A DNA stretch of 63,976 bases, the filler included, from Ministeria vibrans ATCC 50519 (lineage: Eukaryota > Protista > Filasterea), in NCBI GenBank assembly GCA_943704425.1. It is 13 parts of 13 records of this genome, joined end to end, with 100 filler letters (N's around TTAATTAATTAA, not from the genome) between each part and the next. Parts side by side here need not be neighbours in the genome. Positions count along the whole stretch, not along the records: positions 32,913 to 39,579 come from CALSCP010000235.1; 12 more parts are not named here. One strand, written 5' to 3'. The notes beneath the pieces were generated by a model. The model did no database searches, had not been told where the DNA came from, and worked only from the letters and a program-made list of their open reading frames with translations. Every line of letters begins with the position of its first letter. Within the stretch, counting starts at the first letter, position 1. This document shows, piece after piece, positions 1 through 63,976 of the stretch. A program made the position numbers and the translations under genes.

Positions 1-29
1 GGGGGTGGGGGGGCAGGCAGGCCGCGTAC

Positions 30-229
30 CGTTGGTACATAGCGCTCCAAGTCGTCTGTCCATCCGCCGTTCTTAAACGCCGTTAGCAAAGATGTCTACA
101 TTTTTTGTCAACGTCATTATTATTTTTGTTATTTTTTGTCTTTCGCTCTCTCTGTTGGTTTCTTGTTCTCACCTTTCCACAAGAACCATCGCCGACTACA
201 ACAATCTTCTTTCGTACAGGCAGAGACAT
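30..229 (-). CDS. Rho-family small GTPase, first two exons (173-229, 30-95); 3' end lies outside the window
   Basis: Spliced translation MSLPVRKKIVVVGDGSCGK|TSLLTAFKNGGWTDDLERYVPT matches the RhoA/Rho1 N-terminus (RKKLVIVGDGACGKT...YVPT); GT-AG sites in frame. Confidence 0.85.
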
Positions 230-536
230 AATAAATTAGGAGACAGTGAAAAAAAACTATTTTTGAAAAATTGAAAATTCACATTTCAGTGATCAAAAAG
301 CCCAGCGACTTATGGCACGGCTTATGGCGCCAGTCGAGGCTTCAAACGAGTGATCACTCAACGCCCAGACCGCCCAGGGTCCAGTGAGTAAGATCGGGAA
401 GTGTCGGGCTGAGTCGCTTGAATTAGACGGGTTTGTGAATAATGAATACTCCTCGTAATGAACTATGAAGAAAGAACTTCAATGACTTATTTCACACACA
501 CACACAAACACACAATTTATTCTTCTACGTGTTGCA

Positions 537-3475
537 ATGCCACACTTTACCGCTGACGATGGCGTTCGTCTGCGATACGAGATCCATCCTGGTGGTCCCA
601 AACATGTATGGGGACATCAAGTCACGTCACACCGCACTCACTCCATCTCTCCAACTCATTCCCTCTCCTCTCCTCTCGACGCCTCGCTCTCGCTCTCGCT
701 CTTTCTCTCGAAGATCATGTTCATTATGGGCTTTGCCAGTGGCCTCGAGGCATGGACACAACAGGTACACGCCCGCTTTAGTGTCGTTTTCCCGTGAAAA
801 TGGCTCGCGCGAGCCACACGACTCCACTCCACTCACTGCACACCTCTCTTCACCGTCCTCGCCAAGGTGGACTACTTTCTCGACCGTCGCGACACCTTCT
901 CGCTTGTTCTGCTCGACAACCGTGGCTCGGGACACTCGGAAGCACCGTCACTGCTGCTCACGACCAAGCGGATGGCACACGACGCCATTCAGCTGCTGGA
1001 GCACATCCAGTGGCACTCCCACACGCACCTCGTGGGCGTGTCCATGGGTGGCATGATTGCCATGGAGATGCTGCACGAGTCGCCGTCACACTTCAACTCG
1101 GTGACTCTCATCAACACGCATGCTGGCGGCTACCGTGCCTTCCCGTCCGCCCGCGCCCTCTACCTCTTTGCGAAGGCGCTCTTCGTTGGCGACGAGGCTG
1201 CACGTCTCGACTCTAGTTTTGAACTTCTCTATGGCCCGCGCGGACGTCACAACAAACCCTTCAACAAACAGCTGCGTGAACGTTTCGTCGCGCTGCGTTC
1301 ACCCAAAAGTCCCATTGCAATGAAACGCGCAACTCTCAAAGGAATTCTCTCTCACACAGTGGCAGTCAAGTAAGAAGCGCGCATTATTGTTATAATTAAT
1401 ATTGTTATAATTATTATTATTGTTATTTTTCATTATTCGTATGTTGATGCTGTTCTCTTTGTGTATCGCTAATACTTTTGTACACACATGATGTGGCAGC
1501 CGTCATTATGTGTCTAAGCGTCGACTGCGGCACTTGGGGCAACTCGGAGTGCCAATTCTGGTGCTGGTGGGTGACCACGATTTGCTCATTCATCCGGAAA
1601 ACAGCTACAGCTACGCAAAGTACTTGGGTGTCAAACCCATTGTGTACAAGGACGTCGGACACGTACGTACACACACACACACACTTTGTTTCTTTCCCCC
1701 TCCTCTCTCTCTCTCTCTCTATCACTTTGTTTCTTTCCCCCTCCTCTCTCTCTTTCTCTATCACTTTGTTTCTTTCCCCGTCCTCTCCCTCTCCCTCTCT
1801 CTCTCTATCACTTTGTTTCTATCCCCCTCCTCTCTCCCTCCCTCTCTCCCTCTATCACTTTGTTTATTTCTCCTCATGTTCTCCCTTTTCATAATAACAT
1901 TCATTATTATTTCAGGCACTGATCAACGAGGCAGTGGAGTTTCACAACGACCTTGAGCGGCATATTGACGAGGCGCACCGGCGCTTTGCACGGCCCTCGT
2001 CAGTCGAACTGGCGACCATCCCGGTGCCGCCCCCACCCTCGCCCCTCGATCGCATGTACTTCCTCGGCGAATCTTACGAGCGCCCCATGACCATTACGGG
2101 TGTCGGCTACTTTGACGAGATGCTTACTCTCGACCTGCTGTGTGCCATTGGGGCGCGCTGGGTCACCGAGTTCCCCGCACTCGTGTGCGTGCCCAGCCAC
2201 GACACGCGCTCGTGGGTGCGAGCGCGTCACTTCCACGTGAGTGATCATGTGACGTTTGCAGACACGGATGGCTCGTCGGATGCACACACACGCCGCATTG
2301 AGCAGCTCGTGAGTGTACCGTTGCCGCGCCATCGGCCGCTGTGGGACGCCCATGTGCTGCGCAACCCTAACGGCTCGTGTGTGTTGTGTGTGCGCCTGTC
2401 GCATGCCATTGGCGACGGTGCCGCGTCGGTGCGCATGCTCATGGATTTTGTTGACAAGGAGTTTGCACGCAAAGCCACGGCACGCATGATGACCGTCGTC
2501 AATGCACACCGTCGTCAGCACCAGATTGAGCTAGACGCTCGTCTGGCCAAGAGTCGCGTGTGGGCCCTCGTCTACCTTGTGGGCGCCTTCTTCGTCTCGC
2601 TCGTGGCGTGGGGTGCCAACATGGGCACGACCATGCTGCGCTACCTCATGTACATGTTCGTGCCGGGTGCACCCACCATTGGCATTCGCAGTACGTCCTC
2701 GGAGCGTACACAAGTGCCCGACCTCAGTGACAAGCAGGTGGGCCTTGTTGCCGACATTGAGCTGGCGGACGTGAAGAAGATTGGGCGTGCCATGGGCGTG
2801 AGCGTCAACGACATTATGCTGTCGTGCCTGGCAGGCGCCGTAGCACGCACCTCGTCGCTTGCCAGTGCCACCGCCTCGGCAGCGGCCCCTCGCGACGCCC
2901 TTGCGCCCCACTGGCTCCTTAAGCACATCCCCATCCTGCGCGAGGCCCGCGACCTCGCCTGCATTGTTCCTTTCAACATGCGCCTGCGCGCAACCGCCAG
3001 TCTCGACGCACCCGGCAACCACAGCAGCATTTGCGTGGTGCGACTCCCCTGCTGGATGACCGACCGTCGTGCGCGTGCGCAAGAGATCCATCGTCGTATG
3101 ATGACCATGAAAAAGGGCTCCTTTCCCATCCTCTCCTACCTCATGATCAGCGCCTCCTGCATCCTTCCCGACTTTGTGACTAGTCGCTGGATCCGCTGGC
3201 AGGGCCAACGCGCGCCCATCCTGCTCACCAACGTGCCGGGTCCCGATCACGAGATGACCATGGACGGTCGACGCATCTCATCGTATGCCGGCGTGGTCCC
3301 GTGCCCCAACGAGTATGGGATCGGCGTCTGTGTCTTCAGCTATGCCGGACGCATCTCCGTCTCTTTCAACGGCGCCCGTGCTCTCACCCCGTCCCCGCAA
3401 CACCTTGCCCATGCCTTCACCGAAGAGTGGCGCCTCATGCAACACGATGACACTAACGACTCGTTTTCCCACTAA
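537..3475 (+). CDS. Alpha/beta-hydrolase fused to wax ester synthase/diacylglycerol acyltransferase (WS/DGAT), 781 aa; exons 537-605, 714-764, 867-1369, 1500-1662, 1916-3475
   Basis: Hydrolase motifs DNRGSGHS, GVSMGG (nucleophile), VGDHD and DVGH|ALINE; then SHAIGDG (HxxxDG), SVNDIMLS, LLTNVPGP and FSYAGRISVSF of WS/DGAT. All four introns are GT-AG and keep frame. Confidence 0.85.
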
Positions 3476-3611
3476 TGAGACACTCTAGTACAAACTCCAT
3501 TTCAAGATTGTAGTAACAAATTGTTGATATTGAGTACGAGAGCAACAGCTTTCGTCGATGGCAATGTCAAACAAAACATCAAAATATAATACTTCTACGT
3601 TTGTGGCACTA

Positions 3612-3771
3612 AAAGCACACATAAGCACGCACCAAACACACACATAAGCACGCACCAAACACACACATAAGCACGCACTTAAGCATACATAAGTACGCAC
3701 TAAGCACACATAAGTACGCACTAAGCACACATACAGGCACTGTAACACATATATCTTACGCACGCACACAC

Positions 3772-3846
<75 letters not shown>
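3612..3846. repeat. Degenerate ~20-24 bp tandem repeat (CACACATAAGYACGCACY) followed by a (CA)n microsatellite
   Basis: Directly visible, between two convergent genes. Confidence 0.8.
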
Positions 3847-3847
<1 letters not shown>

Positions 3848-3885
3848 CAGCCTCTCGCTCGCATAATCACATTCTCAGTCTCAAA

Positions 3886-4724
3886 CTACTCCGTCTTGTC
3901 TTTGGGCGACCCTGCAGGGGAAGCTGCGTAGTGGCCAAGGGCATGAAGTGCAAAGGCAGCCATGAGGAGGAAGCGCGCGGTCGGCTCGCTCAGAGGCGTC
4001 AGGTGGAAACGATGCAACACAAGTCTGTGAGGATCGTAGGCAACGTAGTACGCGAAAGTACCCACGATGGCACGCAAGACTCCCGGTGCGGGGTGCCCTA
4101 CGAGCGAAGGTGGCACCGCCAGACGCCACTGGCTCGTGTTCAAATTGAACGCCTCGACAAAGACGAGCTTTCCCGCACCCGCAGCAAACATACCGCACGC
4201 AATGGCAACAAAGGACGCATTCGGAATGGCCTTGAGAGCGTGTGCCATGCCCCAGGTGGAGACGGAGGTCGCTTGCGAAATGCAGGTCAACAGCAACAAG
4301 ACAACTCGGATGGGCGGGAAGAAGAAGAGCCCTTGGAGCACATCGGAGACGGTACGTGGCAAACAAAAGGCAAGGATCCATGCGAGCACATACGCACCGC
4401 AGATGCGGTCGTTGGCAAGCCTGCACACACAAACGAACAGAGTTTTTCATTTCTCTTATTCTTGTGCACCCATTTGTAACTATTGAAACCCGCTCTTTAC
4501 CAGGTGGGGGCGGTGTTCAGAAGAAAGGTCGACATGAGAATGCTACCACCGAGGGAGCAAAGAATCACGGAGGCGAGTGCTTGGAGGATTGGCATTCGCG
4601 GAACGTCACGACGCAATTCAAAGGCAGCCGTAATACCCACTGCGGCGTCGAGAATGGGCCAGGGCGCCACTTCAAAGTGGAGGACGTGCTGGACGTACGT
4701 ATTGGACACGAGCTGATCCAACAT
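3886..4724 (-). CDS. TMEM38: Trimeric intracellular cation channel (TRIC/TMEM38-like), 252 aa; exons 4501-4724, 3886-4420
   Basis: Multi-pass hydrophobic protein; ILCSLGGSILMSTFLL..P, AWILAFCLP, HALKAIPNASFVAIACG..AAGAG resemble the TRIC pattern; one in-frame GT-AG intron. Confidence 0.7.
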
Positions 4725-4903
4725 GATCAAACAAAGTGAGTGCTATCAGCTAATAAACATTAAAGCTATGACTGCTATCATCAATGATCCAACAATGAAA
4801 CAGATTCCACATTTATACTCGCGCTCGCGATCGGAAAGAGAGAGACAGAAAAAAAGTAAAGGGGAAAAGGTGTATTGGGTTTGTGTATGTGCCTGCACCA
4901 AAA

Positions 4904-5598
4904 TTAAACGGCCTGGTAAATGTGAGCAGCGATCTTGGTGACGAGACAATTTCCATTGGGGTGGTCGTAGTAGGTGCCAACCGGGTAGGTTGCCTGGTAC
5001 TGCATGAAGGTGTCGATGTGGGAATCGGTGAAGGACATTCCCGACAGTTTGCAGTTAAGCATATCTGCAGTCGCCTGTTCAAGGTGACGAGGAAGTTCCA
5101 AGGATGTGGGGGTGAGCGTCATGAATTATTGTAGTCTTATGTAGACACGCATCTTACAAAGTGGCAGTCGGAGTACAAATAACCCTCCTCCGTGGCGCCT
5201 TCAGAAGGATAGCTAGTTGATGCGAGAGCAAGAAACCCTGCCTTGAAGATGTCGGAAAGGCCCATTCCGAGGACGGTCGTTGCTGGAGAAGGTACGAAGG
5301 TTTAGACTGCACAGTCATACGGGCCGGTGCAAGTACATAATCTGCATGTGCATATATATGCATAGATCACAAACACACGCATACACATACACAGACGCCC
5401 TGTAAGCCCATGGTCATGGCCAGGTTGTACTGTTGTGACACTGAGTGACAGGAATAATCAAACACAAAACCCCAACTTACTGCCTCGGCAGACAACGTCG
5501 ATGTCAAGGGACATAAAGTCACCGTCGTACTCCGAAATGCCGTCAGTGGTGGCGGACACGGTGGCCACAGCGAGCGCCAGAACGAAAAGGAGCTTCAT
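4904..5598 (-). CDS. Small secreted protein of unknown family, paralog A (multi-exon, includes a 38-nt intron at 5283-5320)
   Basis: Signal peptide MKLLFVLALAVATVSA; ATEEGYLYSDCHF and YQATYPVGTYY..CLVTK resemble the neighbouring gene; internal exon boundaries partly inferred. Confidence 0.6.
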
Positions 5599-6349
5599 TT
5601 CTTTGAACGAGAAGAAAAAAAGAAAAAATATGTTAAGAGTGAGCAATTCAAACGGCGTTGTGTTGAGGGAGACGGCGAAACACACTGGCAGTGGGAGTGC
5701 CGGAAAGGTAAGAAAGAGGGTAAGGCAGTGGCGGTGGGTAGGAGCAAGAGAGAGCGAGAGAGAGAGAGAGAGAGAAAAAAAAAAAAAAAAAAAAAGAAGC
5801 CGTTTGGTCAATGCCACTCAGTGCCGTCAACGGGACATGGGATTGACGGTGGAGGTGAGAGACAAAAGACGAGGGGCGGGAGAGGGAGAAGGCAGGAGAG
5901 AGACACGACGCGCGACCAAGCAAGGTGCAATGACGCTGAAGGCGGGGGGCTGTGCGGGTGTGTTGGGAAGGCTGCTCGCTTGCAGAGGATGCACGCTGCT
6001 GTTTGAGAGAGAGAGAGAGAGTTGACGACTACCTGGGAGGAGTATCAATTAATTTTGATTTGAATTGCTATTAGCCTAATATACTATTATAATATTATAC
6101 ATAAACCGTCGTGATATGTGACATGACGTGATGATCGATCTGCGCTCCAATCGAATGGTCTGGACAAGATAAAAGACGTGTATGCGACTATTTCACTATG
6201 TAGGTCGTAAGGGCTAGGCTAGTGACGAAATTAAATTCGAATGCGCTTCTTGCTACGACACATTTAAGACAAAAAAAACTCAAGGACGTACGCTCATGAT
6301 CATGATCTTTCACTTGCAATTGCAATTGTTACTTCAAGTATAATTTTTA

Positions 6350-6874
6350 CTACTGGCAACCGTTCGACGTGAATGAATTGGTCGTTTGCTTGGTGAAGAC
6401 GCACTCCATCGGCGGCGACGACTGCGTGTACTTCGTACCGATAGGGTACTGTTGCACCAGAGATGTGAACTGCATGGCGGTTTGAATAGTCAGCCCCAAA
6501 AGATCAATGTGGCAAACGTAGTTGTTCGTGTTTTGAAACTGCGAAAAAGACATTACGATCAGTGTCAGGGAAGTGTCAAATTGTCTTTGCATTAAGGCGT
6601 TTTTTTTACCTGCTTGCACTTGGAGCGAATGTATCCCTCGGTTGTAGCAGCATCATTGTTGACGTACATTTGCACATCAGAGTCAGTGATGTCCGCGAGG
6701 CTACCTGCAAGCCGGAGAGGGAAGGGAAAAGAATAAGTAATAAAAAAAGAAAGAAGCGTTCCACCTACCTCCAATACAGTACACCTCGCTGTAGGCCTTG
6801 TAAATAATCAAGCATTCAGGCTCTCCGGCATGTACAGCATACGCCAGGGCGAAAAGGAGAAGCAGGAGACGCAT
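6350..6874 (-). CDS. Small secreted protein of unknown family, paralog B (3 coding exons)
   Basis: Signal peptide MRLLLLLFALAYAVHA; ATTEGYIRSKCKQ|FQ..QQYPIGTKY..CVFTK; GT-AG introns in frame. Confidence 0.65.
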
Positions 6875-6876
6875 CC

Positions 6877-6913
<37 letters not shown>

Positions 6914-8208
6914 GAGTCAATATCTGTCAGAAAATCGAAAAATCTGCATTGCACATGCACGACTTGGCATGTACAAGCAGCAGAACGCAAATAACAAGGT
7001 TCAGAGAGATTCAGACAATGGAAGGGAAAAAAAAAGCCGTTTGTATCGCGGCTGTGGGCATTGAGACACGCTCACGACACACAACCCTGTCGCCATGGCT
7101 CAAGGTGCAGTAAACAAGACCCCCCTGCAGCTGCACGGAATCTGTCCGACTGGAGCACAAGCATGCAACAACCCGTTTTCAAAACGCCAAACCCAACTCT
7201 AAGGCAAAATGGCGATATACACAAAGACCACACAGACGCACACGAACATATTCCTTTCATATACCTTGGGATTATAATCGAATTCCTACAAAAAATATTA
7301 TGCATAATGATCAAGGATTTGATCCTTGGCCTTGTAACTGGAGCAGGACTGCCCACACGCCTCTCATGAATCATAATCAGTGACCACTGGCCAGCGTGCT
7401 TTGTGCTCACTTCTGACTTCTGACTTCTCAGGACTCAGTTCTCACGGATATCACTAGATTCATTACCCTGTCTGGCGTACTCTGCCTCAAATTGAACTCA
7501 AATTATCGCAGCCACAATCATGGATCAGAACTGGCAACTCAAAATTCAACAAATAACATTGTAACCTCTCAAGTCTCAAATCTCAACTCTCAAGTCTTAA
7601 GTCTTAACCACTCAACTCCAACTTGACGTGTGGTTTATTCATTTTCGTTTAAGCTGAAGTAAGTGTAAAATGAAAAATTTGTCCTTTCCCCGACTTTCAC
7701 TTTTTGAACACTATTAGTCTATTAGGATGACTGTATTCAATGAGTGTATGAGTCACTGTAGTTAGGAGTATCACGAACCTTCATAAAAGCGACAGCGTGA
7801 TCAGACGAGAAAAATTTGAAACTTTAGTTTTCCTACAATAGCCCTTAAAATACGGCTGCAGGGCAGTAGTTCAAGCCAATGTTTATGGGGCAATAGTTCT
7901 GCCAGATATTTTAAAGAAACAGCAAGTCAATTTAAAAATAGGTTTAAGTATCAAAAATCGCAAAAAAGCGGATGAAGCACCCAAAAGATCGTGGGATCGA
8001 AAGGAAAGCAAAATTTGCTTTCTCCAAAAACCCACAGGAGTCACAAATACGAGGCGGAGGCTTGTCCTCTCCTCATGACTCCTTGGAGAAGTGGTTAACT
8101 CGTTTGGTTTACAGCTTTGCGTTTTTTTTTCTTCTTTTTTTTAATCTTCTTCGCGCAAATAAATGTCTTCGATTTTTTTTTTTGCAGAATGAAGAGGTGG
8201 TGTGTTTT

Positions 8209-9594
8209 TTATTCATCGTCGTAGAGACCACCGGACGACGGCACGTTTTGTCGGTTAATGGAATCGGACGAATGCTGAGCAGCAGTCGCAGGAGCGTTTT
8301 CGTAGGGCAAGGGCGCTTGCGTGGGGGTCTCCTCCCTGGATGCCTCCTCCTGCGTCACGGCAGGCTCAGGTTCGGTCTGGCGAAGTTCCGGCTCGGGTGC
8401 AGCTGGCTCAGCGGCGCGTGTAGCGTGTGCCGCGACTGCCGCTTGCTGCGCTTCCTGCTCGCGTCGTTCGGCCTGGCGAATCTGCTGCTCTTCACGCTGC
8501 TGCTGCGAGACTTGCTCTCGGTTGGGCATGGTAGACGCGAGTGACTGGTACATCCTACAGAAAAACATGGTTAGTTGAATAGTGAATTTTGATAGAGAGT
8601 GAACAGTTGAACATACTGTTTCTCATATTCGGCCAAGGCAGTGCTGTTCACAACCGCATCGTCAACCAGACCCTTAATACAAAGCAGACGGCAAAGTAAG
8701 TGGGCGAATTTGGGTAAGTATGAGAGACTTTGTTTGTATGCAGTCTTTGGCGCAAACAAAACTCAATCGGAATCATTCCTTACTTTGATGGCTGGGAAAT
8801 GAGAGACAAACTTGGTGCACGATGCAATGTAAGCCGAGAGAGTGTGTTCGCTGGCATTTGTGCCGAGGTTCTGCACACGACCACTCATGGTGGTGAAAAT
8901 CACTTCGGGACTAGCAGTGCCGGCACGCACAACATGGTGCCCAAACACAGGCAGAACAAGACAACACAGGCGTAGCATAGGCTCGCCTCCCTGACCGCCA
9001 CGCTGAAAAAATAAAGTAAAGAAGAAAGAAAGTGAGAGTGAGTAAAACACACCGACTTGTGCAGAATGGTTTTTGCGGTACCATGCAGCTGAAGCACAAG
9101 CGAGCGGCGTCCGAATGCAGCGACTCGTTATCCACAATCGTTTGCATGACACCCTTGACCAACTGTACAATAATAAAACAATAAAACAATAAGAAAAAAT
9201 TGGAACAAATCAAATCAAACAATGTCGAGTCACCTTTTCCGAGACGGTTCTGTCACCCGAGTTGTCAAATGCGCGCATCATACTCTTCATGTGCCACTTG
9301 GCATCGGCCTTGATGGTCGACGCCATCTCCGCCAGCTTGGCCGCCAACACATGACGACGCTCCGGCGGGTCCACCGTCTCAATAAAGCCCAACTACACGT
9401 CATGCCCAAAATCACACGATAAGAGTAAAAGTAAAACGAGAGAATAAATGGATTCGTTTTTACCATTTCGGTTGCGATGGCCTTGCGCGATGCTTGGTCG
9501 TCGTTCACCGACAGCTCCACGACAAGTTCCGCCGTCACAATCCGCAATGTGTCGTCTTTTGCTTGCAATGTCTTGCGAATCTCGTCTGTTACCC

Positions 9595-9627
<33 letters not shown>

Positions 9628-12200
9628 AAAGTCAACATAATTATTGGTATCAGTCTCACTCTTTCTTATGGTCTCCATTTCCGTTCTTTTACCGTCAAAC
9701 TTCTTCACGAGAGGCAGACAAAAGTCAAGTTTTATGACTTGCAAAAAGAGCTCAAGCACAATCAGTCGGACATTGAGCATTCGAGTGCACTACAAACAAT
9801 GACACATTATATTTTATCGTATTAGATGCGTGTGGCCATCGCGTGTGACAGTTGCATCGCGTCGTACAAGCATTTCGCCGAGAAGACTCACACACTGGCG
9901 GATGGTGTCCTGCTCGTCGGGATAGAGCATGAGCACGCGCACGATGTCGGTGAGAACACTCTCGCGGATGTTGAACATGGACGAAGTGCCCTTGGCAACT
10001 CGCACGGGGTCCTGCGCCGCTCGCTCAAAGAAGGTCCGGAAGTACGCAATCATCTCTGTGCGTTCGCTGCTCAGCGACTGAAGTGGTTCAAGCACGCGCA
10101 GCACACGAAGAAGATCGAGCTAGAAGAGGATACAAGTCAGACAAAATGCATAGAGTCCTTTCATATTTATTCTCATACTTATAAATAACTCATCTCTCTG
10201 TATCTCTTCTCTCTCTTCTATCTTCTTACTCCTTTCTCTTCGCTCTCTCTCTCCTTTCTCTTCGCTCTCTCTCTCTCCTTTCTCTTCGCTCTGTCTCTCT
10301 CCTTTCTCTTCGCTCTCTCTCTCTCCTTTCTCTTCTCTCTCCGTTCTCGTCTCTCTCTATTCTCTTCGCTCTCCTTTCTTTTTCTCATTTACCTGCAACC
10401 AGGGATCGGGAATGTTGCGGTAGGCGTACTCATCGAGATTGGCGGACATACCAACCTTGACAAGGAACTTGGCGTAGTCAGGCGCGGCCTTTTGGCAGAC
10501 AACGCGAAAGACGGTCTCGCACAGAAGGGCCGAGTGCAGCGACACGGCACAGCGCACCACCGACGGATGGGGATCGTGCAGTAGACGCACCAGACCGTAT
10601 GCACTCTCGCCGTCCACTGCAACAACATAGTCACAATCATAAGAAACAACTCTTTCACTCTCACTTCACACTCTCTTTACCTTGGAATGCACCCAACTTG
10701 TACGCGTGCTATCCAATGTGACAAATTTAAAAAGACAACCAAAGAATAAGAGAGAGAGAAGGGTGAGACAAAGTGATAGAGAGAGAGAAAGGAGAGAGAC
10801 AAAGTGATAGAGAGTGAGAATGAAGGGAAAAAGAAACGAGAAAAAGAAACAAAGGAAAGAAATAAAGAGATAGAGAGCAATAAAAACAATGCAGCACACA
10901 CAAGAATGATACCTCGAGACACAGAATGGCTTTGGTGCGCACAACAGCCGTTCTCTTGCCATCCAGAGCCAACGACAGCACCTTATGAAAAAGAACATTT
11001 ACACACGATAATATGACTGTGCCATAGATGCAGGGCGCATACCTCCTTGGCTGTCGCCTTTCCCAGGTTCAAGTCGCCTGCATTGGCAAGGTAGGATGTG
11101 GCAAGTTCGTTTGCGAGTGCATTGTTGCTCGTCAGGTCGTGATGGAGCAGTTGCAGCAGCTGCGACTGCACTGTCAGGTACTTGTCCGTCAACGACAAAA
11201 AAAGGTAGCCCATTTGCTTCTCAGAAAATTTCGTGGACGAGATCAGTTCAATCGCCTCATTGCAACCCAGAGTCTCTGCGACAGAGACACAGAAAAACAA
11301 AAAAGTGGAATGTTGAGAGGTGATCAAATTAACTTGTGTGTCTTACCAATGTCAAATCCGATCAATGCAATGTACACCAACTTGCAGACGTACTTTCGTC
11401 GTTGGTAGCCGTTAATAGAACCTTTGCCTGGAACACAAAAGAGACGAAAGAGTGTCAAGTTAATAATAAAATAATATAAAAGATAAACCCAATTAATACA
11501 GCCATTCACGCAATAAACTATATATATAGCAACAGCAACACGCACGCAGTCGCCAGACGCGCGGGACGTCCAGCGGCTCCTCCGTTCCGGCAGTGAGGGC
11601 TTGGGACAGTGCGACGGGCGCCTCACCCGCACACACGCCAGCACGAGCGCCCTCTGCCGCCCACCACCCCAGCACACGGTGCACAGTCGACGTACCTTCA
11701 AACCGAGACTTGATATGGTCGATTTCGCGGTTGATTCGCGATGTTTCTTCGATCGTTGTCTACGTCAACAGCGCAGAGAAAAAAAAAAAAGTTTGGTCAG
11801 AAGAGAAGAGAAAAAAAAATGCTATGTCTCTCTTTTCCGCTCTATCTGTGTCCGCACACACAAGGACAACACAAAACATTCGTTCAGAACGGCACACCGT
11901 ATTTTCTGCCGCGGCTCAAACTCCGTTTCAGCACAGATTTGAGCGGAGAGAGGAGCAAGAAAAAAAGAAAAAAAAGGAGGTGAAGAAGAAGAAGTTGAAA
12001 GGAGAGAGATCTGGAGATGCGATGGGGCCGAAGACTCAGCGGATGGGATTAGAAGTGAGGCATCAAGCCAATAGGAGAGTCGCAGTGTCAGGGCGCGGCC
12101 GGGGACGGCGGCAGGGGCGCAGGGAAGCCGTCGCAACACGAACCTTGCATTTCCTGAGCTCCGCAAGGAAGTTTTGCAATCCTTTCATGTGTTTCGGCAT
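8209..12200 (-). CDS. AP2A: AP-2 alpha-adaptin-like large subunit; divergent, no appendage domain visible
   Basis: MKGLQNFLAELRKCK|TTIEETSRINREIDHIKSRFE|GKGSINGYQRRKYVCKLVYIALIGFDI, LISSTKFSEKQMGYL and YRNIPDPWLQ follow the alpha-adaptin trunk; many exons. Confidence 0.8.
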
Positions 12201-12353
12201 GGTGGCTTGCTAATGCGGGGTTGTGCTGGGCGATCGCGCGCGAGTAACCGACCAAGTCAAAAATATAACCAAAATTAATAAAATTTAAAAACCAAAATAA
12301 GAGCCAATAGATCCGATATTTTTTTATTTTTTTAGGACTCACATAGTCGTAAA

Positions 12354-13616
12354 ATGCTCCTGCTGCCCCTCAGTTGGGCCATCCGAGTTGACAATGCGCG
12401 TCTGTGGCTGCGCGCATTCGTAGCGCAACTGTGCGCGATGGTGCGCAGAAGGCTCTTCACGACGCGCATGTCGCCGCCTCGTCCTGGCGACTGCACCGTC
12501 TCCCCGCAATGGCTCTCCAAGGTTCTCGGGGTCGCCGTCACCAAGGTTGAGTTGCTGGCGCTCGACGGCAACCTGGGCCTTGCTGCTGAAATGGTACGTG
12601 TCGTGCCAACTTGTGCCGATGGGAAAGTGCGTCCGCTCATGCTCAAACGCTCGTCTGACACGCGCGCCTCACGCCTCGTCAACATCGCCGCGGGACGCTA
12701 CCGCGAGGCGTCCTTCTACCACCGCATTGCATCGATCGGCGGCATCGGCAATGCCTTTCGTCTTCCCACTGTGCATTACGCAATGCACTCTTCCTTCTTC
12801 GGCGAGTACGTTCTGCTTCTCGAGGATGTGTCGGTCGACAGCGCCGTCGCCGTCAAACGCGTGTTTGGAAACCAGTGTTGGGGCATGCCTGATTCGGATC
12901 CGGCGCGTCACGTCAACCCAATCGAGACGCTTGAGCGTCTTGCGGTTGCGACTGCCGACATGCACGCGCAGCACTGGCGCGACCCCAAGCTCTTCTCCGT
13001 TACCTGGCTGCGCCAAGTCGAATACTTCCAGGGACGCGAACGGGTAAAGTGGGAACGTGGTGTGCAGCGCGGGCGGGAGTTCTGGGCTGTTGCCAAGCGA
13101 ATTCGCACCTGCATGTCTCCGAAACTCACTCAACTGGTCGATGCCAGCCTCGAAGCGAGCACGTGGCAGGCATTCCAGGAGCACATCCACAAACCAGAGA
13201 CACCATGGACGCTGTGTCACGGGGATTTCCACGGTGGAAACCTCCTCATGACAGCCGAATCACTGTACCTCTTTGACTGGAGCGAAATCAACGTGGGCGA
13301 ACCGTACGCACTCGGACAGCTGCTCGTGTCGGACGTCCCTCCCGCCCTCTTTATTGAGCACAGCGAACGCCTCATGCGTCTGTACTGGACAACACTGTGC
13401 GACCGAGGCGTGACCGGTTGGTCGTGGCCCGCCTGCTGGGACTCGTACTGCCGACGCACCGTCGAACGCTGGCTCTACCTCTTTGCCTACATGGCGGGCG
13501 TCCCTGCCCTTCCCGATGTCTTCATCCGCTACTTTGACGCACAGCTCATTGCCTTTATTGAGTCCCACGGCGACTTTGACTGCTATCCCGTCAAGAATGT
13601 CGTCGAGTTTCCTTAG
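12354..13616 (+). CDS. APH/choline-kinase/ecdysteroid-kinase-like phosphotransferase, single exon, 420 aa
   Basis: REASFY, LLLED, Brenner motif LCHGDFHGGN and LFDW. Confidence 0.8.
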   Translation: MLLLPLSWAIRVDNARLWLRAFVAQLCAMVRRRLFTTRMSPPRPGDCTVSPQWLSKVLGVAVTKVELLALDGNLGLAAEMVRVVPTCADGKVRPLMLKRSSDTRASRLVNIAAGRYREASFYHRIASIGGIGNAFRLPTVHYAMHSSFFGEYVLLLEDVSVDSAVAVKRVFGNQCWGMPDSDPARHVNPIETLERLAVATADMHAQHWRDPKLFSVTWLRQVEYFQGRERVKWERGVQRGREFWAVAKRIRTCMSPKLTQLVDASLEASTWQAFQEHIHKPETPWTLCHGDFHGGNLLMTAESLYLFDWSEINVGEPYALGQLLVSDVPPALFIEHSERLMRLYWTTLCDRGVTGWSWPACWDSYCRRTVERWLYLFAYMAGVPALPDVFIRYFDAQLIAFIESHGDFDCYPVKNVVEFP

Positions 13617-13710
13617 TCGTATCAGTGAAGAACCTTAACTGTACAAGTCGAAGATATTTTGATAATTTTCTGTCTTATAATTATTATTGCTACAAAATCA
13701 ATTATTGCAC

Positions 13711-15126
13711 TCATATTTTACTCCTCTGACGCGACAAGACAATATGATTCACGCGAAAATGCTCGAGGGGCGTTGCATGTGCGCCCTCGCGCCCGCTCAG
13801 TACAAGATCCGCCGCGAGACGTCCAATCACTGGCGAAAGCTTAAACTACACAGTCAATAGAATATTATTATTATTAGTCGTATTCGTATTATTATAGGAA
13901 TAGTATGTATTGGCGGGTACGGCGTGTCCTGAGCCACCACCGGCCATGTGGATGCGGCGTGTGCCTGGAACGGTGTCGATGAGGAAGGCGTCCGTGTCGC
14001 CTGTCCATGTGTACAGACACGTGTCAACTATCTCCGGGGTGGACGACAGGCGAGGCATATGTCGCTCAATGTATGCCGCAACCGTTGCAACCATGCTATC
14101 GTCGACGCGGTGGTCACGCTCGTCGGCGCCATGGTCCAGCGTTGGGCCGGCGTGCAGGCACACTTTGAAGAGACGCGGGTACTCGAGCGCCGGCAGCGCA
14201 TACACATGCGGCGTGTGGTAGTCGATGAAGACGGGAAAGCCTTTGTCGACAGAGTACACTTGCGCTTCGGTTTCATCGCGCATGGGCCAGTAGCACACAT
14301 GGACCTTTTGCACTCGCAAGTCCAGCGTCACTCCACACCACCGACGCACCGCCGTGCCCAGCCACCCGCCCAGCGCAAGCACCACCTGCCCCGCACGCAC
14401 TACACGGCGCGGCTGTACACGTGCCCCAACCGTCATCCGTGACTCACTCAGGCGTTCCATTGTGACGGTGACATGCGATCCACTCGCATCCTCGGACACA
14501 TCCATCACTTTGCACTCGTCCCAGTATGTCCCACCGTGAGCGCCTGTAAATGACTCCTGAACGGCGCGCAAACACTTGTCGGCACGCAGCACCCCCGCAT
14601 CCGCCTCGTACACCGCCTCGTAGGTGTCAGGAAAGCGCAGCGAAGGAAATTTGGCGCAAAGTTCGGCATGTCGCATCCGCGGACGTCCCGACGTTTGCTC
14701 CACCACGTCAAGACTCGTCCCCTCTCCCACCATTAGCCCGCCCGTCGTCACCAAGAGCTGCGTCTGGTGATGTGCCTCGAGCCGCTGCCACTCGTCGTAT
14801 GCCTCTGGCATGAGATCAGCAAAGTGCTGCTGAGTGTACGTCCTGCGAATGATTCGACTAGAGTTTCGATTAGAGACAAACACACACACACACACACACG
14901 CACGACACACACGCACTCATACCTGGCACCATGAGAACTGCCAATGCCGTGACCCCGGCCATGCTGATCAAGCAACAGCACCCGCTGGCCCCGTCGCTGG
15001 AACTGCGCTTGGTCGACAATGTTATCGCATTGTATTGTGGGTCGTCTTTGCATCGAGCCATACCTGAAGCGCAGTCCATGATCCAATAATACCAGAGCCC
15101 ACCACGACCACATCAAAGTCACTCAT
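13711..15126 (-). CDS. PIPOX: Peroxisomal sarcosine/L-pipecolate oxidase (FAD-dependent), 4 exons
   Basis: DVVVVGSGIIG, GSSHGA|SRIIR, CLYT and GGSGHA|FKLSPVIG; C-terminus SKI is PTS1-like. Confidence 0.85.
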
Positions 15127-15236
15127 TCTTCCCAGCACTCGGATAGCAAAATATTTGAGAGTTCGAGATTGAACTCAGAAGTCAAGTTGTGTTACCACAA
15201 AATAATGATTTTTACTTTTACCTTTAATCTTTTTCA

Positions 15237-15874
15237 ATGGCGATGAACTATCTCCATAGCAAACTTCACGCGGTAGGCGAGTACGTCACGCCCGTGCTGA
15301 AGAACAGCAAGTTCCACGAGACGGGCGTGCTGACCCCCGAAGAGGCAAGCCACCGCACAATTGTCCATTTCCCCCGCTCGCCCAAGGCTTTCCCGCCCTT
15401 CTGTCGCCCAAGGCAGACACATCAGCCGCCTGCGCGACGGCCCATTCCCTTTCAGTGCTCCATCAATCCCGACAAATTCCCTTAAATGTCGTTTCTTTTT
15501 TTGGTGTCTCGATGCCGTAGCGGGGNNNNNNNNNNTTTTTTTTTTTTTTTTTTTTCGCTCTCTTCTCTTGTAGTTTATTGCGTCGGGCGACTTTCTCTGC
15601 TACAAATGCCCCACTTGGCGCTGGTACGCTGGCTCCACCCTGCATCTCGCCTGTCTCGCTTACCGTCCATTCCTTTCTTTGTCTGTCTGTCGGTCTTCCC
15701 CTCTCGCTTCCCCTTGTGTTCTAGGGAGTCGGGTGAAAGCAGCAAGAAGCGATCCTTCTTGCCTCCCGACAAACAGTATCTCGTCACGCGGAACGGTACG
15801 GAAGAGTACACTGAGAGAGAGAGAGAGAGAGGAGGGAGGAACAAAGTAAGAGAGGAGGGAGGAACAAAGTGCTG

Positions 15875-15972
<98 letters not shown>

Positions 15973-17840
15973 AATANNNNNNNNNNNNNNNNNNNNNNNN
16001 NNNNNNNNNNNNNNNNNNNNNNNNNNNNNNNNNNNNNNNNNNNNNNNNNNNNNNNNNNNNNNNNNNNNNNNNNNNNNNNNNNNNNNNNNNNNNNNNNNNN
16101 NNNNNNNNNNNNNNNNNNNNNNNNNNNNNNNNNNNNNNNNNNNNNNNNNNNNNNNNNNNNNNNNNNNNNNNNNNNNNNNNNNNNNNNNNNNNNNNNNNNN
16201 NNNNNNNNNNNNNNNNNNNNNNNNNNNNNNNNNNNNNNNNNNNNNNNNNNNNNNNNNNNNNNNNNGAGAGAAACAAAGTGATAGAGAGAGAGAAACAAAG
16301 TGATAGAGAGAGAAACAAAGTGATAGAGAGAGAAACAAAGTGATAGAGAGAGAAACAAAGTGATAGAGAGAGAAACAAAGTGATAGAGAGAGAAACAAAG
16401 TGATAGAGAGAGCGAAACAAAGTGATAGAGAGAGAAACAAAGTGATAGAGAGAGAAACAAAGTGATAGAGAGAGAAACAAAGTGATAGAGAGAGAAACAT
16501 AGTGATAGAGAGAGAAACAAAATGATAGAGAGAGAAACAAAGTGATAGAGAGAGAAGAAAGAAATCAAGTGGTAGAGAGTCAAAGTGATAGAAAGACAGT
16601 TTTAGAGAGAGAAGGGAGCGTCGTATACGACGAGGGAGAAAGGACAAAGATCCATTAAAGACGTTGTCTATCACAATGGGCGCTGTAATGGCATGGCATG
16701 GTTTGCTAACCGACTTTTTGTTCTTCTCCTCACGCAGTGCCATGTTTCAAGCGAATAAAGACGCTCGAGTACAACGAAGGCGACGAAACGACGGTCGAAG
16801 CTGATGACGACGACGAAGATGGTTGGGTTGAGACACACACGGGCGCCAGTGCGGCAGCGGATGATGGCGATATGGATGACATTGCGGCGACAATGAAGAC
16901 GACAACCCTCGCCGAGGAGTCATTGCAGTCGCTCACAACCAAGGGTGGAGTGGATGCTGCCGAAGACAGCGACAGTGACGACGACGATATTCCCGATATG
17001 GATGATTTCCAAGAGGAGAATCTTGCAGAAGAAGATCCAGTAAGGAACATAGTGCGTATGTGTGTATGTGGTGGTTTTTATTGACTTTTGTGTCACAGGC
17101 GGCTCTTGCACCCGCGGCTGCATCTGGCTCGGACAACATTCTCAAGACACGCTCGTACGATCTCTATGTGACATACGACAAGTACTACCAGACACCGCGA
17201 CTGTGGCTCACCGGTTACGACGAAGTACACAACCCATTCTGCCCAGCTATTGCATTTTGGCTCATGGCTCCTTCTTCTTGTGTCTTTGTAGAACCGAAAG
17301 CCATTGGACGTGACACTGATGTACGAGGACATTTCACAAGACCACGGTAAAGCAAAGTGAAAACACACATCACTTTCTCTCTCTATCTATCCCTTTGTTT
17401 CTCTCTCTCCATCTCACACACTCTCCTTATCGCTTTGTTTTTTTCTCGTTTCTTTCTTTCTCTATCACTTTGTTCCTTTCTCCTTCCTTTCTCTCCCTCT
17501 ATCACTTTGTTCGTTTCTCCTTCCTTTCTCTCCCTCTATCACTTTGTTTCTTTCTCTCTCACACACACATCCGGACTACCCAACTGATTCTCAATCACTG
17601 CAACTGATTCTCTACTCAGCGAAAAAGACAGTGACACTTGAGGCACACCCGCACCTGAGCCAGAACATGGCGTCCATCCACCCCTGCAAGCACTCCACCG
17701 TCATGAAGAAGCTGGTTTCAATGTTCCTTCAGGGTGGTCAGGAGCCTAAAGTCCACCTTTACATTATGATCTTCCTCAAATTTGTCCAGTCTGTCATTCC
17801 CACCATCGAGTACGATTTTACGAGGGATATTACGTTTTGA
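15237..17840 (+). CDS. ATG3: Autophagy E2-like enzyme ATG3
   Basis: [13 protein letters not shown]|[38 protein letters not shown], catalytic SIHPCKH and IPTIEYD. Confidence 0.95.
16266..16555. repeat. Intronic 20-bp minisatellite (GAGAGAGAAACAAAGTGATA)n
   Basis: About 14 near-perfect tandem units inside an ATG3 intron, next to an assembly gap. Confidence 0.95.
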
Positions 17841-18572
17841 TTCTTTTCATATTAAAAAACACACACACAAGAGCGAGAGACCTATGACAAAGAATGGAAA
17901 GAAACGATATGGGGAAATTGAATCGGTTGTCGGCGGCGGTAGGCCCAGGTGTCTGCTGTGCACTCCTGTGATGCACGGGAGGGAACTCCCTGTAAACGCC
18001 AACCAGTGATTCACCCTTCCAAACCCCTCGTTTTCCCCATCCTCCTCCTACCCATCCATTCCCCTTATCCTCAAAATCTAACACACACTCCCGACAACAA
18101 GCACAGCGGCCGTACCAGCCGCTCTGCAACCGACTCGCCCCGTCCCTGACGGCGACGATGAAACATACGTTCATCTCCCCCCGTATGAGGGGGATGAAAT
18201 CTTCATAGTGCGTGTCGTTAATCAGTCACTTGCATTAGTGCCTTGGCAAGGGTCTTGCCAACTAGTGAGTCGGGTCGGTGTCGGTACACCGCTGGGTGAG
18301 CACAGTGGAGCAAGAAGTTAATAATAGCAATGGTGGTTCAATGGTGGGTTTAAAAATGAATGTACAAAAATAAAATAACTCTTTAATTATAGTATCGTAT
18401 ATATCTTCTTAAGGCTACTTAGCCCAATAAGCCCATGGCGGAAGTAGTGTATTACTCTTCAATTTCATTGTATAATGTATTACATTTTCATCTCATTGAG
18501 TAAATTTTTACTTCATTTATACGTAGAATAAATTATTATTATTATTGCTACCCACCAAAAGGAGAAACAAAG

Positions 18573-18672
<100 letters not shown>

Positions 18673-18874
18673 GGGAGAAAGAAACAAAGTGATAGAGAGA
18701 GAGCGAGAGAGAGAGAGAGAGACAGCAAGTGATAGAGAGAGAAATAGAGAAACACAAACAAGGAGAAGAAGAAAGAGTCGAATAACTTTGAATACGATGA
18801 TAACGACGGAATAATAATTCCTGTCTAAAAAAAGAAAACGTACACTCAAAAACATATACAGTACAAACATAATA

Positions 18875-19845
18875 TTAGGGACCCGGAACAACAGCAGGCA
18901 CAACACCATTGCCAGTGCGGTAGACGAGAATGTCGCCGTCGTTCGTTGCGCCGTCCCAATCACTCCAAATGCGACACACAGAGAACGACTGTTCAATGTC
19001 CGGATCGAGTGGCTGCAGACGACGACACAGCTCAACCGCCGAGATCACCGTCTCCCCTGCTTCAAACACACTCTGATTGGGTCCCAGTGCGTCCACCAGC
19101 AGTCGTGTCAGCGTCGTTTCGTCTGCCTCCGCCCACGACGGCGCATCCTTGAGCGCACTCGTAATCATCTGCCGTCCATGGCCCACCACAGGCGCACCCT
19201 GCCGTCCCATCGTCAGCGACTCCTCGACTTCTTGTGCCCCCGAGTTGCAGAAATCACACACCACAAGCACATTGTACCCGCGCCACCCGACCTCATCCTG
19301 AAGAATAGATTGCAGTGACAAGAGAGAGAAGCGAGTGACTCGGCCTCCCATAGTCTCGCGGGCGTCACTCAGGAGCAATCCACCTAGGCTGTCCTCCGCT
19401 CCATGTCCCAACAGGTGAACCACCAGCAGTGTATCCTTGCCGGCACCCCTGCCCACATCCTGTGCAAGCGCCTGTGCTGCAACCGTGATTCTCTCCTTGG
19501 TCACCCGGTCTCCCTTGTGTCGGTCAACCACAGTGCGCACTTTGAAATTCCGGTTCGTCCACAGTTCAGTAAGCTTGTCGACACTGCTGACGACCGAGGG
19601 CAGACTGGGATATCCTCTAAACACAGGATTGACCTTCTTGCCATACCGACTCACGCCAATGATCAGTGCTGCCGCATGGGTGTACGCTGGAGGAGCACAG
19701 GCGGCTATGAATGAAAATAAGTGAACGTGTGCAGTTTCGCATTCGTACCATTTGGCTGTGCGGCCACCCACCACTCTTCCAGTCGATGGTTGCACACTCG
19801 CTCGCCAGGATGCGCTGCCATCTCCGCCCGCACACTCTCCATTCG
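18875..19845 (-). CDS. Caspase-family (peptidase C14) domain protein, 5'-truncated by the contig end
   Basis: ALIIGVSRY, VHLLGHG (His) and LVVCDFCNSG (Cys) show caspase-hemoglobinase fold dyad spacing; main exon 18875-19704. Confidence 0.7.
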
Positions 19846-19945
19846 NNNNNNNNNNNNNNNNNNNNNNNNNNNNNNNNNNNNNNNNNNNNTTAATTAATTA
19901 ANNNNNNNNNNNNNNNNNNNNNNNNNNNNNNNNNNNNNNNNNNNN
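19846..19945. other. Artificial contig linker N44-TTAATTAATTAA-N44, first of 12; others start at 30053, 32813, 39580, 41005, 42382, 46568, 51225, 55653, 59456, 61685 and 62866
   Basis: Identical 100-nt spacer with stops in all six frames; genes are cut at these points. Confidence 0.98.
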
Positions 19946-20039
19946 GGGGGGGGGGAGGGCGCATTTATTAATGATACAGTCACCACGCGAAGACACAGCC
20001 AGACCGCCTTGCAAACTCGACCAAAACTATAGAGGTAAC

Positions 20040-20155
20040 ATGGGAGAACAGTGGCAGGTCATAGTGCTGTGTCGACGCTATTCAGTGAGGCAATCGCAAG
20101 GGTACGCCATCCCCAGTAGGGTCTTAGGGCTCTGACACCATGAAGGTGTCTGTCG
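20040..20155 (+). repeat. Dispersed ~120-bp repeat, copy 1 (copy 2 is inverted at 53322-53453)
   Basis: ATGGGAGAACAGTGGCAGGTCA..CAGTGAGGCAATCGCAA..TACGCCAT..TCTTAGGGCTCTGA is shared between two contigs. Confidence 0.8.
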
Positions 20156-20398
20156 GCAAGGAGTGTAAAGTCGAAGTTGTGGTTGAAGCAATCGGATCGG
20201 TGGTCGGGGGCGGCAAGTCCAGGTGGCTGCGGGGCGCTCAGAAGAATACAATTCATTTATTAATGATACAGTCACCACGTGAAAACACAGATACTATTGT
20301 CATTAATTTTGTCAATAGTACTAGTTGAACCATTTGAGTTTTTGAAATAAACAAACAGGTACTCCGTATTTACTCCGTACAGTGACCGAAAAAAGTCA

Positions 20399-21359
20399 TC
20401 AGGCACTCAGAACGCCTTCAATTGCTTCCAACAGCGCAAGGGAGTCGCTCAACTTTGTGAGATTGGTGGGTTTTTTGAGGACGTGCTTTTTCAGCTCGCG
20501 CGAATCAATGACAAACGCGCGCGATCCTGGAGTTTTTCCTGGAGCCAACAGATCTGCAGATATTTCTCTTCTCAATTCCGCCCTGGCGTCGCAAACAACC
20601 TTTTTCGCGGAGATTCCATCATGCTGAGCGTTTGCAATGTCCAGCGAGATTCGATTGCGGACAAAGAATAGATGAGGGCGCGCGCCTCGGAACAACGTCC
20701 GGGAGTACTTCAAACGTCCGTACCTCTGAATTGTCTTTGCAATGCGCATAATATCTGTGGGCACTCTTCCAGAGCAGAAAAGAAGCAAGCAATCGTACGC
20801 AACCAGATGAAATCGTTTGCAGTACGAAGCCGTTGGAAATGTGGTTGTGCCGCATCCAGGCAGATCGACAAGATAGAGGCGTTTTCCGTTCCGCAATACT
20901 TTCCAAAGGTATTGTTTTGGAAACTCCGTCGTTTCCGTGCTTCCGATTGGAGCAAACTCTCGGTCAGTCGAATTTTTCCCGCGCATCGCATTCACTGCAT
21001 CAGACTTTCCAGCACCCGATTGACCGACAAAAGCTATATAAAAAGAATCTGCGCGCAGTTTTGCTTTGACTCTAAGCTCAGCCTTTGAAACATTAAATTA
21101 AACAAGGAAGATTTATTCAGGCATGAAATAAAAATGAAGAAGAAGAATGCAGCCCATATTAATTATTCATGAATCATGATATAGTAAAAAGGTGCAAAAT
21201 AATCACAATAAGGAGCAAAGACAGGTTGGCGGATGGCCAGAAAGAAATATTTTTTGGGTCGAATAAAAGTCGAAGAAAAGTCGAATAAATATTTTTTTTG
21301 AATGTTGTGAGCACCTTGGTCTCAAATGATCGCGATTCATGACTGTGTCCGCCCCCCAT
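20399..21359 (-). CDS. Immunity-related GTPase-like (IRG/IIGP, p47) protein 1, about 242 aa; exons 21315-21359, 20399-21082
   Basis: MGGGHS start; GQSGAGKSDAVNAMRG, APIGSTETT, VDLPGCGTTTFPTASY, YDCLL and FFVRNRISLD parallel the IIGP1 G domain. Confidence 0.8.
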
Positions 21360-21795
21360 GAATAGAAATAAGACTTGTGATGAACAGAGAAAAATAAAAT
21401 AAAATTATTTTTAGTGAAAAATAATAATAAAATAATAATAATAATAATTATTATTATTATTATTATTAATATTATTAATGATATATTTTATAACTTTCTT
21501 TTTGAAGTGTACTTTCACTTTCTCCTTACACAGTCACTCGAGTGACACGTCTCAACACAAAAGCTGGTATGTATAGCGTATAGTGGCAACAGTGCTCGTA
21601 TAGTGCTCGTAAAACAAACAAACGCAAAATACTCTCAAGGACGAAAAAAAAAACAACACGCGCGCGATAATATGACTTTCCGTCCTTCGACCGAACTTCT
21701 TTTTCGTCTGGAAGCCTATTGAGTTAATATTTCATTTCCTCACTTTTATTCTTCTTTCTTCACCTGTTGCTAAGTAACTCTACGAATTATCTACG

Positions 21796-22542
21796 ATGGG
21801 TGTTGTACTTTCTGTTGTAGCTGCTGTGGGCGCTATTGCGGCAATGTTCCAAAAACAGCAGGGACGCACTGCTTCTGCAATTATCGCCGCTCGCCCCTCC
21901 GACCGCCGCAAGCGAATGAAGGCACTTGGTCTGGATCCCAACGGGGTCTATTTTCCCTTGATTGGACAATCAGGCTCAGGGAAGTCAGACTTCGTCAACG
22001 CTGCACGCGGCCTCCGCGAGCCTGGCGACCCTGATTGGGCGAGAACTGGAAGCGTTGAGACCACGACGGAACGACACATCTATCACTGGATGACGACCGA
22101 AACTGGGATCAAAGTTTATCTTGTCGATCTTCCCGGCTGCGGCACGTCACGCTTTCCGGCTTCAAACTACGTGCAACAATTCAACCTCGAGATGTACGAT
22201 GCTCCGCTGCTTTTCTGCACTACCCGCGTCCCCGACGAAATCGTCACAGTCGCCCAGGTTCTGCACAAGACCAATACGCCAACTTTCTTTGTCCGCAACA
22301 AGATCTCTCAAGATTTGCTCAACGCGGAAGCGGACGGAATAGCTCCAGAGACGGTGATCGCAAACGCCCGAAAGGAACTTGACAAGGAACTCAAAAAACG
22401 TGTTCCTTCTGCCAAGCGCGGATACGTGATTGACTCGCGTGAAATCCGGAATATTGACTCGCACCCAGACGAGCTCAAGCTGGCGGACTCTATCCAGCTT
22501 CTCAAGGATATTGAGACGTTTTACAGGGCGCAGAAGGTGTAA
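21796..22542 (+). CDS. Immunity-related GTPase-like (IRG/IIGP, p47) protein 2, 248 aa, single exon
   Basis: MGVVLS start; GQSGSGKSDFVNAARG, ARTGSVETT, VDLPGCGTSRFPASNY, YDAPL and FFVRNKISQD. Confidence 0.85.
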   Translation: MGVVLSVVAAVGAIAAMFQKQQGRTASAIIAARPSDRRKRMKALGLDPNGVYFPLIGQSGSGKSDFVNAARGLREPGDPDWARTGSVETTTERHIYHWMTTETGIKVYLVDLPGCGTSRFPASNYVQQFNLEMYDAPLLFCTTRVPDEIVTVAQVLHKTNTPTFFVRNKISQDLLNAEADGIAPETVIANARKELDKELKKRVPSAKRGYVIDSREIRNIDSHPDELKLADSIQLLKDIETFYRAQKV

Positions 22543-22626
22543 AAAAAACTGTTCCCTTGAAAATGAATAAAAATGAGTTGAGTTTAGTTGTTCTGGTTCA
22601 TTGAAATAAGGAACGTTAAAGGAACG

Positions 22627-25600
22627 TTAAAGGAGATGAGGAGGAGAAAGCATTGGAAGGACAGGACCGACCGTGTTGATGTACAGATTGGCACAGGGGG
22701 CGTGGTAGTCACGGCCGCCCCACTGCAGCGACACAGAGGTCAGCGGACCCTCACTGGAAGCAAAACAGCAAGTTGCGTCAGATAGTTGTATGCTTCGCGT
22801 GTGTGCGTGTGTGTACATATGTATGTATGTGACTAGTACCTTTGTACAATGGGAGTGCAGCAAAGCGCACATGATGTCGCGGCGGGTGTGGCGGGTGACG
22901 GCTCAAGACTTTGCGCGGGAATGGCAGTCTGTGATTGAGATAGAATGGGCGCGAGAATGGTCCATTCCTGGTCAATTCCACTCAGCGATTCCTATGCACA
23001 AATCAAGTCAAATATGAGTCTTTTTTTCTTTTTCTCTCGCTCGCTTACGTTCATCGAGTCAGCCGACACACTTCCAATATGCATTGCAGAGCGAATGCGA
23101 CGCGAGAAACGGTACATCTCAGCAAGAGCAAGTAGTTTAGCGCGGAACGGTTTGCTGTCGATGACTTCGGAGCGCAGAGCAGGGTCAAGCGACGGAAGAG
23201 CATTGAGAGCAGAGGAGGCATCGCGCAGACGAGAAAGGGTGTTTGCGAGGCAAGTGGACCACACGGAGGCGTGTTCGCTGTGATTGTCATTGTGGCTGTT
23301 GTTGTTGCTGTTGAGACTGTTGTTCTTCTTGTGAGGCGTGGTGGGCGAGCCAAGTGTGTGCTCTGGTGCTGCGGCAACTTCATCCACCGTCGACGCGTTG
23401 TTGTTATTGTCGTCCTTGTCATTGTCGCCGTCAGTGACAGTGATGGGCTCGTCAAATGCTTTGAAAATGCTGTAGCGATCGGATGGGTTGAGCGACTCAG
23501 TGATCGTGGCATTGGTGTTGCTGTTGAGTGCCGCCTGGCGACGACGCTCCTCCCGCTCCGCGTCCAGTGCCGCCAAACGCTGCTCTTCCTTTTCGCGGAT
23601 GCGTGCCTCGAGCTGCTCGGCCGTCAGTTTGGGCGCGTCACTGACGACAGTGGCACCGCCAAGCAGGTCAAATTCGCCAAAGCCCCCAGAGGTCGACTTC
23701 TTGTGATATGTGCCAAAGGCCGGACGCGTGGGGGCGGCCGGTGAAGCAATAACCGTGTCGACCGGTGCCTCAGTACATGCATCGCTAGAGGTGTTGGTGT
23801 GATTGCCATCTTGGCTAGTTGTGGATGCTGGTGCAAAGTCATCGGCGGGAGCAGACGCAGCGGGGGCTGCAGAGAAGTCACCAAAATCGTCAGCGGGAGC
23901 AGACGCAGCGGAGGCTGCAGAAAAGTCGCCAAAATCGTCAGTGGGAGCAGACGCAGCGGGGGCTGCAGAGAAGTCACCAAAATTGTCAGCGGGAGCAGAC
24001 GCAGCGGAGGCTGCAGAAAAGTCACCAAAATCGTCAGCGGGAGCAGACGCAGCGGAGGCTGCAGAAAAGTCGCCAAAATCGTCAGCGGGAGCAGACGCAG
24101 CGGGGGCTGCAGAGAAGTCACCAAAGTCGTCAGCGGGAGCAGACGCAGCGGAGGCTGCAGAAAAGTCACCAAAGTCGTCAGCGGGAGCAGACGCAGCGGA
24201 GGCTGCAGAGAAGTCACCAAAGTCATCAGTGGCAGTTGTGGTCGGCGCTGCTGAAAAAGTTGAGGCTGCAGGCGCAGTAAAATCACCAAAGGCACCACTC
24301 ATAGCGACTGGTAATGTCTCAGAAAAAGCACCAGTGTTAGCGTCGTCATTCGGGGAAATAGGCGCTGCAGCGGGCTCAGTAGCCGAGGTAAAGGCCGAGA
24401 AGCCGTCTTCAACCTGCGCTGACGACGGTTCAACGGAGGCAAATGCCGCAAACTTATCGATGTTGTCGGATGCCAACGGTTCATTGCCGCTACTAGCGGT
24501 TGCGAGGGTGGAAAATGCAGAGAATTTGTCGCTGTCGTCCGATGGCAACAGCTCGTTGCTATTGCTGGCGGGTGCAAGAGCAGCAAATGCAGAAAACCTG
24601 TCGTTGACGTCTGTTGGAGCACTTGGTGTTGTTGTTGTCGTGGGCGGTGCAGCGTGAGAAAACGAGCCAAAGTCATCGGTGTTTGGCGGTACGATTGGCG
24701 CATCGTGTGCGAGGGGTACTGCGGCCGTTGCAGTGGGAAGCAAAACTGCGTCGGTAAAGGAACCAAAGTCATTGACGGGAGCAGATGTCGCAGCAGTAGC
24801 AAAGGTACCAAATTCATTGGCAGTTGAGGTGGGTGCCGTGGTCGCGGCTGAAAAGGAGCCAAAGTCATCGGCAGGAGCAGATATGGCAGCAGTAGCAAAG
24901 TCTCCAAATTCATCGACAGACGAAGTGGGTGCAGTGGTCACAGCTGAAAAAGAGCCAACGTTTTGGGACGTTGAACTCGGAAGGATTACGGGCGGAGCAG
25001 CAGAGGCAATAGCAGCAGTTGTGGCGTCGGATTCTTCTTGTCTAAGGGAAGCATAAGGATCGGATGGGTCCAGAGAAGAAGCGATACTCTCGACGGGGGG
25101 CGGAGTGACAGCCTGACGAAAGGCCGAGTAGGGATCGGATGGGTCGACAACGTCATCTACTGGAGCAGATGCAGTGGGTCCCTCAAAGTCACCAAAGTCA
25201 TCGTCGTCACCATCAACTTCCTTGGTCACGTTGCTGTAGTTGTCGTTGCTGTGAACAGCGATGGGTGCAGGCGTTGAGAGAGAGACGCCTTCGAGACGAG
25301 GCACAGCGAGCTCACCGCAGGCGGTGAGGTGCTCAAGGGTCGCCTTGTGGCTACGCTGGGCCTCCGCCACGAGAGCGAGCGCCACAAAAAACTCCTGACG
25401 GGTGAGCTGACCGGGCTGAGTGCGGTTGACAATGTCCCATATAGTGCGAAGTTGAGCAACGTCAACGAGTGATTTAAGAAACACGGCGTACACCTTGTCG
25501 CCGGGACACACACCCGTCTCTGGGTGAGCCACGAGCCCATACACATGGCGATAGGCCTCGGGAATACACTGTTCAGACGCAGGCGAGCCTGACTGCTGCA

Positions 25601-25694
25601 GTAACAGCGCTACGGGCGACATGCCATCGCCACTGACTACATCTGTGGCTACAACCGCTGCTGTTGCTACAGATGCAGAAGGGGCAGACGATAG

Positions 25695-25729
<35 letters not shown>

Positions 25730-27004
25730 GAAGGAGCTGTTGCTGTTGTTGTTGCTGAAGAAGAAGGGCTTCGGCTTGCAGACGCTGCTGCTCCTCGGCG
25801 GCTGCTTCGCGCTGCCGCTCCTCCTCGGCAAGGCGATCCTCGTCGACAAACATGCCGGAGAGGGTCTCGGAAGTGGCAGACCAGTTGACAGTGGCGACTG
25901 TTTGAGTGCGCACTGGCTGGATGGCGGCACGCGGGGCCTTGGGTGTGCGTGGTTTGGGCGCCTTGACAAACCGTTTGGGGCCACTCGAGTCGCTGAAATT
26001 CAACGCATTGCTAATGAGCGAATCAATTGCAACTGCGGGAGGTGGAGAGGTAACGAGGGAAGCGCGGGGTGGCTCGCTCGTTGGCTTTTGCGACGTGGCT
26101 GTGGCGGGTGCTTCGTTGAAGTCGCCAAAGTCGTCGTCGTCATCGTCAACGGCGGACGCAGCAGACACTGCGGGCATGGTTTGCGCTTGGAGAGCGTGTT
26201 GGGGCATTGTCATTTGCGGCTGAAACTGAGGCTGTTGCATTTGCTGCTGCTGGAGCTGCGACGGTTGCATTTGCGGCTGCATTTGCGGCTGCTGCTGAAA
26301 CTGAGACTGTTGCATTTGCTGCTGTTGGAACTGAGGCTGCTGCAGTTGCTGCTGCTGGAACTGTCGCTGTTGCTCTGGCTGATGTTGCGGTACGCCTGAT
26401 TGGGCGGATTTCTTTCCAAACATGAAGTCGAGCGGGTTGGCGGCCCTTGACAGCTTCGACGCGGCCAAACGTTGCTTTTGCTCCTCAAAGAGATGTCGCT
26501 TTTGCTGCTTGAGCATCTCCTCCTTCTGCCGCTCAAACTGCTTTCGCCGCGCCGCCTCCTCCTTGGCAAACTGTGCCTTCTGTGGCGCCGTCAAGGACGC
26601 ATGCCACTGCTCAAACTGCGGCCCACTCGGTGCCACATACTCTTGGGGCATCTGTGGCTGGTGCATCGCCGGCGAAGCATAGCCCATCATCGTTTGTGGC
26701 GCTACACAAAATTGGAAGAGTAAGTTTTTTTTTTTTTTTTTTTTTTTTTNNNNNNNNNNCCTTGACAAAATTCGGCAAAAAAAAAAAGGTTTTATCATCT
26801 CGATAATGTCCAACCTTGTGACATCATTTGTGGCTGCATCATTCCCATTTGAGGCTGAGGGCCGGCACTGTGCAAAAGAGAGGTCGATAAAGGGAGTGGA
26901 AGAGTGTTGAGGGAGAGCGTAAGAGCAAAACACGAAAGTAGAAGTGCTTACCCATAAGCATAACCCTGCTGTTGCTGCTGGGGTACACCCGGGTGGTAGC
27001 TCAT
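22627..27004 (-). CDS. SYNRG: Synergin gamma (EH-domain accessory protein of AP-1)
   Basis: Gln-rich N-terminus with FEEQKQRL, EH domain (LRTIWDIVNRTQPGQLTRQEFFVALALV), many DDFGDF motifs, C-terminal CALC...WGGRDYHAPCANLYIN. Confidence 0.85.
23838..24228. repeat. Coding 48-bp tandem repeat, 8 units (ADDFGDFSAASAASAP), in synergin gamma
   Basis: Visible in both DNA and translation. Confidence 0.95.
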
Positions 27005-27281
27005 GGCCAGATCACCACCAAACAAACAAACAAGCAAAAAAAATGTACAAACTACAATTAATGATTATATTTGAGTGAATTGTGTCATCTCATTGTCAAA
27101 TCAATCAACACTGATCATTCAACATTCAGTGCATTCACATTTCTTTCTGTCCCCCCCCCNNNNNNNNNNNNNNNNNNNNNNNNNNNNNNNNNNNNNNNNN
27201 NNNNNNNNNNNNNNNNNNNNNNNNNNNNNNNNNNNNNNNNNNTTTTTTTTTTTTTTTTCTCTTTCTCTCTCTGTTTTGTAG

Positions 27282-29396
27282 CGACTTGGCATCAAGACGG
27301 TGGCGGTATATAGCGAAGCGGACGCCCAGTCACTTCATGTACGTCTTGCGGACGAGGCGGTGTGCATTGGGCCGCCGGCGGTGGCGCAGAGTTACCTTGT
27401 GATGGACAAGATCATTAAGGCAGTGCGCGACACGGGGGCGGAAGCAGTCCATCCCGGCTATGGCTTCCTGTCCGAGAATGTGCACTTTGCAGAACGTCTC
27501 GCCGCCGAGAATGTTGCTTTTATTGGGCCCAACGTCAAGGCGATTGGCGCTATGGGTGACAAGATTGAGTCGAAGCTGCTGGCCAAGGCGGCCAAGGTGA
27601 ATGTGATCCCTGGCTTCGACGGCATTGTCGAGTCGGCCGAGCGTGCCGTTGAGCTCGCCGAAGAAATTGGCTACCCGGTCATGCTTAAAGCGTCGGCTGG
27701 CGGTGGCGGCAAGGGCATGCGCTTTGCGTTTACGCGCGACGAGGTACTCGAAGGTTTCAAGTTGTCGCAGCACGAGGCGGCGTCGTCGTTTGGCGACGAT
27801 CGCATTCTGATTGAGAAGTACATTGCCAAGCCGCGCCACATTGAGGTGCAGGTGATGGGCGACAAACACGGCAACTGCGTGTACCTCAACGAACGCGAGT
27901 GCTCGATCCAGCGCCGCAATCAAAAGGTCATTGAGGAGGCGCCTTCGTCGTTCCTCGACGCCGAGACACGCGCTGCTATGGGCGCCCAGGCAGTCATGCT
28001 GGCGCGCGCCGTTGACTACGACTCTGCGGGCACCGTCGAGTTTCTCGTCGACCACGAGCGCAACTTTTACTTCCTTGAGATGAACACGCGTTTGCAGGTC
28101 GAGCATCCCATCACCGAGTGCATCACGGGCGTCGATCTGGTGGAGCTCATGATACACAGCGCGGCGAACGAACCGCTACCGATCAAGCAGAGCGACATTG
28201 GAATTAAGGGCTGGGCTATGGAGGCACGTGTGTACGCCGAGGACAGTGAGTTGTTCCTGCCGTCCATTGGCCGTCTCACGTCGTACCAGGAGCCCCCGTC
28301 GGGCGTGCGTGACCCGTTTGTGCGCTGTGACACCGGCATTGTCGAGGGCAGCGAGATCAGCATGTTTTACGATCCTATGATCTGCAAGCTTATTGCCAGC
28401 AGTGACCACGACGACCCGTCGACGGCGCGCGACGAGGCGCGCGAGCGCCTGTGCGCCGCCCTCGACGCATACGTCATCCAAGGTGTCACCCACAACATTC
28501 CGCTGTTGCGCGACATTCTCACTAACGAGGCGTTTGCGCGCGGCGATCTCTCCACCAACTTCCTGCCCGAGGAGTACCCCCACGGCTTCAAGGGCCGCCA
28601 GCTTGACGACGAGGGCGAGGCAGAGCTCATTGCGGGCGCTACCGCCATGCGTTTGCAGCAGATTATGACTGCCATCAGCTTTAGCGACAACCAGCGTGTG
28701 CCCGAGGACTACCATGTGCGCACGGTGAGCGCCGACAGCGACGAAGAGGTTATGAGTGCCATGGACAACAAGGTTATGTTCGAGAACTCGGCCGAGGAGA
28801 TTGCTTCGCTTCCCGCGCGTCTCGTCGTCGACATCAAGGGTGGCGATGGCCGCACTCGCTCGCACGCAGTCGCAGTCGAGTCGCTCACTGGCGACGAGGT
28901 GAACCTGCGCGTGGCCCAGCTGGACGGTGGTGACGACTCCGACGCGCAAGGGTACCAGACCAAGTCGATGACGGTGTCGCTGCCGCGTCTGAGGCACGCG
29001 GCCCTGCTCGAGTTTGACGTGGGCGCCGAGCGACCCTTGCTCATTGAGAAGGTCGGCGAGAATGGCGTGGCTACAGTGCTGCGTCACCAGGGATCGCTCT
29101 TCGAGGTGAGTGTGCTCACACAGCAGGAGTCGCGACTGCTCAATGCCTTGCCGGTGCGTGTTGCACCCGATACATCGCACGAGGTTGTGTCGCCCATGCC
29201 GGGCACCGTGGTGAGCGTGGCGTCGCTGCAGCCAGGCGATGTGGTTGTCAAGGGCCAGGAGGTTGCCGTCATTGAGGCCATGAAGATGCAAAACAGTTTG
29301 CGCGCCGCTCGCTCGGGCGTGGTCAAGCGCGTCTACGCTGCTCAGGGCGACACTCTGGCAGCCGATCAGCTCATCATTGAGTTTGAGAAGGAGTAG
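27282..29396 (+). CDS. PCCA: Propionyl-CoA carboxylase alpha chain; N-terminal exon(s) not visible, probably in the gap
   Basis: HPGYGFLSEN, KASAGGGGKGMR, RECSIQRRNQKVIEEAPS, EMNTRLQVEHP and biotin site EAMKM. Confidence 0.9.
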   Translation, partial: RLGIKTVAVYSEADAQSLHVRLADEAVCIGPPAVAQSYLVMDKIIKAVRDTGAEAVHPGYGFLSENVHFAERLAAENVAFIGPNVKAIGAMGDKIESKLLAKAAKVNVIPGFDGIVESAERAVELAEEIGYPVMLKASAGGGGKGMRFAFTRDEVLEGFKLSQHEAASSFGDDRILIEKYIAKPRHIEVQVMGDKHGNCVYLNERECSIQRRNQKVIEEAPSSFLDAETRAAMGAQAVMLARAVDYDSAGTVEFLVDHERNFYFLEMNTRLQVEHPITECITGVDLVELMIHSAANEPLPIKQSDIGIKGWAMEARVYAEDSELFLPSIGRLTSYQEPPSGVRDPFVRCDTGIVEGSEISMFYDPMICKLIASSDHDDPSTARDEARERLCAALDAYVIQGVTHNIPLLRDILTNEAFARGDLSTNFLPEEYPHGFKGRQLDDEGEAELIAGATAMRLQQIMTAISFSDNQRVPEDYHVRTVSADSDEEVMSAMDNKVMFENSAEEIASLPARLVVDIKGGDGRTRSHAVAVESLTGDEVNLRVAQLDGGDDSDAQGYQTKSMTVSLPRLRHAALLEFDVGAERPLLIEKVGENGVATVLRHQGSLFEVSVLTQQESRLLNALPVRVAPDTSHEVVSPMPGTVVSVASLQPGDVVVKGQEVAVIEAMKMQNSLRAARSGVVKRVYAAQGDTLAADQLIIEFEKE

Positions 29397-29514
29397 AGGG
29401 TTGTCAAATGAGAGAGGGGAGAAATTGAAACGAGATGAGAAAGAGAGAGAGTGAACCAAAGAGCTTCTTCCTTCTTGTGTTTCCTTCTTTCGTCTGTGAG
29501 GGTCTCAGTGGTGT

Positions 29515-29891
29515 TTATTTTCTGGCGTCTCTGGCGGCCGTAATGGCGGCCTTACGGGCACTCTCGTCGAAGATCTGCTTCATGGCCTCGCGGAAGCAGT
29601 GAATGTTGTAGTCAATGAGTCCGTGCTTCTCAAAGTTCTCATCGCGCACCAGACACACAAGCGCAAGATAGCTAAACGAGATCATGTGAGTGCAAGTCTC
29701 TCTCTATCACTTTGTTTCTTTCCCTCTCTCTCCAACTCTCTCTCTCTCTTTAACTCTCCCTGTGAGTGTTTGTGCTGTGTTGTTACCGAGTGACTTCGCG
29801 AAGGTAGAGGACCACTTCGTTGTTGAGTCTGATAGCGGCAGTGGAGCGTGAGTCGTACGACGTGCCTTCTTCGCCCGCTTCATCATGAGCA
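29515..29891 (-). CDS. RRAGC: Rag GTPase C/D (Gtr2-like), last two exons
   Basis: [24 protein letters not shown]|[29 protein letters not shown] matches the RagC/D C-terminal domain. Confidence 0.85.
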
Positions 29892-29963
29892 CTGCACAAT
29901 AAAAAAAGAGAGAAAGAAAGAAAGAAAGAAAGAAAGAAAGGAGGGAGGGAGAAAGAAACAAAG

Positions 29964-30052
<89 letters not shown>

Positions 30053-30203
30053 NNNNNNNNNNNNNNNNNNNNNNNNNNNNNNNNNNNNNNNNNNNNTTAA
30101 TTAATTAANNNNNNNNNNNNNNNNNNNNNNNNNNNNNNNNNNNNNNNNNNNNTTGTTTTTTTTTTTTTTTTTTTTTTTTTTTTCTGTGTGTGTTTGTATT
30201 AAG

Positions 30204-32415
30204 GGCGCTGAGGCGTACGGATGGCACAATCTGGTGGAAGATGGATGTGTGGAGTTGCTGGATGCAAACGAGGAAGAGTGCTGTATGATTACGATGGAGC
30301 CCAATGATCTTGAGGAATTGCGACAGACCGAAGCGAAGGGTAATGTCGGGTGCAAAAAAGACAATGATGATTCATTAATATTCTCGTGTTTTGATGTTGT
30401 GAACAGGTGAGCGACCATACTGTTCAATGTACACGCACTGTGAAATCCACCCTGCTATGCAACTGGGTGTCTGTGCGTCTATTATTCCCTTCCCGGATCA
30501 CAACCAGTCGCCGCGCAACACTTACCAGTCGGCCATGGGAAAGCAGGCGATGGGCGTCTACATCACCAATTACCAAGTGCGCATGGACACCACTGCGCAC
30601 GTGCTGTTTTATCCACAGAAGCCACTGGTACGCACCAAGTCGATGGCCTACCTGCACTTCAGCGAACTACCCGCCGGCACCAACGCGATTGTTGCCATTT
30701 CCGTCTACAGTGGTTACAACCAGGTCAGAGAATGACAACGAGAGAGAAAGGCAGAGGGATTGACCTTTTTTCGTAGGAGGACTCTGTGATTATGAATCAG
30801 AGTGCAATTGATCGTGGACTCTTCCGCAGTCTGTTTATGCGGACGTACAATGCCAAGGAGGAGAAGAGCATTCGCGACCCGTCCAAGCAAGAACTGCTTG
30901 AGATTCCTCGTCGCGAGGAGTGTCGAGGTAACAATTATGTGTATATAATATATGTATGTGTGTGGGTGTGGGTGTGGGTGTGTCTATGTCTTTGTGGTGT
31001 GTGTGTGTGTGTCTATGTCTTTGTGGTGTGTGTGTGTGTGTTTGTCGGAAGAGAGGGGGGAGACGACAACTAAGCGTGAATTGAGAATGTAAATGGTGTG
31101 GTTGACTGACTGATTGATGGTGGCAGGATTCCGCGCGGAGGATGTGTATGCCAAGCTGGACGTGGACGGACTGGCGATTCCCGGGTCACGCATCAGTCCC
31201 AATGACTGTATTATCGGCAAAACATCGCCTCTCGATGGCGAAGACGAGCTCAGCGGACATGCCACAAAGACACTCAAGAAGGTGTGTGTCAACAAGAGTA
31301 ACAACATATTTTGACAATTAATGTCGTTTAATGTAGGATTCATCTGTGTATGTGCGTGCGACTGAGTCGGGTATGATCGACCGTGCAATGCTCACTGTCA
31401 ATCAGGATGGAAACAAGTTTGCAAAGGTCAGTTAGTAGCAGAGAGAGAGAGGGAGTGAGGGCAAGATTCTCACGAGCCACAATCAATTGGTTGAATAGGT
31501 TCGCATTCGCAACATCCGAACGCCCCAGATTGGTGACAAGTTTGCGAGTCGACACGGACAAAAGGTAGAACAACAAACAGCAACGTATCGGGCGGACTGA
31601 CTTTCTTCTGACTCTATTATTTGTTTCGTTTTTGTGTCTTACTCTTCCCTCTTCTACCTTGCTTTCACTTTTGTTTCTTTCTCCCTTGATGTGTATGTGT
31701 ATCGGTCCGTGTCTTTTAGGGTACGTGTGGGATTACGTACCGAATGGAGGACATGCCGTTTACGACGCAGGGCATTACGCCCGACATCATCATCAACCCG
31801 CACGCGATTCCGTCGCGCATGACCATTGGTCATCTCATTGAGTGTCTTGAGGGCAAGGTGGCATGTCTGCGTGGCAAGGAGGGCGATGCGACGCCTTTTA
31901 ACGATGTGACAGTTCCCGTGGTGGCGGACAAGCTGAAGCAGCTCAACTACCACTTGTATGGAAACGAGGTGCTGATGAACGGGCACTCGGGGCAAAAGAT
32001 GAACACGCAGGTATACCTGGGTCCCACTTACTACCAGCGTCTCAAGCATATGGTCGACGACAAGATTCACTCGCGCGCGTTTGGGCGCACGCAGCGTCTC
32101 ACGCGTCAGCCCATGGAGGGTCGTGCGCGCGACGGAGGACTTCGCTTTGGTGAGATGGAGCGCGATGTGATGGTGGCGCACGGCGCAGCGCAGTTCCTCA
32201 AGGAGCGTCTTTGCGAGCAGTCTGACGCGTACAAGGTGCACGTGTGCGACCTATGTGGTCTGATTGCCATTGCCAAGTTGCCCGACTTTGAGTGTCGCTC
32301 ATGCCAGAACCAGACCAAGGTGTCGCGAGTGGAGATTCCGTATGCCTGCAAGTTGCTTTTTCAGGAGCTCATGGCCATGCAGATTGCGCCTCGCATTATG
32401 GTGCATGCCAAGCGT

Positions 32416-32421
<6 letters not shown>
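30204..32421 (+). CDS. RPB2: RNA polymerase II second-largest subunit, C-terminal part
   Basis: [60 protein letters not shown] and [11 protein letters not shown]. Confidence 0.97.
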
Positions 32422-32507
<86 letters not shown>

Positions 32508-32912
32508 AAGTGAAAGAAAACAAACCTGAAAGTGAATTATAAGCGAGCACTTTTTTGTCTGTGTATTGAGAAAGGTGTAACGAAGGTAGTAGTTAGCTGT
32601 TAGAGAGACAGACAGAGAGAGAAAGGGAGCTTCTAGTGTGAAAGAATTAAATTTTCCCATTATGACAAAAGAGATCTAGATTGAAAAAAAAAACACAAAA
32701 AAACATAATTGAAATGTATAGTTATAAGCATTATTTATGATAGAGTCAAGTGAGGCATTGCCATAATCAACGGTCAAGACTGAAGAGAGACAGAACATTG
32801 AGAACAACTGCANNNNNNNNNNNNNNNNNNNNNNNNNNNNNNNNNNNNNNNNNNNNTTAATTAATTAANNNNNNNNNNNNNNNNNNNNNNNNNNNNNNNN
32901 NNNNNNNNNNNN

Positions 32913-33020
32913 AACCCTAACCCTAACCCTAACCCTAACCCTAACCCTAACCCTAACCCTAACCCTAACCCTAACCCTAACCCTAACCCTAACCCTAACC
33001 CTAACCCTAACCCTAACCCT
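32913..33020. repeat. Telomeric repeat (CCCTAA)n/(TTAGGG)n, 18 units, at the contig start
   Basis: Perfect array with the G-rich strand running toward the contig end. Confidence 0.95.
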
Positions 33021-35833
33021 TCCTGCCCTCACCAAGCGCAAACTCGGCAGCGTTGGCGTTAAGAAAGTCGCTTTTGTCCAGCATAATCGGGCCTATGCGT
33101 TGGCTCAGTGAATCGTAATGCTGGGTGTCGATCACACACGTCGTGCAGCCACAGCGCGTGACCGCGTACCGCTCGTTGAACTGCTGCAGGCGCTCGGCAA
33201 TTGGCGACAGTTGCACGGCAGTACCCGAATCTCCGTCGCAGGACGCAGTGCGCAAGGTAAGGGTGGTACTGGCCGCGTTGGGCGCCTGCAGAAGCGCGAG
33301 TCTTTTCGTCTGAGCGCCAAGAACAGCGCTGCACCACCGGATAGGACGTGCATCTAGCTTCTCGTCTACGCAACACTTCTTTGCGCCGGTCTGGTCGGTG
33401 TAGAAGAAGAGGGCACAGGCCGGATCTTCACGGAGTGTGTCAATCAGTGGCGCGAGTACCATCTTCTTGACATCGTCGAGCGTCTCGAAGACGATGCTGT
33501 CTGGCAGGCACAGTAGGTAAACACTGCAGTTGGTGTCGGAGGACGCGTCGGACTGGTACAGAGGCAGACGGGCGACGGCATTGACGGGCAGGTTGAGGAG
33601 CGGTGCAAGAATGGCATGGATCTTTGGCAGGAGGAGCGTGTTCGCGGCATCGTGCAGGTGTTCGAGAGTGACAGAAGCGTTGGCAATCATCAAGTCGAGA
33701 ATAAGAGGAACTGTTGAGGCCGCACCAGTGACAACCTCGTAATAGGAGCGATCGGAGGTGCGCATTGTGTGGACACATTGTGCCGCGGGCTGCACGATGT
33801 ACGCTGGGAACGTGCGGCCATTGGGAGTCTTCGTATTGTAGGACCAAATGCGTAAGTCGTCGGACGGGCAGGGCACTGGCATGTTGTAGCGCGTGCGCCA
33901 GTTCTCGAGCTTGTCTTCCTTGAGCGGTGGTCGGCCTTCGGCGTACGCGCGTGCGTTCTTGAGGTACTTGTGGGGCAAATGCTGATCAGCAAGGTGATGG
34001 AGGGTCCACTTGGCAGCGAACGGAGGGTCGAACAGTGGTGGCAGAACTGGCGTACAGATGTCTTCTTCGAGGAAGGCGACGCCTTCGTTGTCGTCGTTAC
34101 AGAGTGAAACAATCGGGTGCGTGAGCCTTTCTTCGCTGTCGGCGTTGCAATCTTCATCGTCGTCTTGGGATCCGTCTGTAGGGCCATCTTTGCTGCAATC
34201 GTCGTCTTGGGTTCCGCTGCCATCGTTGTCTTGGATTCCTTGGGCTCCGCTGCCATCGTCGTCTTGGGTTCCGCTGCCATCGATGTCTTGGATTCCTTGG
34301 GCTCCGCTGTCATCGCTTTCTGTGGTTCCGCCAGCCCGCTGAAAGCCCTCGTTGACGTCCGTGTCGTCTTCTTCGTCCATGGATGTAGAAGCTCGCTGAA
34401 TGTCCCCGTCGCTGTTGTCGCCCTCCATGGTGTCAGTGTCGTCTTCCTCGTCCATGGGTGTAATAGCCCGCTGAATGCCCTCGTTGCTGTAGGCGCCTTC
34501 CATGGTGCCCGTGTCGTCTTCTTTGTCCATGCGTTTAGAAGCTCGCTGAATGCGCTCGAAGTTGTTGTCGTCCTCGCTGACATCCGTGTCGTCTTCTTCG
34601 TCCGTGGATGTAGAAGCTCGCTGAATGTCCCCGTCGCTGTTGTCGCCCTCCATCGTGTCTGTGGCGTCTTCGTCTGTTCCTTCGCGCAGCGTGTCTGAGT
34701 GTGTAGACGACAAGAGGGTGTTCGCGGAGTCAGACAAGCGTTGGCGCTTCGTAGGTGAGATATGGCCGTGAGAATCGCTCGCTCGTCGTTTGCTCGGCTG
34801 CTGGAGAGACACAACGCTGCTGTCACCGCTTTTCACCTTGACGCTGGAGCGACTGCGAGACGCATCGTCCTGCTGAGACGTGTCTGATGCTGTCGCTGGC
34901 GAACCTAAAGAAGATGAAGGGTGGTCAGAAACTGTGCTATCTGTATGGTCCAAAGGGAAGGCGCGCTGATTCTTTGCAGGAGGTTGCGTGCTTGGTATTA
35001 AGAGAGTGACGAAAAGAATTGATGAGTTTTGATGATTCGCGCTTGCAAAAAAAAAGTGTCTTAAACGTGCTGGCTCACCATAGTCTCCCTCACCGAGTTC
35101 AGTGGGTGCTTGCTTGGCCTGAAAAGACAAGGTTTACGTCAATGCTTTTCTTGCGTTCTCTTCGTTCGCTCTGTACCTGAACCTCAGCGTTGGGGTTCCC
35201 ATCCGGCGCAGTCACGGTATCGAGTGTCGCACACATGCCATCCAGTCCCTCCACCACCTTGTGCAGAAGTGCCTGCAGCACTGTGTACTCTGTTGTCTTC
35301 TCGGGAAGTTCCTGGTCCTGCTTGGATAGCTTCTGCCGGAAATGGCGAGTGTTCCTCTTGCGTTGATAAATTTCCTGCAACAATTCAGTGCGTCGCGTCT
35401 CATGGGCCTGCTTCTTCTCCATGACTCTGATCATCGCCTCGTCAAGATGTTGGTGCGCCATAGCCCATACATCGCAATCACCTGTCTCCTCGACATTTTC
35501 CTCTTGTATCTGGAGCACATCCGCGTCGCATTTATTGATGTCGGCTTTGATCTTTGAAAACTCAACCATGCCCTTCACAATGCCTCGCATTTCCCGAGCA
35601 AGTTCCCTCGACGTCTCAGTCAACTGCTCGACCGCCTAGTAGAATGCGAGTTTGAATCAGATTATCGTAAGGAAAAGCTGAACAATTACCTGAACTTGCT
35701 CTAGCTCTGTCAAACGCTTTATGACCGTTGCAGCTGCCTGAGCGGCGGCTTTCACCTCCACATCGACCACCGTACACGCATCATGCGACGCTCTGTCGCC
35801 CCATTGCACAAGAGTATCGACATTCTGAACCAT
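33013..35833 (-). CDS. Coiled-coil + acidic repeats + degenerate AEP/PrimPol-like domain, about 844 aa; predicted exons 35690-35833, 35177-35635, 35079-35118, 33013-34904
   Basis: Three frame-preserving GT-AG introns; RSYYEVV..PLILDLMI, SDASSDTNCSVYLL and CVDEKL resemble PrimPol motifs (RxxYEVI..LYFDLE, DSSTxxKFSxHLI, FVDxGVY); start codon uncertain. Confidence 0.55.
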
Positions 35834-35845
35834 CTCGGTATCAGG

Positions 35846-35883
<38 letters not shown>

Positions 35884-37100
35884 GCGCGCGCGTTTCAAAC
35901 GAGTTTCGACTGAAAACGACTCTTTGGTAACACCAGCATTAAAAGGCTGCATAGCGGCTGCATAGCGTTATTAGACTATTTTAGACGGGGCGATAGACAA
36001 GAACCATCGAGCGATTGCCCTGCTGTTCTTGAGGAATCGTCTTGATGTGGCGACGAAAGAAAAAAAAACGGACGGAACTCACGAAGAGAATAAAACGCGT
36101 GTTTGTACTCGGAGGTAGGCGCGCGGATGGATGCTGACTATTGCCGAGTGAGTTATGGCTTACCAGTGGAAGCCGTCGACGATGTATTACGGCGGGACAT
36201 GGAAAAAGAGTGATCACTACTTCACTAGAGTGATCACTACTCTGGAGTGGAAATTGTCTAGAATCGCCTGAAACGCTCCGTGTGCGCCGGCTGAGTCTCT
36301 TCACGGAGAAGCGCCACGCGAGGACTTGTGTGGCGCTGGACGGCCATTATTGAGACGCGTCGATGGTCACCAGAGCGGATGGAGAGATACGGAAAGGTAT
36401 TGCGTGCAGTTGTTGCTCAAGCTGAGTGCTACTCAAGGTTTTCTTGCCGACGTCCTGGTGATGTTTAGGTCGGCCCGTACCCCCTCACCCCATCACCGGT
36501 CACCAAGCCCCTCATAGAGCGTCTCAGAACTTCGTCAAGCGCCTGCGCGACGAGCACCACTTCACCAACTACGCTCTCAGTGTGTTTTAGAGATGTGCAG
36601 AAAATCACACTTGCTCAGCAGTTTTCTTGCTTCTGGCGAGCTAGCAACCGCCACGAAGGATCAAGACGAGGGTGAGGAGGAGAAGCCGAACGATTGCAAG
36701 AAGTAAGCGAGATCGTTTAGCATGCAAAAACAGCCATTTTCAGGGAATTTTCAGCCATTATGCAACCTTCACAACCAACACTGTCTACACCAAATACACA
36801 AGAACCTGCCCTTGCCCCCATTCGCTGCACCCCATTTACACATTCGGGCGTGCAGAATGAACACACAAGGCATACAGCAACCTACCCCTGATGAACCCAT
36901 AGGGCAAACGGCGCCGGACGACGCCCTCTCTGGTTTGGATTCAGTTTCGTAACGCAGAAATCGACAATCAACACAACAAGAAAACACGCCCCCATCAACA
37001 CAACTCTCTCCTATGGATATACGGGGTGTGCTGGCTTATCGAGAAGGCTTATTTCCATGGATCAGGAATGAATAAAGTGTCGAATAACTCACTGTCGATC

Positions 37101-37279
37101 GATCTTCAAACCAGGCAAACCAGGCAAACCAGGCAAACCAGGCAAACCAGGCAAACTTTTGAAGCTTTCAATCAAGGAGGTGGTGAGGTGATGAAGTGGG
37201 TGGGAGGCAACTGATCTTCAAACCAGGCAAACCAGGCAAACTTTTGAAGCTTTCAATCAAGGTGGTGAGGTGATGAAGT
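37101..37279. repeat. Duplicated unit containing CAAACCAGG x5 and x2, each array bracketed by the inverted repeat CTTCAAA/TTTGAAG
   Basis: Directly visible, upstream of the helicase gene. Confidence 0.9.
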
Positions 37280-37626
37280 AGTTGGCAGGGGGTGGGTGGG
37301 TGGAGGTGGACACTGGCAAGTCCAGAGCTTGTAAGCAAAAAGTGTAGTGAGCTGGTGGAGTGGTACCCGGTCTAGTGGCAGAAGTGAGCCTTCAGCATGT
37401 CCGGGGTGTCCAAGGTGCGTCCAGGGCGTGAAAATTTTAGAGTGTCAGCAGACATCAACAAAATCACCCTGTCGGAGCTTGTGGTTCGCGATAAGGGTGG
37501 CGAGGCGTTGATGCGATACAAAGGCTGTAAATGCAGACATCTAAGTAGTGATCAATTCAATTTCCAATTCTGAATTCAGTCTTTTTCATTTTCTTTCTTT
37601 TCTTGTCTCACTTCCGGTGTCTCATA

Positions 37627-39579
37627 ATGAACTCAAGTCAGACATATGGCTCTGGCGAGTGTGAAAAGCGTCCACGTTCCGATTCAGACGGAGGTAGGGG
37701 TGCAGATGAACGACCACACAAGCGACAGTGTCTTGCAGCGCGAGCGCATGGGGGGAGCTCATCAGCGACTGACGATCCGATGAGCGCGGAATGGGGGGCG
37801 ATCAAGGAGGACCAGGCCGCCGTCCAGACCGCTCACCAGGACACGTTCGCTCGTGTGGACAGCAACTCCTCCTCGACACAGAGTGACAAAGACGACCGCG
37901 CCATTTACCTGGACGCGAGCAGCACCACAAGTCCGATGAGTGTGGGCACTGACCCCCCTTCAATGGAGAGTGACGACGACGGCCAGGCCAGTCAGCTGGA
38001 CGCAAGCAGCACCACAAGTCCGATGAGTGTGAACACTGACTTCCCTTCAACAGAGAGTGACACACACAACGACAATCACGCTCCTCACCATGGCGCAAGC
38101 AGCACCACGAGTCCGATGAGTTGCAATCCCGATCTCTCCTCATGCTCAACAGAGAGTGACAACAACGACTGGGCTCTTGCCGGTTGTGCCGAGCAGCTTG
38201 AAGCCGAGCAGCTTGAAGCCGAGAAGTTTGAAGCCGAGCAGCTTGAAGCCGAGAAGTTTGAAGCCGAGCAGCTTGAAGCCGAGAAGTTTGAAGCCGAGCA
38301 GGCAAACGCGGCAACTCCCACATCTGCAGCGAGCCCGATTGTTGCAGCACCGAGCACATCCTCACTCCCGAGTATGCGCGATGCCTTGGCCGAGTTTGAC
38401 CACAAGTTTTACGTCGTTCCACAAGGCAGCGGCACGTACGTCATGGAGCCGAACGCTTTTGACCCTGAGATGGAGACGCTATGCACACGGTACATGACTG
38501 CGGCACAGTTCAGGGAATACACAGCTCGAGTGTGGGCTCAGCCGGAGAGGGGAAAATCTGTCCAGGTTGGCACATTCTGGCTGTCCAGCCCCACTACACG
38601 CCAGCTCGACGGCGTTGTCATGGATCCGTCGCTGCCACCAGGTCTCTGTCAGAAAACCGTCATCCACAGCCAGCAGGATGCTCGCCAAATCGACGTGTTC
38701 AATACGTGGCAAGGGTTCGCCGTCAAGCCCCGCAAGGGAGACTGGAGTCTCATCGACAAACACATCCGCGAGGGCGTTGCCAATGGCAAGACGGCTACCT
38801 ACGAGTACCTTCTCAATTGGATTGCGCGACTGGTGCAAGACCCCGGTACAAAGGCAACAACTGCGCTGGTGCTCGGTGGAGAACAGGGACGTGGCAAAGG
38901 CACCTTCATCAAGGACATTGTAGGCGCCTTGTTTCATCCGGCGCATTTTGTGCAAATCATGCGCGCAGAGCAGGTGACAGGTCGCTTCAATGCGATCCTC
39001 AAAGACAAGCTGGTGGTCTTTCTCGACGAGGCGTTCTTTGCGGGGGACAAGAGCCACACCGGAGTGATCAAGACTCTCATTACCGAGACCACAATGCCAC
39101 TCGAGCCCAAAGGCAAAGATCCGTTCCTCGTCAAAAATCGCATTGCGCTGCTCATGGCCTCCAACAACGACTGGGTGGCGCCCGTCGAGCTGACGAACCG
39201 CCGCTTTTTCATGGTTCACGTGAACAACGACGCCACCCTGCTAACTCCCGAATACTTCAAGGCGCTCCACAAACAAATCAACGGCGACGGCCTCGCCGCA
39301 TTCCTGCACGCCATGCTCGAGCGAGACATTAGCGAATTTCGGATGGCCGACTTTCCACGCAAAGACGCCGAGGAGTTTGAGTGGGACAATGTGCTGCGCA
39401 CCAGCAGTGCAGAGATGCGTTTCGTGTACCAGCTCCTCAAAGACGCGGACGGCGAGGCATCCGACTGGACGGGCGAGCACTCCGTTCCGAAGAGGCAGCT
39501 CTACGACGAGTTTATCGCAAAGAGTGGCTGTCTTGTGAAGTTCAATCACGAATCGGCGGTGCACAAGAAACTGCAACAG
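37627..39579 (+). CDS. SF3 helicase of D5/phage primase-helicase type (DUF5906-like) with a low-complexity N-terminus; 3'-truncated
   Basis: FNTWQGFAVKP, YLLNWIARLVQDPG, Walker A GEQGRGKGT, Walker B VFLDEAFF, motif C LMASNN and RRFF; no introns. Confidence 0.85.
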
Positions 39580-39700
39580 NNNNNNNNNNNNNNNNNNNNN
39601 NNNNNNNNNNNNNNNNNNNNNNNTTAATTAATTAANNNNNNNNNNNNNNNNNNNNNNNNNNNNNNNNNNNNNNNNNNNNTGTACTCTTCTCTTGTGCGCA

Positions 39701-40281
39701 GTGAACTGGAGGAGCGCAATGCGAGGGAGTCAGTGATTGTGCGCGAGCTGCAGTTATTGCGTGAGGGTGAGCGAGTGCCGTCGTCGTTCTCGGAGTGGCT
39801 GTCGTGTGCGCAGAAGGAAGAGGAGAGTGGTTGTGGTGCGGTGGACCTCGGCGCGTCGTTTGAGCGACTGTCCAATGGTCGGTTCACGTGTCGAATGGTG
39901 CGACCGGCGACGGGACAGGGGTGTGACTATGCGGCATTCACAAAGAGGCGCGTGGGTGATCATTTCAGCATGTATCATGTGCTGAGTGTGTATCGCACTC
40001 GATGTGCCATCTGCTCGCAATCAGTGTCACGGGCAGGCAAACTGCGTGATCACCTGCGCCGATGCCACTCATCCGAGTTCACGAGCACCGTGTTGGCGTC
40101 CAACTGGAAGTATGTGTACAGTGAGTGTGTGCGGAGTGCGATAAAGAATTTTGTATTGAATAAAACTGAATTGGCAGGTTCATTGTTATTTTTAATTCTC
40201 CTTGAGTTAACTTTTTACTACGATAAAATAATAATAATAATAATTAATATTATTATTATTATTAGTGATGATGACAAGTGA
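39701..40281 (+). CDS. Partial C2H2 zinc-finger protein
   Basis: C..GCDY..DHFSMYH and CAICSQSVSRAGKLRDHLRRCH; both ends uncertain. Confidence 0.55.
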
Positions 40282-40520
40282 ATAATAAGCAACAATAGTT
40301 CTTATGGCGGAAGCATTGCATTATTACTCTTCATTGTATAATTATTATTAATATTATTATAATATTTTCATCTCTTTGAGTATACTTCATATAAGATTCC
40401 TATTCGATTCGATTCTCTATTATTTCAGCTCTCGATTCTCTGTTTTATGTTCTTTTTTTATTAATTTAATCTTTCTTTTATAAATAATAAAACTGATTTC
40501 TCTTCTCTCTCATTCTAATC

Positions 40521-40847
40521 ATGGACGGCATTGAAGTGGACGATTACGAAACGATCACGTCAATCGAGCAAGTTCGCACCGAGTCCCTCTGCGCTCGTCT
40601 TCTCGCTCCTCACTTCTACGGCACCGCCTCAGGCTTACCGCTCCTGGAGTCGTCTAGACAACTACACGTTAATTACTTGCGCGCCGGCCTCGCGCGTCTT
40701 CCGGCGGTATTTGCTGTGTAATGGAGAGAGAGAGAGAGAGTTTTGTCATCTTTTTTGTTTTTTTCTTCTCTGTCTTCTGCGCAGTCGTTTGCTTGTCTTG
40801 ACGCCTCACGACCCTGGCTGTGTTACTGGATCATCCACTCGCTTGCC
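40521..40847 (+). CDS. FNTB: Protein farnesyltransferase beta subunit, first two exons
   Basis: TITSIEQ, HVNYL..GL and CLDASRPWLCYWIIHSL. Confidence 0.9.
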
Positions 40848-40879
40848 GTAAGTGTGATGAATGCGGTGGAAATCAGACT

Positions 40880-41004
<125 letters not shown>

Positions 41005-41104
41005 NNNNNNNNNNNNNNNNNNNNNNNNNNNNNNNNNNNNNNNNNNNNTTAATTAATTAANNNNNNNNNNNNNNNNNNNNNNNNNNNNNNNNNNNNNNNN
41101 NNNN

Positions 41105-42381
41105 AACCGACAGCGCCAAGAGGAACGCGGCGGGTGCGCTAGCCAATCTGGCGGGCAATGACGACAACGGAGTGGCGATTGCACGCGCAGGTGCAATTGA
41201 ACCGCTGATTGCTCTGTTGCGCAATGGAACCGACAGGGCCAAAGCGAACGCGGCGAGTGCACTGTCCAACCTGGCGGGCAACGACGACAACAAAGTCACC
41301 ATTGCACGCGCAGGTGCAATTGAACCGCTGATTGCTGTGTTGCGCAATGGAACCGACAGGGACAAGGAGAAGGCGGCCGGTGCGCTAAGGAACCTGGCCA
41401 TCAACGACGACAACAAAGTCACCATTGCACGCGCAGGTGCAATTGAAACGCTGATTGCTGTGTTGCGCAATGGAACCGACAGGGCCAAGGAGGAGGCGGC
41501 GGGTGCGCTAAGGAACCTGGCCATCAACGACAACAACGTCGTGACCATTGCACGCGCAGGTGCAATTGAACCGCTGATTGCTGTGTTGCGCAGTGGAACC
41601 GACAGCGCCAAGGAGTACGCCGCTAGTGCTCTGGGGAACCTCGCTGTCAGCGACGACATCCAAGTGGCCATTGTACGCGCGGGTGCAATTAAACGACTTA
41701 TTGCTGTGTTGCTCAGTGGAGCTGACAATGCCAAGGAGCGGGCGGCGGATACGCTGAGGATTCTGGCTCGCAACGACAACAACAAAGTCACCATTGCGCG
41801 CGCAGGTGCAATTGAACCACTTATTGCTGTGTTGCGCAGTGGAACCGACAGCGCCAAGGCGAACGCGGCGGGTGCACTATCCAACCTGGCTGTCAACGAT
41901 GACAACGAGGTGACCATTGCAGGCGCAGGTGCAATTAGACCGCTGATTGCTATGTTGCACAGTGGAACCGATAGTGCGAAGGAGAAGGCGGCAGGCGCGC
42001 TGTCCAACCTGGCGGTCAACGACGACAACAAAGTCACCATTGCACGCGCAGGTGCAATCGAACCGCTGATTGTTTTGTTGCGCAGTGGAACCGACAGCGC
42101 CAAGGAGGAGGCGGCAGGTGCGCTCTCCAACCTGGCCGGCAACGATAACAATGAAGTGGACATCGCACGCGCCGGTGCAATTGCACCGCTGATTACTGTG
42201 TTGCGCAGTGGAACCGACAGCGCCAAGGAGAAGGCCGCGGGTGCACTGTGGAACCTGGCCGTCAACATTCACAACAAGGTGTTAATTGCACGCGCAGGTG
42301 CAATTGAACCGATGATTATTGTGTTGAGCAGTGGAACCGACAGCGCCAAGGAGTACGCCGCGGGCGCTCTGGCCAACTTGG
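41105..42381 (+). CDS. Armadillo-repeat protein fragment (~10 repeats of 41 aa / 123 bp)
   Basis: Repeated NKVTIARAGAIEPLIAVLRSGTDSAKEKAAGALSNLA; frame open across the whole contig. Confidence 0.9.
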
Positions 42382-42546
42382 NNNNNNNNNNNNNNNNNNN
42401 NNNNNNNNNNNNNNNNNNNNNNNNNTTAATTAATTAANNNNNNNNNNNNNNNNNNNNNNNNNNNNNNNNNNNNNNNNNNNNCGTTTTGTTTTTTTTTTTT
42501 TTTTCTTTGTTTTTTTTTCTGTATCTTATTTGTCTTTCTTTTGTAG

Positions 42547-44989
42547 AAACGAGCTGAGGAGCAAGCGCGTGCCGCGCAAAAGCTACGCGATGAAATGGCA
42601 GCCAAGGCACTGGCGGATGCACAAGCTGCTGTGGCGGCAGCCGCAGCGGATCCCAATGCACCACCGCCACCACCTGAGGTGGTGGAGTTGGTGCAGGCGG
42701 CGGAGAAACCGGCCGAGGCGGAGACAAAGAAGAAGAAGGCGGTGATTGAGGAGGAACCGCTGGACATGGTAGCGGCGATCAAACGCGCACAGGAGCGTCG
42801 TCTAAAAGGTGGCGAACAGAAAAAGAAGACCATTGACGAGTTGCTGAAGGAGAAGGAGCAGCGTGCTCAGGAGCAAAAGGATAAGCCGTCGTTTCTCAGT
42901 GAGTTCTCCCGCAAAAAGAGACACGTTCCTCCAGACGAGGTGCATGACAAAAGTAGTGCGGTCGTCTCAAGTGCTACCACCACAAGCCTCACCAGTGCGG
43001 CCTTTGGCCGCTCCGAGTCGCTCTCCGCTGTTCCTCCTCCTCCCCCGCCAAGTGGCGACTCGTCATCGTCGTCGCCATTTGCGCCGCCGCCGCCACCCCC
43101 TCCCATGGGTGCTGGTGAAGATGCGACACCCTTTGGGAATCGCATCAAGTCAAGCAACAGCGCTGTGCCGCCTCCCCCGCCGCCTGCTCCCGTCTCAACA
43201 CACGACACGCCTTTTGGGCGTCGCATCAAGCCTGCAAACATTGACCAAGATGTCAGACCTGCTGCGTCGTCGGTGCCCGAAGCGCCATCTTGGGCAAATC
43301 GCAGTCGCAACAGTGTCGATGTAGGTGGGCCACCACCACCGCCGCCTCCACCTGGGGGCGGCACGGATGGACCTCCTCCTCCTCCACCTCCACCATCAAG
43401 TGGCGGGTTCGATGGTCCACCCCCACCTCCACCTCCTCCATCAAGTGGCGGGTTCGATGGTCCACCCCCACCTCCACCTCCCCCGTCAAGTGGCGGCGGC
43501 GCTCCTCCGCCACCACCTCCTCCATCAAGTGGCGGGTTTGATGGCCCACCCCCACCCCCACCTCCCCCATCAAGTGGCGGCGGCGCTCCTCCGCCACCAC
43601 CTCCTCCATCAAGTGGTGGCCCACCCCCACCGCCACCAGCCCCCATGTTTGGTGCCCAACAGCCCTCATATATTCCCCCAGCACTCTCTTCCAACCACTC
43701 GCGCACCAACTCAAACGCCGCGCGCTCCGTCTTTAGCGACGGCGCAGACGACGACGTGCCCCCGCTTCCTGCGCCCGCCGAGGAGTCAAACACACGCCGC
43801 CGATCATCCGCTGCGCCGAAACCAGCGTGGAAGCAGGTATGAAGCGAATCACAATGGAATTGTATTTCTTGTTGTTCCAAACGTCGGTACGTACTTTCGT
43901 CGTTGTAGCACATGTTGGAGCGAAAGGACACAATAAAGGAGCAGGCACTCTCGGCCGAGAGCGAGAAGGAAAAGGCCGAAATGGCCGAAAGGCTGGCCAA
44001 GTACAGCCATTTCCCCGAGTGGAAAGCCAAAATGCTGGTTGAGAAGGAGCTGGAACAAGAGCGTGCCGAGAAAGAAGGTAAGTGAGCTCCTGTGCATGGC
44101 AGAGGCTGGGTGGATAAATTGTTAAAATTGTCATGGGTTTTGTTGTAGCCAATGCTCCGTTTGAGGGACTGCCTGGCTGGAAACAGAAGATTGCCAAGAA
44201 GAAGCTGGAGGAGAAGAAAAAGAAGGCTGAAGAGGAGGAGAAGAAGCGCGCAAAGGAACGCGAGAAGGAGGAGAAGTTTGAAAAGTTGCCCGATTGGAAG
44301 AAAAAGGTAAACAAAAATAAAACACAAAATTGCTTTAACATGGTCGCTCTATTTTGCATGGATAGATTATTCGTGGCGAAGTGGAGGTGAAGGAGGTGAA
44401 GGAGGAGGCGCCGAAGAGAGAGTCGCTGGCGGCGATTAGTCTGAAGCCAGCGGCGACGCGGAAGATCTCTGAGCGTAGCCCCAGCATGAGCGAAGGTGAT
44501 TCGAGCGCATCGCCTTTTGGCGCACCAAAGTCGTCAAAGGGCGCAGCCAATCCGTTTCAGAGCAAGTTTGCCGGTGCTAAGCCTATGAGTGATATTGAGA
44601 TGGAGGAGGCGCGCGCTCAGGCTGCTCAACAGGCGGGGGGTGTGGACACTCCAGGTGAGATGTGGAGAACAGGGAGATTTCTTACTTCTGTTGTCTGTTC
44701 TGACTTACTGGTTCTTCTTTTTCTCGATTGTGTAGAATGGAAGAAGAAGATTTTCGAAAAAAAGGAAGCGGAGATACGGGCGAAGGAAGAGGCGCGACTG
44801 GCGGCGATTGCGGCGGAAGAGGCGAGATGGGAAGGGATTCCGGCGTGGAAGCGTAAGGTGCTCGAGGCGAAGGAGGAAGAGCAGCGCAAGAAGGAGACGC
44901 CGCAACGAGAGAAGGAACGCAAGGCGAAGGAGCGGGAGGAGCAGCTCAAGCAAATGCCTGATTGGAAGGCACAGCTTGCGAAACACTGA
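42547..44989 (+). CDS. Polyproline-rich protein with seven PxWK motifs and charged helices (espin-like C-terminus); 5'-truncated
   Basis: FH1-like polyproline repeats, then PAWK, PEWK, PGWK, PDWK, P|EWK, PAWK and PDWK across in-frame GT-AG junctions. Confidence 0.65.
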
Positions 44990-45462
44990 CCCCCGAAAAA
45001 AAGAACTGGCTAATAATTTCTATAACAGACGCTTGTACTATAAGAAAAAAAAATTCAAATTTTTCTCTGATCATTTCAACATGTTTATTCACTTTTGCTC
45101 TCTCGCCACGCGCTCTCTTTTTTTTTTTTTCTCTCTCTCTCTCGTATACTCTCTTAAAAAAGAACAACACTCACTCTCGATTTTTCTTCTTTTGGACACA
45201 GGGGGAGTTGGATTTATTGTTTAGTTTTCAATCTCTTTTGCACACACACACACTCGCGAAAGGCACGGAAATACATTCTTCACAGATACCCTCGCAAGTG
45301 TCTGTTCTATAACAAAGCTCTCATAAGACACAATGGTGACACACTAAAAAGACACGCGGAAAAGAACACCACACACACACACACACACATACGTTTTTTT
45401 GTTTTTTTAAAAAAAAATGGGGGGTGACACACGCATACAGGGGCACGGATAAAAGGTAAAAT

Positions 45463-45521
<59 letters not shown>

Positions 45522-45573
45522 AAACTCTCTCTCTTTCTTTCTGTCTCTCTCTGTCTGTCTCTCTCTCTTCTCT

Positions 45574-45787
45574 CTATTGAAACTGAGAGTGGTTGCCCAG
45601 TGAGCCCTGAACGTCCTCAGCGTACTGCTGCGACTGACCAGACACAGGCTGAGCAGGTTGGGGCAAAAGTGATCCCATGCCTGGCTGACCGCCATTGGCC
45701 ATGAGGAAGTGGCCCAGTTGAGGGGTCATGCCGGCACGCTGCGATTGGGCGTACAGGTGCGCATAGGCTGCATTGTGCTGCTGTTGT

Positions 45788-45822
<35 letters not shown>

Positions 45823-46437
45823 CTGCGACGTGATAGGTTGGTAGGGCTGTTGCGATGGCTGAGGCTGCATAGGCATGCGTCCGTAGCCTGCGGGATTGGC
45901 CATGCCATGGGGGAAGTTAACGCCGCCCTGGGCAACGAGTGCAGCTGTGACCGCTGCGGGGTCCACAAGTGACAGCAACGACGGATTGCCCAGTGCCGCC
46001 AAGGTGTTCGAGTCGAGTGAGCCCAGCAAATTGATTTGCTCTGCCATTTGCGCGTTGTACAGAGCTGACACTACGTTGGGATCGGTGACGGCGGCCTGAG
46101 CAGCCACAGCGGCCGCCTTGAGCGACGCCACCTCCTCGTCAGTGCGAGAGCTGTCGGTGCGAGCCGCCTCGGCCATGTCCGCCAGATGAGCCCATTTGGG
46201 CCCGACGCTGTTCAGCTTCGCCTCAATCTTCTTGCCGTACGGTGTGTGGCGAATGAGACCCAGGTGTGGACGAATGCCTTCCGCCAAAAAGTGATACTGA
46301 CGGCCATCGGCAACACTCAGTGCCGTCTGCACCACATAGTTGCCGTAGGGGTCTTGCAAAAGCAGTACAAGACACTTGTCCTCGGTTGTCTCTTGAAGCA
46401 GCGCCTCACGCATCTCCGGTCCGGCAACGTGCAAGCA
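45574..46437 (-). CDS. Pumilio/PUF RNA-binding protein, last exon
   Basis: LLQDPYGNYVVQTAL and IRPHL..IRHTPYGKKIEAKL, then a Gln-rich tail. Confidence 0.9.
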
Positions 46438-46517
46438 CTATTAAAATGCAAAAAAAAAAAAGATTAGCAATGTTTATATTCGCTATTCTCCATTCCTCTC
46501 TCTCTCCCTCTATCACT

Positions 46518-46567
<50 letters not shown>

Positions 46568-46932
46568 NNNNNNNNNNNNNNNNNNNNNNNNNNNNNNNNN
46601 NNNNNNNNNNNTTAATTAATTAANNNNNNNNNNNNNNNNNNNNNNNNNNNNNNNNNNNNNNNNNNNNTTTTTTCTCTTTTTTTTTTTTTTTTTCTCGCGA
46701 ATTCTTTGCGCAAACGACTCCCGGCAGACGACCGCGCGGCGCCACAGGTGTCAATAGGCAACGCAGATAGTTACGCGAGGCCGCTGGTCGGGGAGATAAA
46801 CTCTGAGTCTCAGGCTGGGCTGGGGCGTTTGGGACAACAGTGATTGATTGGCTGTTTGCTGCCTCTAAATGCGTCACCGTCTCGCCATGTGGACCGCGTC
46901 CTTTCACTCACACTCAAAATAATAAACCGCAG

Positions 46933-49900
46933 GAGAGCTTGGACGACGTTGGTCTGCAGACGGCGGGTGTCAAGCTGGAGGAGGTCAATGTTGGTTCTGG
47001 TATGTGATGTTGACTTGTCGCTCTTTTTTTGGGTTCTTTTTTTTTCCCATGTGTGTGTCTCAATTTTTTTTTTCAGGTCATGAGGTTAAGGCGGATTCAA
47101 GCGACTCGTTCGCTCGTGCCACTTCTTCGCGACGTGATGCCACTGTGCATTCTGGGGTCAAGGAGGCGTCGGGCGACTTGGTTGCCCATGCCACTTCTCT
47201 GGAGAGTGCCGGTAAAAANNNNNNNNNNNNNNNNNNNNNNNNNNNNNNNNNNNNNNNNNNNNNNNNNNNNNNNNNNNNNNNNNNNNNNNNNNNNNNNNNN
47301 NNNNNNNNNNNNNNNCGTTCGCTCGTGCCACTTCTTCGCGACGTGATGCCACTGTGCATTCTGGGGTCAAGGAGGCGTCGGGCGACTTGGTTGCCCATGC
47401 CACTTCTCTGGAGAGTGCCGGTAAAAAAGAACAATAATTATTATAATATAATATACAATAATAATATATTTTCCATCGTATATGCAGCTGGTTCCTTACT
47501 GGGCGAGGTCAAGGAGGCTTTGAGCGACGAGCTCGCGGCCACTTCTTTGCGACGGGAGGGTATGTTTTTATTTTGGCGTTTGTTTGTTTATAATCATAAG
47601 AAAAGAAATAGAGAATAGAGAGCTGTACTCAATATCAAAACAAGCAGTGTCCAAAACAGAGCTATTAATTTCATTATTATTAATATTAATAAAATATTTA
47701 TTATTATTGTTATTATTAATAATTTATTACTAATATTAATATTATTGGTTTATTATTATTATTGATCTTCTTTTATTATTATTCATAGTTGGTTCTTCCA
47801 TGAACGAGGTCAAGGCGGCTTTAAGCGACTCATTCGCTCGTGCCACTTCTTCGCGACGTGATGCCACTGTGCATTCTGGGGTCAAGGAGGCGTCGGGCGA
47901 CTTGGTTGCCCATGCCACTTCTCTGGAGAGTGCCGGTAAAAAAGAACAATAATTATTATAATATAATATACTATAATAATATATTTTCCATCGTATATGC
48001 AGCTGGTTCCTTACTGGGCGAGGTCAAGGAGGCTTTGAGCGACGAGCTCGCGGCCACTTCTTTGCGACGGGAGGGTACGTGTTTATTTTGGCGTTTGAAT
48101 GTTTATAATCATAAGAAAAGAAATAGAGAATAGAGAGCTGTACTCAATATCAAAACAAGCAGTATCCAAAACAAAGAGCTATTAATTTCATTATTAATTC
48201 TTCTTCTCATTATTATTAATATCAAAAATTATTCTTCTTCTTTTATTACTATTCATAGTTGGTTCTTCCATGAACGAGGTCAAGGCGGCTTCGAGCGACT
48301 CGCTTGCGGCCACTTCTTCGCGACGGAAAGGTACACAATTTTCAAGGATCACTTTTATGTTTGATTTGAACCTAATTTCAATTGATAATAATTATTATTG
48401 GAAACGCCTTCTTCTTCTTCAATAATAATAATAATTAATAATAATAAAAATTAATATTATTAATAATATAGCCAACTCAAATGTCCACGAAGTGGAGGAA
48501 GGTGAACGGCAACCTACAACCCCTTCGCGTTCTCGCGGTAAGTATACAATGTTCGTCTGGAATGACTCAAACATGACGCATTCGTACTATTTTCGTACTA
48601 TTGTCTTGCATGCATGTATAACAGAGGTCGAGGACACCATCTTTGGAACCAACAGCGACGCCAACGAAGCTCTGTCGCCCGCCAACGACCTCGACGCCAC
48701 TGGTTCTGACCAGGAGGCGCCTGGTCTGCAGCGAAGCACCCGTGCTTACTGCTCTGCTGGCTACTACATGTACTGGACCAGCGGTGGCGGCTGGCGCCGA
48801 CGCCGCCGCTACTATGTGTGTGCTGGTTGTCCCTCAAGGAAGGTTTGCAGTTTTTCCAATTATTAATAATAACAATAATAATCATTATTATTATTATTAA
48901 TAATAATTATTAATATTAATTTATTATTATTATTATTTTACAGTACTCACCTGCCTCGTGGAGTTCGAGTTCGTGTCGAAACTGCCCGGCTGGAAGGGTA
49001 CCCTATAACATGATCAATCTACTTTCCTTGCAGCATTGTTTTCCAGTCGACCTGACACAAAATAAATTTCTTTGTTTACTTAGTACAATCCCTACTCGTA
49101 CCAGTCGAGCTGTCGTACGTGTGGTCCCGGAACCGTATGTCACTCCGCTGTTTTCGTTGTGATTCTTTGACCAACCTTTTTCTTTCTCTCTTTTTCTCTA
49201 TTGCAGTATAGCCCATCGTACGCGACTTGGTGCTCCAGCTGCCAAACTGGCCGAGTAATTCTTTCTAAACATTTAGCGGCACATCACTCATTCCGTTTCT
49301 CTTTATATCTTTTTCAGTACAACCCCTACTACAGTCGCTCGTCTTGCTACACCTGCCCTGGTGGTCGCTACCAAAGCTCGACGGGCGCCACGTCAGTCAG
49401 CCAGTGTGCCTATTGCCCAACTGGTCGTTATCAGGGATCATATGGACAGGCATCCTGCGCCTATTGTCCCACTGGTCGTTACGCCGCCGGGTATGGCTAC
49501 TGGAGCTGCACTGTTTGTCCAACGGGCCGCTACAACTACCAAACTGGCTCCACTTCTTCAGCCTATTGGTAAACAGTGTGTGGAGAAATAATATCAGATG
49601 ACAATATTAATGACTGTTTCCGTTCAAAACCACAATATTATAGTCGATATTGCCCCGCCGGTCGTTACAACCCCTACACCGCCCGCTCTTCGTGTTACTA
49701 CTGCCCCAGTGGCCGCTATAACCCAAGCACGGGTAGTACATCGTCCGGCTACTGTCGTTGGTGTCCGACCGGAAGGGTAACACCCCAAAACTGAAACAAA
49801 CAACACAATCATTAAAAATTTGCCCTCGCTTCGCAGTATGCGCCGTCTTCGGGCTACTCATCGTGCCCCTACTGCCCTTCTGGACGCTACCAAAATTCTT

Positions 49901-51224
49901 ACGGTCAAACATCGTGTCGCACTTGCCCTGCTGGCTACTATGCTCCGAGCACCGGCTACGCATCGTATACATTGACCAAACTGGCAATTGAATAGAATTA
50001 TTCTTAACTATTTTTATTCTTATTCTTCCCTTACAGATGCCCACGATGCCCTTGGGGCAAGCGTACCGTTCAGACGTACCCAACTACGTGCTACTTCTGC
50101 CCCGCTGGGTACTACACTGTCTCGGCCACCAACCCATCGTGTAAGTGTCAGCCTCAAAATCATGACGTATGCTTACCTCTTTTTTTCTTTCCCCCCGGTC
50201 AGGTCGCGCGTGCCAGTCAGGTCGCTACCAGCCAACCTCGTCCGCCGCGTACTGGTCGTGTCCGTCATGTCCCAGTGGACACATTAGTCCCACTGCCTCG
50301 ACGTCCTCGTCGCAGTGTCTCCTGTGCAGCAAGATGAAGGTTTGTTTATTCTCCCAACACTCTCTTCTCTCTCTCCCTTATTTAGGTTTTTTTTTCATAC
50401 AGTATATCTACCGTCGTCGTGCGCGCTGCGTCACGTGTCCTTCTAACACCTACACGCCGGGAAACAACTAGTATGATTGTATTGTGAGAAGTACCATAAT
50501 TCTCACTCTATCGTTTAGTGCTTCTTGCTACGGTTGCCCAAGCCTAAAGTACGTCCCTGCGGGTGACACGCGTGGTTGCCAGACTTGTGGCTACTACGCG
50601 AACCAGTACTACTACCAGCGCCGCCGCCGTCGCCGTCGTCGTATTGTCACATAGTACGCCGTGTTTTGCCCTCTCTCTCTGTCTCTCTTCTCTCTTCTCT
50701 CCCCCTTCCTGTCTTTGTTCTTCTCCCCGTCTTCCCTACTTATACTTTTAAATCTGCTCTTAGCTGCTACAACTGCCCATCGGGACAAATTGGATCTGTT
50801 GGTGGGTAAGAATGGGCGCAATTAATAGTAAAATTTTGCCTCTCACTCTCTTTTCTCTTCCAGATGGGGCTGTTCATCTTGTGCCGCCGGTCGTTACGCC
50901 CAAGTGCGCACCTGTACTTACTGCGCGCCAGGCAGGTACAACCCGTACACGGCCCGAACCTCCTGCCCAACCTGTCCCTTTGCTCGATACGCCAGCCAAT
51001 ACGGTCGCACGGCTTGCACACTGTACGTCTCACAAGAGCCATCCATTATCCAACTGAACCCGTCCCCATCTGTAGATGTCCGCGCGGTCGATTCACATCG
51101 CAGTACGGAAGAACCTCCTCGTCGCAATGCAGCGGCTGCCCGGCCAACAAAGTATCGTTTGAGTCCCAATCACACTCGTTCTCACTCTCGCTTACTCTTA
51201 GTACGATGACAACATTGCGCGTCG
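46933..51224 (+). CDS. Cys/Tyr-rich repeat (CPxGRY; GCC2/GCC3 or ephrin-receptor-like) extracellular-type protein with many mini-exons; partial at both ends
   Basis: Repeated CxxCPxGRY units; exons such as 48944-48997, 49084-49134 and 49207-49254 have GT-AG flanks. Confidence 0.75.
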
Positions 51225-51875
51225 NNNNNNNNNNNNNNNNNNNNNNNNNNNNNNNNNNNNNNNNNNNNTTAATTAATTAANNNNNNNNNNNNNNNNNNNN
51301 NNNNNNNNNNNNNNNNNNNNNNNNCACAAATCATCGGAGTACACATGGTATTAGAAGAGACGTCACAGAGCATTCTGACGGCAAAGACTGGAGGCGTGAA
51401 ACACCTCCTAGTAGGTTGAAAATCAAAAATAATAATAATTCTGATTCTGCAAATAGTTTACAACTTGATGCGAACTCGTTGTTGACTGTTGAAAGATAAA
51501 AAAAATATGGACAAAACGGCGGAAAAGATTGAATTGCCGTAAAAATAACGGCAAGTTGGTCTTCAATGCCACACAAGTCCAATGAAGGGCAAGGCGCGAC
51601 CAAATCATCGGTGGAAAAGAAACACTGAATGAGATGTTGAGAAAAACGGAAAAAAAAAAAACGAAACACGCTCGAAACGCGTTAGGAAGAGCGACGTAAA
51701 GGCCGGTGCCGGAGAGTGGCGTGTAGTGTCCATGCTAGCGACGGGCAGCGATGGATTGGGAGCGACGCGCAGACGTAAAGTGTTTTGCTTCTTTTAATAT
51801 TATTATTATTTTTTCCTTTTTAATAAGGATAATACTTCAGAGAAACGGCTGAAAACACGTTAAAATGAGACGTAC

Positions 51876-52094
51876 GTGGGCAGCACTGGATTTGACTTCA
51901 AATCCAGCAAAGGCGACCTCCCACTCCGACGAGGTGGGCTCAGGAGTCGCAAATGTTTCGTTGATGAGCAGTTGAGCTCTGCAAACGTTTGGTGCCGATC
52001 CAAGGCCCAGATCGGGGCCAGCTCCCGACAGGGAGCTGCCCGGAAGGGCCATTGAGGTCGACACTGCAACAAGAAGCAGTGCAAAAGAGAGCAT
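51876..52094 (-). CDS. First exon of a putative secreted protein of unknown function
   Basis: Signal-peptide-like MLSFALLLVAVSTSMA and a GTACGT donor; downstream exons not resolved. Confidence 0.4.
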
Positions 52095-53321
52095 CAGAGA
52101 AATAATAATAAACTTTATCTTTATTATATTTTTCAGACATCACTCAGAGTTTCGTACTTATTTTCGTTTCGTGTTGGTGAACAACACTGAATGTGAATTT
52201 GTTTCCTCTTCTCCCATCACTCATGATCAAATGGCCATTGATCACTTGAATTCCGCTTCCGTCTTCCCAAGGAGTCATCGATTGTCGATAGAATGGTGGA
52301 AGTTAGAAGCTGATGAACAATTATTACATTTTGTCGCTATTAATACATTAATTCTGAAATATTTTCAAACTTCGCTGACGCACACGCTAAGTCGGCAGAC
52401 CGTTCAGGCTCCACCGGGGGAGAGACATAAGAAGGCGTTATTGTCTACTGGTGTACTATTTTCTTTACCTGGGATAGATTGCACTTGTCTGCTATGAGTT
52501 GTTTTGAAATGTTTGTGTGTGACTCTCGTGAAACGCTGAGAGTTTTTTTAATTTAATTTATTATTCTGTGTGGGAGTGAAGTGGAAGTCGGTTGAACCTA
52601 ACGAAATCGAATCACTCGTGTTTTATAACGATCAAAAGTATAAGCAGACATATCTAGACTTTAGTACACGGCGAGTCTTGGAGGTGTTCCAACGAACGGA
52701 GTTGTGATTTTCCCCTTCCTTGGGCTGGGATGAAATCGTGCAGATATTATCTCACTGTCCCTTGGTAATCAATATGTCTCTTCACTGTACAAGGCAATTA
52801 GACCATTCACGCAGCATCCGATTAGTGGCAATCACCAATGATCAAATCTCCAAAGGAGCCGAACGGCATTAACTGGCGAAGCGAAAATTCCAAGCAAAAG
52901 GAAGCAGAGCGAAGAGAGATCTTACTCGAGATTCATCCGCGAGATGAGATGATCCAGGAAACGATCAGTCCGCCCCTGATTAATTTAAACTCAACGATAA
53001 AACGATAACTATGGGAAGGAGGCAGTGGCACTGTGGCGGGCTAGCAGGGGCAAGTGCAGTCTCTATGGCTATTCCCAGTGCAGCAATTGCAAATATACCT
53101 TTTACTTAATAATAAACTAATAATGTGAACCTATTCAGAACCTGAATTAATAATAAAATTAATATATAATTATACTTACACTTACACTTTCATTAAAGAA
53201 GAATGCAGCTTACGTTTTTGGTCATGCTACAACAGAATTATTAGCAATAAAAAGAAAATAATAATTATTATTGAAATAACAAAAATTAATTATCAACATA
53301 AAAGACGAAAAACATTTCCTA

Positions 53322-53453
53322 CGACAGATACCCTTATGTGGTGTCAGAGGCTCAGAGCCCTAAGATCTCATGACCAATGAGTATGGCGTAGCATTGCGAT
53401 TGCCTCACTGGATAGCGACGACAGAGCACTCTGACCTGCCACTGTTCTCCCAT
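53322..53453 (-). repeat. Dispersed ~120-bp repeat, copy 2
   Basis: Reverse complement aligns by eye with 20040-20155. Confidence 0.8.
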
Positions 53454-54099
53454 ACCTCCTTGCAAGCTTGCTTGCCTGCTGACTGATCTACGTTTGCAGA
53501 GCGCACATTCTGCAGCGTGCGGGGCCGTAGTCTGATTGGCGTACACATATAATATAATAATATAATAATAATATACATATATAGCCCAGGCAGGGTGTCT
53601 GGTGGGACGCCGAATGCCGGAGTGCACGTTGCAGAGAGAGGAATATTGGAATTTGATAAAGATAATATTTTGAACCGATTTCTCCCTCAAATAATAGCAA
53701 TACCTTCGTTTTAAAGCAATGTACAAACAATTGTTATTCGCAAAATAGGCAGCTTCAAACGTGTGCAGAAAATAATATAAAAAAGCAAAAAAAGACTCGT
53801 TTTTGCAACTTGTGAGATTGTCTGACAACAAACGCGGTTCAGAGATTTTCACAAAATCAGAAAATCAACTCTGAAAGGAAAACGTTACGAGTTATATTAA
53901 AAATAATTAATAATAATAATACAACACTATTATAATCATTATTATTGACAGCATGAGAAATAAAACCCATTCCGAGAATAAAAACAGGAATTGAATTGTA
54001 AAAAGGTCTCAGTTTTGTTTTTTCCAGAACTGATAACGTTCCTGTACAAGTCGTTTTTTTCTCTCCGGCAACACCTCTGTTCTTCTTGCTTTCATATTG

Positions 54100-54156
<57 letters not shown>

Positions 54157-54189
54157 CTTGTTTCTTTCTTTTTTTCTCTCTTTGTGTAC

Positions 54190-55394
54190 CGTCCGTGTCG
54201 CTCGGGCATGGTCCCAAAATTGCGCAGTGTGTCCGCCAAATCCCCTCCACACGCATAGTCCAGCACCAGCACAATGTGATCCTGCGACAGTGCATGAAGA
54301 TAATTTTAAATAATTATTATAATATTGCACTAAGCATTGTTTTGATCATACCTGAGTCTGAAAGGAGGCAATAAGATTGAGAAGGAACGGGTGGTTGGAG
54401 CGCGACGCCAGTGCCATCGTGTCGCGTTCCGTCTGAAACATCGGGTCATCCACCACATTCGCCTTGAGCGTCACTTTTAAAGCTACAAGTGTCTTAGGAG
54501 CGCGTGTAACACGCGCCAGAAACACTCGCCCAAACTGCCCCTCTCCCAACGCCGACACCATCTGAAAGTCTGCGAAACTCGCCTGTACCTTGGGCCGTGC
54601 CGCTATTTAGAGTACAAGCACCCAAACCTGGTCAGAGAGACACAATACACGGCTGTTTGTCTTACAAGGCGATACGGGCAGACTCGGCGCAGGCGAGAGA
54701 ACAGACGGGGTGGTCGCGGCGGACGCTGACGACGACGACGGCGGCACCGACACTGTCGAGTGGCGCGGCGACACCTTGCCCAGCAGCAACGCCTCAATGG
54801 CGTCGTTGGCCGAGTAGCCGTCGCGCTGGTCAATTCCTGTTGTCGGCTCTGCCTCAATGACAACCTCGGGCACGACGCTCCTGCAGTGTTTCCCAAAACG
54901 CCAGAGGAACCGGTGTGAGTCAAAAATACTCTCCCTCGCGCCACCACAGCGAAAAGAGAGAGAGACAAGCTCGCTTCGTTACCGTGCTCCGCGTCCACGA
55001 CGCCCTCCGCCCCGTGCCTCCTGTGAGCTCTGCGCGGACGACAAGGCGCGTTTCAGTTCCCAAGTGGCCGTTTAGGCGAGCGGGCCCGACCGCAGCCAAC
55101 CCACCGACTGCGGCCGGAAGCGTCGCCAGCCCCCCTCAGCGCCCCGAAAAACCCCCCCAGCCCACTTCTAGCTTCCCGTATGCTGCCGCAGTCGCACATA
55201 CGACGCGGTCTTGCGCTGGAGTTGAGACAGGTCGACCCGCAGGCGAGAGATCGATCGTCGATCCACACTGGACGAAAACATCAAACTGTGGCTCTTACCG
55301 TCGAGTTCGACGAGGTCGGCGAAAGGATCGGCGACACACTTGACGGGCTAGTCACAGCACTGGGGCGCCGTTTGACTATTGAAGCAATCGGCAT
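54190..55394 (-). CDS. AGC-family Ser/Thr kinase, N-lobe only; catalytic exons not found
   Basis: LGEGQFGRVFL, VALK and HPFLLNLIASFQT|DHIVLVLDYACGGDL; upstream exon structure uncertain. Confidence 0.65.
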
Positions 55395-55814
55395 GAAAAA
55401 AAAAATTAGTTATCAATGTCGAATTTTGATCGACTCAAACTCATAATGGGAATTCTCATAGTCTCACAGTCTTACACTCGTCCACACTTTTTCACCCTTT
55501 AAATCTCCTTTCAACTTATAAAATGGTACGTGTGCTGTCGTTGCTGGCACCTCCCTGTCTTGCAATGTACCCCCTGAGTGATCTGACGATTGTTTGAACC
55601 CAACCGATCACCCAGCTCCGCTGCCCGTCTGCTCCGCCCTGCCCCCGCCCCCNNNNNNNNNNNNNNNNNNNNNNNNNNNNNNNNNNNNNNNNNNNNTTAA
55701 TTAATTAANNNNNNNNNNNNNNNNNNNNNNNNNNNNNNNNNNNNNNNNNNNNCCATTTTAGAAGGTTTTGCTCGCCAATCGTCAAGCATACGAGCGTACA
55801 ATGTAGTTTGGTAG

Positions 55815-56158
55815 TCCAATGCGACTTTTGAACATGACACGCAAGCGGCAAGCGGGGCCACTACTGGCGACTGGCTTGTCATGCTATACACCGGATGGTG
55901 TCCGCACTGTCGTGACCTGGCCGGCGTGTGGGAGAACATCGGCCACAAACTGCATGGTAGGCCAAACCGCCAGAGGTGTTTGTGCGCTCATCCTTCTTGT
56001 GACAACAACAAACAGGTCGTGTCAACGTTGCCAAGGTCGACACGAGCACTAACCCTGAGACGTCTCGTCGATTTGGAGTCAAGTCTGTTCCCACCATTAT
56101 TCTGTATGTCGAGAGCGCAAAAAAACAAGAGAGACGGAGTGACATTACTCTCTCTCTC

Positions 56159-56215
<57 letters not shown>

Positions 56216-56761
56216 GTCTGTTAGGCTGCACCAGGGCGACTTTTACTTGTACTCGGGCCCGCGTGAGATTGATGAACTTGTTGCCTTTGCTGTGGAGGGC
56301 TACCAGCAATCGGGAACGCGGTCAAAAGTGCCAGCAGAGCAGACTTTTTTCGAGTATCTCGTTGAGGTGAGTAACACTTTATTTGTGGATACGTCTTAAA
56401 AACATGCTTGTTGTTGTGTGTGTGCATGTAGATTTTGACGGTTGCGATATTTGAAGATTCGGATGCGCAACAGGCGGCAGTGATTGCGTTCTTTTCGGTG
56501 TTTTGCACAGGAGTGATTGTGTTTACTTGTTGCGCGCGCGGGAGCGTGAGTGGTGGGCGACTGGGAGGGACGAGGGGCCCTGGTGCAGATGATGGGGGCA
56601 GTCTGATGGCGGAACGGGCGCGCGCAGAGCAGCTGGAACGGGAGAAGGAGAGGGAGGAAGAGGAGCAAGAGGAAGAGGAGGATGAGAGAGTGGTTGTGCT
56701 GAAGGAGAAGACGGTTTCGCCCGTGAAGCAGCGCAAAAGATCGTCTGTGCGCGTTGAATAG
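55815..56761 (+). CDS. Transmembrane thioredoxin-domain (TMX-like) protein, 5'-truncated
   Basis: FEHDTQAASGATTGDWLV, WCPHC, VNVAKVD, a C-terminal TM segment and a charged tail. Confidence 0.85.
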
Positions 56762-56827
56762 AGAGAGAGAAAAAAACAAACCTGAATTTTTGTTTTTGTG
56801 TGTAGTAAACGGTTTTCACTTGTGTGT

Positions 56828-57952
56828 TTATATGAGAATACTTTTGAGAGAGTCTTTCTGGGTTTTGGAGAGTGCAGTAGGGAAGGTGATTTTGAAACGG
56901 ACGATAAGATCTCCTTTGGTTGAGGGTGATTTGCTGAGAGGCATTCCTTCGCCACTCACTCGTTTCTCGTACGAGGGACTCTGTGTGTCAATTGGGCGTG
57001 TGACAATGAGTGAGTGAAATCGATTTAGTGAGATTGAGTACGTCAGTAAAATTGTGTGGGTGAGATTTAGTGAGAACGAGTGAGATTGAGTGAGATTAAC
57101 TTGACTGAGTGAGGTACAGATTTTTTAAGAGTGAAAATTCTTACGATAATGTCGTTAATGGGAATCTGTAACGTTCGACCATCCAAAGTTTTTACAGACA
57201 ATTTGTGCCCAGTCAAAGCTAAAAGACCAAAAGTAAACAAAAAGTCAAAATTGGAATGGTTAAAATTTATCATTGTACCCTGAACAAGCGACACATTTAC
57301 TGTGTGCACTAGATTGTTTCCGTCGCGAGTAAAACTTGGATGTTTCTATAATAATCAACAATCACACATCCATATTATTGGTTATTATTAATGATAATCA
57401 AAATGTCATTGTTCTTTTTGGGTGTTTTAATACCTTTTCTTTGATGATAAAAACAATATCCGCGGGAATTCCATTGGCACTCTCATCTCCCTCAGATGGA
57501 AATGTCACCTGGGCAAAGATAACAGAGAGAGAGAAGGAGTGAGTGAGATTAAGAGAAAAAGTGAGTGGGACAAAGAGACAGTGAGTGAGTGAGTGTAAAT
57601 ATCAATAGAATCTCTCGTCTCATGAGAAACTTACTTTCGTTCCGGCTTTCCAACCGCTCTTCACATTGACGGTCAGCACTTTCTCTTCGCTTTGAGTCCT
57701 TCCACTTCCGTCCTTTAACAGAACTCGTCGCGTAATCTAATCGGATCAACAATATTTAGTCACAAAAAACTGAGTTTTGTGTTACCTTCATTTTTTTTGT
57801 TGTCCCGGTATACAGTTCTTCCAATGACACATTCAGATTGTGCACTACATCCGGATCCTAATCAAACACACACAGAGAGAATGAGAAAGTTCAAGTTACT
57901 CGTAGTTTTATGTAAAAGTGACGAGTTATTCTCTCTCTGACTCACAAACACA

Positions 57953-58017
<65 letters not shown>

Positions 58018-58982
58018 CTATTATACCTTCTTGCGAGACACGCCGCGTCGTGCGCCGCCCCCCATGTCGCCCATACCGCCCCCCATCCCATGCAAGCTCC
58101 CCAGACCCCCCATGGGCCCGTTCGCCCCTCCTCCTCCTAATCCTCCTCCACCGCCGAACATGTCTGCAAACGGATTCCCTGACCCAAAAAACTGCTTGAA
58201 TATATCGTTGGGGTCGCCGTGAAACGAGTACCCTTGGAACCCTGCCAACGCAATGCTGAGTATCAATACCCAATCGACACTGAATGTACCGCTGCGGTCG
58301 TACCGTTTCCTCCAGCTCCTCCTGCTGCTCCTCCGCCGCCACCACCCCCACCGCCAGGTACTCCTCCTTTAAGACCCTCTTCGCCATACTGGTCAAAGAC
58401 CGAACGCTTTTTCGCTGTACACAAATACAACGCGTCAACACTTTTCTCGCACTTGTTATAGCGGGCAGATGGTTGCACACTCACACACAACATACACAGG
58501 CTCGACGCACACCACAGTCGACACTGGTGCACTCATACAACGTCTGCACACACTTTGAAATGGACGCTTACCATCAGAGAGCACGTCGTAGGCCTCGGCG
58601 GCGTCTTTGAATTTCTGGGACAGAGAGAAAAGTCGCGAAATATCAGTACACAATCCACTTTGCGCAGTCGTCCGCAATTTGGGCGCCTCGCAAGCCACTC
58701 ACCTCCTCTGCACCCTTTTCCTTGTTCTTGTCCGGGTGGTACTTCAGCGCCATCTTTCTGTACCTGTGGTTGTTTCCATGGCAATGAACGAAGAAAAAAA
58801 CACAAAAACTCCAGTTCAGAAGGCGATCTCTCACAACAGACGACTTGCTCGGTCGCAAAACAGCAACCGCGTCCGTCAAAAAACACCTCTTCAAGGCACC
58901 CCACTGCTCCTTACGCCTTTTTGATGTCCGCTTCCGTCGCGTCACGGTTGATCCCCAAAATCTTATAATAATCCTTTCCCAT
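56828..58982 (-). CDS. Class II DnaJ/Hsp40 (DNAJB4/Sis1-like)
   Basis: MGKDYYKILG, KYHPDKN, G/F region, VSLEELYTG, GWKAGTK, GEGMP and GDLIVRFKITFP. Confidence 0.92.
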
Positions 58983-59220
58983 TGCTTTGATCGTGTAGCC
59001 AAAGAGTCACAGAATGAATTCTATCAATACTCAATAGTTGATAACAGATAAATGATAGCGTGTGCCTTGAAAGTTGCAAAAGAAAATAATTCAACTGATT
59101 TCTCAATTCTCATTCAAGTTTCAGAAATGAGATTTGATCGCGTCTCTATTTCGATATTCGGAATTTCGGATTTCTCTTTGACATTTCGGCCTTCTTTTTT
59201 CTCTCTTCAACTTCTACACA

Positions 59221-59429
59221 ATGGCTAACCCTAAGGTTTTTTTCGACATCACTGCCGGCGGCAAGGGCCTCGGCCGCATCGTCATGGAGGTACACAGACA
59301 GATAATAAAAAAAAAGAACGAGTCACTTTTGACACGAAAGAGTCAACGGACTCGCATCGACATCCCGCCCACTCACATCCTTTCTTTGGTCTCTGTAGCT
59401 CCGCGCTGACGTTGTCCCCCGCACTGCTG
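59221..59429 (+). CDS. Cyclophilin A-type PPIase, first two exons
   Basis: MANPKVFFDITAGGKGLGRIVME|LRADVVPRTA. Confidence 0.9.
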
Positions 59430-59555
59430 GTAATTGACCTCGTTTCTCTTTTTAANNNNNNNNNNNNNNNNNNNNNNNNNNNNNNNNNNNNNNNNNNNNT
59501 TAATTAATTAANNNNNNNNNNNNNNNNNNNNNNNNNNNNNNNNNNNNNNNNNNNN

Positions 59556-59656
<101 letters not shown>

Positions 59657-59680
59657 TAATAATTTATATAGTTAACGTAC

Positions 59681-60291
59681 CTGGCGACCGTCGAGAACGG
59701 AGCGCTTGAAAGGATCCGTCTCCTTCTTCAGATCAGCCTTGGCTCGCTTTCGAGCCCCGAGAAGATCCTCGAGAATCTCAGGGAGAATTCCTTTGCGTCG
59801 CGAAGCCTAAAAACCCAAAAAAGAAAGAAAAAAAGGCGTAAAATTCTATTTGAGTTTCTTCCCTTTGGATGTACCTTGACGAAAAAGTCGCCATGGGGAG
59901 TGCGGATGTAGTCTTCGGCAGGGAGACGCGTCTGGGAGCCACGCTGAAGCAGGGTGGTGTAGCACAGGTTGTGAGCCATCATAATGGAGGGGTACAGTGA
60001 CGAGAAATCGAGCGTGGCAATGGGCACGTTGTAGAAGCCACGCTCGGGCTCGATGACAGTCGCACCCTCGTACTGATCGTCGCTTCCGTCCGACTTGACG
60101 GCAGGAATCACAAGGTTGTGCGAGATGGCCTAATACCAGCATAATCATGATAATATGGATAATAATTATATTAATAATAATTATTATTATTATATTATTA
60201 TATTGGGTATCAATAATACAAAATTAATACAAAATTAATAATAATTAATACAGAAACAACAAATAAATTTATTAATATTAATAATTATTAT

Positions 60292-60372
<81 letters not shown>

Positions 60373-60387
60373 GTAATAATAATAATA

Positions 60388-60430
<43 letters not shown>

Positions 60431-61567
60431 CTTTCGGTAGAGCTGCGAGACAACTTTGATCTGCTGTCCGCGAGTGAGTAGGTAGGAGAAGGGTACTCCA
60501 GTGACACGAGCCATTTCCATATAGTTGATGATGCACATGAGTTTGTCGAGCAGTCGCAAGGGCAGGTACGCATCCTGAAGACACAAAAATTCAACAAAAT
60601 AAAAATAATAATATTTTTTTTAATGATTATTCTTTCTTACCTTGAGACAGTAGACTGCAAGGCGGCGGCGAGTTTGAGAATTCCCGTCTTGAAGATCGCC
60701 AATGATTGAGTAGTGAACGTCTTCCTTTTGTTCGCCAAGAAAATGAGCGGAGACGGCGTTCAGGGTGTAGGAGCGGAGTTTGTAGTCGCGTTGGAGAATC
60801 TGCAACACGTCAAACTGACAGCGACCCTCGATTGCAATGAGCTTGGACTCGCGCGTGCCGTAGGCTTTGCTGGAAAACTTGGTGTCCTTCATTTGAGTGC
60901 GGACACCACGAATGCGGCCGAGGAAGGGAAAAGACTGAATCTTGAGAGCGGTGGCGCGATTGAGGAGGTAGGGCAAGTCGAAGTTGACAATATTGTAGCC
61001 GGTGATGATGTCGGGGTCGACTTCGCGCACAAGCTCGGCCCAGCAGGTAAGTAAACGACGCTCCGACTCGAGCATGTTCTCGCCGTAAAACGGATAGACG
61101 GTGCTGCCGACAATGTTGGCGCATGTGTTGAGTGTCATGACAGTGCGCACAAAAGGCTTGCTGTCGCCCTGACGCTGCACCATAGTCGCAATTTGAATGA
61201 CCGGATCGTGCTCGGCCTCTGGGAAGATTCCCTTGCGACCCGAGCACTCAATGTCAAAGCTCATGACACGCAACGGCGCTACTTTGCTCCACTCGCCCTC
61301 GGCGGCGTGACTCACAAATGCATTCCAGGCAACGTCCACCTCGTACTGACAGCGCGAGCGCACTCCATCGCCCTGTCGCAGACGGTACTTGCCCACCGGA
61401 AGTTCGATCCAGTTGCAACCCACCACTTGCGTATCAATCATGAAGCGAAGGGGAAATTCGAGGTTCGATTCGTAAGGCATGTAGCCACGTGCCGGCAATT
61501 CGCACGAGGAGAAGCCCCCACCTTCCAGCACACGACGGGCCACAGCAATGTGTCGAGGCAAAAGGAC
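59681..61567 (-). CDS. POLD1: DNA polymerase delta catalytic subunit, internal fragment
   Basis: [23 protein letters not shown]|DAYLP, RGQQIKV and [17 protein letters not shown]. Confidence 0.97.
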
Positions 61568-61586
61568 CTATCGAAAAAGAAGATTA

Positions 61587-61684
<98 letters not shown>

Positions 61685-62188
61685 NNNNNNNNNNNNNNNN
61701 NNNNNNNNNNNNNNNNNNNNNNNNNNNNTTAATTAATTAANNNNNNNNNNNNNNNNNNNNNNNNNNNNNNNNNNNNNNNNNNNNTCTTTGTGTTTGATTT
61801 TTTATGGCGTCTTTCTTCTTGCGCTTTGCATCTGTCAGTAACATAATGATAATGCATAATTAATAGTGCATCTGGTTATGAATTTTTCTACTATTGCAAA
61901 GACGTTATCTTTTTAATTTGGTGTTATAATTAGTGTGTGGTGGAACCATTAGATTACCATTAATAATTTATGAATATGTAATTATTATTATTATTAATTA
62001 TAATTTTGAAAGATGTACACCTTCCTCGTATTACCAATATTTTGAAGGATTTTTACCCTTGTCGTTAACGCGCGTTGTGCTGACCTATACGTATCGTATC
62101 CTTTTATGTTTTGTGGGGCCGGTTGGAGAGTTTTGATACTAGTAATCAGCTTTCTTCACGATTTTAATATAATTATGATTATGTACAG

Positions 62189-62709
62189 CAGCACAAAGTG
62201 GACGTCCGCGAAGAGGCACCGGAGCAGATGACAGTGCGCATGCTTGACTTCTTGCGCATCCTTCAGTACCGTGCGCCTGCGTCCGTCTCTGGCAGTGACT
62301 TCCGCCATGCACTAGTCCAAGGCGATCGAGACACCGTCTGCCACATTCTCGCGTGGATCCTTCCACGTCTCACTGAGCTTCGAAAGCGCGCGTACCTGGC
62401 GCGCTTTCTCGTTCCAATCGAAGTAAGAAAATTGGAAGCAATATACTCATGAATCAATGTTGAAAAATTGTCCTAAACCATGCTGATTTATAGGTGCCGG
62501 GAGAGTATATGGGCGAGCCGGGCATGCCAGAGCTCGTTGAAGACTATCAGGCGCTGATTGGCCAGTTCAAAGAGGTCCATCGCAGTGTGCAGGAGCAAGG
62601 GAAAAGTGTGGGCGGACAGAGTACTGCAGCGACAGTGCGGGCGGACATTCGCGCAATGGAGGAGGAGCGTACCTTGCTTGTGCGACGCATTGAGCGCGAA
62701 AAGAAAAAG
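62189..62709 (+). CDS. IFT81: Intraflagellar transport protein 81, internal fragment
   Basis: VDVREEAPEQM..RML..LRILQY and ELRKRAYLARFLVPIE|VP. Confidence 0.9.
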
Positions 62710-62747
62710 GTGACAACAGCAATAATAACAATAATTAATTTAATAAC

Positions 62748-62865
<118 letters not shown>

Positions 62866-62965
62866 NNNNNNNNNNNNNNNNNNNNNNNNNNNNNNNNNNN
62901 NNNNNNNNNTTAATTAATTAANNNNNNNNNNNNNNNNNNNNNNNNNNNNNNNNNNNNNNNNNNNN

Positions 62966-63073
<108 letters not shown>

Positions 63074-63165
63074 TCTTCCGATCGTTGTTGTTGTTCTACT
63101 CATTATAATTATTATTTTTTCTAATTTATTATCTTCTAATTATTATTATCTATCATGTCCCACAG

Positions 63166-63453
63166 ATGAACTCTGTTCTGACACGAATGGGCACGGAACT
63201 GTCAATGCTCGATGGGTCGGTCAACGAGAGCCAACCCACAACCCCTTCGGCATCCGACGGTGCGGGCCCCTCGTCTCCCGTCCCCAAGATGGAGGCCTCT
63301 TTCACTTCTGCTCACCACGATCAGGCTGACGCACACTCTTCGTCTCCATCTCCCTCTTCCGCTTCACCTCCTCACTCATCTGATGCAACAGAGGCAGACG
63401 AGATGCGTCGTCGTCGCCTCCGTCACTTCTCCTCCTCAACCGATCCCAAATAA
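63166..63453 (+). CDS. Last exon of a protein ending in a p97-binding-like motif (HRD1/synoviolin-like)
   Basis: Acceptor CACAG at 63165; low-complexity tail ending EMRRRRLRHF. Confidence 0.45.
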   Translation: MNSVLTRMGTELSMLDGSVNESQPTTPSASDGAGPSSPVPKMEASFTSAHHDQADAHSSSPSPSSASPPHSSDATEADEMRRRRLRHFSSSTDPK

Positions 63454-63522
63454 AATAAAACTTCACCGCCCTCTACGTATTTTCTTTTCTTCTTAACAAA
63501 ACAATGGACAGCGTTTTTCAAT

Positions 63523-63888
63523 TTAATCCTCATCCTCATCGTCGTCGGCTGCGCCGCCGCCGCCGCTGGACTTCATCGAGCGACGCTTGACACGTCCCGG
63601 TCGGCCACCGCCGTACGGCGACTTGTGCGACAGGTCAATGTGCTTCTCCGAGTCAACACGCACGGCAAAGCTGGGCACGTTGACAAGCTGCTTGCCGACA
63701 CGGATGTGGCGCTGACGGATGAGCACGCGAGCGTGGTGAATCGACTTGGCGAGTCCCTTCTTGAAGACTTGCGTCTGCAGACGGCGCTCCAGGAAGTCCT
63801 CAACCTTGAGGCCGAGAATGTAATCGAGCTTCAGGCGCTCCTCGTCGAGGACACCGAGACGGACCAGGCGACGCAGAAGAGCGTTACC
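63523..63888 (-). CDS. RPS9: 40S ribosomal protein S9 (uS4), last exon
   Basis: [32 protein letters not shown] and GRPGRVKR. Confidence 0.97.
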
Positions 63889-63976
63889 CTAAGACAACAA
63901 ACAGAAACACCAACTTTATCAACTGGATTGTGGCGCGTAAAACGCGCGTAGGGTTCTCGCAACTGCACAATGCGAC

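Follow-up and report, generated by a model that had tools for sequence, protein, structure and literature searches.

A repeated pair of virus-type replication genes in Ministeria vibrans, with one copy adjoining a telomere

Results

Two divergent genes share a contig with a telomere array

The window we analysed is 63,976 nucleotides long and consists of 13 contigs of Ministeria vibrans ATCC 50519, separated by artificial N44-TTAATTAATTAA-N44 spacers. Positions 32913–39579 are one single contig (CALSCP010000235.1; 6,667 bp) that carries two divergent genes, A on the minus strand and B on the plus strand. The contig opens with the (CCCTAA)18 noted in a preliminary description of this DNA: 18.0 perfect AACCCT units at 32913–33020 (17 whole CCCTAA units and partial ones), with the C-rich strand 5′ and thus in chromosome-end orientation. 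This is the sole such array in the 13 contigs. The contig also lacks microsatellites, as had been described (0 versus 5.6 expected at a flat rate), but this is weak as evidence, and another contig of the window has an array-free stretch of 8.3 kb. Elsewhere in the window, blastn returned no further copies of the gene pair, and the tblastx rows were short, low-identity noise; Rfam gave zero matches. GC3 of the pair is 0.69–0.71, compared to 0.66–0.76 in the window's host genes. Bacterial contamination is ruled out by spliceosomal introns, the telomere and host-like codon use.

Gene A is a spliced gene with a repeat-bearing intergenic stretch

Gene A is not a single open reading frame; it has five exons and 861 codons, with a likely ATG at 36200. 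Exon 1 (36164–36627) holds the 5′ UTR and this start and is followed by a 316-nt GT-AG intron. Exon 2 (35690–35847) is joined across a 54-nt intron to exon 3 (35177–35635), which encodes a predicted coiled coil whose coiled-coil-type matches are weak. Exon 4 (35079–35118) is only 40 nt long and has GT-AG introns of 58 and 174 nt on either side. Exon 5 (33013–34904) encodes basic patches, acidic Ser/Thr repeats (75 bp × 4.2 at 34357–34671; 57 bp × 2.5 at 34192–34331), a primase-like domain and a C-terminus that the telomere truncates. Three of the GT-AG joints, including both around exon 4, are seen in run X4, and the one between exons 2 and 3 also in X10; the 316-nt intron comes from one record (record 26). 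Spliced joints are absent from the DNA-type runs X1 and X2. X4 and X10 come from different studies and neither is recorded as RNA; we treat them as RNA because they are the only runs that carry spliced joints. X4 depth falls to zero in intron 1 and at 37182–37400.

Because gene A begins so far upstream, much of what had been taken for a 1.8-kb spacer with repeats is exon, intron and 5′ UTR. The repeats themselves are present: a 9-bp repeat, CAAACCAGG, occurs 5.6 times at 37107–37156, and a 74-nt duplication lies at 37134–37207 and 37219–37292. They fall inside the stretch between the two transcript starts (about 37045–37612), which has no RNA cover and is a likely candidate for a bidirectional promoter. 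Their description as iteron-like, and with it any function as an origin, is putative. No bacterial promoter or terminator patterns were found at 36600–37700, although such patterns are uninformative for a eukaryote.

Gene B encodes a phage-type SF3 helicase

Gene B (37627–39579) has at least 651 codons and no intron that we could see. The right end of the contig cuts its reading frame, and relatives extend a median of 51 residues past the cut (34 of 83 matches were measurable). The divergent D5/DUF5906-like helicase of the preliminary description is confirmed here as DUF5906/SF3: the Pfam DUF5906 match has an E value of 1e-22 (81.4 bits against a curated cut-off of 27.6), and the NrS-1 helicase structure matches at E 3e-10. 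The protein keeps 44 of the 54 conserved family columns. Its Walker A (38878), Walker B (39013), sensor 1 Asn (39154) and arginine finger (39199), which together span 38878–39207, equal the family majority at the invariant positions.

Gene B is 30–45% identical to phage and bacterial primase-helicases. With the phage proteins (DUF5906/NrS-1; Pseudomonas phages Epa5 and MP1412) it shares the helicase domain and the preceding subdomain, at 32–37% identity over most of 404 residues. Unlike them, it sits in a eukaryotic nuclear context, and low-complexity sequence with basic patches replaces the N-terminal primase domain. The first 245 or so residues ahead of the helicase are a basic patch and an acidic Ser/Thr stretch, with no match to a primase family in Pfam, PHROGs or NCBIfam; at least 200 residues precede the matched part in 114 of 160 related loci, where gene B has this low-complexity sequence. 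The NLS-like basic patches and acidic repeats reported earlier are features of both proteins. Hyphomicrobium is the only name among the eight top helicase matches. Our helicase tree retained 107 of 214 sequences after near-duplicate removal and did not include eukaryotic or giant-virus helicases, so the donor cannot be named from it.

Gene A carries a PrimPol/AEP-like domain with altered catalytic motifs

The domain of gene A that faces the telomere (33271–33858, approximate limits) is probably of AEP ancestry. It has an Atlas score of 0.94 (181 of 256 features), and AEP_C962R makes up 22 of the 30 matches; when this family is left out, other AEP families come next. A 13-sequence PrimPol-type profile scores the domain above 2000 of 2000 shuffles. 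With a 133-sequence profile, its score is reached by 52 of 3000 shuffles and, among 203 unrelated proteins, by 4; the profile P value for the relationship is about 0.002–0.02. By standard tools the match is weak: Pfam gives nothing at E 10, the hhalign probability is 2%, and phmmer falls short of significance.

Other searches gave no relatives of this domain. The domain matches no family in Pfam, PHROGs or NCBIfam, nothing in annotated phages and no solved structure at E 10. A phmmer search of 1.84 billion representatives returned three matches, each short, spread over several stretches and no better than E 5e-6, and relatives were found in 0 of 15 candidate stretches from viral contigs and 0 of 389 from metagenome contigs. 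A single-sequence AlphaFold model has a pLDDT of 35. A second model, for which a PrimPol-type alignment was used, reaches mostly 70–90 over residues 21–170 and stays below 50 for most remaining residues; its Foldseek matches to human PrimPol and giant-virus AEP proteins are circular, since PrimPol-type sequences went into the model, and show compatibility only.

The domain resembles the PrimPol and ASFV C962R-like AEP domains of eukaryotes and giant viruses in how the YEV strand, the motif I strand and motif II are ordered and spaced, and in its Atlas features. However, it lacks the second acid of motif I, the motif II histidine and the VYxxNRxFR block, and it retains only 19 of 72 conserved columns. 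All 133 relatives have D, D/E and H at the motif positions where gene A has D, M and Y: motif I reads D-x-M (33696–33688) in place of DhD/E, and motif II reads S-x-Y (33525–33517) in place of sxH, while the placement of motif III (hD/E) is ambiguous in the alignment. Because two invariant catalytic residues are replaced, the domain is likely dead as a primase, judging from its sequence. In one characterised AEP, priming requires all three catalytic motifs (PMC11724360). The primase-like domain described earlier as facing the telomere is present, but two of its catalytic residues are missing, and priming of DNA synthesis by the gene A product is not supported. The domain is also unfused, unlike C962R, whose AEP is joined to PriCT-2, D5_N and a helicase (PMC10516667). 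Ahead of the telomere cut, gene A has no clear UL52 zinc finger.

The two halves of the pair differ in ancestry: gene B belongs to the bacterial-phage primase-helicase family and the AEP-like domain of gene A probably to the PrimPol/giant-virus family. A telomere or PrimPol-type neighbour occurs in 0 of the 160 related helicase loci. With separate family origins and no such partner at these loci, the proposal that an AEP + SF3 module was inherited as a unit from a virus or plasmid is not supported.

The pair is repeated and this copy is cut by the telomere in the assembly

In each of the DNA-type runs, X1 and X2, variant contigs cover gene A, the spacer and gene B. Since diverged copies of each of these parts occur in two DNA runs, the pair is repeated. 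Contig depth for variant versus window-type sequence is about 67–107 versus 56–80 in X1 and about 254–504 versus 130–207 in X2, which is a poor measure of copy number and has no baseline. Among the between-copy differences listed for gene A, 15 of 22 codons are non-synonymous, so these differences do not show purifying selection.

At the left end of the contig, the telomere array sits in the reading frame of gene A and in this assembly provides its stop codon (33015–33013). Another copy runs on for 255 bases past 33023 in X1, X2 and X4, and at least the first 30 of these bases are non-telomeric. A telomere-supplied stop in one copy and a continuation in another suggest that the gene A copy seen here was likely broken and then healed by telomere addition. 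Bases 33019–33020 at the join, read by hand, fit the telomere register and the continuation alike, the pattern expected for telomerase healing. With gene A truncated and another copy continuing, the reading of the array as the element's own end is not supported. The description of a multi-copy, telomere-adjacent unit is borne out in that diverged copies exist and one adjoins a telomere, but the one further end observed carries no telomere repeats over its first 30 bases or more.

The join could instead be an assembly chimera or belong to a rare sub-population, with the pair an ordinary internal repeat. Non-telomeric sequence lies at the loose end in all three runs that have one (X1, X2 and X4), and no record bridging telomere and gene A was seen in the read runs, in which the compared stretch began at 33021. 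In X1, the single contig depth at 33079–33103 carries the window's letters, and since the non-telomeric continuation is found in that run too, sequence of the window type may also run on. We nevertheless consider a chimera improbable: the telomere units are perfect, their orientation is correct and they lie at the contig end, the two join bases behave as healing predicts, and telomere-bearing contigs may have been filtered from the run comparison.

Still less probable is a linear replicon or minichromosome that is capped by the telomere and uses its own helicase to replicate from the 9-bp repeats. An end-oriented telomere does adjoin replication-type genes with short direct repeats between them, and the variant to window-type depth ratio differs between X1 and X2, which could be copy-number drift. 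But depth measures copies poorly here, the telomere truncates a gene that continues in another copy, the contig has no second telomere (its right end is open), the primase motifs are altered and codon use is host-like; we found no positive evidence for such a replicon. Nor is the reading as a self-sufficient replicator supported.

Genes A and B and the spacer were duplicated together and the contig is open on its right, as expected if the pair made up the left side of a bigger mobile element, either a polinton-like virus or a DNA transposon, with a PrimPol-type gene and an SF3 helicase. Its mobility gene would lie past the contig end, a chance break and capping would account for one copy, and another copy elsewhere may be active. 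Polinton-like viruses do have AEP-S3H replicases (PMC12220804, PMC4642659), and this protist-type genome likewise has an SF3 and an AEP-like domain. The viruses cited fuse the two domains, whereas here each has a gene of its own; the two genes are divergent, they differ in ancestry, and one contains four introns. The 6.7-kb contig, which includes neither true end of the unit, contains no transposase, capsid, packaging ATPase or integrase gene, and terminal inverted repeats within it do not exceed 27 nt at 78%. We regard this explanation as unlikely.

Discussion

The reading we prefer, tentatively and at somewhat under an even chance, is that A and B are a repeated, transcribed nuclear pair, that the copy described here was broken and healed, and that the unit persists as a subtelomeric repeat copied between chromosome ends. 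The basic patches may carry both proteins into the nucleus, where the gene B helicase would assemble as a ring and unwind DNA. The gene A product, with its coiled coil and a primase fold that would no longer bind catalytic metal, could serve as a DNA-binding loader or targeting factor, standing in for the primase domain that the helicase lost. DNA synthesis would be left to host primase and polymerases. The likely outcome would be that the unit is copied by recombination at chromosome ends, where other copies might also lie, much as has been suggested for the Y′ elements of yeast and the TLH genes of fungi.

Another account is that two genes, acquired separately and by now partly domesticated or in decay, were passively duplicated in a plastic subtelomere and that neither drives the spread of the unit. 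Their ancestries differ, gene A copies change fast and largely non-synonymously, and truncation is tolerated. Acanthamoeba subtelomeres likewise gather and passively duplicate virus-derived DNA (PMC12210455), an observation that also speaks for the preferred reading, and our locus resembles those giant-virus insertions as virus-derived DNA near telomeres with partial copies. In the same account, those insertions are described as unexpressed, whereas this pair is not silent: both genes have transcripts, and the introns of gene A are correctly removed. Neither reading frame is interrupted (861 and at least 651 codons). The same layout of basic patch and acidic repeat was added to both proteins, which suggests joint adaptation. 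We judge passive duplication unlikely.

Returning to the preferred reading, of a subtelomeric repeat copied between ends, the natural comparison is with telomere-linked helicases. Yeast Y′ elements are repeated helicase-bearing units adjoining telomeres, and to our knowledge the telomere-linked helicases described so far are all RecQ-type. TLH proteins combine a RecQ helicase of superfamily SF2 with a TLH domain and C2H2 fingers (bioRxiv 10.1101/2024.02.27.582403). The gene pair has no RecQ domain, TLH domain or C2H2 fingers, which places it outside the TLH class and upholds the earlier distinction between this SF3 phage-type helicase and the RecQ type. What it has in common with TLH (fungal, choanoflagellate) and Y′ is a repeated helicase unit beside a telomere and possible recombination-based end copying. 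Unlike TLH, gene B is a phage-type SF3 ring helicase with a divergent partner gene, and a terminal location is known for one copy only. By this analogy, the unit likely functions as Y′ and TLH elements may, with an unrelated helicase, and would have spread among chromosome ends. Here a phage-type SF3 helicase takes the telomere-linked position; it no longer has its primase, and its partner is a spliced, likely inactive primase relative that arose separately.

It is tempting to go further and picture a selfish chromosome-end element, in which the dead PrimPol loads the phage ring helicase at the 9-bp repeats and the two drive the unit's own telomere-to-telomere or minichromosome copying with host polymerases. 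This version is rather doubtful; if true, it would be an independent invention of the Y′/TLH strategy out of viral parts.

Even if the link to the telomere is incidental, two virus-type replication genes have here become expressed, repeated and nuclear, with the same added targeting layout. If the subtelomeric repeat reading is right, viral parts can be reassembled, by eukaryotes or by parasites of theirs, into a helicase unit at chromosome ends, and M. vibrans would offer a second system for asking what chromosome-end helicases do.

The telomere contig and its setting

The 13 contigs of the window were joined artificially through spacers (N44-TTAATTAATTAA-N44), and contigs on either side of a spacer are not genomic neighbours. 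The telomere contig is one complete contig of 6,667 bp (32913-39579). Its first stretch, 32913-33020, consists of 18.0 perfect AACCCT units in chromosome-end orientation, the sole telomere-type array in the window, which bears out the telomere array given in the preliminary description. Part of this contig is contained in 15 of the 17 listed runs, and at least half of its words in nine runs from six studies, perhaps including the assembly's own source. The sequence is real and persists across runs; detailed run-to-contig comparison covered 4 of the 17.

The contigs around it are eukaryotic nuclear DNA. An RPB2 C-terminal exon at 31720-32421 has at most 72% identity to any relative among the best 120 of 318 protein matches, suggesting a deep-branching or poorly sampled eukaryote. 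The whole contig at 41105-42381 is an armadillo-like repeat frame (labelled by eye; 123-bp unit, 10.4 copies, 82% identity), and a minus-strand frame of 1,251 codons at 22995-26747 carries a 48-bp repeat (8.2 copies) and polyglutamine-like runs. Another minus-strand frame, at 20402-21097, has a P-loop and by eye is a candidate immunity-type GTPase.

Gene B is a phage-type SF3 helicase

Gene B runs on the plus strand from 37627 to the contig end. It matches DUF5906 (E 1e-22) and VapE-like (1e-11) families in Pfam, as well as phage primase families (PHROGs) and the NrS-1 helicase structure. All 83 protein matches lie at 30-45% identity, those with names being bacterial or phage-type, and 397 annotated phage records match it. 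Its Walker A, Walker B, sensor 1 and arginine finger match the type seen in the family; of the 54 columns that the family conserves, gene B retains 44. The D5/DUF5906-like helicase first proposed was correctly recognised. At least 200 residues stand ahead of the helicase match in 114 of 160 related loci; gene B instead has about 245 residues with a basic patch and acidic Ser/Thr repeats. It forms a long branch, the seventh longest, in a tree of 107 helicase sequences that has no eukaryotic outgroup and gives no test of donor. In the RNA-type run X4, coverage of gene B starts near 37613 and includes no listed joint.

Gene A is spliced and carries a PrimPol-like domain that is likely inactive

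Gene A (33013-36627, minus strand) has a spliced frame of 861 codons, free of internal stops, from an ATG at 36200. Of the three GT-AG introns predicted from its sequence, every one shows up as a joint in X4 and one also in X10, a separate study; the DNA-type runs X1 and X2 show no such joint. A fourth intron and a 5' exon come from X4 record 26. X4 depth is zero in that intron and at 37182-37400, an internal silent control. Most of what had been described as a repeat-bearing spacer thus belongs to gene A. The short repeats themselves are present, in the ~570 bases separating the two transcript starts, and are candidate iterons by resemblance. In X4, transcription of a variant copy reaches further upstream, over 36598-37044; a 35-base loose end behind 37044 is unlike the window and may represent an additional exon or an alternative 5' end.

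Its product has a predicted coiled coil along with basic patches, acidic repeats and, over ~330 residues, a globular domain. Basic patches and acidic repeats do precede the enzyme domain in both genes, as noted previously; we take the patches to resemble nuclear import signals.

Searches with the gene A domain against Pfam, PHROGs, NCBIfam, PDB and 1.84 billion protein representatives returned nothing usable. In the ESM Atlas it groups with AEP_C962R clusters (0.94; 181/256 features; 22/30 matches), against a background in which 4 to 10 of 100 shuffled proteins attain 0.9. With AEP_C962R removed, herpes UL52, AEP-TOTE, RepB and eukaryotic PrimPol are among the rows listed (0.84-0.87), together with unrelated families. 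We also built a PrimPol-type profile from 15 giant-virus loci, 13 of them aligned, picked by a PrimPol motif III pattern. This profile recovers human PrimPol (E 1e-23); among six members scanned against Pfam, two have AEP_C962R, two UL52 and two no family. The gene A domain scores above 2000 of 2000 shuffles (P 0.002) and aligns across motifs I and II, which lie outside the pattern used for picking. Against a larger, narrower 133-sequence profile it is marginal, equalled by 52 of 3000 shuffles and 4 of 203 unrelated proteins, and hhalign gives 2% probability. Taken together, AEP ancestry appears quite probable.

A large giant-virus family (L082-L091, L093-L095; P0209-P0328) consists of stand-alone PrimPol-type proteins of about 350 residues with every catalytic motif and a UL52-like finger; Pfam detects no AEP domain in 4 of 4 members scanned.

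On the 133-sequence alignment, gene A has D-x-M at motif I and S-x-Y at motif II, in place of the D-x-D/E and S-x-H shared by all 133 relatives; motif III cannot be placed, and 19 of 72 conserved columns are retained. Priming by a characterised AEP requires all three motifs (PMC11724360). The copy on the telomere contig is therefore likely not a primase: of the primase-like domain described earlier, the AEP relationship is probable on a weak match, and catalytic motifs I and II are altered.

The pair is repeated and, in this assembly, the telomere cuts gene A

Variant contigs with substitutions and indels span gene A, spacer and gene B in both X1 and X2, and in parts of the gene A domain no variant reaches 88% identity (comparison based on 40 of 161 rows of differences and 32 of 188 rows of pieces). 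Since this divergence exceeds what alleles usually show, the pair with its spacer is taken to be a repeated unit. Among 30 coding differences listed, 15 of 22 affected gene A codons and 2 of 4 affected gene B codons change the residue, too few for a verdict on selection. That two acquired genes were duplicated passively is rather unlikely in our estimate.

The gene A stop codon is supplied by the first telomere unit, and one contig in each of X1, X2 and X4 extends 255 bases past 33023 in place of telomere, which argues that the telomere cuts gene A and does not bound the element. The 30 bases displayed of this continuation are non-telomeric and open for nine codons (by hand). That the pair is part of a larger mobile element is somewhat unlikely, though first among the rivals; a linear replicon ending at this telomere is the least probable reading.

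The junction itself is putative, because no record bridging telomere and gene A was seen in the runs compared (the stretch compared starts at 33021) and window-type letters in X1 may sit on the continuing contig. X4 depth over gene A is 211-246 for variant contigs versus 22-24 for the window type, about tenfold, a weak hint, contig depth being a poor measure, that the telomere-contig copy is minor. A chimeric or rare telomere join is improbable. The telomere association rests on one truncated copy.

An unusual pair among known systems

The helicase loci compared, the 80 best of 162 viral and the 80 best of 448 metagenome ones (1.56 Mb), contain no telomere-type array, and in their 8,154 frames neither the PrimPol-type profile nor the gene A domain has a match. 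On this comparison, the reading of the pair as a known viral replication module carried over whole is therefore not supported. The combination, an unusual one, is apparently undescribed: it was not found in freely readable papers at title and abstract depth. C962R joins AEP, PriCT2, D5_N and SF3 in a single protein (PMC10516667), AEP-S3H replicases of polinton-like viruses likewise have fused domains (PMC12220804; PMC4642659), TLH genes are RecQ-type (bioRxiv 10.1101/2024.02.27.582403), and Acanthamoeba viral insertions form near-telomere clusters with partial copies, without expression (PMC12210455).

Among explanations that partly overlap, we tentatively favour a subtelomeric repeat whose two products, a phage helicase lacking its primase and a likely dead PrimPol-like partner, would promote copying of the unit among chromosome ends. 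Gene A would probably serve as loader of the gene B helicase. In this proposed mode of working the unit would resemble yeast Y' and fungal TLH elements, while standing outside that family.
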